48,479 bases of DNA from a bacterium. Its GTDB lineage: Bacteria; Patescibacteriota; Patescibacteriia; JACQSD01. The stretch lies in assembly GCA_030648795.1 (NCBI GenBank), contig JAUSHC010000002.1, positions 1 through 48,479 on the forward strand, written 5' to 3'. Under the pieces are notes generated by a model. That model was not told the origin of the DNA. It made no database searches and saw only the letters and a list, made by a program, of their open reading frames with translations. This document shows, piece after piece, positions 1-48,479 of the stretch. The translations under genes were made by a program, and so were the position numbers. How positions within the stretch are numbered: the first letter of the stretch is position 1; the number at the start of each line of letters is the position of its first letter.

Positions 1-843
1 CAGACAAATTCACTGAATTTTGGACTTCAGAAAGCAAGAGGGATCTATGTGGCGCGAACAGATGCGGGAGACATTTCTTTACCGAAACGGTTTGGAACAC
101 AGGTAGTTTATCTTGAAGCGCATCTAGAGGTTGCAGTAGTAGGAACAGGAGCTATCCGCTATAATCCGGAAGGAAAGGTTATAGACGTTCTGCGTATGCC
201 CGGCGACGCTCTTACCATGCGGCAAATGGCAGTAGTGACGAATCCGATTATTCACATCAGCACGATGATGCGAAAAGATATTATTATTAAAGTCGGCAGC
301 TATCGGTTAGAATATCCCATTGCCGCGGATTATGATCTCTGGTCGAGATTACTGAAGAGCAGTTTTTCTTTAGTGAACATTCCTGATATATTAGCAGGGT
401 ATGAAGTGTCATCCGAAAGCCTGAACGGAATTCATAGAAGTGGTACATTAATTAAGGAGGTGAGCAAGATTATTCAATCGAATGTTGGAGCCTTTACTCA
501 GCATTCGATCTCACTAAAGCAGGCTGAGGATCTCTATAAATTTTTTATGCTCGATATGGATATGCTTTCACGCGATGACATAGAGAATACTGCGCGTCTC
601 TATGCAGAACTTATGACCACACTGCAGCTACCACGTCGTGAGATACATTATCAACTTTTGCGGAAGTATGCGAAGTATATTGCGTGTCACCGTGGTGGTT
701 TTTCGTTGAACGACCGTTTCGCTGTGGCTCGATTATTTTTTGAAAAGAGTGACGGTCTATTTTCATGGCAAGGCATAGTTCAAGATATAAACAGGAGATG
801 GCAAGGCATTCTCTGGCGCCACAATTTTCTATGGAAGTATTAA
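1..843 (+). CDS. Glycosyltransferase family 2, C-terminal part (5' end outside window)
   Basis: Frame 1 is open from nt 1. It reads QTNSLNFGLQKARGIYVARTDAGDISLPKRF, which matches the GT2 'ARG-x-Y-[IV]-x-x-x-D-A-D/G-D' region. Stop at 843. Confidence 0.8.
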   Translation, partial: QTNSLNFGLQKARGIYVARTDAGDISLPKRFGTQVVYLEAHLEVAVVGTGAIRYNPEGKVIDVLRMPGDALTMRQMAVVTNPIIHISTMMRKDIIIKVGSYRLEYPIAADYDLWSRLLKSSFSLVNIPDILAGYEVSSESLNGIHRSGTLIKEVSKIIQSNVGAFTQHSISLKQAEDLYKFFMLDMDMLSRDDIENTARLYAELMTTLQLPRREIHYQLLRKYAKYIACHRGGFSLNDRFAVARLFFEKSDGLFSWQGIVQDINRRWQGILWRHNFLWKY

Positions 844-2159
844 TAGGTTGGCTACATTCTTTGACTCTTGTAATTCCAGGCGTAACGCTCCTCTATCTTT
901 GGTATAAGCGCAAGGGCATTGAGATTGACCACATTTTTTTGTTTACTCTAGGGTTTATTTTTTATTTGATTTTGCCTTTTACGCTCGCTGAGACAGAGTT
1001 ATTTTCTGCCAACCTAGGAGTGTATCCGACATGGAAAAGAGCTTTTGACGCCATTACTCCACAAACGTGGGTTTGGTATTTTATTTCCGTATTATTATTT
1101 TACGGGTCATTTATTGCGGGGAGCTGGATGAGTAGTAAACGATCTTTACCGGCCGTAAAAATAAAGAACGACATAGATCCCACGGCGCTGAACATATTCT
1201 TTGTGATTGCTTTATTTTTTATTTTTGTATTTGGATACTCACTACGAGGTTACTTTTTTTTCGCTTACCAAAAATCTACGCAAATACCCGTATTTGATTC
1301 GTTTATCGCCGCGTCAATTCTGTTAATGAGCGTTGCGGTATGCGCAACGATCCGCCGTTATTATAAGAGGAAAGAAGGGCAGTCATTATGGAAATTACTC
1401 TTTAACCCGGCGGTAATCAGTTACTGCATTGTGGCGGTCTTGCTGATTTCGATGGGTGGGAGAGTTATTGTGGGTTCTTCGCTCATTATGGTCGCTGTAT
1501 TTTTTTCCGTATATATCCGGCGGATTCATCCGCTTGCCGCAATTGCTATTTTTATAGCGCTCATATTATCTTCGCATGTAGTTTCAATGTGGCGGATCGG
1601 TGTTTCAATGCAAGATACGTTTGCTATTCAGGAGTATTTCGTGTTGCGCGGATGGCTAATGGCTGCCACGGTGTTCTCTTCCGAAAATTTCAATGTGGGT
1701 TATTCCTTGATAGATTTTCTTGGGAAATATTCTCTACCAATACTTCGCTTTCCCCTCGTGCTCTTCAGTAATCTTATTGGGCTTATCCCATCGTTTCTTT
1801 TCCCAGCTAAAACATCATGGATGGTGGGCTTTACATCCCTAGGGTATAATGTCGGCGGTTTGTCAGGAGGATTCAATGCGTATATTTCACTGGTGGTCAA
1901 TTTCGGCATACTGGGTGCCTCGCTATTTCTTTTTGGATTGTCTTATGTATTGCAGCAGCTCAAACATTATTCTGGTCCGATCGCGACGGCAGTATATGTG
2001 ATGTTAAGCGGATGGCTGGCTGCACTATTCTTTAGAAATTTTGAGCAAACCGTTATTAAGCAGATGCTGGAGTTTTCAGTGCTCATGCCACTCGCGCTTT
2101 TAGTGGTATCACGCATTCTTATGAAGAGGAAAGAGAAGCTGTTACATCGTCAGCTATGA
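831..2159 (+). CDS. Polytopic membrane protein, O-antigen polymerase (Wzy)-like
   Basis: Long ORF consisting almost entirely of hydrophobic helices. It lies between a GT2 gene and an O-antigen-ligase-like gene. The start is ambiguous (ATG at 765, 798 or 831). Confidence 0.6.
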   Translation: MEVLIGWLHSLTLVIPGVTLLYLWYKRKGIEIDHIFLFTLGFIFYLILPFTLAETELFSANLGVYPTWKRAFDAITPQTWVWYFISVLLFYGSFIAGSWMSSKRSLPAVKIKNDIDPTALNIFFVIALFFIFVFGYSLRGYFFFAYQKSTQIPVFDSFIAASILLMSVAVCATIRRYYKRKEGQSLWKLLFNPAVISYCIVAVLLISMGGRVIVGSSLIMVAVFFSVYIRRIHPLAAIAIFIALILSSHVVSMWRIGVSMQDTFAIQEYFVLRGWLMAATVFSSENFNVGYSLIDFLGKYSLPILRFPLVLFSNLIGLIPSFLFPAKTSWMVGFTSLGYNVGGLSGGFNAYISLVVNFGILGASLFLFGLSYVLQQLKHYSGPIATAVYVMLSGWLAALFFRNFEQTVIKQMLEFSVLMPLALLVVSRILMKRKEKLLHRQL

Positions 2160-3676
2160 ACACAATGGACGCCTTTCGATATCTTTGTATAGAAAAGATA
2201 CGCCGCATTGATCCATTATGGATTCGTCGTTTTACTGTTTTCGGGGTTGCTATTTTTTTTGTATCGCTACCATTTTTTAGCATTGAATGGCAAGTCTTCG
2301 GCATCGAAAGACTAGAGATCAAGGTGCCAATGGTGGCATTTCTTTTGGTGCTCATAGCGTGGGTGATCAATGGATTGTATGCACCACATCGCTTAAGCAG
2401 AGAAGCAATACTTTTTTGTTTTTTAGCGTTCATGTACAGTGCATCACAGTTTCTTTCGCTCGTGAATTCCCCATATCCATCGCAATCCTTTATCCAAGGG
2501 ATCATTGTTACTCTCTTATTGATTATGATGATCGTCGTTTCTCAGATCATGCAAGACAGAAGACTTGTTCAATATATGTATGGTGCGATGGGAGCTTTCT
2601 CTCTTCTTTGGGGGCTGTACGTTTTGGGGGCGTATCAATTTTTCGTGAGCGCGACGGCACGGTTAGGACAATATGGTACGATTCTCATTCCGCGTTGGCA
2701 GGGTGACGCCGCATCGTTTGGCGATACTTTATTGTTTGTGACGGGGGCTGTTTACTGGATTTTTTTCTGGTTTGCAGAAAAGAAAATTGGCCGTTGGATC
2801 ATCTGGTTGTTGATACCGCTATGGCTACAGTTATTTATTCTACCATTTACAAAGGCGCTTATTCCTGCTGTTTTTTTCTTTTTTATTATTGGAATTATAT
2901 TGTTACGAAAAAGAAAGAGAATGATTATGGCTGTCAGTCTCGCGCTGTTTGTCGTTTTTACCCTTTTTTATGATCCTATTTCACAGTATGCAGGTGTGGG
3001 ATATGGAAAATTGGTTGCGATATTACAGTGGCAAACAAGAGACCAGCCTATCGCTTATTTAGAATCAGCGTCAACGGTACCAACCGCGTCAACGGTACCA
3101 ACCGCTATTGATGGTAAAGAGTACGAGAGAAGAGATAGTTTAACTCGGTTTAATCCATTTACGCCCTATGGCGCTAATTCAATTTTTATCCGTTTGAAAG
3201 CGATACGAGTGAGTATTGAGCAGGCACAAGATCATTTTTTCTTTGGGAATGGCGCCGGTCTTTCACGGGCACTGTTGCCGAGACTTGCGGATAAGTTTGA
3301 CATGAGACTTAGTGCGGAAGAGCGTGTTGAGTACGAAAATGCCGGTATATATGGCGTAGCGGCTAATACGAGCGTTATTGATTCGCATAATCTATTTCTT
3401 ACGGAGTTATTTAATGTGGGGATTATTGGAACTCTTGCCTTGACTGGACTTGTGCTACTCGTTATAAAACGACAGATACGTATTCTGCGCGAGAAAGCAT
3501 ATCAGAATGATACGATCTACGTTTTAGTTTTATCAACTTTCGTTGCGTTACTATTGTATAGAATGGCGGGCAGTTATATTGTTATTCCATTTTTTTGGGC
3601 AACGCTTGGTTTATTATTCGCACTAAGCGAAAGAGAAATTGGCAGCGTTGATCCTACATCAGCTACTATTTCATGA
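2156..3676 (+). CDS. O-antigen ligase / Wzy_C family membrane protein
   Basis: Polytopic protein with a large loop followed by a SHNLFLTELFNVGIIGT-type segment typical of Wzy_C proteins. ATGA start/stop overlap with the upstream gene. Confidence 0.7.
   Translation: MNTMDAFRYLCIEKIRRIDPLWIRRFTVFGVAIFFVSLPFFSIEWQVFGIERLEIKVPMVAFLLVLIAWVINGLYAPHRLSREAILFCFLAFMYSASQFLSLVNSPYPSQSFIQGIIVTLLLIMMIVVSQIMQDRRLVQYMYGAMGAFSLLWGLYVLGAYQFFVSATARLGQYGTILIPRWQGDAASFGDTLLFVTGAVYWIFFWFAEKKIGRWIIWLLIPLWLQLFILPFTKALIPAVFFFFIIGIILLRKRKRMIMAVSLALFVVFTLFYDPISQYAGVGYGKLVAILQWQTRDQPIAYLESASTVPTASTVPTAIDGKEYERRDSLTRFNPFTPYGANSIFIRLKAIRVSIEQAQDHFFFGNGAGLSRALLPRLADKFDMRLSAEERVEYENAGIYGVAANTSVIDSHNLFLTELFNVGIIGTLALTGLVLLVIKRQIRILREKAYQNDTIYVLVLSTFVALLLYRMAGSYIVIPFFWATLGLLFALSEREIGSVDPTSATIS
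3068..3103 (+). repeat. Perfect 18-nt tandem duplication in the O-antigen-ligase-like gene
   Basis: GCGTCAACGGTACCAACC x2, encoding ASTVPT ASTVPT. Confidence 0.95.
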
Positions 3677-4650
3677 AAATTCTTTTGGTCGGCGGCGCTG
3701 GGTATCTTGGCGGCGCACTCACCGATATACTCATACAGTCACCGCACGAAATCCTTGTGTATGATATTTTGTTATACGAAGAATCGTATCGGAAAAACGT
3801 GCCGTTTGTGCATGGCGATGTACGTGATCAAGAAAAGTTGCAGAAGCATCTTGATTGGGCGGACGTTGTGGTGTGGCTTGCGGCGCTTGTTGGCGATCCG
3901 GCGTGTACATTGAATGAACAGTTGACGCTTACGATCAACCGTGATGCAGTTGTGTATCTTCGAGATCACTTCAAAGGACGCATTCTATTTATGTCATCGT
4001 GCTCGGTCTATGGTGCAAGCGATGGCGTCTTAGACGAAACATCAGCGCTACAGCCATTGTCGCTTTATGCTAAGACAAAACAATGGGCAGAAGAAATTCT
4101 CGTATCACATGCACACGCGTTGATTTTTCGTTTGGGGACGTTGTATGGAGTCGGAGATCGCTTTGCGCGTATTCGTTTTGATCTTGTTGTGAATACGCTC
4201 GTTATGCGCGCGGCATTGCATAAAAAGTTTAGTGTCTTTGGCGGCAATCAGTATCGGCCGTTATTGCATGTGCGGGATGCGGCTTCGGCAATCGCACTCG
4301 CGTTAGGATGCAACGAGCATGGGATCTATAATCTGCATAGTGAAAACGTGACTATTCTCGACATTGCAGAACGCATAAAGAAATATTTTCCTGATGTACA
4401 CGTTGCGATGACGGATACGCATTTTCAGGATAACCGGAATTATCGTGTCTCGAGTGAGAAGGTAAAACGTGACCTTGGTTTTTCGTTATCGTATACAGTT
4501 GAGGATGGCATTCAAGAATTAAAAAAACTCCTTGAAGAAGAGCGTATTAAAGATTCATTTATCCGACGTTTTTCCAATTATCTTTACTTGAAGCCGCTTC
4601 TTTCAGAATATCAATCGCCCTTAGGCAAGGTGATCAAACTACATGAATGA
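3673..4650 (+). CDS. NAD-dependent sugar epimerase/dehydratase (extended SDR)
   Basis: N-terminal MKILLVGGAGYLGGAL Rossmann motif and a catalytic YAKTK (YxxxK). Confidence 0.85.
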   Translation: MKILLVGGAGYLGGALTDILIQSPHEILVYDILLYEESYRKNVPFVHGDVRDQEKLQKHLDWADVVVWLAALVGDPACTLNEQLTLTINRDAVVYLRDHFKGRILFMSSCSVYGASDGVLDETSALQPLSLYAKTKQWAEEILVSHAHALIFRLGTLYGVGDRFARIRFDLVVNTLVMRAALHKKFSVFGGNQYRPLLHVRDAASAIALALGCNEHGIYNLHSENVTILDIAERIKKYFPDVHVAMTDTHFQDNRNYRVSSEKVKRDLGFSLSYTVEDGIQELKKLLEEERIKDSFIRRFSNYLYLKPLLSEYQSPLGKVIKLHE

Positions 4651-5368
4651 ACTTTCCATCATCATTCCGTGCATTTCGACGACGGAGTATCTTCCGCAAT
4701 TTTTGGATACGCTTGTAGTTCATCTCATGGAAAATCCGAGCGATATTGATTGTATTGTGGTAACACATGAAGGTGTCCTTGAGCCTGAAATTATTATTGC
4801 GCATACACGAAAGCATTATCCGTGGTTGCGGTTAGCAATAGTGCAGCGGAAGGGGAGTACGCGGAATTTTGGTACGCTTGCGCGTTTCGGCATTGCATAT
4901 TCGACGAGCAGGTATGTGGTGCTCGTGTCTCCCTATGGCGAGGATGATGTGAGTATTATTCCGCGGATGCTCGCGGCGATTCGTCAGGGTACACAAGTTG
5001 TGCAAGCAACACGATATACTGCCGAAGCGTCTAGCCATTCGCTGCCATTGCGTTTTCGTATCTATCAATTCTTGTATCGTTTTCTTACACGCGCGTTCCT
5101 CGGTTTTTCGATTACTGACTCGACGTATGGATTTAAGATGTTTGATCGTACGTTTATGCAAGCACTTGGCTTAACGCAGAATGGGTATAGTATTTGCCCA
5201 GAGATTACGTTTAAAGGGCTTCTTGCCGGTGGGCGCGTAGAATATATTTCGTGTACGATGCGATCCGTTCCGTCGAATAAGGATTTTAAACTCCATCGGG
5301 AGGGACTTGGATATTTCTGGGTGCTTGTGCGCAGTATTGCGCATCGGTGGGGAATACCGTGGTTCTAA
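4643..5368 (+). CDS. Glycosyltransferase family 2
   Basis: LSIIIPC N-terminus, an acidic EDD segment and a GT2-like length. Overlaps the upstream stop. Confidence 0.75.
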   Translation: MNELSIIIPCISTTEYLPQFLDTLVVHLMENPSDIDCIVVTHEGVLEPEIIIAHTRKHYPWLRLAIVQRKGSTRNFGTLARFGIAYSTSRYVVLVSPYGEDDVSIIPRMLAAIRQGTQVVQATRYTAEASSHSLPLRFRIYQFLYRFLTRAFLGFSITDSTYGFKMFDRTFMQALGLTQNGYSICPEITFKGLLAGGRVEYISCTMRSVPSNKDFKLHREGLGYFWVLVRSIAHRWGIPWF

Positions 5369-5372
5369 TAGT

Positions 5373-6104
5373 ATGAAAGTTTGTATCATTGTTCCAATGT
5401 ATAACGAAGCGGTTCTTGCGCGTCTTTCACTCGAGACAATTCTTGAATTTATTCCAAATCTTCCAGGCACTACGACCCTGTGCGTTGTTGATGATGGGTC
5501 GCGAGATGCGACGCCCACGATTGTTGCCGATGTTATGCGTACAAAAGAAGGACAATGCGTACAGCTCGTTTCGCACAAAATAAATCAAGGATATGGTGCG
5601 GCGCTCCGGACAGGGATGTGTTTTGCGATTGACGGCGATTATGATTACGCTCTTTTCATGGATAGCGACCTTACGAATCATCCAAAGTATCTTGCTGCGT
5701 TCTACGAGAAAATGCGCGAAGGATGCGAGTATATTAAAGCAACACGGTATGTGGAGGGCGGTGGGATGGAAGGAGTGCCACTCAAGCGACGACTTTTTTC
5801 GCAAGTGGGAAATTTTATTGGTGGCGCTCTCTTTCAACTCCCCTTGACCGACGTCACAAACGGATTTCGCGCGGTGAAGGTAGATATACTGCGTGAGTTG
5901 CACTTGAAAGAAAATGGGTTTACTATTATCATGGAAGAGCTATGTCAGGCAAAGAAGTTGGTTCATTCGTTTGGTGAAGTTCCCTATATTCTTACCGACA
6001 GAAAGGTGGGGCAAGGCGATACGCATTTTCCCTATACCATGCGTACTATGGCAACTTATTTACGTTACGCATTAATCGCATTTTTTTATGAAAGACCAAA
6101 ATAA
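5373..6104 (+). CDS. Glycosyltransferase family 2, polyprenol-phosphate sugar transferase-like (DPM1/ArnC-like)
   Basis: VCIIVPMYNE, VVDDGSRD, NQGYGAALRTG and FMDSDL motifs. The start was moved to the internal ATG at 5373, immediately after the upstream stop. Confidence 0.8.
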   Translation: MKVCIIVPMYNEAVLARLSLETILEFIPNLPGTTTLCVVDDGSRDATPTIVADVMRTKEGQCVQLVSHKINQGYGAALRTGMCFAIDGDYDYALFMDSDLTNHPKYLAAFYEKMREGCEYIKATRYVEGGGMEGVPLKRRLFSQVGNFIGGALFQLPLTDVTNGFRAVKVDILRELHLKENGFTIIMEELCQAKKLVHSFGEVPYILTDRKVGQGDTHFPYTMRTMATYLRYALIAFFYERPK

Positions 6105-7365
6105 TCGTATTGGAGCGTTCGTCCATCACGCGACCTGTCGTTGTTGTGAAGGCAGCAACCTTGTAAAGGTTATGGATTTTGGCGCGATGCCGCTTGCGGG
6201 TGGATTTTTAAAGCAAGAACAATTTGCGGAAGAAAAAGTATACCCGTTGCACGTAAGTTTTTGTAAAGACTGTACACTTGTACAAGTGCCGCAAGCTATT
6301 CCACCCGTGACACTCTTCAAGGATTATTTTTATTTTTCTTCAGCGATTAAAACGCTTGTGGATCATTGTGCAGCATGGGCGAAAGAAGCGTATGATCGTT
6401 TTTTGAAAGATCGCATGAATCCTTCCGTTTTTGAAATCGGATGCAATGATGGAGTGATGCTTCGTCCGTTCGCAGCGCTTGGCGTGAAAGCGGTTGGTGT
6501 TGATCCGGCAACAAACGTGGTCAATTCGGTTAAGCAGGAAGGATTTACGATTATTAATGATTTTTTTAACGAGCAAGTGGCAAAGCGCATTCGTGCCGAG
6601 CATGGGCAATTCGATGTGATGACATCGAGCTATTCGTTTGCCCACATTGATGACATGGTGAGCGTAGGGAAGGGTGTTGCGGAACTTTTGAAAGACGACG
6701 GCGTATTTATTTGTGAGGTCTATTATATCGGAACGCTCATCGAGGAAATGCAATATGACATGATTTATCATGAGCATTGCAATTATTATTCGCTTAAAGC
6801 ACTGCAAAATTTTTTTGGAAGGCATGGCATGGAAATTTTTGATGTGCAATTCACGACGGGCGTGCGTTCCGGTGCGACGCGGTTTTTTGCGAGAAAAATT
6901 GGTGGACAAAGCGAACCAGTATCTGCGGCAGTAAAAATAATGGAACAGGATGAGCGAAAAAAGGGCTATGACACAGCAGAAACTTTTATGCAGTACGGAG
7001 AAAAGATCGCACATACGAAAGTGCAGCTTTTAGCAGTGCTTGAAAAATTAAAAGCAGAAGGGAAAATGATTATTGGTTACGGCGCGTCCGGTCGTGGCAC
7101 AATGATCATGAATTATTGTGGTATTGATGGAAAGTATCTTGACTATGTCGTAGATGATGCACCGGCAAAACATGGATTTTATACCCCGGGGACGCATGTG
7201 CCGATTTATCCGTGGACGCATACGGAAACAGGAAAATTTCCCGAGTATGCATTGCTGTTTGCATGGAGTTTTATGAATGAGGTATTAAAAAAACGACAAG
7301 ACTACATCGCGAAGGGCGGGAAATTTATTGTACCGCTACCTACTGTAACAATTGTCCCTGCGTAA
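6088..7365 (+). CDS. SAM-dependent sugar C-methyltransferase-like protein with N-terminal Cys4 zinc ribbon
   Basis: CRCCEG...CKDC cysteine pairs, VFEIGCNDG SAM motif I, and a C-terminal GYGASGRG domain as in C-methyltransferase C-terminal domains. Confidence 0.75.
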   Translation: MKDQNNRIGAFVHHATCRCCEGSNLVKVMDFGAMPLAGGFLKQEQFAEEKVYPLHVSFCKDCTLVQVPQAIPPVTLFKDYFYFSSAIKTLVDHCAAWAKEAYDRFLKDRMNPSVFEIGCNDGVMLRPFAALGVKAVGVDPATNVVNSVKQEGFTIINDFFNEQVAKRIRAEHGQFDVMTSSYSFAHIDDMVSVGKGVAELLKDDGVFICEVYYIGTLIEEMQYDMIYHEHCNYYSLKALQNFFGRHGMEIFDVQFTTGVRSGATRFFARKIGGQSEPVSAAVKIMEQDERKKGYDTAETFMQYGEKIAHTKVQLLAVLEKLKAEGKMIIGYGASGRGTMIMNYCGIDGKYLDYVVDDAPAKHGFYTPGTHVPIYPWTHTETGKFPEYALLFAWSFMNEVLKKRQDYIAKGGKFIVPLPTVTIVPA

Positions 7366-7369
7366 TTTC

Positions 7370-7390
7370 CCCCTCTTGAGATAAGAGGGG
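7370..7390 (+). repeat. Intercistronic hairpin CCCCTCTT-gagat-AAGAGGGG followed by GTGAGGGGAG
   Basis: 8-bp stem read directly from the sequence. Its G-rich tail resembles words in the 13738-13811 insert. Confidence 0.7.
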
Positions 7391-7401
7391 TGAGGGGAGT
7401 T

Positions 7402-8274
7402 ATGAAAAAAATACTCGTTCTTGGAAGTCGTGGCATGCTTGGGTCTATGGTGTATAAAGTGCTGTCGCAAGACAGCGCTTTTGCGGTTATTGGAACACAG
7501 TCGGAAGATAAAAACGCCCCGTTTTATTTTACGATAGAACAGGGGAGCGCTGGACTTGCTATACTTGGCGAATGTGATTATTTCATCAACTGCATTGGTG
7601 TACTCTCGCCAGTGACGGATGTGGAACGCGCGACTGCTGTTAACGCAAAATTTCCGCACGCGCTTGCCGCATACGCAGAAAAAATTAGCGCACGTGTGAT
7701 CCATATGTCAACGAATGGTGTGTTTGCATCACGCACAACACCGTACAAGGAGTCTGAAAAAACAACAGCAACCGATATCTATGGAAAGACAAAGAGTGAT
7801 GGTGAAGTCGTTGCCGATAATGTTTTGAATATCCGCACGTCCATCATCGGTCCAAGCCCTATAAAGAAAAAAGGACTTCTTGAATGGTTTCGTGGACAGC
7901 CGAATGGTGCGACAATTCAGGGCTATACGAATGATCATTGGAATGGCGTCACGACGTTGCAATTCGCCGAGCTGTGTCGCCGTATCATCATTGGTGATCC
8001 ATTATCCTTCGAGCGTAGTCGAGAAGTTCCTTTTGAGGCACTTCGACGCGAAGGACTCGCTATCCACTTCGTGCCAAATCAAACCGTGACAAAGTATGAG
8101 CTGCTCATACTACTCCAGAAATTTTTACAGAAAACAATCACCATCGTGCCGACCGAGGATCCTCGTGGAGAACAATCACACCTTCTCACTTCTACATCAA
8201 AAATACTCCCGTCACTTTTTCCACACGACATTCCCATGGAACGTGCGATCAATGATCTTGTACCATATTTTTAA
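7402..8274 (+). CDS. NAD(P)-dependent sugar reductase, RmlD-like SDR
   Basis: KKILVLGSRGMLGS Rossmann motif and YGKTK catalytic motif. ATG 7402 is preceded by GAGGGGAG. Confidence 0.7.
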   Translation: MKKILVLGSRGMLGSMVYKVLSQDSAFAVIGTQSEDKNAPFYFTIEQGSAGLAILGECDYFINCIGVLSPVTDVERATAVNAKFPHALAAYAEKISARVIHMSTNGVFASRTTPYKESEKTTATDIYGKTKSDGEVVADNVLNIRTSIIGPSPIKKKGLLEWFRGQPNGATIQGYTNDHWNGVTTLQFAELCRRIIIGDPLSFERSREVPFEALRREGLAIHFVPNQTVTKYELLILLQKFLQKTITIVPTEDPRGEQSHLLTSTSKILPSLFPHDIPMERAINDLVPYF

Positions 8275-8284
8275 TCAATAGGCA

Positions 8285-8313
8285 TTGACGAGTTTCCCCT
8301 TTTCGTGTACGAT
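8285..8313 (+). promoter_or_regulatory. Sigma70-like promoter TTGACG-17 nt-TACGAT for the MFS gene
   Basis: Hexamers at 8285-8290 and 8308-8313 with a 17-nt spacer. The same architecture recurs at 9633-9661. Confidence 0.55.
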
Positions 8314-8317
8314 CGCG

Positions 8318-8338
8318 GCATCCCGAATACAGGGATGC
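8318..8338 (+). promoter_or_regulatory. Conserved palindrome GCATCCC-N7-GGGATGC at the predicted transcript start (operator or 5' hairpin), copy 1
   Basis: 7-bp arms at 8318-8324 and 8332-8338. The 43-nt block 8308-8350 is near-identical to 9656-9698. Confidence 0.6.
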
Positions 8339-8378
8339 TGTTTGACATTTCGTTAATCATTGAAGGAGGAATCCGCAC

Positions 8379-9548
8379 ATGAGCAGCGTGAATAGGAATG
8401 TAAAGCTTCTCGGCGTAAGTTTTCTTCTCATCTTTTTTGGGTTTGATGGGATTCAGCAGTACGTCACGACGTTCTTCACGAACCTTGGTCTGCGGAGCGT
8501 TGGGTTTGTATCGCTCGTCATTATCTACCTCGTGTTCACTGCAGCAAATCCTCTCGGTGCAGTGATCGTATCCACAATCGGTGCAAAGCGAAGTATGCTC
8601 TTCGCAGTGGGATTCTACACGCTCTACTGCTTTGCACTTATGAGTGCTGTTCCGCTTGTTATCTACGCTGCATCTGCACTATTGGGAATCGCGGCTGCGG
8701 TACTTTGGACAGCGCAGAATACCTACCTTATCCGCGCAAGCGATGCGACCGTCTATGGTGCCAATGCGGGATTCTTCTCGACGATGTTCTCGATTGGTGC
8801 GGCACTTGGCGTTGTGCTTATGGGACTGCTTGTTCCGATCCTTGGTTTTCGAACAGGATTTATCTTGTTCGCCGTTGTTCCGCTTTTGGCACTCATCCCG
8901 CTCGCATACCTTGCCGATATTCGCGGTGAAGTGCGGGACGATAAGTGGCGGATGATTGGGAAAGCTTTGCGAAGCAAAACATCGCTTCGAATTGCCGCAG
9001 TCTGGTTCCCCTTTAATTTCATTCAGGGACTTGTGATCGGAGTTCTTCCACTTGAAATCACGACGACGGTTGGCATTGTGCAAGCGGTTGGAGTGCTTAT
9101 GGGTCTCTTCTACATTGCTCCCATGGTTTCCGCATATGCCTTGGGAAGGCTCTCTGATCGTATCGGTCGTGAGCGCATGATACACGCGATGTATGGTATG
9201 AGCATCCTTGGCGTTGGATTGCTCATATTCGGAAGAGGGAACCCAATCGTTCTCGTTGTCGCCATGGTGACATTGGCGGTTAACTTCGGTCTGTCGCGAA
9301 CAATTACGTTTGCGCTTGTCGGTGATATTGCAACCGATCGAAGTGTAGAGGCGATTTCCGCGTTGACATGGATCGTGCAAACGATTGCGACGACCGCCGC
9401 TCTTTTCCTCTCGATTATGTTTGAGGGGCGCGCGGTGTATGCCGTCTCGCTTGTTGGCATTATCTTTTCGTATTTTGTGTTTTTCCCAGTGCGTCAATTG
9501 TCGCTCGGAGTCGTGCGGCAGCGCATTGCGGAGGAGCTTGAGGAGTAA
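8379..9548 (+). CDS. MFS-type transporter
   Basis: About 12 hydrophobic helices in two halves with a central basic loop. It has its own promoter and terminator. Confidence 0.7.
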   Translation: MSSVNRNVKLLGVSFLLIFFGFDGIQQYVTTFFTNLGLRSVGFVSLVIIYLVFTAANPLGAVIVSTIGAKRSMLFAVGFYTLYCFALMSAVPLVIYAASALLGIAAAVLWTAQNTYLIRASDATVYGANAGFFSTMFSIGAALGVVLMGLLVPILGFRTGFILFAVVPLLALIPLAYLADIRGEVRDDKWRMIGKALRSKTSLRIAAVWFPFNFIQGLVIGVLPLEITTTVGIVQAVGVLMGLFYIAPMVSAYALGRLSDRIGRERMIHAMYGMSILGVGLLIFGRGNPIVLVVAMVTLAVNFGLSRTITFALVGDIATDRSVEAISALTWIVQTIATTAALFLSIMFEGRAVYAVSLVGIIFSYFVFFPVRQLSLGVVRQRIAEELEE

Positions 9549-9565
9549 TCAACATAAAGAGAGTC

Positions 9566-9594
9566 GGTCGCCTTGGGAACGAGGCGACCTTTTT
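9566..9594 (+). terminator. Rho-independent terminator after the MFS gene
   Basis: GGTCGCC (9566-9572), a loop, GGCGACC (9583-9589), then TTTTT. Confidence 0.7.
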
Positions 9595-9632
9595 ATATTT
9601 TGGCAGAGCTTACAATTTTTCGTGGCAGACGA

Positions 9633-9661
9633 TTGACAAATTTTCGTTTTTGATATACAAT
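9633..9661 (+). promoter_or_regulatory. Sigma70-like promoter TTGACA-17 nt-TACAAT for the 9737-11307 operon
   Basis: Hexamers at 9633-9638 and 9656-9661 with a 17-nt spacer. Confidence 0.6.
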
Positions 9662-9665
9662 CGTG

Positions 9666-9686
9666 GCATCCCGAATACAGGGATGC
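9666..9686 (+). promoter_or_regulatory. Conserved palindrome GCATCCC-N7-GGGATGC, copy 2
   Basis: Arms at 9666-9672 and 9680-9686. Same loop (GAATACA) and same trailing CTGTTTGA[C/T]ATTT as copy 1. Confidence 0.6.
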
Positions 9687-9736
9687 TGTTTGATATTTGA
9701 ACAATATTCGCGCACTGCGCGAGAAAGGGGTATGCG

Positions 9737-10672
9737 ATGGCATGGGTAAGAGGTATTGTGACGGGTCGCATCAATGATGACGGGCGGATCATCGCGGAGA
9801 CACGTGCTCTTGAAGTAATGCAAGGATTAAAGCCCGGAACGCCGAAAGAGGCGCAGGATGCCGGAATGGACCTTGCAGCTGGTCGGCAGATCCAAGAGCG
9901 GAAACCCGGACCATTTTCGTTCATGGGGTATTTCGGCGGAGCTACTGCGATGGTTGTTCCGTTCGTTGCTTTGACGCTGTTGGACGAAAGGCGCATGCGG
10001 CGGTTGTACGAAAAGTATTTTGGTCCGCTCAAAGAAGGCGAGAAGCCATGTTTTCCGGAAGACGTTGCGATCATGCATGTGCGAAACACGGGCGCACCCG
10101 CACGTCAGAACGACGCGGAACCCTCGGGCGGTATGGCAGAGACCACGGATCTTCTGGTTGAACAGGTGGGAGAGATGGTCGAGATGGGGGTTTTAAGGTC
10201 TGATCATCAGTGGACTCGTTTTCTTCTGCCATCTGAAGTTGCCATGCATCAAGAGGCATTCAATCACAAGCAGTTCGAGGCATGGAATCTTTTTTCCCAG
10301 GCTCTATGGGTTCGAGGTGAATCGGCGCAACTCGAGTTATTGCGCGTGGGTCGCGACCAGTTCAACGGGCAGTCGGGTATTGTTACCGCTGGCCCTGTGG
10401 GTGATGTTGCCGTTACATACGTTGCCAAGGTGCACTTGAATGGCACGGGCTGGAAGTTTTTGGACCTCGAGACGCACAATGGCAATCCTATGCGTCGCAA
10501 GATGGTTGCTATCGTTCCGCGTCCGTATCGTTCACCACTTGTGCTTCAGTTGGACGAGAACGGGGGGTTGGACGACTTCGGTCATCACTTCGTGCTCTGT
10601 GGGGAGAACGTGGATCTCTGCGTGACCCACATCGGGAAGGCCGTACTGCAAGCACTCGGTTGGCTCCTATAG
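9737..10672 (+). CDS. Hypothetical protein with one predicted transmembrane helix
   Basis: Long ORF preceded by AAGGGG. I recognise no family motif. There is a single hydrophobic stretch, FMGYFGGATAMVVPFVALTLL. Confidence 0.6.
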   Translation: MAWVRGIVTGRINDDGRIIAETRALEVMQGLKPGTPKEAQDAGMDLAAGRQIQERKPGPFSFMGYFGGATAMVVPFVALTLLDERRMRRLYEKYFGPLKEGEKPCFPEDVAIMHVRNTGAPARQNDAEPSGGMAETTDLLVEQVGEMVEMGVLRSDHQWTRFLLPSEVAMHQEAFNHKQFEAWNLFSQALWVRGESAQLELLRVGRDQFNGQSGIVTAGPVGDVAVTYVAKVHLNGTGWKFLDLETHNGNPMRRKMVAIVPRPYRSPLVLQLDENGGLDDFGHHFVLCGENVDLCVTHIGKAVLQALGWLL

Positions 10673-10683
10673 AAGGGAATGTT

Positions 10684-11307
10684 ATGGACAAGCCCGAAAA
10701 GGTTCTTTTCGACATTGGCAACGTGATCCTGCGTGCAACGCATCAGATTACGTTTGCGATTCTGTGGGAGCTGGGAGTTCGACCGGACAAGGTTGCGCTC
10801 TTCTTCCATCAGAAGGCTTACGGAGAATTTGCTCTCGGGAGAATTACCGGTGAGCAATTCGCACAAGCGACCCGTGAAGTGCTTGAGGCACCGTGGCTTA
10901 CGGATAAGCAAATCCGTGCCGCACATGACGCGCATATCTACATGGTGGACGATGCGGTCATGGAGGTCATTCGTGAGCTCGATCATAAAAAACGGCTTCT
11001 CGGCTTCGTCACCACAACGAACGAGTGGCAGACGGAACGCGAACATCAGTTTCTGGATCTTGGTTCGGTGGTTCGTTCACACGAGATCGGTATGACGAAG
11101 ACGAGCGTTAACGCATGGATCATGATCTTGCAGCAATTCAAGATGTCGATGGATCAAGCTCCATCAATTCTTCTCGTAGACGACGCATCCGCGAATAACG
11201 CGTTTGCGGAAACCGTAGGACTTGCCACGTATCAGTATGATCCCAGACCAATCATCGGGGTCGAGAAGTTGATCGCGGAATTACGCGAGCGCCAGCTTCT
11301 TGTATAG
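10684..11307 (+). CDS. HAD-IA hydrolase, YihX-like sugar-phosphate phosphatase
   Basis: VLFDIGNVIL (DxG variant of motif I, as in E. coli YihX), GRITGEQF and LLVDDASANN motifs. Confidence 0.7.
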   Translation: MDKPEKVLFDIGNVILRATHQITFAILWELGVRPDKVALFFHQKAYGEFALGRITGEQFAQATREVLEAPWLTDKQIRAAHDAHIYMVDDAVMEVIRELDHKKRLLGFVTTTNEWQTEREHQFLDLGSVVRSHEIGMTKTSVNAWIMILQQFKMSMDQAPSILLVDDASANNAFAETVGLATYQYDPRPIIGVEKLIAELRERQLLV

Positions 11308-11317
11308 AATTACCAGT

Positions 11318-11347
11318 GACCGCTTTAACACAAGGCGGTCTTTTTTT
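11318..11347 (+). terminator. Rho-independent terminator after the HAD gene
   Basis: GACCGC (11318-11323), a loop, GCGGTC (11335-11340), then T7. Confidence 0.65.
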
Positions 11348-11363
11348 CTGCTTAGATCGAATG

Positions 11364-11392
11364 TTGACTCTTGAGAGCATCTCTCGTATTAT
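11364..11392 (+). promoter_or_regulatory. Sigma70-like promoter TTGACT-17 nt-TATTAT upstream of the 2-epimerase operon
   Basis: Hexamers at 11364-11369 and 11387-11392 with a 17-nt spacer. Confidence 0.55.
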
Positions 11393-11419
11393 ACCTGTAT
11401 AAGTCTTCACTTCTTTTTT

Positions 11420-12616
11420 ATGGCAAAGAAAAAACTTGCAATCGTTTTAGGAATTCGTCCCGATATTATCCGTGCTTCACTGGTGCTCCAAAGACTCTTT
11501 GCGCAGGATAAGCACGAGATTGTGTTTATCTGGTCCGGTCAGCACTATTCTGATAATTTGAAAGAAGTATTTTTTCAAGAGCTTAATGTGCCGCGGCCAT
11601 CAATGGAGCTTGGCGTAAGTGGTGAAAATGATGCTGAAGTTTCCTCGGAAGTACTCCGGCGACTTTACCCTGTTTTAGAAAAACTACAGCCCGAAGCAGT
11701 GATGTTTCTCGGTGATACGAATACGATCGTCGGATCAATTGCGGCAGCACAACTCAATATCCCCATAGTCCATTTTGAGGGGTGTTGGAGTGCCTATGAT
11801 TGGCGCATGCCGGAAACCAAATATCGCAATCTCATCGATCAATTGTCAGACGTTATTTACACCTATTTTCCAGAGTATAAATATCAGGGGATGCTGGCGG
11901 GTCTCAATCCGAAGAGTATTATCGTCACGGATGGTAATCCGATTGTTGAAATTCTTGATACCTATTATTTCAAACAGAAAGCAAAATTTGATGCGCTTGC
12001 CACGCCGGAATTTTTTAAGTCGCGGGGGATTGAAAAAGGGGAGTACTATTTGATGACGTGGCATCGTCGCGAGAATGTGCATATCCGTTCTTCGTTTGAG
12101 GCAATCTTAAATCTGATCGGTAGCACAAAGAGAAAGATTTATTTGCCGTTAAGTTATCGAACGCAGAAAGTGCTCAAAGAGTACGGACTGTCGCTTCCGA
12201 AAAATGTGATCATGGTAGACCCTATCGGTTACATGGAAATAGTTGCGCTCATGGTGAATAGTCGTGGAGTGATTACGGATTCTGGTACGATCGTCGAAGA
12301 AACATGCGTACTGCAGGTACCGTCGCTCCAAATGCGCAAAGCAACCGAACGACCGCAAGTGTATGATGTGGGCTCAAGTGTGAAATTCGATCCAGCCGCG
12401 CCTGAAAAATATCCGGCAGAGGTCGTATTTAAGAAATTTGAGAGTCTCTACGGCAAAAAGTGGCAACACGGATTAGGGGATGGTAAAGCATCGGAGCGTA
12501 TTGCAAACGATCTCCTCTGGCGTCTCGATAACGATGCTTTCCGAATGCACAAGCCGGAGCATGATCATCGTTGGATTGAGCGGTCATATCGGGAGGATGG
12601 ATTATCAACGTCATGA
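11420..12616 (+). CDS. UDP-N-acetylglucosamine 2-epimerase family protein (non-hydrolysing type)
   Basis: LAIVLGIRPDIIRAS N-terminus, HFEGC in place of HVEAG, and TDSGTIVEE (compare TDSGGIQEE). Confidence 0.8.
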   Translation: MAKKKLAIVLGIRPDIIRASLVLQRLFAQDKHEIVFIWSGQHYSDNLKEVFFQELNVPRPSMELGVSGENDAEVSSEVLRRLYPVLEKLQPEAVMFLGDTNTIVGSIAAAQLNIPIVHFEGCWSAYDWRMPETKYRNLIDQLSDVIYTYFPEYKYQGMLAGLNPKSIIVTDGNPIVEILDTYYFKQKAKFDALATPEFFKSRGIEKGEYYLMTWHRRENVHIRSSFEAILNLIGSTKRKIYLPLSYRTQKVLKEYGLSLPKNVIMVDPIGYMEIVALMVNSRGVITDSGTIVEETCVLQVPSLQMRKATERPQVYDVGSSVKFDPAAPEKYPAEVVFKKFESLYGKKWQHGLGDGKASERIANDLLWRLDNDAFRMHKPEHDHRWIERSYREDGLSTS

Positions 12617-14289
12617 ATGCTTCAACTTTTTCGCAGTATAGCATTGCTGCCAACTTCACGAACGATTCACTGATTATCCTTTACAGTATCGGAGTTGCCG
12701 TCACTCTGCTTATCAGTGGGGCGGTGTATTTTTTTTGTCGTCAAAGTCAATGGGCTATTTCTAAAACACTGCTAAGACTTTTGATTGTTGCTGCTGGGTA
12801 TCTTTTTTTTGCACAATATTTCAAATACCGAAGCTTGCATTTTTATGTAGATTTTTCGCATTGGATGCAACTTCTTTATACCATTGTAGACACCGGATTT
12901 CCGCATGCTCTCAATCAAGAGTTTATTGTGCCCGGATCGCTCAACTATTTTTCAGTTCATTTTGTTCCTTTTATTTATATTCTTGCGATGCCATTTAAGT
13001 TGATTCCATCCCCGGAGACAGTCATTGTGCTTAATGTGGTACTTATGCTTTCCGCGGCGATCCCACTTTATAAGCTCGCGTTTTATATGCGGAAAGATAG
13101 ACATTTCGCGTTGCTTATCGCCGCACTTCTGCTTTGGTACCCCACATTTCAATACATTACACTCTATGAATTTGAGATGCTACGATTCAGTATACCGATC
13201 CTGTTGTGGATGTTGTATTTTTTTGAAACACGGCGCACTCTACTTTATTTTCTTTTTGCATTTTTGGCGATTTTTGTTCGTGAGGAAATGGGACTAACAA
13301 TTGCAATATTCGGTATATACGCATGGTTCTTTCAAAAGCGGCGCAGGGAAGGATTACCTTCGATTTTTCTTGGACTTGGAGGATTTGCCTTGATTACGAG
13401 TGTAATTATGCTGATGTTGCGAAGCGGCGAGTATATTCATGTTGCTGCCGGAGAATTTTCCAAGTTTGGCAGTTCTCCTTTTGAGATTGTTGTTGGCGTG
13501 ATACGCCATCCAGTAGTGATGTTTCAGATGATCCTTAATCCGCTTAAGCTTGCCAACCTTTTTATGCTCGGCTTTCCTTTGCTCTTTGTTCCACTAGCTT
13601 CGCCGAGCGCGCTACTGGGGATGATGGCTAATGTGGGCACGGGATTATTGAGCAAATCAGTTATTCACACTTCTTATCAACTTTACTATCTTGCGCCTAG
13701 TGTACCATTTATCTTCTATGCCCTACTTAAAGCCTGGCCCTCCCTCACACTGCCTTCTCCCTTGGGGAGAGGAGTTGGAGTGAGGATAAGGGGGTGGGTA
13801 GGGGGGTGGGGTGAGAAACCACTCATGAACGCCCTTCTTACGGCAGTGATCGTCTCCAATATTTTTTTCGGTCCTTCTCCAATCTCGCTTCAATTTTGGT
13901 TCAAGGATATTCGTCCTGCGCCGTTCCGTACCCAGGATTTTCATGGGTCAACCTATCGTGTAATTACTCATCACCAAAAAGTGGAGGAGTTTGTGGATCT
14001 GATTCCGAATGACGCAATTGTATCTGCTCCTCAATTTTTGCATCCGCGACTTTATAAAAAAAAGGGGACGATGATGTTTCCTAAACTTCAAAGCCAAGAC
14101 GGAAAATGGCGGGCGGAGTATGTACTATTAGATATCACGAACAATGGATTAAAGTTGGAAAGCCCAGCATATGTGACGCAGACGGAGATGGCGGTAGTAC
14201 GAGAGAATAGTGAGTGGAAGTTTATGAAAGCAGACGATGGATATGAGTTGTACAGACGACATCTTTTTTTAAAGGATGATTCTTTATGA
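12613..14289 (+). CDS. DUF2079-like polytopic membrane protein (possible glycosyltransferase)
   Basis: Many TM helices followed by a C-terminal soluble domain. Contains an in-frame GC/G-rich insert at about 13738-13815. Confidence 0.65.
   Translation: MNASTFSQYSIAANFTNDSLIILYSIGVAVTLLISGAVYFFCRQSQWAISKTLLRLLIVAAGYLFFAQYFKYRSLHFYVDFSHWMQLLYTIVDTGFPHALNQEFIVPGSLNYFSVHFVPFIYILAMPFKLIPSPETVIVLNVVLMLSAAIPLYKLAFYMRKDRHFALLIAALLLWYPTFQYITLYEFEMLRFSIPILLWMLYFFETRRTLLYFLFAFLAIFVREEMGLTIAIFGIYAWFFQKRRREGLPSIFLGLGGFALITSVIMLMLRSGEYIHVAAGEFSKFGSSPFEIVVGVIRHPVVMFQMILNPLKLANLFMLGFPLLFVPLASPSALLGMMANVGTGLLSKSVIHTSYQLYYLAPSVPFIFYALLKAWPSLTLPSPLGRGVGVRIRGWVGGWGEKPLMNALLTAVIVSNIFFGPSPISLQFWFKDIRPAPFRTQDFHGSTYRVITHHQKVEEFVDLIPNDAIVSAPQFLHPRLYKKKGTMMFPKLQSQDGKWRAEYVLLDITNNGLKLESPAYVTQTEMAVVRENSEWKFMKADDGYELYRRHLFLKDDSL
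13738..13811 (+). repeat. In-frame GC-rich palindromic insert plus G-quadruplex-type G-tract run inside the DUF2079-like gene
   Basis: Nested stems CCTCAC/GTGAGG and TCTCCC/GGGAGA, followed by GGGGG-T-GGG-TA-GGGGGG-T-GGGG at 13790-13811. Confidence 0.85.
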
Positions 14290-15410
14290 AGATTGCGATG
14301 ACATTACTTTCAGGCGTTTATTATGGAGGAGCGACGATTTTTAATAATCTCATTCCTGCGCTGGTTGCGGCGGATTCCAAGAATGAATATCATTTGTTTG
14401 TTCCCGAAGGGCATCCATTTATCAATCAAGTGAAGCAGAAGAATTTTATATTTCATGAGTGTGTTGGACGAAATCAGTCCGTACTCAAACGCTTTTTGTG
14501 GGAACAGCTCATTTTGCCGCGGGAATTAAAAAAATACAAGGTAGATGTTCTTTTTATGGCAAAAAATATCAATATACTTTTGGCGCGGTGCAAAACTATA
14601 ATTGCACTGCAAAATATGGAACCACTTGCCTATCGAGAATATGATAACGACTGGAAGCTTAATGTAGCATCGTGGATTAAATGGCATTTGAACAAGTGGT
14701 CAGTCCGCAAGGCAGATTATATAGTAGCAGTGTCACAGGCAGTAAAAGATCGCGCCATACGATGTTTTCCTGGGATCGAGAAGAAGGTGAGTGTAGTGTA
14801 TAATGGCAACCCGGTACCATCGTCTCAAGCTACTCGTAACTCCTCTTTGCAAAGGATGGGTGGGGGTGGACAAGAGCCGTTTATTCTTACGGCTTCCAAA
14901 TTCGTTGCCTATGCCAATCAACTGAATCTTGTAAAGGCCTATCAATGTTTATGTGAAAAGAATCCGAATACTCCACCCCTCTGGTTTGCCGGTGGAGTGC
15001 ATGATAAAAAGTATTTTGAAAAAGTGCAAAATTTTGTAGATAATAATGGACTGAAAGAGCGGGTGAAGTTTCTCGGTCTTGTGCCGCAGGATCGTTTGTT
15101 CGAGTTAATGCGTCAGGCGCAAGTATTTGTATTCCCCTCAACCCTTGAAGCCTGTCCGCACACACCTATTGAAGCAATGTCTTGTGGCGCACCCATCGCG
15201 GCCTCAAGTACACCGCCAATGCCGGAAATTTGCAAAGATGCGGCGATCTATTTTGATCCGAGCAATCCAGACGATATTGCCCGGGTAATTGAGCAATTGC
15301 TTACTGAGGAGAAAAAGCGCGATGAGCTGCGCGCAAGAGGTCCAGTCCGCGCCCAATTTTTTAACTGGAACAAAACCGCGAAGGCATTGATGGATATTTT
15401 TAAACTCTAG
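14286..15410 (+). CDS. Glycosyltransferase family 4 (GT-B fold)
   Basis: C-terminal FVFPSTLEACPHTPIEAMSCGAPIAAS, an E-x7-E type motif. Confidence 0.85.
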   Translation: MKIAMTLLSGVYYGGATIFNNLIPALVAADSKNEYHLFVPEGHPFINQVKQKNFIFHECVGRNQSVLKRFLWEQLILPRELKKYKVDVLFMAKNINILLARCKTIIALQNMEPLAYREYDNDWKLNVASWIKWHLNKWSVRKADYIVAVSQAVKDRAIRCFPGIEKKVSVVYNGNPVPSSQATRNSSLQRMGGGGQEPFILTASKFVAYANQLNLVKAYQCLCEKNPNTPPLWFAGGVHDKKYFEKVQNFVDNNGLKERVKFLGLVPQDRLFELMRQAQVFVFPSTLEACPHTPIEAMSCGAPIAASSTPPMPEICKDAAIYFDPSNPDDIARVIEQLLTEEKKRDELRARGPVRAQFFNWNKTAKALMDIFKL

Positions 15411-15425
15411 CACACCACTTTCGTT

Positions 15426-17075
15426 ATGAGGTCTATTTTCCGTAGCTCTGCAGTGCCGTTGATACTCTACTGCATTATGATTGGTTTGATTATTTCAAGT
15501 CACATTGAACTGTGGTTCAAGATAAGTTTTGTCATGTATGCGATTTTTATTTTCTATATGATATGGGGGGCTGTATTAGAGCATACTAACTCTAATATAT
15601 CCCAACGTAATTTTAAATTCTTCTATTATTTACTTGGAGGTGCAGTGGTTTTTTTTATTGTGACGAGATTATATATGTTTGTTCGATTTGGCATGGCGCC
15701 GCTTGGATATGATACTGGGTTCTACCTTGAGTCGATCAAAGAAACATTTAGTTCACTCGGTTACAGTAAATCAGCAGTAAGGGCCTATTTATGGGTCCCC
15801 TTCGTTTGGCTTAGAGTTCCAAACGTGTATATTTTACATGGACTTTATATTCTTTTTCAATTTCTTACGGTAGGGAGCGTCTATATACTTGCGCGCTCTT
15901 TTCATGCTTCCTCGCGTATTGTGTATGGCGTGGTTGCAGTGTTTCTTTATGCGGTTTCTATTCCACAATTTTTAGCATTTTGGTGGATGTTTTATCAAAT
16001 GGAACTTGCGGTTGCCTTGCTTTTGATTACGATTGCTCTTATGCACCGGCGTAGCGTCCTTGCGGTTATGACGGGTGCATTTGGTGCCGCAATCCATCCT
16101 CCGACCTTTCTTCCGTTCGGGATCGCGCTTGTCTTGTTTTTGATCTTACAAAGCGTTCGTTCACTCTTTCAACGAAAAAAATTGGAAAAGGAGACGATAT
16201 TTATATTGGGATTAGGACTTGCGGCGTTTATTCTTGTTAAGCGATTTGGTGGAGATTTTATTGCGTGGTATCTTGGCGGATCAGTTACTGAATATGGCTG
16301 GTTTCTTACAAATTTTCCTGAACACTTGAAGCAGATGTATACTGGACTTTATATAAATTTTGAAATTTTTCGTTTGGCCAATATTTACCTCCTCCCTTTT
16401 TCTGGGATCGGTGTACTTTTATTTTTGTTTGGTAAACTTCGTAGTAAAGAGCCGACATTCGTCTCCCGTCTACTCTTGGCGCTAGTATTACTGGTAGTTT
16501 TATTTATTGCATCATATTTCCCCTTTATTTATCACAATCGGTTTTTGATTATCCTTGACCTCATGCTTATCATATTCGCAGTATATCCTTTTTCTATTTT
16601 TATATTGCGGCTACTTAAAAATACTGAAGGGCAAGTGATGTTGTTTTTACTATTATTAGGATTTGTCTTGTTTAATGGTTTTATGGTGTGGAATCAAAAA
16701 CCGCAAGTGTATCCTGATGAACTTGCAGAAATACGTGCAATTGATGTAGTTGCGAGCCCCTCCGATTATGCAATGGCGACTGAATCGGTTTATACTCCCT
16801 GGGTGAAGGCATTTTCGAATCGTGCAACCATTGATCCTGGTTTTTTTCCGACGAACCAGTGGGACTATGAGATGTGGAAAGAATTTTGGAAGGGGGAAAG
16901 CAATGACCGGCGCCATGAGTTGCTTCAAATGTATGATCGACCGATTTACATTTTTGTTGGGAAAATAGTGTCAAATGATATTCCCTATAGACGTTTTATT
17001 GTTTCGGATCCGCATTTTTCTCAAATCAGTCCGCATGTATGGCGATATGATCCTAATTTGGCGCGCACGCAGTAA
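15426..17075 (+). CDS. Polytopic membrane protein, GT-C-like
   Basis: More than 10 hydrophobic helices followed by a soluble C-terminal domain. Sits in the glycan locus. No specific motif recognised. Confidence 0.55.
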   Translation: MRSIFRSSAVPLILYCIMIGLIISSHIELWFKISFVMYAIFIFYMIWGAVLEHTNSNISQRNFKFFYYLLGGAVVFFIVTRLYMFVRFGMAPLGYDTGFYLESIKETFSSLGYSKSAVRAYLWVPFVWLRVPNVYILHGLYILFQFLTVGSVYILARSFHASSRIVYGVVAVFLYAVSIPQFLAFWWMFYQMELAVALLLITIALMHRRSVLAVMTGAFGAAIHPPTFLPFGIALVLFLILQSVRSLFQRKKLEKETIFILGLGLAAFILVKRFGGDFIAWYLGGSVTEYGWFLTNFPEHLKQMYTGLYINFEIFRLANIYLLPFSGIGVLLFLFGKLRSKEPTFVSRLLLALVLLVVLFIASYFPFIYHNRFLIILDLMLIIFAVYPFSIFILRLLKNTEGQVMLFLLLLGFVLFNGFMVWNQKPQVYPDELAEIRAIDVVASPSDYAMATESVYTPWVKAFSNRATIDPGFFPTNQWDYEMWKEFWKGESNDRRHELLQMYDRPIYIFVGKIVSNDIPYRRFIVSDPHFSQISPHVWRYDPNLARTQ

Positions 17076-17090
17076 ATTACTTTTTCCATT

Positions 17091-17531
17091 ATGCTATTTC
17101 GTATACTTAACCATCTTTCAACACATAAACAGATTCGTTCGTGGTTTATTTTTGCTATTATCACCATAGTGGTAATAGCGATTGGTGCATTAAAGATAGG
17201 GGTTGTTCGCTCATTCAATTTGGTCGTCGGATCCCTTTTTATTTTGTTTTTTCCAGGATGGTTTCTTAGTTTCATCACCTTTCCTATGAGTGACGGGTTG
17301 AACGATGAGTCAGAACTATCTTCTCGTCGTGCCCTTGATATCATTGAACGATGCACCCTTGCTGTTGCACTATCTATAATAATTTCCTCCATAATAGTTT
17401 TTGTGTTATATAATTTTTTAGGGAGTAGTAAGTTAACTCCAATAAATTTTATCGTGGCAGCCGTCTTTTTAAATAGCATACTTTTTGCGGTGGCTACTTT
17501 GCGAAAAAAAAGAGTGAAGCTATGCGTATAG
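17091..17531 (+). CDS. Small integral membrane protein
   Basis: 146 aa with 4 hydrophobic segments. Tightly packed between neighbouring genes. Confidence 0.5.
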   Translation: MLFRILNHLSTHKQIRSWFIFAIITIVVIAIGALKIGVVRSFNLVVGSLFILFFPGWFLSFITFPMSDGLNDESELSSRRALDIIERCTLAVALSIIISSIIVFVLYNFLGSSKLTPINFIVAAVFLNSILFAVATLRKKRVKLCV

Positions 17532-18739
17532 TTCTCGTTACCATCTGCTATCCTCCGGAAATTCGATCCATCTCGAATATGGTGCGGGAGTTTGCTGAAG
17601 AATTGGTACAGCGAGGACATGCAGTAACCGTACTTACTGGATGGCCGCAGTATAATTTGAGTGAAGAAGATCGGCAGCGTGTTTTTATCACAGACAGCGT
17701 TGAGAACGGGGTGCGTGTCCTTCGTATAAAAACATTACCGACGCACAAAGTGCCGTATATCATTCGTGGCATTGGTCAAGTGTTTTTGCCTTTTCTTTTT
17801 TTGCGTGCATTTAAAAAATATGTGCGCGATTCCGTTGATGCGGTTGTTGTCTACAGCCCGCATCTGCCACTTACAAAAGTCGGCACGGCGATCAAAAAGC
17901 AGTATGGAGCTCGATATATTTTAAATATTCAAGATATTTTTCCGCAAAATGCAATTGATCTCGGCGTGTTGAAGAACAAAATGTTGATTCGCTATTTTGA
18001 AGATATGGAACGACGCGCGTATGCGGCGGCAGATGTCGTGACGACGTGCACAGAGAATGCCCGTCAATTTTTAACGACACGCAAAGGGTTGTCGGAGGCA
18101 AAAGTGATGTGCGTGCCGAACTGGATTGATATACGTCAGTATGCGCGTGCGGGAGCAAGAGGTGTGTACAGGAAAAAATATAATCTTGGCAATCGATTCG
18201 TTCTATTATTTCCGGGGATTTTTGGTCCATCGCAAGGATTGGATTTTGTCATTGAAGTGGCGCGTCGTGTCGCAGATTTGACGGACATTTGTTTTTTATT
18301 TGTTGGCGATGGTACGGAAAAAGAAAAAATACAAGCATTGACGAAAAAGTATCATTGTGCGAATGTGCAGTTTGAACTATTTGTGTCACTCCATGAGTTT
18401 CCAAGGCTTTTGCAAGACGCAGATGTTGGGTTGCTCGCCTTAAAACACGATAGCGGAACACCGACGGTGCCGGGAAAATTTTTTGGATTTTTGGCGGCAC
18501 GGCTTCCGGTGCTTGGATTTTTGAATAAAGAAAGCGAGGGACACCGATTAATTCAAGAGTCGGGATGTGGGTATTCATGTCTATCCGACGATGTTGGACA
18601 AGCCGAAGCGCTTGTGCGCACAATGTATGGTAAGAGAGGTCAACTGTCCGATTTTGGGGAAAAGGGGTTTGCGTATGTGCAGAAACATTTTTCCAAGAAG
18701 GGCTGTATTGATAAACTAGAAAAATTATTACACTCATGA
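17522..18739 (+). CDS. Glycosyltransferase family 4, WcaI-like
   Basis: MRIVLVTICYPPE...RGHAVTVLTGWPQYN N-terminus typical of WcaI-like GT4 enzymes. Confidence 0.85.
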   Translation: MRIVLVTICYPPEIRSISNMVREFAEELVQRGHAVTVLTGWPQYNLSEEDRQRVFITDSVENGVRVLRIKTLPTHKVPYIIRGIGQVFLPFLFLRAFKKYVRDSVDAVVVYSPHLPLTKVGTAIKKQYGARYILNIQDIFPQNAIDLGVLKNKMLIRYFEDMERRAYAAADVVTTCTENARQFLTTRKGLSEAKVMCVPNWIDIRQYARAGARGVYRKKYNLGNRFVLLFPGIFGPSQGLDFVIEVARRVADLTDICFLFVGDGTEKEKIQALTKKYHCANVQFELFVSLHEFPRLLQDADVGLLALKHDSGTPTVPGKFFGFLAARLPVLGFLNKESEGHRLIQESGCGYSCLSDDVGQAEALVRTMYGKRGQLSDFGEKGFAYVQKHFSKKGCIDKLEKLLHS

Positions 18740-19689
18740 AAAAAAATATTCTTATTGTCGGCGGCGCGGGGTATGTCGGCGGCGCGGTGACCGACCTTCT
18801 CTGCAATTCCGATCACACCATCCGTGTCTACGATGCGTTATTCTATGAAGACGCGTATCGAAAACCCATACCGTTTATTCATGGCGACATTCGTGATTAC
18901 GAAAAGTTAGCGCCGCATCTTCGTTGGGCGGATGTGGTGATTTGGCTTGCGGCAATTGTCGGTGATGGAGCAGGAGCGCTTTCGCCGGATGTGACTGAAG
19001 AGGTGAATGTCGCTTCCGTCCAGTGGCTTTCCGATCATTTTGATGGGCGTATAATTTTTCCTTCCACCTCGATGGTGTATGGCGCGCAACCAGGAGCGCT
19101 CGATGAATCTGCGGCGATACAACCTCTTTCTCTCTATGCGAAGACGAAATATGCTGCCGAAGCTATTCTTGCAAAACGGCATGCGCTCATTTTTCGTTTT
19201 GCGACACTTTTTGGCATCGGTGACACATACACACGACCGCGTTTTGATCTTGTCGTTCATCTTTTTACGCGGCAAGCTTTTTTCGATCATCGCATGACAG
19301 TGTTTGGCGGAGAGCAAGCGCGCGCAGTACTTCATGTGCGAGATGCGGCAGCGATGGTTGTTGCGGGGGTTACTTCAAAGGAAGAGGGAGTGTTTAATCT
19401 GCATCATGAAAATGTCACGGTGAAAGACATTGCGCTTCGTATCGAGCACATGATTCCCGGATCGAATGCTGTGGTGACGCCTCGTCCTGACGCAGCCACG
19501 GGTGACTATGCACTCGGGAGTGAGAAGGCGCGTACGTTGTTACACTTTGCACCACGCTATCGTCTTGAAGACGGCATCGCAGAAGTAAAAGCGCTCTTTA
19601 CCGAGGGGCGGTTGCAAAATGTCCTTGATTTGCGGTATAGTAATGAGGAGTTTTTAAAAACACATCCACTGCATTTATGGAAGAAATAA
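18736..19689 (+). CDS. NAD-dependent sugar epimerase/dehydratase (paralog of 3673-4650)
   Basis: ILIVGGAGYVGGAV and YAKTK motifs. Long collinear similarity to the 3673-4650 product. Confidence 0.85.
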   Translation: MKKNILIVGGAGYVGGAVTDLLCNSDHTIRVYDALFYEDAYRKPIPFIHGDIRDYEKLAPHLRWADVVIWLAAIVGDGAGALSPDVTEEVNVASVQWLSDHFDGRIIFPSTSMVYGAQPGALDESAAIQPLSLYAKTKYAAEAILAKRHALIFRFATLFGIGDTYTRPRFDLVVHLFTRQAFFDHRMTVFGGEQARAVLHVRDAAAMVVAGVTSKEEGVFNLHHENVTVKDIALRIEHMIPGSNAVVTPRPDAATGDYALGSEKARTLLHFAPRYRLEDGIAEVKALFTEGRLQNVLDLRYSNEEFLKTHPLHLWKK

Positions 19690-20117
19690 AAATATTTGAA
19701 GGCGGTCTTTCTGTCGATGATCGTGGTACGGTCACGTTTGTCAATGGTTTTACCTTTGCGGGCGTGAAGCGTTTTTATAGCATTCGTAACCATCGAAAAG
19801 GATTTGTACGTGCGTGGCATGCGCACCGGAAAGAAGGAAAGTATGTCGCGATGTTCGCGGGGTCAGCACTTATCGGCGCAGTACCGATTGACAATTGGGA
19901 TCACCCCGCGAAAGACGCAAAAGTTTTTCGCGTTGTTCTCTCAAGCGCAAAACCTTCCATTGTTTATATTCCGCCGGGATATGCGAATGGCGCAATGTCA
20001 CTTTCCGATGACGCAATCATTGTGTATTTTTCGACCGCCTCTATGGAAGAGACAAAGGGTGACGATGTGCGTTACGACGCGCGGTATTGGGATATTTGGA
20101 ACATTGAGGAACGATAG
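19677..20117 (+). CDS. Cupin-fold sugar epimerase/ketoisomerase (RmlC/WxcM-like)
   Basis: 146 aa with an FVRAWHAHRKE histidine motif and a beta-rich cupin-like sequence. Confidence 0.7.
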   Translation: MEEIKIFEGGLSVDDRGTVTFVNGFTFAGVKRFYSIRNHRKGFVRAWHAHRKEGKYVAMFAGSALIGAVPIDNWDHPAKDAKVFRVVLSSAKPSIVYIPPGYANGAMSLSDDAIIVYFSTASMEETKGDDVRYDARYWDIWNIEER

Positions 20118-20129
20118 CACCAAGGATTT

Positions 20130-21140
20130 ATGACACCATTTTTTCTTTATATTTTTTGTATCTTTCTTTTTTCGTGCGGAGCAACAGGGGCTGTACGATG
20201 GTATGCGTTGCGAAAAAAACTTCTCGACATTCCGAACGATCGCAGTTCTCATACGAATCCAACGCCGCGCGGTGGAGGAATCGCCATTGCGCTTGCAGTA
20301 TTTTTTGCAGTAGTTTTTTTGCGTTTTTTTGATATCATTCCAACGAATTTCGTATGGGCGTTTGTAGGCGGTGGATTTATGATTGTCATAGTGAGTTTTT
20401 TTGACGATCGATATCGTATTCGCGTACGGTATCGTGTATTGGTACATGCTATTGCAGCAGCGTGGGTGTTATATTTTTTAGGTGGGTTCCCATCACTTGA
20501 TATTGGTTTTACAAAATTTTCTTTAGGATGGTTCGGAACGATTTTTGCATTGATTGGTCTTATATGGATGAGCAACCTTTATAATTTTATGGATGGTATT
20601 GATGGGCTTGCAGGGAGCGAAGCCGTGTGGGTGGGGAGTATTGGGGGGTTTTTTTTAGCAAGTTATAGTGCCGGAGGACTTGCATTCGTTGCATTTGCAC
20701 TTGCAGCAGGCGCGGCAGGGTTTTTAGTATGGAATTGGTATCCCGCAAAAATTTTTATGGGAGATGTGGGGAGCGTACTTCTTGGGTTTTCTTTTGGTGT
20801 GCTTGCGCTTTTTGGCGAACGTCTGCATCAAGTGCCGGTGCTTGCATGGGTATTGCTTTTGACGCCTTTTATCGTCGATGCGACCGCAAGTACGGTGCGA
20901 CGGATGTGGAAGCGCGAACGGTGGTTTGATGCGCATCATACGTTTGCGTATCAAAAGGCGGTGGAGCAAGGACATACGCATAGCTGGGTAACCTTGTCTA
21001 TTATGGGATTGAACTCCGTTGTTTTGGTTTTGTTGCTATTAGTTGTTGGAGAGCCGCGTTTTTTGATTCCTGCCCTTATACTCTCTTTTGCTTTCTTTCT
21101 TTATCGTTGGTGGAAAACGCAGTATGCCCATAGTGTATGA
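20130..21140 (+). CDS. Polyprenyl-phosphate HexNAc-1-phosphate transferase (WecA/WbpL-like, MraY family)
   Basis: NLYNFMDGIDGLAG and FMGDVGS motifs in a polytopic protein. Confidence 0.85.
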   Translation: MTPFFLYIFCIFLFSCGATGAVRWYALRKKLLDIPNDRSSHTNPTPRGGGIAIALAVFFAVVFLRFFDIIPTNFVWAFVGGGFMIVIVSFFDDRYRIRVRYRVLVHAIAAAWVLYFLGGFPSLDIGFTKFSLGWFGTIFALIGLIWMSNLYNFMDGIDGLAGSEAVWVGSIGGFFLASYSAGGLAFVAFALAAGAAGFLVWNWYPAKIFMGDVGSVLLGFSFGVLALFGERLHQVPVLAWVLLLTPFIVDATASTVRRMWKRERWFDAHHTFAYQKAVEQGHTHSWVTLSIMGLNSVVLVLLLLVVGEPRFLIPALILSFAFFLYRWWKTQYAHSV

Positions 21141-23098
21141 AAAAAACGCTCAATAATTTTTTACGTCCAACGCACAAAAAAAAATTCATTTTTTTTGTTG
21201 TGGGAGACGCTGTTATTGTCTCTTTCTCTTTGTATTTTTCCTTTCTTCTTCGATTTGATTTTTCGTTGCGTTCTCCGTATGCGGATATTGTCGTGAATGT
21301 ATTACCGCTTTTTCTTGTCGTGAAAATTGCAAGTTTTGCGTTTTTTCATTTGTATCAGTTGAGCTGGCGATTTGTCAGTTTGCGTGATTTTTATAACGCA
21401 CTACGCGCCGTTATCGTTTCGAGTGGGGTAATGATGGCAGCGATTTATTTTTTGCGCATTCCGGCTTTCGAGGGATTTCCGCGCGGCATTATAATTGTCG
21501 ATGCGATTGTGACGCTGTTATTGATTTCATTCTTGCGCGTGTCGAAGCGGGTGATCATTGAAGTGGTGATGGGACAACGAAGACGGGGAGGGAAGAGAAT
21601 GTTGATCATCGGCGCGGGAAATACGGGGGAGATGATACTGCGTGACATGCAAAAAAGTAAGTTTGGTAATTATACGGTTGTGGGTTTTTTGGATGATGAT
21701 CCGAATTGTGTCGGTGCGTATGTGCATGGCGTGAAAGTGTTGGGCGATATTGATTCGTTGTCGGCGCATGTTACCGCGCAGCAGGTTGTGGCGGTGATTA
21801 TCGCAATTCAAACGCTTGGACATGCGCGGTTGCGGGTGATTTATGGTGCGGCAAAAAATGCAGGCGTCAAAGAAGTGAAGATTGTTCCGTCACTGTATGA
21901 TGTGCAACGCCCGGAGATACGCGCACAGGAATTGAAAGACATTAAAATTGAAGATTTGATCGGTCGACAGGCGGTTTCCATTGACTATAAAGAGATCGGG
22001 CGAGCCATTGAAGATAAAACCGTGCTCGTGACGGGTGCGGGAGGTTCCATCGGTTTTGAATTGGTGGATCAAATTTGTAGTTTTCATCCGCGGAAGATAG
22101 TGCTTTTCGAGATAGATGAAACCGAATTATATCGTGCGGAAGTTGTATTAAAACGCAACCATCCGGAATGTGTCGGCAAGATTCATTTGTTAGTCGGTGA
22201 TGTGCGGGATCGCGATCGCCTTGAAAAAGTATTTGCCGCCCATCGTCCCGATATGGTGTTTCATGCAGCGGCATACAAGCATGTGCCGATGATGGAGTAC
22301 AATGCCGGTGAAGCGGTGAAGGTGAACGTGCTTGGTACTTTGAATGTGGCACGCGCGGCACTCGCATGGGGCGCGGATCGGTTCATTATGATTTCGACGG
22401 ATAAAGCAGTACGTCCGACGAGCATCATGGGCGCAACAAAACGCATTGCAGAGAATATTTGCAGGGCGCTCAATACGCATGGAAAGACCGAATACATTTC
22501 GGTTCGTTTTGGGAATGTTTTGGGAAGCCGCGGAAGCGTTTTGCCGCTTTTTTTGGAACAGATTGAGCGAGGTGAGTCTTTGACCGTGACGCATGAAGAC
22601 ATGTTGCGTTATTTCATGACAATCCCGGAGGCGGTCTCATTGGTGTTGCAGGCGAGCGTGATCGGGAGGGGGGGGGACGTTATGGTGTTGGACATGGGAG
22701 AGCCCGTACGCATCGTTGAGCTCGCTGAAGAATTACTGCGTTTGCATGGGTTGGAGCCGTATAAAGATTTGGATATTGAATTTATCGGTCTTCGTCCGGG
22801 AGAAAAGTTGTTTGAGGAGATTCTTACAGCGGAAGAGGGGACGATCGCGACACGCCATGAAAAGATTTTTGTCGCGCGTATGCAGGGCGTAGATTCCATT
22901 GCGGTGATGGAAGATATGGTGCGCCGTTTTGAGCAGCATGTGCAGCTCGGCGATGACGATGGTAAAGATATCAAGCGTCTTTTGCAGGAATATGTTAAAT
23001 GGCATGATGGTGGGAAAGAAAGTGGGTATAACAATCGTGATGCATCCCCGATTCTTATCCCATCGCTTGTGAATAAAACGGATGATTCCGTCCGCTAG
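21137..23098 (+). CDS. CapD/WbpM/PglF-like membrane-anchored UDP-HexNAc 4,6-dehydratase
   Basis: Four N-terminal TM helices, two Rossmann motifs (LIIGAGNTG, VLVTGAGGSIGFEL) and AAAYKHVP. Confidence 0.9.
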   Translation: MKKTLNNFLRPTHKKKFIFFVVGDAVIVSFSLYFSFLLRFDFSLRSPYADIVVNVLPLFLVVKIASFAFFHLYQLSWRFVSLRDFYNALRAVIVSSGVMMAAIYFLRIPAFEGFPRGIIIVDAIVTLLLISFLRVSKRVIIEVVMGQRRRGGKRMLIIGAGNTGEMILRDMQKSKFGNYTVVGFLDDDPNCVGAYVHGVKVLGDIDSLSAHVTAQQVVAVIIAIQTLGHARLRVIYGAAKNAGVKEVKIVPSLYDVQRPEIRAQELKDIKIEDLIGRQAVSIDYKEIGRAIEDKTVLVTGAGGSIGFELVDQICSFHPRKIVLFEIDETELYRAEVVLKRNHPECVGKIHLLVGDVRDRDRLEKVFAAHRPDMVFHAAAYKHVPMMEYNAGEAVKVNVLGTLNVARAALAWGADRFIMISTDKAVRPTSIMGATKRIAENICRALNTHGKTEYISVRFGNVLGSRGSVLPLFLEQIERGESLTVTHEDMLRYFMTIPEAVSLVLQASVIGRGGDVMVLDMGEPVRIVELAEELLRLHGLEPYKDLDIEFIGLRPGEKLFEEILTAEEGTIATRHEKIFVARMQGVDSIAVMEDMVRRFEQHVQLGDDDGKDIKRLLQEYVKWHDGGKESGYNNRDASPILIPSLVNKTDDSVR

Positions 23099-23103
23099 TT
23101 CTC

Positions 23104-23892
23104 ATGTTTTTATTTATTAAGCTTCTCACGCCAATTTTCTTTTCTCCCCTTGTTTTTGTCGTAGCGATCGGGGCGGGATTTTTTTTCTATCGAAGAAATA
23201 AAAAGTATGGCCGATGGATTATCGTTGCTTCTTTAATCATGCTCTATGCGTTGTCAACGGAGATTGTTGCGCGGAGTTTGGTGACCAGCCTTGAGCGTCG
23301 TGTATCATCTGTTGCTACGGATATGATTCCAGCGGATGTGAGTGCAATCGTCGTGCTTGCGGGCGGTGCGGATAAAAAAGATGCATATCATCCCTTTGCA
23401 GAGCTTGGGGGGGTGAGTTGGCGAAGATTATGGCAGGGGATCGTGCTCTATCGCGTGCTCAATGGTCGCATTCCTCTTTTGTATAGCGGTGGCTCCGGTA
23501 ATCCTTTTGATCCTGTTTCCGATGAGGCCGTTCTTGCAAAAGAGTATGCCGTGAGCGCAGGGATTCCCGCAGAACAATTTTTAATCGAGTCATCATCGCG
23601 CAATACCGCAGAAAGCGGACGTGCCATTAAAACAATACTGGAAAGTGCTTTTCCAAAACAAACTCCGAAGCGCATTGTGCTTGTGACGTCTGCATGGCAC
23701 ATGCCGCGGTCGCTCGCGATTATGCAGCGCGTTGGGATAGATGCGTTGCCGTATTCGGCAGATTTTCGTGGAGGAGTATCGCGTATTTCTTTTGAAGATT
23801 TTTTTCCGTCGAATGGAAGTTTTGTCGCATCATTTTTTGCGTTGCACGAGTGGATTGGAATCGTAGGATATCGGATATTGGGGTGGATTTGA
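23104..23892 (+). CDS. DUF218 (YdcF/ElyC-like) protein
   Basis: N-terminal TM helices, VVLAGG and LVTSAWHMPRS motifs. Confidence 0.75.
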   Translation: MFLFIKLLTPIFFSPLVFVVAIGAGFFFYRRNKKYGRWIIVASLIMLYALSTEIVARSLVTSLERRVSSVATDMIPADVSAIVVLAGGADKKDAYHPFAELGGVSWRRLWQGIVLYRVLNGRIPLLYSGGSGNPFDPVSDEAVLAKEYAVSAGIPAEQFLIESSSRNTAESGRAIKTILESAFPKQTPKRIVLVTSAWHMPRSLAIMQRVGIDALPYSADFRGGVSRISFEDFFPSNGSFVASFFALHEWIGIVGYRILGWI

Positions 23893-23924
23893 TAACTATT
23901 ATTTCTGTGGATAACCATAGAGCT

Positions 23925-23953
23925 TTGATAGTTTAAAGGAAAGTTGGTATAAT
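23925..23953 (+). promoter_or_regulatory. Near-consensus promoter TTGATA-17 nt-TATAAT upstream of the surface protein gene
   Basis: Hexamers at 23925-23930 and 23948-23953 within an AT-rich 180-nt intergenic region. Confidence 0.6.
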
Positions 23954-24073
23954 AATAGGTGAGTGTTAATAAGTATTCAAATATAAACCGTCTTTTCACT
24001 AATGAAGAGGCGTTTGAATCTTCTTTAAATAAATAAAATTGGCATACATTAGCCATAATCTAAATAAAAAACT

Positions 24074-25489
24074 ATGGGAAGACAGATAAAGACAATCTAT
24101 AAGAAAGCAGAGTCATCGTTCAACAATCCGGAACACAAGAAGAAGTGGCAGGGGGGCATCGGTATCCTTGTCATGGTTGTTTTTGTCTTATCATCGGTAC
24201 TTTTTAATAACACAGTACAAGCATTGAACCAAGCAGCAGGAAACTATGGGTATTACAGTGGAAGCTATGGGTACGGCGGAGCATCCGATTCTTCTCGAAT
24301 AACCTCTGATGCGCCTCCAGCAGTAGCTACGGTTTCCATTGCTAATCGATCGGCGGGAGGGTTGACAGTAACAGCAACAGCGCCAACGTTGACGACATTG
24401 AGTACGAGCATAGAAGGTACTGGAACACTTTATTTATATAGCGGCTCTTCATGCTCTGGAACTGCAGTGACCTCGGGGTCGGCAGCAGCGGGCGGAACAT
24501 TGTCTTATGAGGCTTCAAGCGACACGAGTTCTGGTACGACGTATACATATTGTGCGAAGTACACGGATGTGAACCTTAACGACAGTACCGCTGCAACAGG
24601 TAGTTCAGTCGGGTACGCAGTATCAAGCGGCGGTGGTTCTTATTCTCCATCACAGACGATCGGTCAGGTTCCAACCCCAACACAAACAGTATCGCAAAAT
24701 ACTCCAGTCGCACCTTCACTTGGTAAGGTAAATCTAGGAAACACCGCAGAGGTAGCAAATGCATATAATGTTACTCAAGCGAATTTAGAGAAAAAGCTAC
24801 CAGCTGTGGGTACGGCACTTACTAATGGATTAAAGGGCGTGGGGCTTACGGATCTGGGTACGTCGGGAGCTTCGATAAAAAATGTTTTTGCGGGCATTAT
24901 GGCTAAGGGTGGCTTCCTTTCTACGGATGCACGTATTAGTTCATACCTCAATGTGTTCTTTTCGGAAGAGTTTGGTCTTGGTAAGGCGGCGTTACAAGAA
25001 ATAGCTACCTTGAGTCCCGAAAATTTAAAAATTGTTATCGAATCTGTCATTGCTCCCGCAGCCTTGGGTAATGATGTAAAGCGTACTCCTGAACTTGCGA
25101 AGGCTTCTCCAAAAACGAATGCGAAGATTGAGAAACTCGAAAAAAACTCAATCGGTATTATAGGGAAAACAATTGGGGCTGATCCGAAGGTTATTGCAGC
25201 TGCTGCAGGAGTAAAAACTCACAGCACATGGTTTGAGGTTGTACATAGATTTGCGAACAATATCGTTCCGGGTACCTTTAACAAAGATCGTGAATTGAAA
25301 GCAAATGATATCGTGTACAAAAAGTTTGTGAAAGGGAAGGTTATAAGTGGGAAGACATTCAAGAGTCTTGGAGATCTTGGAACTTTCGTGAAGAATTCAA
25401 AGAATAAAGCTAGCAAGCAAGCAGTAACTCTCTACAATACTAGTACTAGACTCTCCAATGCAGTTGCTTATAGTGGTTGGGATCTCTAA
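24074..25489 (+). CDS. Membrane-anchored or secreted Ser/Thr/Gly/Ala-rich surface protein
   Basis: One N-terminal TM helix, a low-complexity S/T/G/A region, then a Lys-rich C-terminal half. Has its own promoter and terminator. Confidence 0.6.
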   Translation: MGRQIKTIYKKAESSFNNPEHKKKWQGGIGILVMVVFVLSSVLFNNTVQALNQAAGNYGYYSGSYGYGGASDSSRITSDAPPAVATVSIANRSAGGLTVTATAPTLTTLSTSIEGTGTLYLYSGSSCSGTAVTSGSAAAGGTLSYEASSDTSSGTTYTYCAKYTDVNLNDSTAATGSSVGYAVSSGGGSYSPSQTIGQVPTPTQTVSQNTPVAPSLGKVNLGNTAEVANAYNVTQANLEKKLPAVGTALTNGLKGVGLTDLGTSGASIKNVFAGIMAKGGFLSTDARISSYLNVFFSEEFGLGKAALQEIATLSPENLKIVIESVIAPAALGNDVKRTPELAKASPKTNAKIEKLEKNSIGIIGKTIGADPKVIAAAAGVKTHSTWFEVVHRFANNIVPGTFNKDRELKANDIVYKKFVKGKVISGKTFKSLGDLGTFVKNSKNKASKQAVTLYNTSTRLSNAVAYSGWDL

Positions 25490-25505
25490 AGCTTAATCAA
25501 TTCGG

Positions 25506-25537
25506 AAACCCTTCGCATTAAAAGCGGAGGGTTTTTC
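25506..25537 (+). terminator. Rho-independent terminator after the surface protein gene
   Basis: AAACCCTTCGC, a loop, GCGGAGGGTTT, then a T-run. Confidence 0.6.
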
Positions 25538-25543
25538 GTTTAT

Positions 25544-27034
25544 ATGCAAAAGATTGTTTTTCCTTTGAGCGTTATTGTTGGCGTTGTTTTTGGTACAACA
25601 CCGAGTGTTGTGCAATTATTCGGTGGCGAGATAACGTTTTTATTTTTTGTAGTTGCATTATGCGCGGGTGTGGCGCTTTCCTGGTGTTGGCAGAATACTC
25701 GACTTCGCATTGTTTTGTTAGTCGTTTTGTTCTTTGTCTTTGGGCTTTGGCGGGGGAGCGCTGTTACGCTTACGGATGAGGTCGTAAGCCCTAAACGTTT
25801 TTCGGGGACAGGCGTCGTTGTCACTGCGCCGTACATTCGAGGGAAAACGCAGGTGTTTGATGTGCGAGTAGATCGTACAACACCGAGTGTTGCTTCAACA
25901 CTCGGTGTTAACGATCGTATAACACTCGGTGTTATTGATCTCGGTGTTGTGACAGGGCAATATCCTCGCTACCGCTATGGGGATGCGCTTTCGATTGATT
26001 GTAAAAGCATAAAAGAGGGGAGCTGCTTTTTTCCGAGTATCCATACATTGGGTGAGGGGAGGGGAAGTTGGGTGTTGTCATTTCTTATCGTCGTGAAGAA
26101 TCATCTTGTCCAAGGGCTCGCGCGCGTACTTCCGGAACCGCATGCGAGTTTTGCGGCGGCGCTTCTTTTGGGCGAGCGTGCTGCATTGCCGAAAGAAATA
26201 AGCGACGCATTTCAAATAACCGGCACAACACACATTGTTGCAGTCTCCGGAACACACGTTGTTATTTTGGGAGAATTTTTGAAAGTCATTCTGGGGCTTG
26301 TTGCGATTCCGATTCGTTTTCGACGTGGCGCGGTTGCTGTTCTCCTTGTATTTTTTACGGCGATGATCGGAGCGCCGGCAAGCGCGGTGCGCGGGCTTAT
26401 TTTTGGACTTATCTTACTCCTTGCAGAGTCAACGGGTCGTCCACGCGCGATGTCCGTTGCGATTGCCACGACCGCCGCAGTACTTCTTCTTGTGCGACCG
26501 GTGTTTCTTTTTGATCTTGGCTTTCAGCTTTCATTTCTCGCAGTCATTGGCATCGTGTATGGTGTGCCCGTGATCAGTCGATTTGTGGATCCTCTTCTTC
26601 CTTTACACTACTTCTTTCGCTCCGCAATAGCTCTTGGTATTATATCGTTTGCCGCGACCGTCATGACAACCCCGCTTCTTGTCGCCACGTTCGGCCGTTT
26701 GTCGCTTATTGGTATTGCGGCGAATATCGTTGTTGCGCCATTGGTTGAACCGGCGACGATCGCAACGCTCGTCGTCGCTCTGCTTGCGGTTCTCCACCCG
26801 TTTATTGCTTTGCCGTTCGGAATTTTACTTTTTGGCATCCTTGGCGCCATGACGAGTGTGATTACTTTTTTTGCAAAGATTCCGGGGGCGGCGCTTGCGG
26901 TGACGCCGATGTCGCCGCTCGTACTCTTTGTTTTATACGCTATTCTTTTTACTGCGCTTTTTTGGCAGTGGCTAAAACTTTCACCATGGGAAAGGAACTT
27001 CTCACTCGAAAAAACATCGCGATCGGCGCAGTAG
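25544..27034 (+). CDS. comEC: ComEC/Rec2 DNA-uptake channel, membrane (DUF4131 + Competence) part
   Basis: Polytopic protein with the ITGTTHIVAVSGTHVVILG motif characteristic of the ComEC competence domain. Confidence 0.85.
   Translation: MQKIVFPLSVIVGVVFGTTPSVVQLFGGEITFLFFVVALCAGVALSWCWQNTRLRIVLLVVLFFVFGLWRGSAVTLTDEVVSPKRFSGTGVVVTAPYIRGKTQVFDVRVDRTTPSVASTLGVNDRITLGVIDLGVVTGQYPRYRYGDALSIDCKSIKEGSCFFPSIHTLGEGRGSWVLSFLIVVKNHLVQGLARVLPEPHASFAAALLLGERAALPKEISDAFQITGTTHIVAVSGTHVVILGEFLKVILGLVAIPIRFRRGAVAVLLVFFTAMIGAPASAVRGLIFGLILLLAESTGRPRAMSVAIATTAAVLLLVRPVFLFDLGFQLSFLAVIGIVYGVPVISRFVDPLLPLHYFFRSAIALGIISFAATVMTTPLLVATFGRLSLIGIAANIVVAPLVEPATIATLVVALLAVLHPFIALPFGILLFGILGAMTSVITFFAKIPGAALAVTPMSPLVLFVLYAILFTALFWQWLKLSPWERNFSLEKTSRSAQ
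25871..25950. repeat. Cluster of AACACCGAGTGTT / AACACTCGGTGTT palindromic repeats inside comEC
   Basis: Hairpin at 25871-25916 with a stem of about 20 bp. Further copies at 25921-25933 and 25597-25609. The arms are shared with the ndk terminator. Confidence 0.9.
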
Positions 27035-27864
27035 CGCTGTTGATTGTCTTTGCGTCGTTTTTACCGCAACTTATCAACCGTCACCGACTTACGATCGACG
27101 TTTTTGATATCGGGCAGGGCGATTCCACGCTTATCACAACGCCGACAGGGGAACATATTTTGGTTGATGGCGGTCCGGATGCGAGTGTGGTTGCGAAACT
27201 CTCCCAGCGTCTTGGTTTTTTTGATCGAACAATCGACCTTGTCATCGCGACGCATCCGCAGGCGGATCACATTACCGGGCTTCTTTCCGTACTCGATCGT
27301 TTCACGGTAAAGCGCGTGATGCTCACCACGATCAAGAATGAGACGCCGGAGTACCGGGTACTTCGAGAGAAGATTACCGAGAAGCATGTTGCACGCACGG
27401 ATATTGCCGATGCGCCTCATGTGGATTTTGGCGATAGCCGCGGGGTTTCGTTGGATGTGCTGTGGCCCGAGCGTTCATACAGCGGCAGGCTTGTGGATGA
27501 CCCGAATATCGTTTCAGCTGTTTTTCGTTTGACGTATGGCGAGGCGAGTTTTCTTTTTACCGGCGATGCAGGAAGCGAAATAGAGCAGCAACTGTTGGAA
27601 GGAGGCGCGGATCTCCACGCGGACGTGTTGAAGGTCGGGCATCACGGGAGTGACACGTCGACGACACAAGCGTTTCTTGACGCGGTTCTCCCGTCCGTTG
27701 CGGTTATTTCTGTCGGGCGTAAGAATACGTTTGGGCACCCAAGCCGTCGTGTGCTCCGTCGCCTTGAACGTGCGGGTTCTGCAATCTATCGTACGGATAG
27801 CAACGGTGACGTCCATATCACAAGCGACGGAAAAGAAATTCGCGTCACCCCGCAGCTTCGGTAG
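26986..27864 (+). CDS. ComEC metallo-beta-lactamase domain encoded as a separate overlapping ORF
   Basis: VFDIGQGDS, ATHPQADHITG and KVGHHGS motifs with an N-terminal TM helix. Lies in a different frame from the upstream ORF and overlaps it. Confidence 0.8.
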   Translation: MGKELLTRKNIAIGAVALLIVFASFLPQLINRHRLTIDVFDIGQGDSTLITTPTGEHILVDGGPDASVVAKLSQRLGFFDRTIDLVIATHPQADHITGLLSVLDRFTVKRVMLTTIKNETPEYRVLREKITEKHVARTDIADAPHVDFGDSRGVSLDVLWPERSYSGRLVDDPNIVSAVFRLTYGEASFLFTGDAGSEIEQQLLEGGADLHADVLKVGHHGSDTSTTQAFLDAVLPSVAVISVGRKNTFGHPSRRVLRRLERAGSAIYRTDSNGDVHITSDGKEIRVTPQLR

Positions 27865-28076
27865 TTTCTTTATTGTTATAAAACGGTATACGCGTCGCAC
27901 TCCGGCACATCCCCTTTCGCTTCGTTCGTCCCGACCCAGCCGTCGGGATTCACTGCTTGCCTTCCCGTCGCTCGTCCGACCGCGGTCGGACACCATGCCC
28001 GCTTTGGTCGGCAACGCCGCTCAAGGGAAACGCGCCAGATTGCGCCGTCTGATTTTGGACGGATCTACCGCAGGTG

Positions 28077-28212
28077 CTCCCGCCGACAATAGCGGAGGTT
28101 TCGATGAAAGTGCAGCTAGGGCGGAGGTGAAGGGGTATCCGAGGCGAGGGTACGCCATCGGAGGAGCCCCCGCGCCGAGACCAGCTGACTTTCCCGAAAC
28201 CGGAGCGTGTCG
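28077..28212 (+). repeat. Core of GC-rich structured repeat, copy A (whole element about 27890-28225)
   Basis: 131/136 identical to 36093-36228 on the same strand. Internal long-range complementarity between 28097-28117 and 28183-28201. Confidence 0.9.
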
Positions 28213-28360
28213 CCGGCGAGCATTGCGGTGGAGCCGACATAGAATACGCTTAGTTCTAGAGAGAAAAAGAGAGCCCCTTGACGGTATTGGGGAGGGGGGA
28301 GTAAGGTCATGGGTAGGTGGGGAAAACCCCGACGCCCGGGGCGTTCCCGGGTTATATTTC

Positions 28361-28466
28361 TTCGTTTTTTCACTCTTTTTCTCCCACCACCATTCCTTCT
28401 CTTCTCGTTCTTTCCACCCACTACTCTTCTTTTCTCTTTTCTTCCCCCTTCTCTCCCAACCCTCTC
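28361..28466 (+). repeat. 106-nt polypyrimidine (C/T) tract
   Basis: By hand count about 95 of 106 nt are C or T and only 2 are G. It ends at the GAGGTG before ATG 28478. Confidence 0.85.
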
Positions 28467-28477
28467 GAGGTGCTTCC

Positions 28478-28819
28478 ATGGCCCAAATCATCAATTTTTC
28501 TACGCATCCGTTGCGTACGGAAAAGAACCATGGGGGAGCTTCGAAAGAGACAGCGCCCCCCAAACCAAATCTACAAAAGGCGCAAATCATCGAGCTTCGT
28601 CCGGTCACACTGGAGGAGCTTCTCGATGCGGTAGAGAGCGGTGAATCAGGCGATGTTTCTATGGGGAATGTTCTTCTAACCTTTGACGAGGTGGCGGAAT
28701 TTTTTCCAGGAGACATCAAGCAACGAAAGAAGCGAGCACTCGCGCTCCCACCGAAGAGCCGTGCTCCTCACTCAAAGCTTCGTACTCCTCGTTCGAAGCG
28801 CGCAAGTGGTACATCATAA
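28478..28819 (+). CDS. Small hypothetical protein with basic C-terminal tail
   Basis: ATG 28478 is preceded by GAGGTG with a 5-nt spacer. 113 aa, no recognisable family. Coding status uncertain. Confidence 0.4.
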   Translation: MAQIINFSTHPLRTEKNHGGASKETAPPKPNLQKAQIIELRPVTLEELLDAVESGESGDVSMGNVLLTFDEVAEFFPGDIKQRKKRALALPPKSRAPHSKLRTPRSKRASGTS

Positions 28820-29003
28820 CCCCACTTGCTTTTTATTTTTGTCGCAAGAACCCCAGAGTTTATCGGAGGGGTGAATTGCGTGACAAAAATAACCCGCCGC
28901 GTATGCCGGTGCCTCGGAGCCGAAGCCCGAAGGGCGGAGGTATGGGGTTGGAGGAGAGGCGGGTTTTCTGGGCATCCGTCAGGCCGAGAGGCGGATATTC
29001 CTA

Positions 29004-29032
29004 TAGACAACCTTCTCGTTTTCTGCTACAAT
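29004..29032 (+). promoter_or_regulatory. Promoter-like TAGACA-17 nt-TACAAT ending 6 nt before ATG 29039 (possible leaderless mRNA)
   Basis: Hexamers at 29004-29009 and 29027-29032. A similar TAGACG-18-TACAGT ends 6 nt before the mraY ATG (40751-40780). Confidence 0.45.
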
Positions 29033-29038
29033 TTCCTT

Positions 29039-30226
29039 ATGATGACACCAGAATCACCGCGCCATATTGAACAAAATAAAAAAGTGATTTCAGTTGAAGA
29101 AGCCGTACGACGAATACGAATGCTTGCTAATTTGCGTGAGAAAAAAAAGAATAAAGAACCATTGGATGAAAAAGAAAAGCAACTTCTTCCCGCGCTTGAA
29201 GGTAATGTCGACGCTTGGCTTGGTGAACGTCTTTCTCTGCTTGCTATTTCGCCACGTGAAATGCCACGACGTGTTGCGCAGTGGATTTATGAGGGTGCGC
29301 AAAAGAATGAAGAACAAAAGGGGTATCAAGAGAGCGAGTGGCAATGGTTGAAAGAAGAAAAGAAAAAGCCGGAAGCAGCGCGTGATCCAGCATACACGGA
29401 TCGTCTTTCAGTATTTTGTATACTTATAGAAGATGCGGCGCTTGCGCGAAAATGGATGGTTGAACAACATAAGATTATTGATGACAAGGATGCCTCGCCA
29501 TTGAAACGCGTAAAAGCGCGTGACGCGTTAAAAATCACTGGACGTGAATTGGATACGCTGAAAGAATCTAAAGCGCCACCGGTTGAAGCGTGGGTCCCTG
29601 TGCGATCAGAAAAAAAGGAAACAACAACCACGCGTATTGCGGATGTATGGCATAAAATTATTCAGCATATCGAATGGCCGGCGGATATGCCGCATAATCT
29701 TCGTGAACAGATTGGACGCCGTTACGCCGCGCAGGAAGAAGAACTTGCACGGGTAGTGGGGAAAGAGCGAAACAAGGAAGAAGCAGTTACGCTTTTTGAT
29801 AAGTTGGCGCTTGGGCTTCGTGTTGTTGTCGCGCAAAAAAGTGATGCATGTAAAGAAGTGGTTGAGAGTATTCTTCGGGAAGTGAAGACGCATGTGGATA
29901 TGCTTTCTGACGCGAGTGACGTGGGGAAAGGACTTGCGACAATGAAAGAGAGTCCCGTATACTTGAATCTGCTTAGTCGTTTTCAAAAATTATTGATCCC
30001 AAGAGATCGTTTTCATGCCCAACGCTTTATTCGCGAAACGATGTACCCTCGGCTGAAGATGGTGTATAATGGGACTGTACCGGAAGAGGCATACGATCGT
30101 TTGATTGCGGAGCTTGAAGCAAAAGTACAAGTATTGCACGATGATTACGATGCCAATAAGGCTCGTATTGTGAGGGATGCAGCTCGACGACGGCATATCG
30201 TACATCAAAAACGAAAAGCATCTTAA
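29039..30226 (+). CDS. Hypothetical charged, probably helical protein
   Basis: 395 aa, rich in K, E and R, with no family motif recognised. The start was moved to the ATG located 6 nt after a -10-like TACAAT. Confidence 0.6.
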   Translation: MMTPESPRHIEQNKKVISVEEAVRRIRMLANLREKKKNKEPLDEKEKQLLPALEGNVDAWLGERLSLLAISPREMPRRVAQWIYEGAQKNEEQKGYQESEWQWLKEEKKKPEAARDPAYTDRLSVFCILIEDAALARKWMVEQHKIIDDKDASPLKRVKARDALKITGRELDTLKESKAPPVEAWVPVRSEKKETTTTRIADVWHKIIQHIEWPADMPHNLREQIGRRYAAQEEELARVVGKERNKEEAVTLFDKLALGLRVVVAQKSDACKEVVESILREVKTHVDMLSDASDVGKGLATMKESPVYLNLLSRFQKLLIPRDRFHAQRFIRETMYPRLKMVYNGTVPEEAYDRLIAELEAKVQVLHDDYDANKARIVRDAARRRHIVHQKRKAS

Positions 30227-30237
30227 CATATATATCT

Positions 30238-30630
30238 ATGGCAACAACGCCCATCAAAGTATTGTTAGTCGAAGACGACCTTATGCTCTGCGACATGTAT
30301 CAGATGAAGTTTACGTCTGAAGGATTTGACGTATGGAAGGGGAATAACGGCATTGAAGGTTTGAAGCTTTTGAACGAGAAAGGGGTGCCGGATATTATTT
30401 TACTCGATGTCATTATGCCGCAGATGGATGGGTTTACGATGCTCGGAAAAGTAAAAGAGAATACTGCATGGAAAGATGTCCCCGTCATTCTTCTTACGAA
30501 TTTAGGACAAGAAAATGATGTGAAGAGAGGGATTGCGATGGGAGCGAATGATTATTTAGTGAAAGCGAATTTTACACCGGCGCAAGTAGTGGAGAAAGTG
30601 AAAGCGTTATTAACGTCTATCAAGTCATAA
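30238..30630 (+). CDS. Receiver-only response regulator (CheY-like)
   Basis: LLVEDD, ILLDVIMPQMDG, LTNLG and DYLVKA receiver motifs. No output domain. Confidence 0.9.
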   Translation: MATTPIKVLLVEDDLMLCDMYQMKFTSEGFDVWKGNNGIEGLKLLNEKGVPDIILLDVIMPQMDGFTMLGKVKENTAWKDVPVILLTNLGQENDVKRGIAMGANDYLVKANFTPAQVVEKVKALLTSIKS

Positions 30631-30700
30631 AGTTTATAAAGTCCGTAAAGTCGCTAGGGGAAAATCGTCTTTTGACTTTATGGACTTTTAACTTTCGACT
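30628..30700. repeat. Array of TAAAGT repeats: three direct copies (9-nt period) then three inverted copies, between the response regulator gene and ndk
   Basis: cataaagtt tataaagtc cgtaaagtc ... gactttatg gacttttaa ctttcgact. A 15-nt inverted repeat at 30638-30652 / 30674-30688 has one mismatch. Confidence 0.85.
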
Positions 30701-30709
30701 CGCATAACT

Positions 30710-31288
30710 ATGCATCCAAAACAAGAGCGAACATATGTGATGATAAAGCCGGACGGCGTTCGGCGCGGTTTAACCGGAGAGATTATTTCTCGTATTGAGC
30801 AACGCGGACTGAAAGTTGTTGCACTTTCCATGGATAGTCCGGCGCGCGCGAAATTTGACGGACATTATCCAAAGGATCCAAAGTGGATCACGCGTCTTGG
30901 GGAAAAGACACTCGCGACGTATCAGAAATATGGATTCGATCCGATAAGTGAGCTCGCCACCGATAAGGCAGAGGAGATTGGTCCCATGGTACGTAAGTGG
31001 CTTCTTGATTTTATGACATCGGGTCCGGTTGTGAAAATGATTATCGAAGGCGTGCATGCGGTGGATATGGTACGAAAAATCGCAGGAAATACCATGCCAT
31101 CAGGAGCGGAAATGGGAACAATTCGCGGTGATTATTCGGTGGACAGCGCCGCTTCGGCAAATCGAGATAAGCGCGCCGTCTATAACCTCGTCCATGCGTC
31201 AGAGACACCCGATGAAGCGAAACATGAAATAGGTTATTGGTTTACGAAGGACGAAGTGCACGAGTACACGCGGACGAACGATGTGTAG
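30710..31288 (+). CDS. ndk: Nucleoside diphosphate kinase (with internal insertions)
   Basis: ERTYVMIKPDGV, FMTSGPVV, GTIRGDY and NLVHAS (catalytic His) motifs. Confidence 0.9.
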   Translation: MHPKQERTYVMIKPDGVRRGLTGEIISRIEQRGLKVVALSMDSPARAKFDGHYPKDPKWITRLGEKTLATYQKYGFDPISELATDKAEEIGPMVRKWLLDFMTSGPVVKMIIEGVHAVDMVRKIAGNTMPSGAEMGTIRGDYSVDSAASANRDKRAVYNLVHASETPDEAKHEIGYWFTKDEVHEYTRTNDV

Positions 31289-31309
31289 TTCTGATAGTTC
31301 GATTAAATA

Positions 31310-31343
31310 ACACCGAGTGATGAGGTCATCACTCGGTGTTTTA
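31310..31343. terminator. Bidirectional hairpin terminator between ndk (+) and the pilus operon (-)
   Basis: ACACCGAGTGATGA (31310-31323) pairs with TCATCACTCGGTGT (31326-31339). T-rich on both sides. Confidence 0.65.
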
Positions 31344-31356
31344 AGTATGAGTGCAA

Positions 31357-31638
31357 TTAAAACGGATCGTGAAGTTTTTGCCAATCAATCGCGCGGTCGG
31401 CGATTTTTTCTTTGAGGTTTTTCAGTACGCGGTCGAATCGTGCGCGATCAAGTGATTCCATCGCTACCGTATTTTTGAGCGTAAGAACCGTTTCTGTTGC
31501 GCCAATCGCTCGCCATGTCGACAAGAGAAATGAAGCAAGGAATATGAGCGATCCCAAAAGAATAGCTATTGAAACAATACGAGGGAAGGTACGCATGAGA
31601 AATTTTTGGAGATGTTGTTTCATACTAACGGGATTCAT
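31357..31638 (-). CDS. Small membrane-anchored protein, last gene of the pilus operon
   Basis: 93 aa with one TM helix. Overlaps the end of the pilO-like gene. Confidence 0.5.
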   Translation of the reverse strand: MNPVSMKQHLQKFLMRTFPRIVSIAILLGSLIFLASFLLSTWRAIGATETVLTLKNTVAMESLDRARFDRVLKNLKEKIADRAIDWQKLHDPF

Positions 31639-32233
31639 TATTCCACGTTGTTGTTCCGGTGAGCGTCATGGTGATTTTTTGTTCTTCCGCTTCTTTCTGT
31701 ATAGGAAGTGATGGAACATTACGCGAAAAAGAAGAAGATGTATTTGTATGATTATTCGTTGCACGAATCGTTTCTATCGGGAGATAATACGGTTCTCGTT
31801 CAATCGCGACAAGCATGTGCATTAGGGAATTCCATGCGCCATCCCACTCTAATGCAAACGGAACGGATAGTTCTTTTACTTTCTCTGCCCCTTCTTTTTT
31901 TTCAATGGTCGGAAGGGTGAGTCGGTGTCTTACGTTGTTTTCATTCGCGAGCGATTCGAGTCTTGTGATGAACGGAATACTTGCTTCATAGTGCAGAATC
32001 GCGCTCACCACCAACGCAACGTCGGGGCGAACTTTTTCCCAGTCATCACGGAGCCTTTTTAAGAGAAGTCCTTGTCGGTAGCGACTTTCAAGGCGTTCTT
32101 GCTCAATGCTAAGGTCGTTTTGTATTGCGTTGACGTCGCGGACCGTTGGCAGAATAAGAAAAAAGAAAATTGCAAGAATGCAGGTGCATAGTGCGGTAAG
32201 TATACTGATGCTTTTCGCGAATGGACCCTTCAT
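31625..32233 (-). CDS. pilO: PilO-like pilus assembly protein
   Basis: N-terminal TM helix followed by a coiled-coil segment. Positioned after pilM and pilN. ATGA overlap with the upstream gene. Confidence 0.55.
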   Translation of the reverse strand: MKGPFAKSISILTALCTCILAIFFFLILPTVRDVNAIQNDLSIEQERLESRYRQGLLLKRLRDDWEKVRPDVALVVSAILHYEASIPFITRLESLANENNVRHRLTLPTIEKKEGAEKVKELSVPFALEWDGAWNSLMHMLVAIEREPYYLPIETIRATNNHTNTSSSFSRNVPSLPIQKEAEEQKITMTLTGTTTWNNESR

Positions 32234-32763
32234 AAGGCGCTCGTATTAATGTTCGATTCCAATTGCCAATTGATGTCTTTTGGCGAGAGGAGATTCGTTA
32301 AGGGGAACGAGAGATTGGTGATGAAGGGGAGTTGCTCTAACGCTGTTTTAAAAGTGAGGAGGTCGCTCCGTGTCGCAGCTTTTCCTTTCAAAATAAATTG
32401 AGGGGTTGCTTTCTTGTTCACGGTCATTTCCGTTATCGTGATGCTTTCCGGCATTGCATTTGAAAGATGTATAAAGAATGTGCTCCACGGAGTGGTGTCT
32501 TTTTGAAGTCGATCAAGGAGTGCAGTCGTTTTATTGGTTTTTCGTACAGCGATTTCGAGTTCCCGCGTGTGGATATTTGTTGTTGGCGTTGTTGCAAATG
32601 TTAAAACAGTTTGTACGAGAAAATATTTCGTGCCAATAGTGATAATGGCGATGCAGCACGCGAGAATAAGGGTAAGCTCAAGTATCGTTTTTGTTCGATG
32701 AAAAACAACACGTATTGCGTGAAGTCGTTGTTTTTCGGGTGAAAGAAGGTTGATGATCAACAT
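32230..32763 (-). CDS. pilN: PilN-like pilus assembly protein
   Basis: MLIINLLSPEKQ (INLLP-type N-terminus) followed by a TM helix. The start was trimmed to the ATG that lies 4 nt after the pilM stop. Confidence 0.6.
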   Translation of the reverse strand: MLIINLLSPEKQRLHAIRVVFHRTKTILELTLILACCIAIITIGTKYFLVQTVLTFATTPTTNIHTRELEIAVRKTNKTTALLDRLQKDTTPWSTFFIHLSNAMPESITITEMTVNKKATPQFILKGKAATRSDLLTFKTALEQLPFITNLSFPLTNLLSPKDINWQLESNINTSAL

Positions 32764-32767
32764 ACAA

Positions 32768-33796
32768 TCATGATAGATCACGTAAGGCAAGTCCCAATGC
32801 GACTGCCCATGCAAGCGGGTGCTCTGGAAAATTGCTCGGTTCTTGAACGATGCTCCACATATTTCCTTGCGTGACAGGAATACCCAGCTCTTTTGCAAGT
32901 ATTGAATCGATTTTTTTTAAGTGCGCGCCTCCGCCAACGAGTACGATGTCCTTCGGGAGTGGTTTTTCTTTTGCCGTGATTTCGTCAAGACCGATCCCGA
33001 TACGTTGTACGGTTTCGTGAAGATGTGTTTCGATGATTTCTCGGAGAGCGCCTTGGCACGCCGTGTCGTCAAATCCGCATCGAATTTTTGTTGCTTCAGC
33101 TTCTGCGAGAGGAAGGCGGAGTGTTTTTGCGATTGCTTCCGTGAGCATATGTCCCGTGAGCGGCAGAGAAATAGTGAAGAGCGGTACGTCATGATGTGCG
33201 AGAAGAAAGAGGGTTCGTGTTGCTCCGAGGTCGATGATGACGCGCGGTTCACTTCCGCCAAAAAGACGAGCAAGCGCTATTGCTTCGCTTTCGATGGAGG
33301 AGGGGAAGCACTCTGCTTTTTCGAGTGCACTCGCTAATGCGTCGCTCGTGTCGCGTGCGACGGTTATCACGAAAACAGTAGCCATCTCTTCGTGCGTGTC
33401 AATGATTTGCCAGCTCGTGATGGTTGTATCGGGATGCATTGGGATATGTTTTCCTGCCTCTTCGCGTATGCGTTCTTCTGTTATGAGTGATGCGGGTATC
33501 TGTATAAGCGCCATTTGCGTATGTACGTCAGAGAGTGATGCTGTTGCAATAACGAGTGTCTTTGGAATCGTTTGTTTGATTTTTTTCCAAACAGTTACAA
33601 TGGCATTGCCGCACGCGGACGAATCCACCATTTTGCCGTCGCAGTGTGCTTCGGCGCCAAAGGTTCCTTCGGCAAAGCCAACAACCGTATACTGTTTTCC
33701 TTGACGTGCGAGTGCGATCATTTTTACGCCCGTATCTGAAATATCAATGCCGACACTATATTTTTTTGTGAGCCCCGTTAGAGATTTTATTTGCAT
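32768..33796 (-). CDS. pilM: PilM, actin-like pilus assembly ATPase
   Basis: VGIDISDTGVKMIAL, IIDLGATRT and VLVGGGA actin-fold motifs. Confidence 0.85.
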   Translation of the reverse strand: MQIKSLTGLTKKYSVGIDISDTGVKMIALARQGKQYTVVGFAEGTFGAEAHCDGKMVDSSACGNAIVTVWKKIKQTIPKTLVIATASLSDVHTQMALIQIPASLITEERIREEAGKHIPMHPDTTITSWQIIDTHEEMATVFVITVARDTSDALASALEKAECFPSSIESEAIALARLFGGSEPRVIIDLGATRTLFLLAHHDVPLFTISLPLTGHMLTEAIAKTLRLPLAEAEATKIRCGFDDTACQGALREIIETHLHETVQRIGIGLDEITAKEKPLPKDIVLVGGGAHLKKIDSILAKELGIPVTQGNMWSIVQEPSNFPEHPLAWAVALGLALRDLS

Positions 33797-33852
33797 ACGC
33801 TTTGCATCCTAAGTAGTGCTTTGTTTGTAAAAAATTTGGATCTCTAACGGGG
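33773..33852. repeat. 13-bp inverted repeat CCCCGTTAGAGAT / ATCTCTAACGGGG bracketing the pilM start codon
   Basis: Arms at 33773-33785 (pilM codons 4-8) and 33840-33852 (5' UTR). Confidence 0.85.
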
Positions 33853-33871
33853 TGAGTCCGTCAAACATATT

Positions 33872-35308
33872 TTATTCACTAACCTCTTCCCATGTAAGAA
33901 TACGATTGTCTCCTTGTTTGGGGAAAAATGGTGGTGGAGTAAATATAAGTCGCGTATCGTAGTCTCCTTCTTCACCGCGATATCCGGAAATAATTTTTCC
34001 GGAATCATCCACCCATGTGAATGCAGGAATTTGATTACTGATCATAGTGCCTTTTCGACTGATGGTTGATCGGAGAATAAATGGGGCGTAGGATTTATTG
34101 CACTTATAGCCATAACGGTTTAAACGTTCGTCTGAACAATAATAATTTCGAAAAATGTGTCCTTTCTGCGCGAAAATCGCTGCGTGGAGTTCCAATGTGT
34201 CCGCTGATTCAAGGGGAATGAGAATGTCGTTTTGTGCAATGATCCCGATTGATCCCAGTTTTCCTTCATTCCCTGATGCGGGGGTGGTGAGGCCGCCATT
34301 AATGATAATGGATGCGCTGCCAATCACGGTGACTGGTCGTTTCGTTGCGCCGTCAACCCAGAGTGTGTCATCAAAAAAGAATAAACTTTTTTCTCCGCAT
34401 GCATTTGCCTCCGGGATTGTCACCGTGCGGACTAGGACCTCTTTCTTTATTCCTTCCGCAGTCTCAACCCATCCGGTGCGTCCATCGTATCCCCAAATTT
34501 TTGGCTTGACTTCGGTAACGCGGAAGATGTTGAGCGTTCCGTTTTCATTCATTCGTGCATGATAGCCCAATGCTTTTGATGGTTCAAAATAGGTGTTCGC
34601 TGCTTCAGCTTGTTGTTGAAAAACAGGAAGGCGCAAAATGATCGTATCAAAATCGATTTTTCCTGTTGGAAAATCCCATAGCCCCTTTGCCCCGCCATCT
34701 CCTGCTCCCCAAACTCCCGGCTTTGTTATTGGTGGATTGCAGTCATGTTCAGCGCCGCAGATGTATGTTTGCTTTGCGCTCGTTATGCGGCTTTTGTCGT
34801 CCGAGTCCATACGGATTCCTCCATTGGCGTGTACCGGTCCTTTGAGTTCTCCGCCGCCGAACCATACATTACTATCGGTAAGGTAGGAATATTTCGTGAG
34901 TGCGGGAGCGCCATAGGTGATCGCAATATTTCGGGTGCGTTTTTGATCGGCACTGTGTCCTTTGACGACGACACGTGTACTCCCGCTGCACGTGCTTCGC
35001 GGGGAAATCGTGAATTCGAACGTGCCTACGAGTCCGCCCTGCGGATCACGATATTCATTTGTGGAAGGAGTGGTGTCATCCGGTGCGTGTGCCAAGCGCC
35101 ATCGTGCGTATTCAATACCTGCTTCTGCGGAGGCAAACGCTTGTCCATCAGCAATACTTCTTTGACTGACGTGTATCTCAAGCTGGACATAGGAAAGAAG
35201 CGCAGTAGTGAGGACAAGAAAGATGCCAAGGAACGCGAGCGCCACCGGAAGCGTCGAACCCCGTACATCATTTATGATAGCATACTTTTGCTTCTTCATC
35301 ATTTTCAT
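33872..35308 (-). CDS. Large PilX_N-like pilus-associated protein
   Basis: N-terminal RGSTLPVALAFLGIFLVL segment resembling the PilX N-terminal domain, then a large beta-rich region. Confidence 0.6.
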   Translation of the reverse strand: MKMMKKQKYAIINDVRGSTLPVALAFLGIFLVLTTALLSYVQLEIHVSQRSIADGQAFASAEAGIEYARWRLAHAPDDTTPSTNEYRDPQGGLVGTFEFTISPRSTCSGSTRVVVKGHSADQKRTRNIAITYGAPALTKYSYLTDSNVWFGGGELKGPVHANGGIRMDSDDKSRITSAKQTYICGAEHDCNPPITKPGVWGAGDGGAKGLWDFPTGKIDFDTIILRLPVFQQQAEAANTYFEPSKALGYHARMNENGTLNIFRVTEVKPKIWGYDGRTGWVETAEGIKKEVLVRTVTIPEANACGEKSLFFFDDTLWVDGATKRPVTVIGSASIIINGGLTTPASGNEGKLGSIGIIAQNDILIPLESADTLELHAAIFAQKGHIFRNYYCSDERLNRYGYKCNKSYAPFILRSTISRKGTMISNQIPAFTWVDDSGKIISGYRGEEGDYDTRLIFTPPPFFPKQGDNRILTWEEVSE

Positions 35309-35997
35309 TCTTCTAAACTTGCTTTAATGTTTCGGAGTTCTACTATGGTGTTCACCGTTGTTCCTCTTGGGAGCTGACCGGGAGCGACGTCGATTGCAAA
35401 GTTGATACCAACAAGCAGGACGGCAGTTATATCGAGTGGAGGAAGGATTTCCGTTCCATCTTTTTTATAATAACGAAATAGGGGATCGTTGCCCGTAAGG
35501 TACTGTGCGATCGTCCGTACGCTTTCGTCGCTCTCGTGGTAGTTTGGCGGGTCGCCAAAGGGTTTCGTGATTCCCCGTTTTAAAAGATTATTTTCACGCC
35601 AATAGCGAATACGTTCTCGGGAACTATCGCGGTCAATATCGCTGTAGAATTCAAGTCGATTTGTTTCTGCTTTGATAAGCGGATAGTCGCCTTTGTCGGA
35701 AACAATCGCTTCGCGCAATTCTTTGACGATCATATCCTGTGTACGACGCGCGATAGCGACTTGTGTCGTCTGGTCTGCAGTAATGCGATAATTTTTATAC
35801 CCTTGGACCGTAAGCTCGCCAAGCATCATCGTCACGAGCGAACTTATTGCGACCGCGATGATAATTTCGATAAGCGAAAATCCTCTCTCCCTCGTGGCGA
35901 CGCGGATCCTGTCATGGCGCGCTGCCTCATCCTCTCTCCTCCGGGAGGCAACCCTCTCGCCGTCCGGGATGCTTCCCTCCAGAGCTACCCCAAGCAT
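35305..35997 (-). CDS. Prepilin-type N-terminal cleavage/methylation domain protein (pseudopilin); start uncertain
   Basis: ERGFSLIEIIIAVAISSLV pilin signature. The nearest in-frame ATG (35997) lies inside GC-rich repeat copy B, which would give a 38-aa leader. Confidence 0.65.
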   Translation of the reverse strand: MLGVALEGSIPDGERVASRRREDEAARHDRIRVATRERGFSLIEIIIAVAISSLVTMMLGELTVQGYKNYRITADQTTQVAIARRTQDMIVKELREAIVSDKGDYPLIKAETNRLEFYSDIDRDSSRERIRYWRENNLLKRGITKPFGDPPNYHESDESVRTIAQYLTGNDPLFRYYKKDGTEILPPLDITAVLLVGINFAIDVAPGQLPRGTTVNTIVELRNIKASLEE

Positions 35998-36092
35998 CCC
36001 TCCCGGCGGGGGTTCCCGACGCACCGTCTTTGGCAGCATCGCCATGCCACCCGCTATGCAGCGGATTGAAAGGGACGGATCTGCCAAGTGTC

Positions 36093-36228
36093 CTCCCGCC
36101 GACAATAGCGGAGGTTTCGATGAAAGTACAGCTAGGGCGGAGGCGAAGGGGTATCCGAGGCGATGGTACGCCATCGGAGGAGCCCCCACGCCGAGACCAG
36201 CTGACTTTCCCGAAACCGAAGCGTGTCG
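36093..36228 (+). repeat. Core of GC-rich structured repeat, copy B (whole element about 35912-36240)
   Basis: See copy A. Lies between two minus-strand pilin genes. Confidence 0.9.
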
Positions 36229-44331: not shown

Positions 44332-44702
44332 TGAAAGCAAACAATTTTAAGGAGAATTTAAAAAAGAAGATGGATGAATATGTGCATTTCGTTTACAATG
44401 TTACCAAAGAGTTTCCAAAAGAAGAATTGTACGGAGTAATTTCACAAATTCGTCGAGCAACCTTGTCGATTATTTTGAATTACATTGAGGGATACGCACG
44501 GAGAAGACCAGCGGTTCAATTAAACTTTTTTGAGATTTCTTATGGCTCATTAAAAGAATCGAAGTATCTCTTACATTTTTCTTTGATCGAAAAATATTTA
44601 AATAGTAATGATTATGAAATCGGCTTAAAGATGGCAGAGGAGATTGGTGCCATGCTCTGGACAGAAATAAGTCAGCTTGAAGGATCACTCACACATCCCT
44701 AG
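44331..44702 (+). CDS. Four-helix-bundle protein (23S rRNA intervening-sequence protein / Avd-like family)
   Basis: About 123 aa with the FPKEELYGVISQIRRATLSIILNYIEGY and SLKESKYLL pattern typical of this family. Confidence 0.8.
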   Translation: MKANNFKENLKKKMDEYVHFVYNVTKEFPKEELYGVISQIRRATLSIILNYIEGYARRRPAVQLNFFEISYGSLKESKYLLHFSLIEKYLNSNDYEIGLKMAEEIGAMLWTEISQLEGSLTHP

Positions 44703-44705
44703 TTT

Positions 44706-44725
44706 TGTTTTTATGTTCTAGTGTT
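44706..44725. repeat. Right arm of the 20-bp inverted repeat flanking the four-helix-bundle gene
   Basis: TGTTTTTATGTTCTAGTGTT, beginning 4 nt after the gene's TAG stop. Confidence 0.9.
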
Positions 44726-44728
44726 TTT

Positions 44729-45796
44729 ATGAAATTATTATTGACCGGTGGAGGCACTCTTGGTTCGGTAACGCCCCTTCTTGCACTTTATGACGAGATG
44801 CGTCCTGAAAAAGTTTTTTGGATCGGCACGCGCAAGGGAATTGAAAAAGAATTCATAGAGCGCGCAGGAATTCCGTTTTATGCCATCACCGCAGGGAAAC
44901 TTCGCCGTTATGTTGATTGGAGGAATCTTTTTTCTCCCATAGAAACAATCCTTGGTTTTTTTCAAGCGTTATTTCTTTTGCAAAAGCTTCAGCCCACGCA
45001 TGTTTTTTCTGCGGGGGGATATGTTGCGGTTCCGGTGGTTTTTGCTGCGGCTTTTCTTGGTATTCCGTCGTATGGAATACAACTCGATGTGCGCCCAGGG
45101 CTTGCGAATCGTTGTATTGCCCCGTTTGTGAAAAAGATGTTTGTGGTTTTTTCTGAAACCGCTCGATTTTTTTCTGCGAGTAAAAGTGTGGTGACCGGCA
45201 GTATGATTCGAAAGAGTATTCGTACCGTTTCGTTAAAGACAGAACAGAAAAAACCACCGCCGTTGGCGGGGTCCCGTCCGAAGGCGGGAGAAGCACATCC
45301 GATGCTCCTTGTACTTGGTGGTGGAACCGGCGCGCTTTCATTAAACGAACTTGTGTGGCAGTCTTTGCGACAGCTTACGGATTTTTGCGACGTTGTGCAT
45401 ATCACCGGTCCTGGGAAGTTTCGACACATTTCGCTTCCGCACTATGAATCGTATAGCTTGGTGAAAGATGCTCTGCCTGCGTTGTTGCGCAATGCGGATT
45501 GCGTGGTCACGCGCGCGGGAATGGGAACGTTGTCAGAGCTTGCGGCGATGCGAAAGGCGGCGATCGTTGTGCCACTACCGAACACCCACCAAGAAGAGAA
45601 TGCGGCGTTACTCGCTTTCCATGATGCGGCAGTTGTGGTAGCGCAACATACATTGACATCAAACAAACTTGTCGATACGGTCAGAATACTCCTCGTAGAC
45701 AGCGAACGTTGCCGTGTGCTTGGTGAAAAATTATACCAATGTATCCCAACTGACGGTGTAGAAAAAATTTCTCAATTCCTAATTCTCAATTCCTAA
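44729..45796 (+). CDS. murG: Lipid II-forming GlcNAc transferase MurG
   Basis: MKLLLTGGGTLGS N-terminus, VLGGGTGA and HQEENA motifs. Position in the dcw cluster. Confidence 0.88.
   Translation: MKLLLTGGGTLGSVTPLLALYDEMRPEKVFWIGTRKGIEKEFIERAGIPFYAITAGKLRRYVDWRNLFSPIETILGFFQALFLLQKLQPTHVFSAGGYVAVPVVFAAAFLGIPSYGIQLDVRPGLANRCIAPFVKKMFVVFSETARFFSASKSVVTGSMIRKSIRTVSLKTEQKKPPPLAGSRPKAGEAHPMLLVLGGGTGALSLNELVWQSLRQLTDFCDVVHITGPGKFRHISLPHYESYSLVKDALPALLRNADCVVTRAGMGTLSELAAMRKAAIVVPLPNTHQEENAALLAFHDAAVVVAQHTLTSNKLVDTVRILLVDSERCRVLGEKLYQCIPTDGVEKISQFLILNS
45255..45290. repeat. In-frame double-hairpin insert in murG, homologous to 38799-38832
   Basis: CACCGCC gtt GGCGG G TCCCG tccgaagg CGGGA compared with CACCGCC tct GGCGG A TCCCG(CC) gt (GG)CGGGA. 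Confidence 0.8.
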
Positions 45797-45797
45797 T
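45770..45797 (+). repeat. Four tandem heptamers TC[T/C][C/T]AAT (28 nt) spanning the murG stop codon
   Basis: tctcaat tcctaat tctcaat tcctaat, which is a perfect 14-mer x2. The TAA stop is at 45794-45796. Confidence 0.95.
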
Positions 45798-45806
45798 TCA
45801 TTATTC

Positions 45807-46472
45807 ATGTCTGTTGCCGCAATCATTCCTGCATACAATGAAGAAGGCACGATCGGAAAAGTGATCAGTGCGATTAAACGTTCGCAAGCGGTTGATACGA
45901 TTATTGTGATTTCTGACGGTTCAACGGATCGTACCGTTGCTATCGCGAAAGCGGCGGGAGCGGATGTATTTTCACGCACCAAGAATCGAGGAAAGGGTGA
46001 GGCGCTCAAATTTGCGACGACTAAAACGACTGCAGATATTTTATTTTTCTGCGACGCTGATCTTGTCGGATTGCAACCGCGGCATGTGCGCGCGATTGTT
46101 GATCCGGTGCGGAAAGGAACGGTCGCCATGTGCATGGGGCTTCGTGATCGGTGGGGGATCCCTGGCATCGTCGCGCGGCTTGACCCATTACTTGCCATCG
46201 GCGGCGAACGCGCACTCACACGAGAGGTGTTCCAACGTTTGACCCCCGAAGACTATCATGGATTCAGCGTTGAAATTTCATTGAATGAATACTGCAAGCG
46301 ATTCCATTTTCCTGTACAATTCGTGGAGATGGTTGGTGTGACGCATGTCCCGAAAGAGATTAAATGGGGAAGAGTGCGCGGGACACTTCGGCGCATTCCA
46401 TGGCTTTTTCAGATTCTTCGCGTGCGTATCCTTGCATTTTTTCCACGACAACAAACATGGCACAAGCATTAA
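45807..46472 (+). CDS. Glycosyltransferase family 2 embedded in the dcw cluster
   Basis: AAIIPAYNEEGTI, VISDGSTDRT and FCDADL motifs. Confidence 0.8.
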   Translation: MSVAAIIPAYNEEGTIGKVISAIKRSQAVDTIIVISDGSTDRTVAIAKAAGADVFSRTKNRGKGEALKFATTKTTADILFFCDADLVGLQPRHVRAIVDPVRKGTVAMCMGLRDRWGIPGIVARLDPLLAIGGERALTREVFQRLTPEDYHGFSVEISLNEYCKRFHFPVQFVEMVGVTHVPKEIKWGRVRGTLRRIPWLFQILRVRILAFFPRQQTWHKH

Positions 46473-47743
46473 TAAAAACTGCGCAGCGTATTTACTGCAT
46501 TGGCATAAAGGGCGTGGGCATGACCGCTCTTGCTGAAGTATTGCATGGGTGGGGGAAACGTGTGACGGGATCTGATACGGAGGAACGGTTCCAAACGGAT
46601 GAGGTTTTACGAAGAAGCGGAATTTTGTTTGTCGAGGGGTTTGCAAAAGAAAACGTTCCGGCAGATGTTGATCTCGTTATTTATTCCACGGCATACGGCG
46701 AAAAGAATCCGGAATATGCAGAGGCTCTGCGACGAGGGATTCCGATGCTTTCGTACCCAGAGGCGTTGGGGCAACTCATGGAAGGGAAGTACGGGGTCGC
46801 TGTTTCCGGTTCGCACGGTAAAACAACAACGACTGCGCTCCTTGGGCATGTCATGACCGAAGCGGGATTAGATCCTACAGTGATCGTCGGGTCAGAAGTA
46901 AAAAATTGGGGATCGAACGCGCGCGTGGGGAAATCGGAATACGTTGTGATTGAAGCGGATGAATATCAAAATAAGTTTCAACACTATAATCCGCGCGGTC
47001 TTATCATTACAAATATAGATTGGGATCATTCGGACTTTTTCAAAACATTGGAAGCGTATGAAAAAGCGTTTGCTGATTTTCGAGAGAAAGTTTTAGGCAA
47101 TAGCGGATGGGTAGTTGAGACTGGAAAGATAGATTATTCCCCGAGCGAAGTCGAGGGGCTTCCTTTGAGCCTTTCCGGCGAGCATAATAAAAAAAATACT
47201 GCACTGGTATATGCAGTAGCGCAGAAGCTTGGGATTGCCGATAACGTATTTTGGAAAGCGGTGCAATCATTTAAAGGCACAGCGCGACGATTTGAAGTAA
47301 AAGGGGAGACGGCTAACGGTGTGCTCGTTGTTGATGACTACGCGCATCATCCGACAGAAATTCAAGCGACGCTCAAAGCCGCACGTGCGCGCTATCCAAA
47401 ACAGAAACTGTGGGTGGTGTTTCACCCGCATACGTTCACCCGCACAAAAACATTCTTCGATGACTTCGCGCGTTCATTCAGTGATGCGGATCAGGTCATC
47501 ATTCTTGATATTTATGGTTCAGCGCGAGAGGAACACGGCGGTGTGCACTCCAAGGATCTTGTTGCAGCTATTAACAAGGGGCACCCTTGTAAAGGTACAA
47601 GGGTGCCCCTTGTAGATGCGATTTACATTCCCACTATCCCCGAAGCAGCAACGTATCTTCGTAATCACGCCGAGAAAGACGACATCGTCATCACTATGGG
47701 CGCGGGTGATGTGTGGAAAGTAGGGGAGGATTTTTTGCGATAA
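46457..47743 (+). CDS. murC: UDP-N-acetylmuramate--L-alanine ligase
   Basis: IGIKGVGMTALAEVL, GSHGKTTTTALL and DDYAHHPTE motifs. The start was trimmed to ATG 46457. Confidence 0.9.
   Translation: MAQALIKTAQRIYCIGIKGVGMTALAEVLHGWGKRVTGSDTEERFQTDEVLRRSGILFVEGFAKENVPADVDLVIYSTAYGEKNPEYAEALRRGIPMLSYPEALGQLMEGKYGVAVSGSHGKTTTTALLGHVMTEAGLDPTVIVGSEVKNWGSNARVGKSEYVVIEADEYQNKFQHYNPRGLIITNIDWDHSDFFKTLEAYEKAFADFREKVLGNSGWVVETGKIDYSPSEVEGLPLSLSGEHNKKNTALVYAVAQKLGIADNVFWKAVQSFKGTARRFEVKGETANGVLVVDDYAHHPTEIQATLKAARARYPKQKLWVVFHPHTFTRTKTFFDDFARSFSDADQVIILDIYGSAREEHGGVHSKDLVAAINKGHPCKGTRVPLVDAIYIPTIPEAATYLRNHAEKDDIVITMGAGDVWKVGEDFLR
47574..47613. repeat. Perfect 18-bp inverted repeat (4-nt loop) inside murC
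   Basis: ACAAGGGGCACCCTTGTA aagg TACAAGGGTGCCCCTTGT. Confidence 0.95.
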
Positions 47744-47754
47744 TAATTTGAAAT

Positions 47755-48479
47755 ATGAAGCAACTTTCCGGTCTAAAAGAAAACCAACTACTTGCAAAAT
47801 ACACGACGTTTCGCATTGGCGGGCCGGCGAAGTATTTTTTTGTTGCAAGGAATTCGGATGATGTCGTAAAAGCGGTACGTGCGGCGAGTGAAGCGGGGAT
47901 TCGTTATACATTGCTTGGCGGCGGAGCGAATGTTTTGGTTTCTGATAGCGGATTTGACGGGCTCGTGATCAAGCTCGAAAATCGCGGACTTTTTATTGAT
48001 GATGGCATCGCACGTGCAGAAGCCGGCGTGCCGTTACTTTTTCTCGCGCAAGAGACGGTGAAGAAGGGATGGAGAGGACTTGAATTTTATGCGACGATTC
48101 CGGGAAGTGTCGGGGGGGCGATTCGCGGCAATGCAGGAGCATTTGGACGCGAGACAAAAGACGCGCTTATTCGGGCGCGCGTGTTTGACGGGAAAGAAGA
48201 GCGATGGCTTACAAACGATGAGTGCGGTTTTGCGTATCGTGACAGCACGTTTAAAAAAGATCGTGATGTAACAACGGGACACAATCAATTTATCATTTTA
48301 GAAGGCGAGTTTCGTCTCGATAAGGGCGACGAAAAAGAAGGGACAAAATACATGCGGGAAATTTTGGCGAAAAAAGCGGCAACACAAACACTCGAGTCGC
48401 CTTCTGCCGGTTGTGTATTTGCGAATGTGGAATTTGTTCCGGGCACGTACGACTTGAAAGATCCGAAACGGGGAAATCC
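47755..48479 (+). CDS. murB: UDP-N-acetylenolpyruvoylglucosamine reductase (3' end outside window)
   Basis: My own translation from ATG 47755 gives LAKYTTFRIGGPAKYF, LGGGANVLVSD, PGSVGGAIRGNAGA and SAGCVF. The frame is open to the window end and is absent from the ORF track. Confidence 0.88.
   Translation, partial: MKQLSGLKENQLLAKYTTFRIGGPAKYFFVARNSDDVVKAVRAASEAGIRYTLLGGGANVLVSDSGFDGLVIKLENRGLFIDDGIARAEAGVPLLFLAQETVKKGWRGLEFYATIPGSVGGAIRGNAGAFGRETKDALIRARVFDGKEERWLTNDECGFAYRDSTFKKDRDVTTGHNQFIILEGEFRLDKGDEKEGTKYMREILAKKAATQTLESPSAGCVFANVEFVPGTYDLKDPKRGN

What the first reader, a model, noticed from the sequence alone, without database searches (positions are those of the whole stretch)
27880..28360. 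Unclassified GC-rich, highly structured ~330-nt element (copy A) in a 1.2-kb non-coding gap after comEC
The core 28077-28212 matches 36093-36228 at 131 of 136 positions on the same strand. The flanks remain alignable back to about 27905 and 35925. There the two copies differ mainly by having different local hairpins: tcccgac..gtcggga and tccgacc..ggtcgga in A, and gggatgctt..aagcatccc in B. The core folds on paper into a 105-nt irregular hairpin. In it, 28097-28117 (ggtttcg-at-gaaagt-g-cagct) pairs with 28183-28201 (agctg-actttc-cc-cgaaacc), with nested tccga/tcgga and ggcg/cgcc stems. The region is visibly more GC-rich than its surroundings and is open in several frames on both strands without giving any protein-like sequence. 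A GC hairpin and T-run follow at about 28330-28370. I could not match it to the conserved cores I remember for RNase P, tmRNA, SRP, group I/II introns or common riboswitches. A weak third echo (AGGGCGGAGGT at 28931-28941) lies in the same gap. The element is a candidate novel structured sRNA family or a non-autonomous mobile element.
Basis: partly seen in the sequence, partly recalled or inferred. Interest (0 to 1): 0.75.

Follow-up and report, generated by a model that had tools for sequence, protein, structure and literature searches.

The report
GC-rich hairpin insertion element in Patescibacteria
Two copies of a roughly 340-base GC-rich segment built around a 180-base hairpin sit in the pilus/competence region of a Patescibacteria genome; one is a lineage-specific insertion that lies in frame inside a prepilin leader, so it most likely belongs to a small, undescribed family of mobile palindromic repeats and is probably not a free-standing RNA gene.

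Summary
The repeat is real. 28057-28237 matches 36073-36253 at 89%, and the inner 136 nt match at 131/136. Each copy folds into a 66-bp hairpin of about 184 nt (RNA z = -7.6). Five pairs in the basal stem changed on both sides and none is broken. Both copies are 62-66% GC in a 46.5% GC contig. No Rfam family matches, and no protein homologue exists in the two frames searched.

Related contigs change the picture.
- The site of copy B is empty in two relatives, where the two pseudopilin genes abut.
- In the window, 342 nt sit in frame inside the prepilin leader, bounded by CGGATCC repeats.
- Copy A's 3' stem strand is present at the same locus in two other relatives. Their contigs start at the edge of the conserved core, as expected at a repeat.

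The T-run hairpin, a conserved 113-aa ORF and a third insertion in the "non-coding gap" are separate features. Similarity between the 5' flanks is only marginal.

Best reading (0.55): a non-autonomous, hairpin-forming insertion element like MITEs and Rickettsia palindromic elements, but atypical. It is GC-rich, conserved at the apex, and carries a variable 5' module. A functional RNA family is not excluded. Only two full copies were available, and the public-collection scans were narrow.

The parts
27893..28056 (.). Copy A, 5' variable GC-rich module (164 nt; 39% C on the + strand; local hairpins at 27929-27949 and 27974-27991)
   Evidence: Sequence; composition and marginal similarity to the module of copy B; local hairpins in the fold.
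28057..28240 (.). Copy A, long irregular hairpin (66 pairs). The apical core 28077-28212 is 96% identical to copy B
   Evidence: The 3' basal strand is conserved in relatives L008 and L009.
35910..36072 (.). Copy B, 5' variable GC-rich module (40% C on the + strand; long local hairpin around 35958-36010)
   Evidence: This stretch is absent from the orthologous site in L003 and L005.
36073..36256 (.). Copy B, long irregular hairpin; apical core 36093-36228
   Evidence: Logan contigs L001 and L002 end inside it.
35903..35909 (.). CGGATCC, left copy of a 7-nt direct repeat bounding the 342-nt unit of copy B
   Evidence: CGGATCC occurs only 4 times in the window. Its status as a target-site duplication is ambiguous.
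36245..36251 (.). CGGATCC, right copy of the direct repeat. It lies within the basal stem of hairpin B, aligned to TGGAGCC in copy A
35305..36312 (-). Prepilin (minor pilin) ORF that reads through copy B. The orthologous ATG is at 36300-36298, the element occupies 114 codons of the leader, and the G|FSLIE cleavage motif starts at 35883
   Evidence: required frame open in 5.9% of shuffles; unit length 342 = 3 x 114. NCBI annotates a 260-aa product that starts inside the element.

Best explanation
I think this is a lineage-restricted, non-autonomous insertion element of about 340-350 bp. It has two parts: a 181-184-nt GC-rich hairpin whose apical 136 nt are its conserved, functional part, and a fast-evolving GC-rich module of about 165 nt on one side.

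Shown:
- It occurs at least twice in this Patescibacteria contig, in the same orientation, at unrelated sites.
- The hairpin is kept by compensatory changes.
- Copy B is an insertion relative to two related genomes.
- Copy B sits in frame in the leader-peptide region of a minor prepilin gene.
- Copy A's 3' stem strand is at the same locus in two relatives.

Inferred:
- Copies are made by an enzyme encoded elsewhere in the genome that recognises the conserved apex of the hairpin, as folded single-stranded DNA or as RNA. That would explain why the apex stays about 96% identical while the rest drifts.
- Insertions survive where they are harmless. Examples are just 3' of a stop codon, or in frame in a leader that prepilin peptidase removes.
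- Once inserted, the hairpin acts passively as a very stable RNA structure in whichever mRNA carries it. It sits 17 nt after the upstream pseudopilin stop (copy B, minus strand). In copy A the GC-rich module starts about 28 nt after the comEC stop and the hairpin follows it (plus strand). Such a structure could slow 3' exonucleases or act as a processing site, as REP and ERIC elements do (established knowledge, not tested here).
For: - Repeat and hairpin.
- Stem pairing: 66/66 pairs are kept in both copies, with 5 two-sided and 2 wobble changes, against 33-42% pairing when partners are slid.
- Empty site for copy B: in L003 the two pseudopilin genes overlap and the leader is 26 aa; in L005 there is a 38-nt spacer and a 9-aa leader. 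The window has about 340 extra nt.
- Frame at copy B: the orthologous ATGAAGAT start is kept and the frame stays open through the 342-nt unit. Removing one repeat unit gives a 26-aa leader.
- Locus A in relatives: L008 and L009, from two other samples, both begin at the 3' edge of the core (GCGTGT...) and share ...GTGGAGCCG[A/G].
- Contig breaks in the source sample fall inside the core.
- No transposase or RT gene is in the window, which fits a non-autonomous element.
- Not coding: no homologues in the -2 and +1 frames. All 5 core differences are non-synonymous in both of these frames (read).
- No own promoter or terminator.
- No Rfam family.
Against: - Only two full copies were seen, and copy number in the genome is unknown.
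- No homologue turned up in the GTDB representative genomes (two patterns), the JGI metagenomes (one valid pattern, which matches copy A only), IMG/VR, or the phage and plasmid collections.
- The 340-nt unit has no significant terminal inverted repeats.
- The direct repeats are short. The one at B overlaps sequence homologous to copy A, and the candidate at A (ATACGC) is not at the homologous position.
- The conservation pattern (centre conserved, ends diverged) is the reverse of a classical MITE.
- The element is GC-rich, whereas MITEs are typically AT-rich (PMC10969869).
- Retention of copy A at one locus across relatives with only about 67-69% protein identity looks more like a selected element than a decaying parasite.
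- Contig breaks in metagenome graphs can also come from strain variation. L010, for example, ends at 27937, outside the core.
Confidence: 0.55

Rival explanations
1. It is a family of paralogous structured non-coding RNAs, or a cis-acting RNA element, that the cell itself uses. The conserved apical hairpin would bind a protein or RNA partner, the basal stem would be purely structural, and the 5' module would be a fast-evolving domain. Copy A would be the ancestral gene and copy B a later duplicate.
For: - The apex is 96% identical while the stem diverged with 5 compensatory pairs and no broken pair.
- Folding is very strong (z -7.6).
- The element is retained at locus A in two distant relatives.
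- The variable modules keep their length and composition.
- The + strand is 7-9 kcal/mol more stable than the - strand.
Against: - Neither copy has a promoter-like or terminator-like site of its own, and the only terminator nearby belongs to the downstream leader.
- Copy B lies inside an ORF on the opposite strand and is absent in relatives.
- The host operons would transcribe the two copies in opposite senses.
- G-U pair counts do not favour a strand.
- No Rfam family matches.
- If B were a copy of A, the 5' module should be similar, and it is near saturation.
Confidence: 0.22
2. It is the leftover end of a guide-RNA-encoding or hairpin-recognising transposon. Examples are a derivative of the IS200/IS605/IS607 type (palindrome-associated element keeping the structured right end) or of the IS110 type. 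It would be mobilised, or used as an RNA scaffold, by a TnpA/TnpB-like or recombinase gene elsewhere in the genome. This is a specific version of the mobile-element reading.
For: - The architecture is a variable part next to a conserved, highly structured part of about 180 nt.
- The same short sequence (CGGATCC) lies in the left flank and at the right end of copy B. That is what insertion next to a specific short target, or site-specific recombination at a short core, would give (inference from established knowledge of these families).
- There is no classical terminal inverted repeat.
Against: - No TnpA, TnpB, IscB, IS110 or RT gene is in the 48-kb window.
- Nothing in Rfam matches either copy.
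- A single unbranched hairpin is unlike the branched scaffolds known for those RNAs (from memory, not tested).
- Copy A shows no matching motif at its ends.
Confidence: 0.12
3. It is protein-coding: a GC-rich coding module, such as a domain or peptide inserted into genes.
For: - Several frames are open.
- Copy B is translated in frame with a prepilin if the orthologous start is used.
- NCBI's gene model starts inside it.
Against: - There are no homologues of the -2 frame (only the gene itself) or of the +1 frame (0 hits among 1.84 billion representatives).
- All 5 core substitutions are non-synonymous in both of those frames.
- Copy A has a stop in the frame used at copy B and lies outside any gene.
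- An open frame is expected in about 6% of shuffles at this GC content.
Confidence: 0.03
4. It is an assembly artefact: the second copy arose from a chimeric join at a repeat.
For: Contigs of an independent assembly break inside the core, so the 60 nt at 36122-36181 are bridged only in the MAG contig.
Against: - Both B-specific junctions are present in the independent Logan contigs. These include the B-specific basal stem arms, which pair with each other.
- The gene order PilC - pseudopilin - pilin across the join is the conserved order in L003 and L005.
Confidence: 0.02

Closest known systems
Rickettsia palindromic elements (RPEs)
   Same: Both are palindromic, hairpin-forming repeats with no enzyme gene of their own. 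Both insert into intergenic DNA and also in frame into protein-coding genes, producing translational fusions (PMC10969869). Copy B behaves in this way.
   Different: RPEs are about 100-150 bp and specific to Rickettsia. This element is about 340 bp, GC-rich, from Patescibacteria, and carries an extra non-palindromic module. No conserved peptide is evident. Sequence similarity to RPEs was not tested directly.
Bacterial MITEs (for example Correia/NEMIS, ERIC, QMITE)
   Same: Both are under 500 bp, non-coding and repeated. Their transcripts fold into very stable stem-loops, and they can sit at gene ends or inside genes and alter expression (PMC10969869).
   Different: MITEs are defined by terminal inverted repeats and target-site duplications, are usually AT-rich, and conserve their ends. 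In this element the whole inserted unit has no significant terminal repeats, the duplication is ambiguous, GC is 62-66%, and the centre (hairpin apex) is the conserved part.
REP/REPIN elements mobilised by RAYT transposases
   Same: Both are hairpin-forming repeats that lie just 3' of genes, persist vertically for long periods, and depend on a single-copy enzyme acting in trans (established knowledge).
   Different: REPs are 20-40 nt units with GTAG/CGTC heads (PMC3733652) and REPINs about 100 nt. No such short unit or doublet organisation is seen, and no RAYT gene is in the window.
Structured RNAs that are one long irregular hairpin (6S RNA, small SRP RNA)
   Same: They are of similar size (about 180 nt), form a single extended hairpin, and have a conserved apical or central part with covarying stems.
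   Different: No match to any Rfam model, which should include these, even at E<10. There are two copies, one of them inside an ORF and absent in relatives, and no promoter or terminator.

Membership tests
MITE | Small (<500 bp) and without a transposase gene | tested here: met
   The unit is about 342-349 nt. It has no ORF with homologues and the window holds no transposase.
MITE | Terminal inverted repeats at the ends of the inserted unit | tested here: not met
   Comparing the ends of the about 340-nt unit gave a chance-level score for A and p of about 0.075 for B (CGGATCC[T]GTCA). Only the internal 181-nt hairpin is an inverted repeat.
MITE | Target-site duplication flanking the element | tested here: inconclusive
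   At B, CGGATCC lies at 35903 and 36245, 342 nt apart, but the right copy lies in sequence homologous to copy A. At A, ATACGC lies at 27888 and 28244 (read), but not at the homologous position.
MITE | Multiple dispersed copies, with filled and empty sites | tested here: inconclusive
   There are two copies in the window. The site of copy B is empty in L003 and L005. Contigs break at the core in three samples. Whole-genome copy number could not be measured.
Rickettsia palindromic element | Palindromic repeat inserted in frame in an ORF | tested here: met
   Copy B adds 114 codons with no stop between the orthologous ATG and the G|FSLIE motif.
Rickettsia palindromic element | Belongs to one of the RPE sequence families, about 100-150 bp, encoding a conserved peptide | tested here: not met
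   The size is about 340 nt. All 5 core differences are non-synonymous in the frame that is translated, and there are no protein homologues. Direct comparison with RPE sequences was not possible with these tools.
Any Rfam family (RNase P, tmRNA, SRP, 6S, group I/II introns, riboswitches, ribozymes, HEARO and others) | Score at or above the family's gathering threshold | tested here: not met
   There were 0 matches in the whole window. Only sub-threshold noise appeared at E<10 around both copies, and no family was shared between them. ARAGORN found no tRNA or tmRNA.
Independent sRNA gene | Own promoter and terminator delimiting a transcript, on the same strand in all copies | tested here: not met
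   No promoter-like site lies in or next to either copy. The terminator at 28334-28352 is part of a separate conserved leader and is missing at copy B. This is a consensus scan only, and no expression data were available.
REP/REPIN | 20-40-nt REP units with GTAG/CGTC heads, arranged as inverted doublets, plus a RAYT gene | not tested
   No such unit organisation is visible in the sequence and no RAYT gene is in the window. The rest of the genome is not available.
IS200/IS605- or IS110-derived element | Homology of the structured part to the end of an element that encodes TnpA/TnpB or an IS110 recombinase | not testable with these tools
   This needs the rest of the MAG, and the window has no such gene.

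The most novel reading that the evidence does not exclude
The hairpin may define a previously undescribed class of mobile structured element in Patescibacteria. In it, a conserved 136-nt apical module is the functional unit. It could be the recognition site or RNA partner of an unknown recombinase or reverse transcriptase, or a cellular RNA in its own right. This module would be coupled to a hypervariable module of fixed length (about 165 nt). The element would persist at orthologous loci over deep divergence while still seeding new, in-frame insertions in surface-protein genes.
Probability: 0.2. Interest if true: 0.7.

Novelty: new variant of a known kind. Interest (0 to 1): 0.45.

Why it matters
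Repeat elements and small mobile DNAs are almost undescribed in Patescibacteria. My two literature searches pairing candidate-phyla-radiation terms with MITEs or structured RNAs found nothing on them.

This element shows that such reduced genomes can carry GC-rich hairpin insertions that break assemblies. These insertions mislead gene callers: the public annotation starts a pilin gene inside the element. They can also be tolerated inside a gene for a cell-surface protein by landing in the cleaved leader.

If the conserved apex proves to be the handle of a new mobilising enzyme, or an RNA with its own function, that would be a new system. If not, it is a useful but ordinary addition to the list of bacterial palindromic repeats.

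Tried and rejected
- **Rfam.** The search at gathering score over the whole window, and at E<10 around both copies, found nothing usable. ARAGORN found nothing.
- **Collection scans.**
  - Pattern 1 (28086-28128, purine/pyrimidine-coded in stems) gave 0 hits in viral, genome and metagenome contigs. I found later that it matches copy A but not copy B, so it was stricter than intended.
  - Pattern 2 (the apex) was mistyped in the second and last metagenome scan. It did not match the window itself, so that scan was wasted.
  - The corrected apex pattern, which matches both copies, gave 0 hits in genome and viral contigs.
  - JGI metagenomes were therefore tested with only one valid, strict pattern.
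- **BLASTN.** The element had no match in the phage or plasmid collections.
- **Protein route to other copies.** The -2 frame of copy B found only the pilin itself. The +1 frame of copy A found nothing among 1.84 billion representatives. Exact look-ups of nine further ORFs across the elements were not on record.
- **Extra copies in held sequence.** BLAST and a covariance model over the window and seven related loci found no third copy.
- **Diversity-generating retroelement.** I considered and rejected a template/variable-repeat pair. The 5 differences are not confined to adenines, most adenines are identical, and no RT gene is present.
- **Group I intron in the pilin gene.** I rejected this for lack of any Rfam signal and because the frame is kept open.
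- **RNase P-like reading.** GAUGAAAGU and CCCGGGUUAU resemble RNase P motifs as I recall them, but no RNase P model in Rfam matched and copy B lacks the second motif.
- **Terminal inverted repeats of the whole unit.** Not significant.
- **Strand assignment from G-U pairs.** Inconclusive.
- **Left side of locus A in relatives.** An exact look-up of the 113-aa ORF was not on record.

Full report
**1. The observation**

The repeat is real. The repeat finder reports 28057-28237 against 36073-36253, 181 nt at 89%, in the same orientation and 8016 nt apart. A register-by-register count shows the inner 28077-28212 differing at five positions, which is 131/136. Identity falls on both sides of this core.

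- It has 66 pairs over about 184 nt.
- As RNA it gives -103 kcal/mol against -71 +/- 4 for dinucleotide shuffles (z -7.6, 0 of 200). As DNA, z is -6.0.

The two copies are the most GC-rich stretches of a 46.5% GC window, at 0.62-0.66.

In the diverged basal stem, every predicted pair is kept in both copies. Five pairs changed on both sides and two on one side to a wobble. Sliding the partners by 1-3 columns drops pairing to 33-42%. With only two sequences, and a structure derived from them, this is supportive rather than statistical proof.

**2. What did not hold**

- The 5' flanks (27893-28056 and 35905-36072) are not convincingly alignable. Z is 1.9-2.9 under four scoring schemes, and a stricter local alignment was at chance. 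They do share length (164 and 168 nt), composition (39-40% C on the + strand) and a content of local hairpins.
- The 'third echo' is an 11-mer only. Neither BLAST nor a covariance model of the hairpin finds a third copy in the window or in seven related loci.
- No Rfam family reaches its threshold anywhere in the window. At E<10 only unrelated noise appears, and it differs between the two copies. There are no tRNA or tmRNA genes.

**3. Context**

The contig comes from a Patescibacteria (CPR) MAG. The PilC protein is annotated in NCBI as 'MAG ... [bacterium]' on a 48,479-nt contig. Its nearest named relatives, at about 50% identity, are Parcubacteria and Buchananbacteria.

The region is a type IV pilus and competence cluster.
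- ComEC is on the + strand at 25544-27864, split into two overlapping ORFs.
- PilB, PilC, a 444-aa pseudopilin, a second pseudopilin, a 478-aa protein, PilM and PilN are on the - strand.

Copy A follows the comEC stop. Copy B lies between the two pseudopilin genes. No transposase, reverse transcriptase, TnpB or integrase domain was found in the window ORFs scanned against Pfam.

**4. Copy B is an insertion, and it is in frame**

Relatives with 65-74% identical PilC exist only as short contigs. In two of them the orthologous junction is empty.
- In L003 the second pseudopilin gene overlaps the end of the first by 29 nt and has a 26-aa leader.
- In L005 the spacer is 38 nt and the leader is 9 aa.

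The window keeps the same overlapping start (ATGAAGAT, 36300), and about 340 extra nucleotides follow. The 335-aa ORF 35305-36312 runs from that region through the whole element to the prepilin cleavage motif G|FSLIE.

The extra unit is bounded by CGGATCC at 35903 and 36245, exactly 342 nt (114 codons) apart. Deleting one unit leaves MKISPSPRCNTILFWNRIRVATRERG|FSLIE, a 26-aa leader.

Only 5.9% of dinucleotide shuffles of the unit are stop-free in the required frame. Together with the 1-in-3 chance of a length divisible by three, an intact ORF is unlikely by chance, at about 2% after the fact. I read this as survivorship: an insertion in a leader that is cleaved off is tolerable.

The element itself does not look coding.
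- All five core differences between A and B are non-synonymous in this frame and in the other fully open frame.
- The translated element has no homologue apart from the pilin gene itself.
- The +1 frame of copy A has none among 1.84 billion representative proteins.

NCBI annotates a 260-aa pilin whose start codon lies inside the element.

**5. Copy A is old and the core is repeated in relatives**

Two Logan contigs from other samples (L008, L009) carry homologues of the 395-aa gene downstream of copy A, at 67-69% identity. Both contigs begin within 2 nt of the same homologous position, the 3' edge of the conserved core (GCGTGT..., window 28206). They continue through a recognisable 3' basal strand (...GTGGAGCCG[A/G]) into a strongly conserved promoter and leader region.

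Two independent assemblies stopping at the same edge is what a de Bruijn graph does at a repeat. In the source sample the contigs likewise stop inside copy B's core (L001 at 36182, L002 at 36121).

This evidence is indirect. Strain variation also breaks contigs, and L010 ends at 27937, inside copy A's variable module.

So the element is present at locus A in lineages that have diverged deeply, while copy B is specific to this lineage. B cannot be a recent copy of A, because outside the apex the two are near saturation.

**6. Features that are not part of the repeat**

- The hairpin plus T-run at 28334-28352 sits in a block of about 95 nt (28274-28368). The block reads CCCCTTGACG, 16-18 nt, TAAGGT, then GGTAGGTGGGGAAAACCCC and GCCCGGG...CCCGGGT. 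It is almost invariant in L008 and L009 and absent at copy B.
- This block precedes a conserved 113-aa ORF (28478-28819) with a GAGGTG ribosome-binding site. The gap is therefore not all non-coding.
- A further 179 nt (28840-29018) are missing in L008 and L009. This is a third GC-rich insertion, and it supplies the -35 hexamer of the next gene's promoter. It is not a strong hairpin (z about -1.5 on either strand) and is not detectably related to A or B.

**7. Interpretation**

The best-supported reading is a non-autonomous insertion element built around a hairpin. Its behaviour is closest to Rickettsia palindromic elements (in-frame insertions) and to MITE, ERIC and REP-type repeats, which are stable stem-loops at gene ends (PMC10969869, PMC3733652).

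It fails or leaves open several defining MITE features.
- The inserted unit has no significant terminal inverted repeats.
- The target duplication is ambiguous.
- It is GC-rich.
- It is conserved at the centre, not at the ends.

The central conservation needs an explanation. I favour selection at the level of the element, with the apex serving as the handle for a mobilising enzyme encoded elsewhere. Gene conversion between copies is an alternative. A cellular RNA function is the main rival (0.22).

The strand of any RNA product is undetermined. The + strand folds 7-9 kcal/mol better, but wobble counts are similar on both strands. The two host operons would transcribe the copies in opposite senses.

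**8. Limits**

- Only two full copies were available.
- All public-collection scans were negative but narrow. One metagenome scan was lost to a mistyped pattern.
- The rest of the MAG and the read sets could not be searched by DNA.
- The left side of locus A in relatives could not be retrieved.

**9. Verdict**

This is a real, strongly structured, lineage-restricted repeat with direct evidence of insertion. It is most likely a new, atypical family of palindromic mobile elements in Patescibacteria. Interest is moderate. It would be higher if the conserved apex turns out to be the partner of a new enzyme or an RNA with its own function.

Noticed in passing
window 28274-28368 (+), and L008 47-140, L009 80-170: A block of about 95 nt is nearly invariant in two distant relatives. 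It has a promoter-like TTGACG, 16-18 nt, then TAAGGT/TAGGGT, followed by a GGGGAAAACCCC hairpin and a GCCCGGG..CCCGGGT hairpin with a T-run. A CT-rich tract of variable length (28360-28470) follows, before the small ORF. It could be an attenuator or leader, or a short RNA.
   Followed up: partly
It is 49% identical to the L008 product over the region aligned. It has no NCBIfam match (Pfam not scanned), and the exact protein is not on record in the public protein collection.
   Followed up: partly
window 28840-29018: A third GC-rich insertion (179 nt) is absent at the same spot in L008 and L009. It provides the -35 hexamer TAGACA of the promoter at 29004-29032. The Logan contig L002 ends inside it, at 28907.
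   Followed up: partly
window 25544-27864 (+): ComEC is split into two ORFs that overlap in different frames: the Competence domain at 25544-27034 and the metallo-beta-lactamase domain at 26986-27864. The same split is present in an independent Logan contig (L010), so it is a frameshift or a true two-gene arrangement and was not introduced when the MAG was assembled.
   Followed up: partly
window 35305-36087 (-): NCBI's annotation (MDO8581289.1, 260 aa) and the Logan gene call (246 aa) both start the pilin at codons inside copy B. This gives leaders of about 68 and 54 aa. The orthologous start at 36300 would give 139 aa.
   Followed up: yes
window 8284-8350 and 9632-9698: A 67-nt direct repeat (84% identical) holds a promoter-like TTGAC..TACGAT/TACAAT and a GGCATCCC..GGGATGCT hairpin. 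It lies upstream of two consecutive genes.
   Followed up: no
window 42977-43003, 43190-43217, 45769-45799: Short tandem motifs occur at gene ends: GCTGTCAGTTGTCA-type repeats, CCCTAAT x4 (telomere-like heptamer), and TTCTCAATTCCTAAT x2.
   Followed up: no
window 37581-37636: Two tandem copies of a 28-nt unit (ATCGTGGATCGTGTATCGTGAAACATAT) lie between PilC and the 444-aa pseudopilin gene.
   Followed up: no
L005 1573-1965: In one relative a PDDEXK_3-family gene sits between PilC and the pseudopilin gene. This junction of the pilus cluster therefore accepts insertions in other lineages too.
   Followed up: no
window 28092-28130 and 36108-36146 (+): Inside the hairpin, a GGAGG motif lies 5 nt upstream of an ATG. 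The mini-ORF is 8 codons in copy A (MKVQLGRR*) and 56 codons in copy B, because the T/C difference at 28129 removes the stop. The + strand of the core carries three GGAGG motifs.
   Followed up: no

What the first reader, a model, noticed from the sequence alone, without database searches (positions are those of the whole stretch)
47574..47613. Perfect 18-bp palindrome inserted in frame in murC
ACAAGGGGCACCCTTGTA-aagg-TACAAGGGTGCCCCTTGT lies inside the MurC C-terminal domain. It encodes roughly KGHPCKGTRVPLVD between LVAAIN and AIYIP. From memory of other MurC sequences, no such segment is present there. A perfect stem-loop of this length inside an essential gene resembles the in-frame palindromic elements described in Rickettsia (RPEs).
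Basis: partly seen in the sequence, partly recalled or inferred. Interest (0 to 1): 0.6.

Follow-up and report, generated by a model that had tools for sequence, protein, structure and literature searches.

The report
Mobile hairpin repeat translated inside murC
The 40-base perfect hairpin in murC is real: it is one copy of a small hairpin-pair DNA repeat (a REP doublet, of the kind tied to RAYT enzymes) that in this ultra-small candidate-phyla-radiation (CPR) bacterium sits mostly in frame inside housekeeping genes and is read through as a short floppy loop.

Summary
**Observation:** confirmed. Window 47574-47613 has two perfect 18-nt arms and a 4-nt loop. It lies in frame in murC and encodes NKGHPCKGTRVPLV.

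**Identity:** it is not unique to murC.
- The 17-nt unit ACAAGGG-GCA-CCCTTGT occurs as inverted doublets at about 11 loci in this 1.1-Mb Patescibacteria genome and about 24 loci in a same-genus genome.
- Across all reference genomes, it occurs only in other Patescibacteria.
- About 80% of copies lie in long open frames, including IleS, PepA, Pth, a FemAB-like protein and a methyltransferase. They are read in different frames, so this is a DNA-level element, not a protein motif.
- The two arms co-vary strongly.

**Link to RAYT:** in three other CPR assemblies, the identical hairpin brackets a RAYT-like Y1/HUH transposase gene. That makes the murC insert a REP doublet (REPIN). However, no RAYT gene is found in this genome's own assembly.

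**Lineage:** only this genome and its congener carry the murC insert. Closer MurC relatives, and 30 others, lack it. The AlphaFold model places it in a low-confidence coil.

**Turnover:** at orthologous sites the two congeners often hold different hairpin families.

**Verdict:** a new variant of a known kind (intragenic REPs, Rickettsia RPEs). Moderately interesting.

The parts
46454..47743 (+). murC (UDP-N-acetylmuramate--L-alanine ligase), the host gene. The open frame starts at 46364; homologs start at the ATG at 46454.
   Evidence: Pfam Mur_ligase, Mur_ligase_M and Mur_ligase_C. PDB MurC 9ir5, E = 1.8e-85. The database protein P0001 of 428 aa is identical, and all invariant columns of a 34-sequence alignment are kept.
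47574..47613 (.). Family-A REP doublet (REPIN-like): two inverted 17-nt hairpin units plus a spacer. Seen whole, it is a perfect 18-bp-arm hairpin with a 4-nt loop.
   Evidence: Family census. Arm covariation.
47574..47590 (+). Unit U: ACAAGGG-GCA-CCCTTGT (7-bp stem, 3-nt loop).
   Evidence: Unit-hairpin pairing is 93.8% across 30 distinct doublets.
47597..47613 (+). Unit U' : ACAAGGG-TGC-CCCTTGT, the reverse complement of U.
47591..47596 (+). Spacer AAAGGT between the units. It is copy-specific; the congener has AAAGGG at the same murC site.
47573..47614 (+). Codons N404-V417 (NKGHPCKGTRVPLV), the translated insert. These are residues 373-386 of the 428-aa protein.
   Evidence: for the translation; coil between helix 365-374 and strand 387-390, with pLDDT below 50 at 378-382. 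Absent from relatives.

Best explanation
The murC palindrome is one copy of a small non-autonomous mobile repeat, a REP doublet (REPIN-type element). It consists of two inverted copies of a 17-nt hairpin unit, ACAAGGG-GCA-CCCTTGT, 2-7 nt apart.

Such doublets are handled as single-stranded DNA hairpins by a RAYT-like Y1/HUH tyrosine nuclease/transposase, whose gene is bracketed by the same hairpin. The unit has no stop codon in any of the six frames. CPR genomes have almost no intergenic space. Copies therefore land in genes, and only those that keep the frame in a tolerant loop survive.

In murC, the copy entered a variable helix-to-strand connection of the C-terminal domain in the common ancestor of this genome and its congener (or was written into that site in both). 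It is now translated as a roughly 12-residue disordered loop without disabling the enzyme.

**Shown here:**
- The repeat family and its restriction to Patescibacteria.
- In-frame residence in real genes, in several reading frames.
- Covariation between the arms.
- RAYT genes flanked by the identical hairpin in other genomes.
- The lineage-specific loop position in MurC.

**Inferred:**
- That a RAYT actually moves or maintains these copies.
- That one acts, or recently acted, in this genome, where none is assembled.
For: **Dispersed family.** The 17-mer at up to 3 mismatches gives 20 forward and 21 reverse matches in the own genome, against 1 and 1 for the control. These resolve into about 11 doublets plus solo units. 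There are about 24 doublets in the same-genus genome G001, a variant in same-family G002, and none in 35 of 38 other same-class genomes.

**Restricted to CPR.** An exact doublet pattern scanned over 185,579 species gave 33 stretches, all in Patescibacteria metagenome-assembled genomes (MAGs) with 41-60% G+C.

**A DNA element, not a protein motif.** The same DNA is read as TRGTLV/TRVPLV, YKGHPC/YKGAPC or LQGAPL/LQGCPL in different hosts.

**Hosts are real genes with Pfam domains on both sides of the insert.** These include Pth, Peptidase_M17, IleS (between the catalytic and anticodon domains), Methyltransf_11 and FemAB. Of 32 doublets in G000 and G001, 25 have at least 40 open codons on both sides.

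**Arm covariation.** Across 30 distinct doublets, 96.7% of cells pair. Nine of 17 pairs change on both sides (58 cells), and 0 of 500 shuffles reach this.

**Variant sub-families recur at several loci with both arms changed alike.** Examples are the TCA loop, G5A+C13T and the GCATCC variant. This pattern indicates that the doublet replicates as a unit.

**Cognate enzyme.**
- RAYT-like ORFs L150 and L160 score above the Pfam Y1_Tnp cut-off. They carry NHFH and YIHQNP motifs and are 72% identical to each other.
- Each has an exact family-A doublet upstream and another directly after the stop codon. L150 also has a single unit in frame (TRGTLA).
- L181 again has the exact hairpin at -33 and +46, and L149 has a loop variant.
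- At least 45 of the 80 best metagenomic relatives of this RAYT repeat one short hairpin upstream, in frame or downstream, and the hairpin sequence changes from locus to locus.
- All 10 other genomes that bear family A have Y1_Tnp genes.

**murC itself.** Only the own genome and G001 carry the insert. The model shows coil with pLDDT below 50 at the insert.
Against: - **No RAYT gene in this genome's assembly.** Pfam Y1_Tnp finds nothing. tblastn with G001 and A-clade RAYTs finds nothing. The assembly is 94% complete in 92 contigs. Only 1 of 184 contig ends carries a unit, so gaps at repeats are not an obvious excuse.
- **No exact match in G001 either.** None of its assembled RAYTs is flanked by the exact family-A hairpin. 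The nearest homolog (47% identity) is flanked by ACAAAGAGACTCTTTGT, and a truncated RAYT on C109 has TCAAGGG-TTC-CCCTTGA.
- **No classical REP tag.** There is no conserved GTAG or CGTC tetranucleotide.
- **No clean empty site or target-site duplication** could be recovered.
- **Unexplained conservation.** The murC copy is 39/40 identical between two genomes whose murC is only 74.8% identical. Simple selfish insertion followed by neutral decay does not explain this.
Confidence: 0.8

Rival explanations
1. The hairpin is a host-maintained cis element, not a currently mobile one. It could be a binding site for a conserved CPR protein, or an mRNA/DNA structure with a role of its own. It is kept by purifying selection and has no need of a RAYT in this genome.
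For: The murC copy, including its spacer, is 39/40 identical between genomes whose murC is 74.8% identical. The probability of at most one difference is about 1e-4 if the element evolved neutrally (my calculation). The identical 15-nt core occurs in distant CPR classes with 41-60% G+C. No RAYT is found in the own assembly.
Against: - Copy number is low and differs two-fold between congeners.
- Most sites are not shared. At shared sites the content differs in family or form.
- Host genes are unrelated, and the element is read in all frames.
- The same hairpin brackets RAYT genes.
- There is no Rfam family match.
Confidence: 0.1
2. It is a minimal MITE: two terminal inverted repeats of a DDE-type (for example TA-duplicating) transposon with the interior deleted, moved in trans by that transposase.
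For: The element is essentially two inverted repeats. A T before and an A after the core are frequent (TACAAGG...CCTTGTA).
Against: - The flanking T and A co-vary like stem positions (A..T, G..C, T..A) and do not behave as a fixed duplication (pair 1-38).
- Each arm is itself a hairpin, as in REPs.
- No clean filled-versus-empty site shows a duplication.
- The only genes found bracketed by the hairpin are Y1/HUH genes.
Confidence: 0.05
3. The insert is an adaptive protein feature of MurC, a selected surface loop. The palindromic DNA is incidental.
For: The peptide is conserved between the two congeners.
Against: The same DNA appears in at least 10 unrelated genes and between genes, in three frames and both forms. 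Closer MurC relatives lack it. The model gives it no defined structure.
Confidence: 0.03
4. It is an assembly artefact created by the assembler at a palindrome.
For: Contig C37 of this assembly is a 42,936-nt perfect fold-back centred on a family-A element. This shows that the assembler mishandles these palindromes.
Against: The murC copy lies mid-contig and keeps the frame. It is present at the same site in an independent assembly from another study. The family occurs in more than 10 MAGs from different projects.
Confidence: 0.02

Closest known systems
REP doublets (REPINs) with RAYT transposases of Pseudomonas and Enterobacteria (Bertels & Rainey 2011, PMC3116915; Nunvar 2010; structure paper PMC3479197)
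   Same: - Short hairpin units arranged as inverted doublets whose arms co-vary.
- Tens of copies per genome.
- A Y1/HUH gene bracketed by the same hairpin.
- Several hairpin families per genome.
- Sites that persist while their content changes with the resident RAYT, as reported for P. chlororaphis in the REPORTH preprint (10.1101/2024.10.14.618302).
   Different: - About 80% of copies are inside protein-coding genes and are translated.
- There is no GTAG/CTAC tag.
- Units are very short (17 nt) with spacers of 2-7 nt.
- The host phylum is Patescibacteria.
- The RAYT gene often holds a copy in frame.
- No RAYT is assembled in this particular genome.
Intragenic GTAG/CGTC REPs and REP dimers (Di Nocera, De Gregorio & Rocco 2013, PMC3733652)
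   Same: REP singles and dimers lie inside ORFs for known proteins and add up to 20-30 residues. The authors argue that the insertions are tolerated rather than functional.
   Different: In that study intragenic copies are a minority of mostly extragenic families and carry a GTAG or CGTC tag. Here the majority are intragenic and untagged.
Rickettsia palindromic elements (RPEs; Ogata et al. 2000, 2002, cited from memory and via PMC3733652)
   Same: Palindromic repeats inserted in frame into genes for functional, often essential, proteins in a small reduced genome, at permissive positions.
   Different: RPE-1 is about 100-150 bp. No associated transposase is known for the CGTC-type RPE-4 and RPE-6. 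The lineage is unrelated. Sequence relatedness was not tested here.

Membership tests
REP/REPIN-RAYT system | A short palindromic unit repeated many times in the genome | tested here: met
   About 11 doublets plus solo units in the own genome and about 24 in the congener. The control pattern gives 1.
REP/REPIN-RAYT system | Units arranged as inverted doublets whose two arms co-vary, so the doublet is the replicating unit | tested here: met
   96.7% of cells pair, 9 of 17 pairs change on both sides, and 0 of 500 shuffles reach this. Variant sub-families occur at several loci.
REP/REPIN-RAYT system | A RAYT (Y1/HUH) gene flanked by the same REP (REPtron), in any genome | tested here: met
   L150, L160 and L181 have the exact family-A hairpin on both sides of a Y1_Tnp gene, and L149 has a loop variant. 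The NHFH and YIHQNP motifs are visible.
REP/REPIN-RAYT system | A cognate RAYT present in the same genome as the REPs | tested here: not met
   There is no Y1_Tnp hit in the own assembly and no tblastn hit. The assembly is 94% complete, so absence is not proven. The congener has 3-4 RAYTs, but none is flanked by the exact family-A hairpin.
REP/REPIN-RAYT system | A conserved GTAG (or CGTC) tetranucleotide at one end of the unit | tested here: not met
   GTAG follows only some units (those with AGCT spacers). The units that flank RAYT genes lack it.
REP/REPIN-RAYT system | Predominantly extragenic location | tested here: not met
   25 of 32 doublets lie inside long open frames. Pfam domains span the inserts.
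Rickettsia palindromic elements (RPE) | In-frame insertion of a repeated palindrome in genes for functional proteins | tested here: met
   MurC, IleS, PepA, Pth, a methyltransferase and FemAB. MurC keeps all invariant residues.
Rickettsia palindromic elements (RPE) | Sequence membership in RPE-1 to RPE-8 and a length of about 100-150 bp | not tested
   No RPE sequences were compared. The element is 36-41 nt and the host is a Patescibacterium, so membership is not claimed.
MITE (terminal inverted repeats plus target-site duplication) | A target-site duplication flanking the terminal inverted repeats | tested here: inconclusive
   No filled-versus-empty comparison gave a clean boundary, because the sites lie in indel-rich loops. 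The flanking T/A behaves as a stem pair.

The most novel reading that the evidence does not exclude
Once a hairpin doublet is lodged in a gene, it becomes a heritable 'slot'. The position persists through speciation. The content is rewritten or replaced by whichever RAYT-hairpin family is active, or is kept intact by that activity.

This reading would explain three observations:
- At 18 sites where the congener has a family-A doublet, this genome has family A at 4, a different hairpin at 5 (three family-B doublets, plus other palindromes on C6 and C37), and short tandem repeats at 3. About 0.2 sites would be expected by chance.
- One shared site has the two units in swapped order.
- The murC copy is 39/40 identical against 75% identity in its flanks.

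The same behaviour has been suggested for extragenic REPINs in Pseudomonas. It has not been reported inside reading frames.
Probability: 0.35. Interest if true: 0.7.

Novelty: new variant of a known kind. Interest (0 to 1): 0.5.

Why it matters
REP/REPIN elements are textbook extragenic repeats. Here a REPIN-type family lives mainly inside essential genes of a bacterium with a minimal genome.

- **Genome evolution:** in genomes with almost no intergenic DNA, such elements persist by being translatable. They are a steady source of short loop insertions in proteins.
- **Annotation and assembly:** they explain odd lineage-specific peptides in CPR proteins. They can also make assemblers fold contigs back on themselves, as with contig C37.
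- **A testable question:** the persistence of sites with changing content offers a way to ask what RAYT enzymes actually do to their hairpins.

I found no paper describing this for Patescibacteria. Earlier notes of this same scan report the same pattern in other CPR genomes, so it is not unique to this window.

Tried and rejected
- **Rfam at a permissive threshold:** only sub-threshold generic miRNA-hairpin matches.
- **RAYT in the own genome:** Pfam Y1_Tnp at E up to 1, and tblastn with six RAYT proteins, found nothing. I tested whether RAYTs could be lost at contig breaks. Only 1 of 184 contig ends carries a unit.
- **Exact insertion boundaries or target-site duplication:** 18 pairwise alignments of congener-filled sites against this genome gave no clean empty site.
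- **Insert in closer MurC relatives:** I asked whether the 8-residue insert of P0003 and P0004 is a decayed remnant of the same element. The alignment is ambiguous.
- **GTAG tag:** not consistent.
- **Two-small-hairpins model:** only weak covariation, against strong covariation for the long hairpin.
- **Literature:** searches for CPR/Patescibacteria with palindromic in-frame repeats or RAYT/REPIN found nothing specific.
- **Rejected:** protein-motif, terminator and artefact readings (see rivals).

Full report
**1.
- Window 47574-47613 reads ACAAGGGGCACCCTTGTA-aagg-TACAAGGGTGCCCCTTGT. It has 18-nt arms, 100% complementary, 4 nt apart.
- The 18-mer has three matches in the window at up to 3 mismatches, all within this element, against 0.02 expected.
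- The RNA fold is -40.7 kcal/mol, against -16.8 +/- 2.9 for shuffles (z = -8.3).
- The element lies inside the frame 46364-47743 (+). That frame carries the Mur_ligase, Mur_ligase_M and Mur_ligase_C domains and matches solved MurC structures (9ir5, E = 1.8e-85).
- The gene sits in a murG, glycosyltransferase, murC, murB row. The encoded segment is NKGHPCKGTRVPLV.

**2. It is one member of a dispersed repeat family.**
- Each arm is itself a small hairpin, ACAAGGG-GCA-CCCTTGT. The whole element is therefore two inverted 17-nt units with a short spacer.
- In the window's own genome the unit gives 20 forward and 21 reverse matches, against 1 and 1 for the reversed control. That genome (G000) is 1.109 Mb in 92 contigs, 47% G+C and 94% complete.
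- The matches resolve into about 11 doublets plus a few solo units.
- A same-genus genome (G001) has about 24 doublets. A same-family genome has a variant (ACAATGGGCACCTTTGT). Of the 38 other same-class genomes, 35 have none.
- An exact doublet pattern scanned over one genome each of 185,579 species found 33 stretches. All are in Patescibacteria/CPR MAGs: Paceibacterota, Doudna-, Nomura-, Yanofsky- and Taylorbacteria. One of these is G001, which is deposited under a wrong 'Gammaproteobacteria' label. Their G+C content ranges from 41 to 60%.
- The closest named MurC relatives are Candidatus Uhrbacteria.

**3. The copies sit in genes and are translated.**
- Almost every copy lies in a long open frame.
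- Pfam shows that the hosts are real genes with the domain running on both sides of the insert: peptidyl-tRNA hydrolase, M17 leucyl aminopeptidase, a class I methyltransferase and a FemAB-family protein. In isoleucyl-tRNA synthetase the insert lies between the catalytic and anticodon-binding domains. RmlD carries a solo unit.
- Of 32 doublets in G000 and G001, 25 have at least 40 open codons on both sides. This is roughly what random placement in a gene-dense genome would give (the density is my estimate, not measured here), so genes are not avoided.
- The same DNA is read as TRGTLV/TRVPLV, YKGHPC/YKGAPC or LQGAPL/LQGCPL, depending on frame. The conserved entity is therefore DNA, not a peptide.
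- The unit has no stop codon in any of the six frames.
- Doublets are 36-41 nt long, not multiples of three. Survivors must have gained or lost a few flanking bases to stay in frame.

**4. Structure of the element.**
- Across 30 distinct doublets from 12 genomes, the arm-to-arm helix is paired in 96.7% of cells.
- Nine of 17 pairs change on both sides (58 cells). No shuffle out of 500 reaches these values, and slid controls collapse to 38-59% pairing.
- The two-small-hairpins model is 93.8% paired but shows little covariation.
- Variants recur at several loci with both arms changed alike. Examples are a TCA loop, G5A with C13T, and GCATCC. This is the signature of a doublet that replicates as a unit, as described for REPINs (PMC3116915).
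- Many G001 copies are perfect 36-38-bp palindromes with AGCT, CGCG, CATG or AT centres.

**5. The associated enzyme.**
- Pfam Y1_Tnp (PF01797) finds nothing in G000. It finds 3-4 genes in G001 and 2-9 genes in each of the ten other genomes that bear family A.
- In two of those genomes, the RAYT-like ORFs are bracketed by the exact family-A hairpin (L150 from JBAZRE01 and L160 from JAKBZO01). They are 72% identical to each other and show NHFH and YIHQNP motifs. Each has a doublet 25-110 nt upstream and a doublet directly after the stop codon.
- L150 also has a single unit in frame inside the ORF, encoding TRGTLA.
- A Doudnabacteria RAYT (L149) has a loop variant of the hairpin.
- Of the 80 best metagenomic relatives of this RAYT, at least 45 repeat one short hairpin upstream, in frame or downstream. 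The hairpin differs from locus to locus.
  - L181 again has the exact family-A hairpin.
  - L194 has the ACAAAGGTGCCCTTTGT sub-family also seen in G001.
  - L182 has the hairpin that flanks the G001:C22 RAYT.
- Each G001 RAYT is likewise bracketed by its own hairpin family.
- This is the REPtron layout, so the murC element is best called a REP doublet or REPIN.

**6. What does not fit.**
- The own assembly has no RAYT, by Pfam or by tblastn. Only 1 of 184 contig ends carries a unit, so loss of RAYT genes in assembly gaps is possible but not indicated.
- In G001 no assembled RAYT is flanked by the exact family-A hairpin.
- There is no GTAG or CGTC tag.
- No clean empty site or target-site duplication was found.

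**7. History of the murC copy.**
- G001 has the element at the same site: 39 of 40 nt identical, with spacer AAAGGG against AAAGGT.
- The two murC genes are only 74.8% identical at the nucleotide level.
- If the element evolved like its flanks, at most one difference in 40 would have a probability of about 1e-4 (my calculation).
- Three closer MurC relatives (P0003, P0004 and P0005, at 83, 78 and 80% amino-acid identity) lack it, as do 29 further homologs. So do 23 same-class genomes.
- P0003 and P0004 have an unrelated 8-residue insert at the same spot with only a weak stem. Whether that is a remnant is ambiguous.
- Either the insert is ancestral and was lost or replaced several times, or the site was filled more than once.

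**8. Sites persist while content turns over.** I aligned 18 sites where G001 has a family-A element with their counterparts in G000.

| State of the G000 site | Sites | Details |
|---|---|---|
| Family A | 4 | murC; IleS, with a compensatory A..T to G..C change of the outermost pair; C91:4848, with the two units in swapped order; C91:33327, decayed |
| A different palindrome | 5 | Family B (ACAACAC-CGA-GTGTTGT, the same 7+3+7 architecture) in a probable pyruvate kinase gene on C78, at window 31307-31342 and on C46; another hairpin on C6; another on C37 |
| Short tandem repeats | 3 | (TTGTAAG)n, (ACGTGTA)n and TTGACT repeats |
| No evident repeat | 6 | |

- Inverted repeats with arms of at least 13 nt number about 112 in this genome. 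They cover about 1% of it, so about 0.2 such coincidences are expected.
- The REPORTH preprint reports the same behaviour for extragenic Pseudomonas REPINs. It suggests that RAYTs modify or replace REPINs in place (10.1101/2024.10.14.618302).

**9. Effect on MurC.**
- The AlphaFold2 model, built from a 34-sequence alignment, is confident overall (mean pLDDT 91.4, pTM 0.91).
- The insert is residues 373-386 of the 428-residue protein. It is coil between helix 365-374 and strand 387-390, and pLDDT falls below 50 at 378-382.
- All columns that are invariant in the alignment are kept.
- The enzyme is therefore probably functional with a floppy extra loop. Solvent exposure was not computed.

**10. 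Comparison with what is known, and verdict.**
- In-frame palindromic repeats are known from Rickettsia (RPEs).
- Intragenic REP singles and dimers have been catalogued in several bacteria, where they are a minority of mostly extragenic families (PMC3733652).
- New here: a RAYT-linked, untagged, very short doublet family whose copies are mostly intragenic, in Patescibacteria. I found no paper describing this.
- Earlier notes of this scan report the same pattern in this and other CPR genomes. I treated them as leads and re-derived the family, the RAYT link and the site turnover independently.
The precise label is a REP doublet (REPIN-like), a new variant of a known kind.

Noticed in passing
G000 contig C37 (1-42936), centre at 21451-21486: The whole contig is a perfect 42,936-nt palindrome (arm 21,468 nt) centred on a family-A doublet. 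This is almost certainly an assembler fold-back artefact triggered by the palindrome. Half of the contig is a mirror image and inflates the assembly.
   Followed up: partly
window 25879-25909 and 31307-31342: Two family-B doublets (AACACCGAGTGTTG / CAACACTCGGTGTT; full unit ACAACAC-CGA-GTGTTGT). Family B has about 30 copies in the genome, many in frame in large secreted proteins as TPSV...TLGV. The copy at 31307 lies just after a stop codon, at a site where the congener has a family-A doublet.
   Followed up: partly
window 42581-42615: A doublet of a third hairpin family: GAGGTCGGACCTC...GAGGTCCGACCTC (unit GAGGTC-G-GACCTC). About 6 further copies occur in the genome.
   Followed up: no
G000 C3:1904, C43:4407, C6:25453, C74:9831, C78:29484, C81:1727, C89:11891, C38:16160: A fourth doublet family, CCGGCGGAGCCGG-GT-CCGGCTTCGCCGG (unit CCGGC-GGA-GCCGG), is repeated at 8-9 loci. 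Its coding status was not checked.
   Followed up: no
G000 C78:~10180-10230, C18:~17600-17640, C64:~10990-11040: Short tandem repeats, (TTGTAAG)n, (ACGTGTA)n and TTGACT-type, sit exactly where the congener has a family-A doublet. They may be decay or replacement products of hairpin elements.
   Followed up: no
G000 C76:11752-11803 and C54:4062-4110; G001 loci L074, L086: A separate repeat of about 50 nt, 92-96% identical between the two genomes, turned up next to some family-A loci in the flank BLAST.
   Followed up: no
G001 = CAYHPG01 (loci L095-L123): This same-genus MAG is deposited as 'uncultured Gammaproteobacteria bacterium'. Its gene content and relatives show it to be a Patescibacterium, so the label is wrong.
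   Followed up: partly
L150:1463-1477 (JBAZRE01); L142:108-126 (G001:C109); L149:~1440-1480: RAYT-like genes carry a copy of their own flanking hairpin in frame, in the loop after the first conserved block (for example LGK-TRGTLA-SSIR). Many metagenomic relatives do the same (positions marked 'in').
   Followed up: partly
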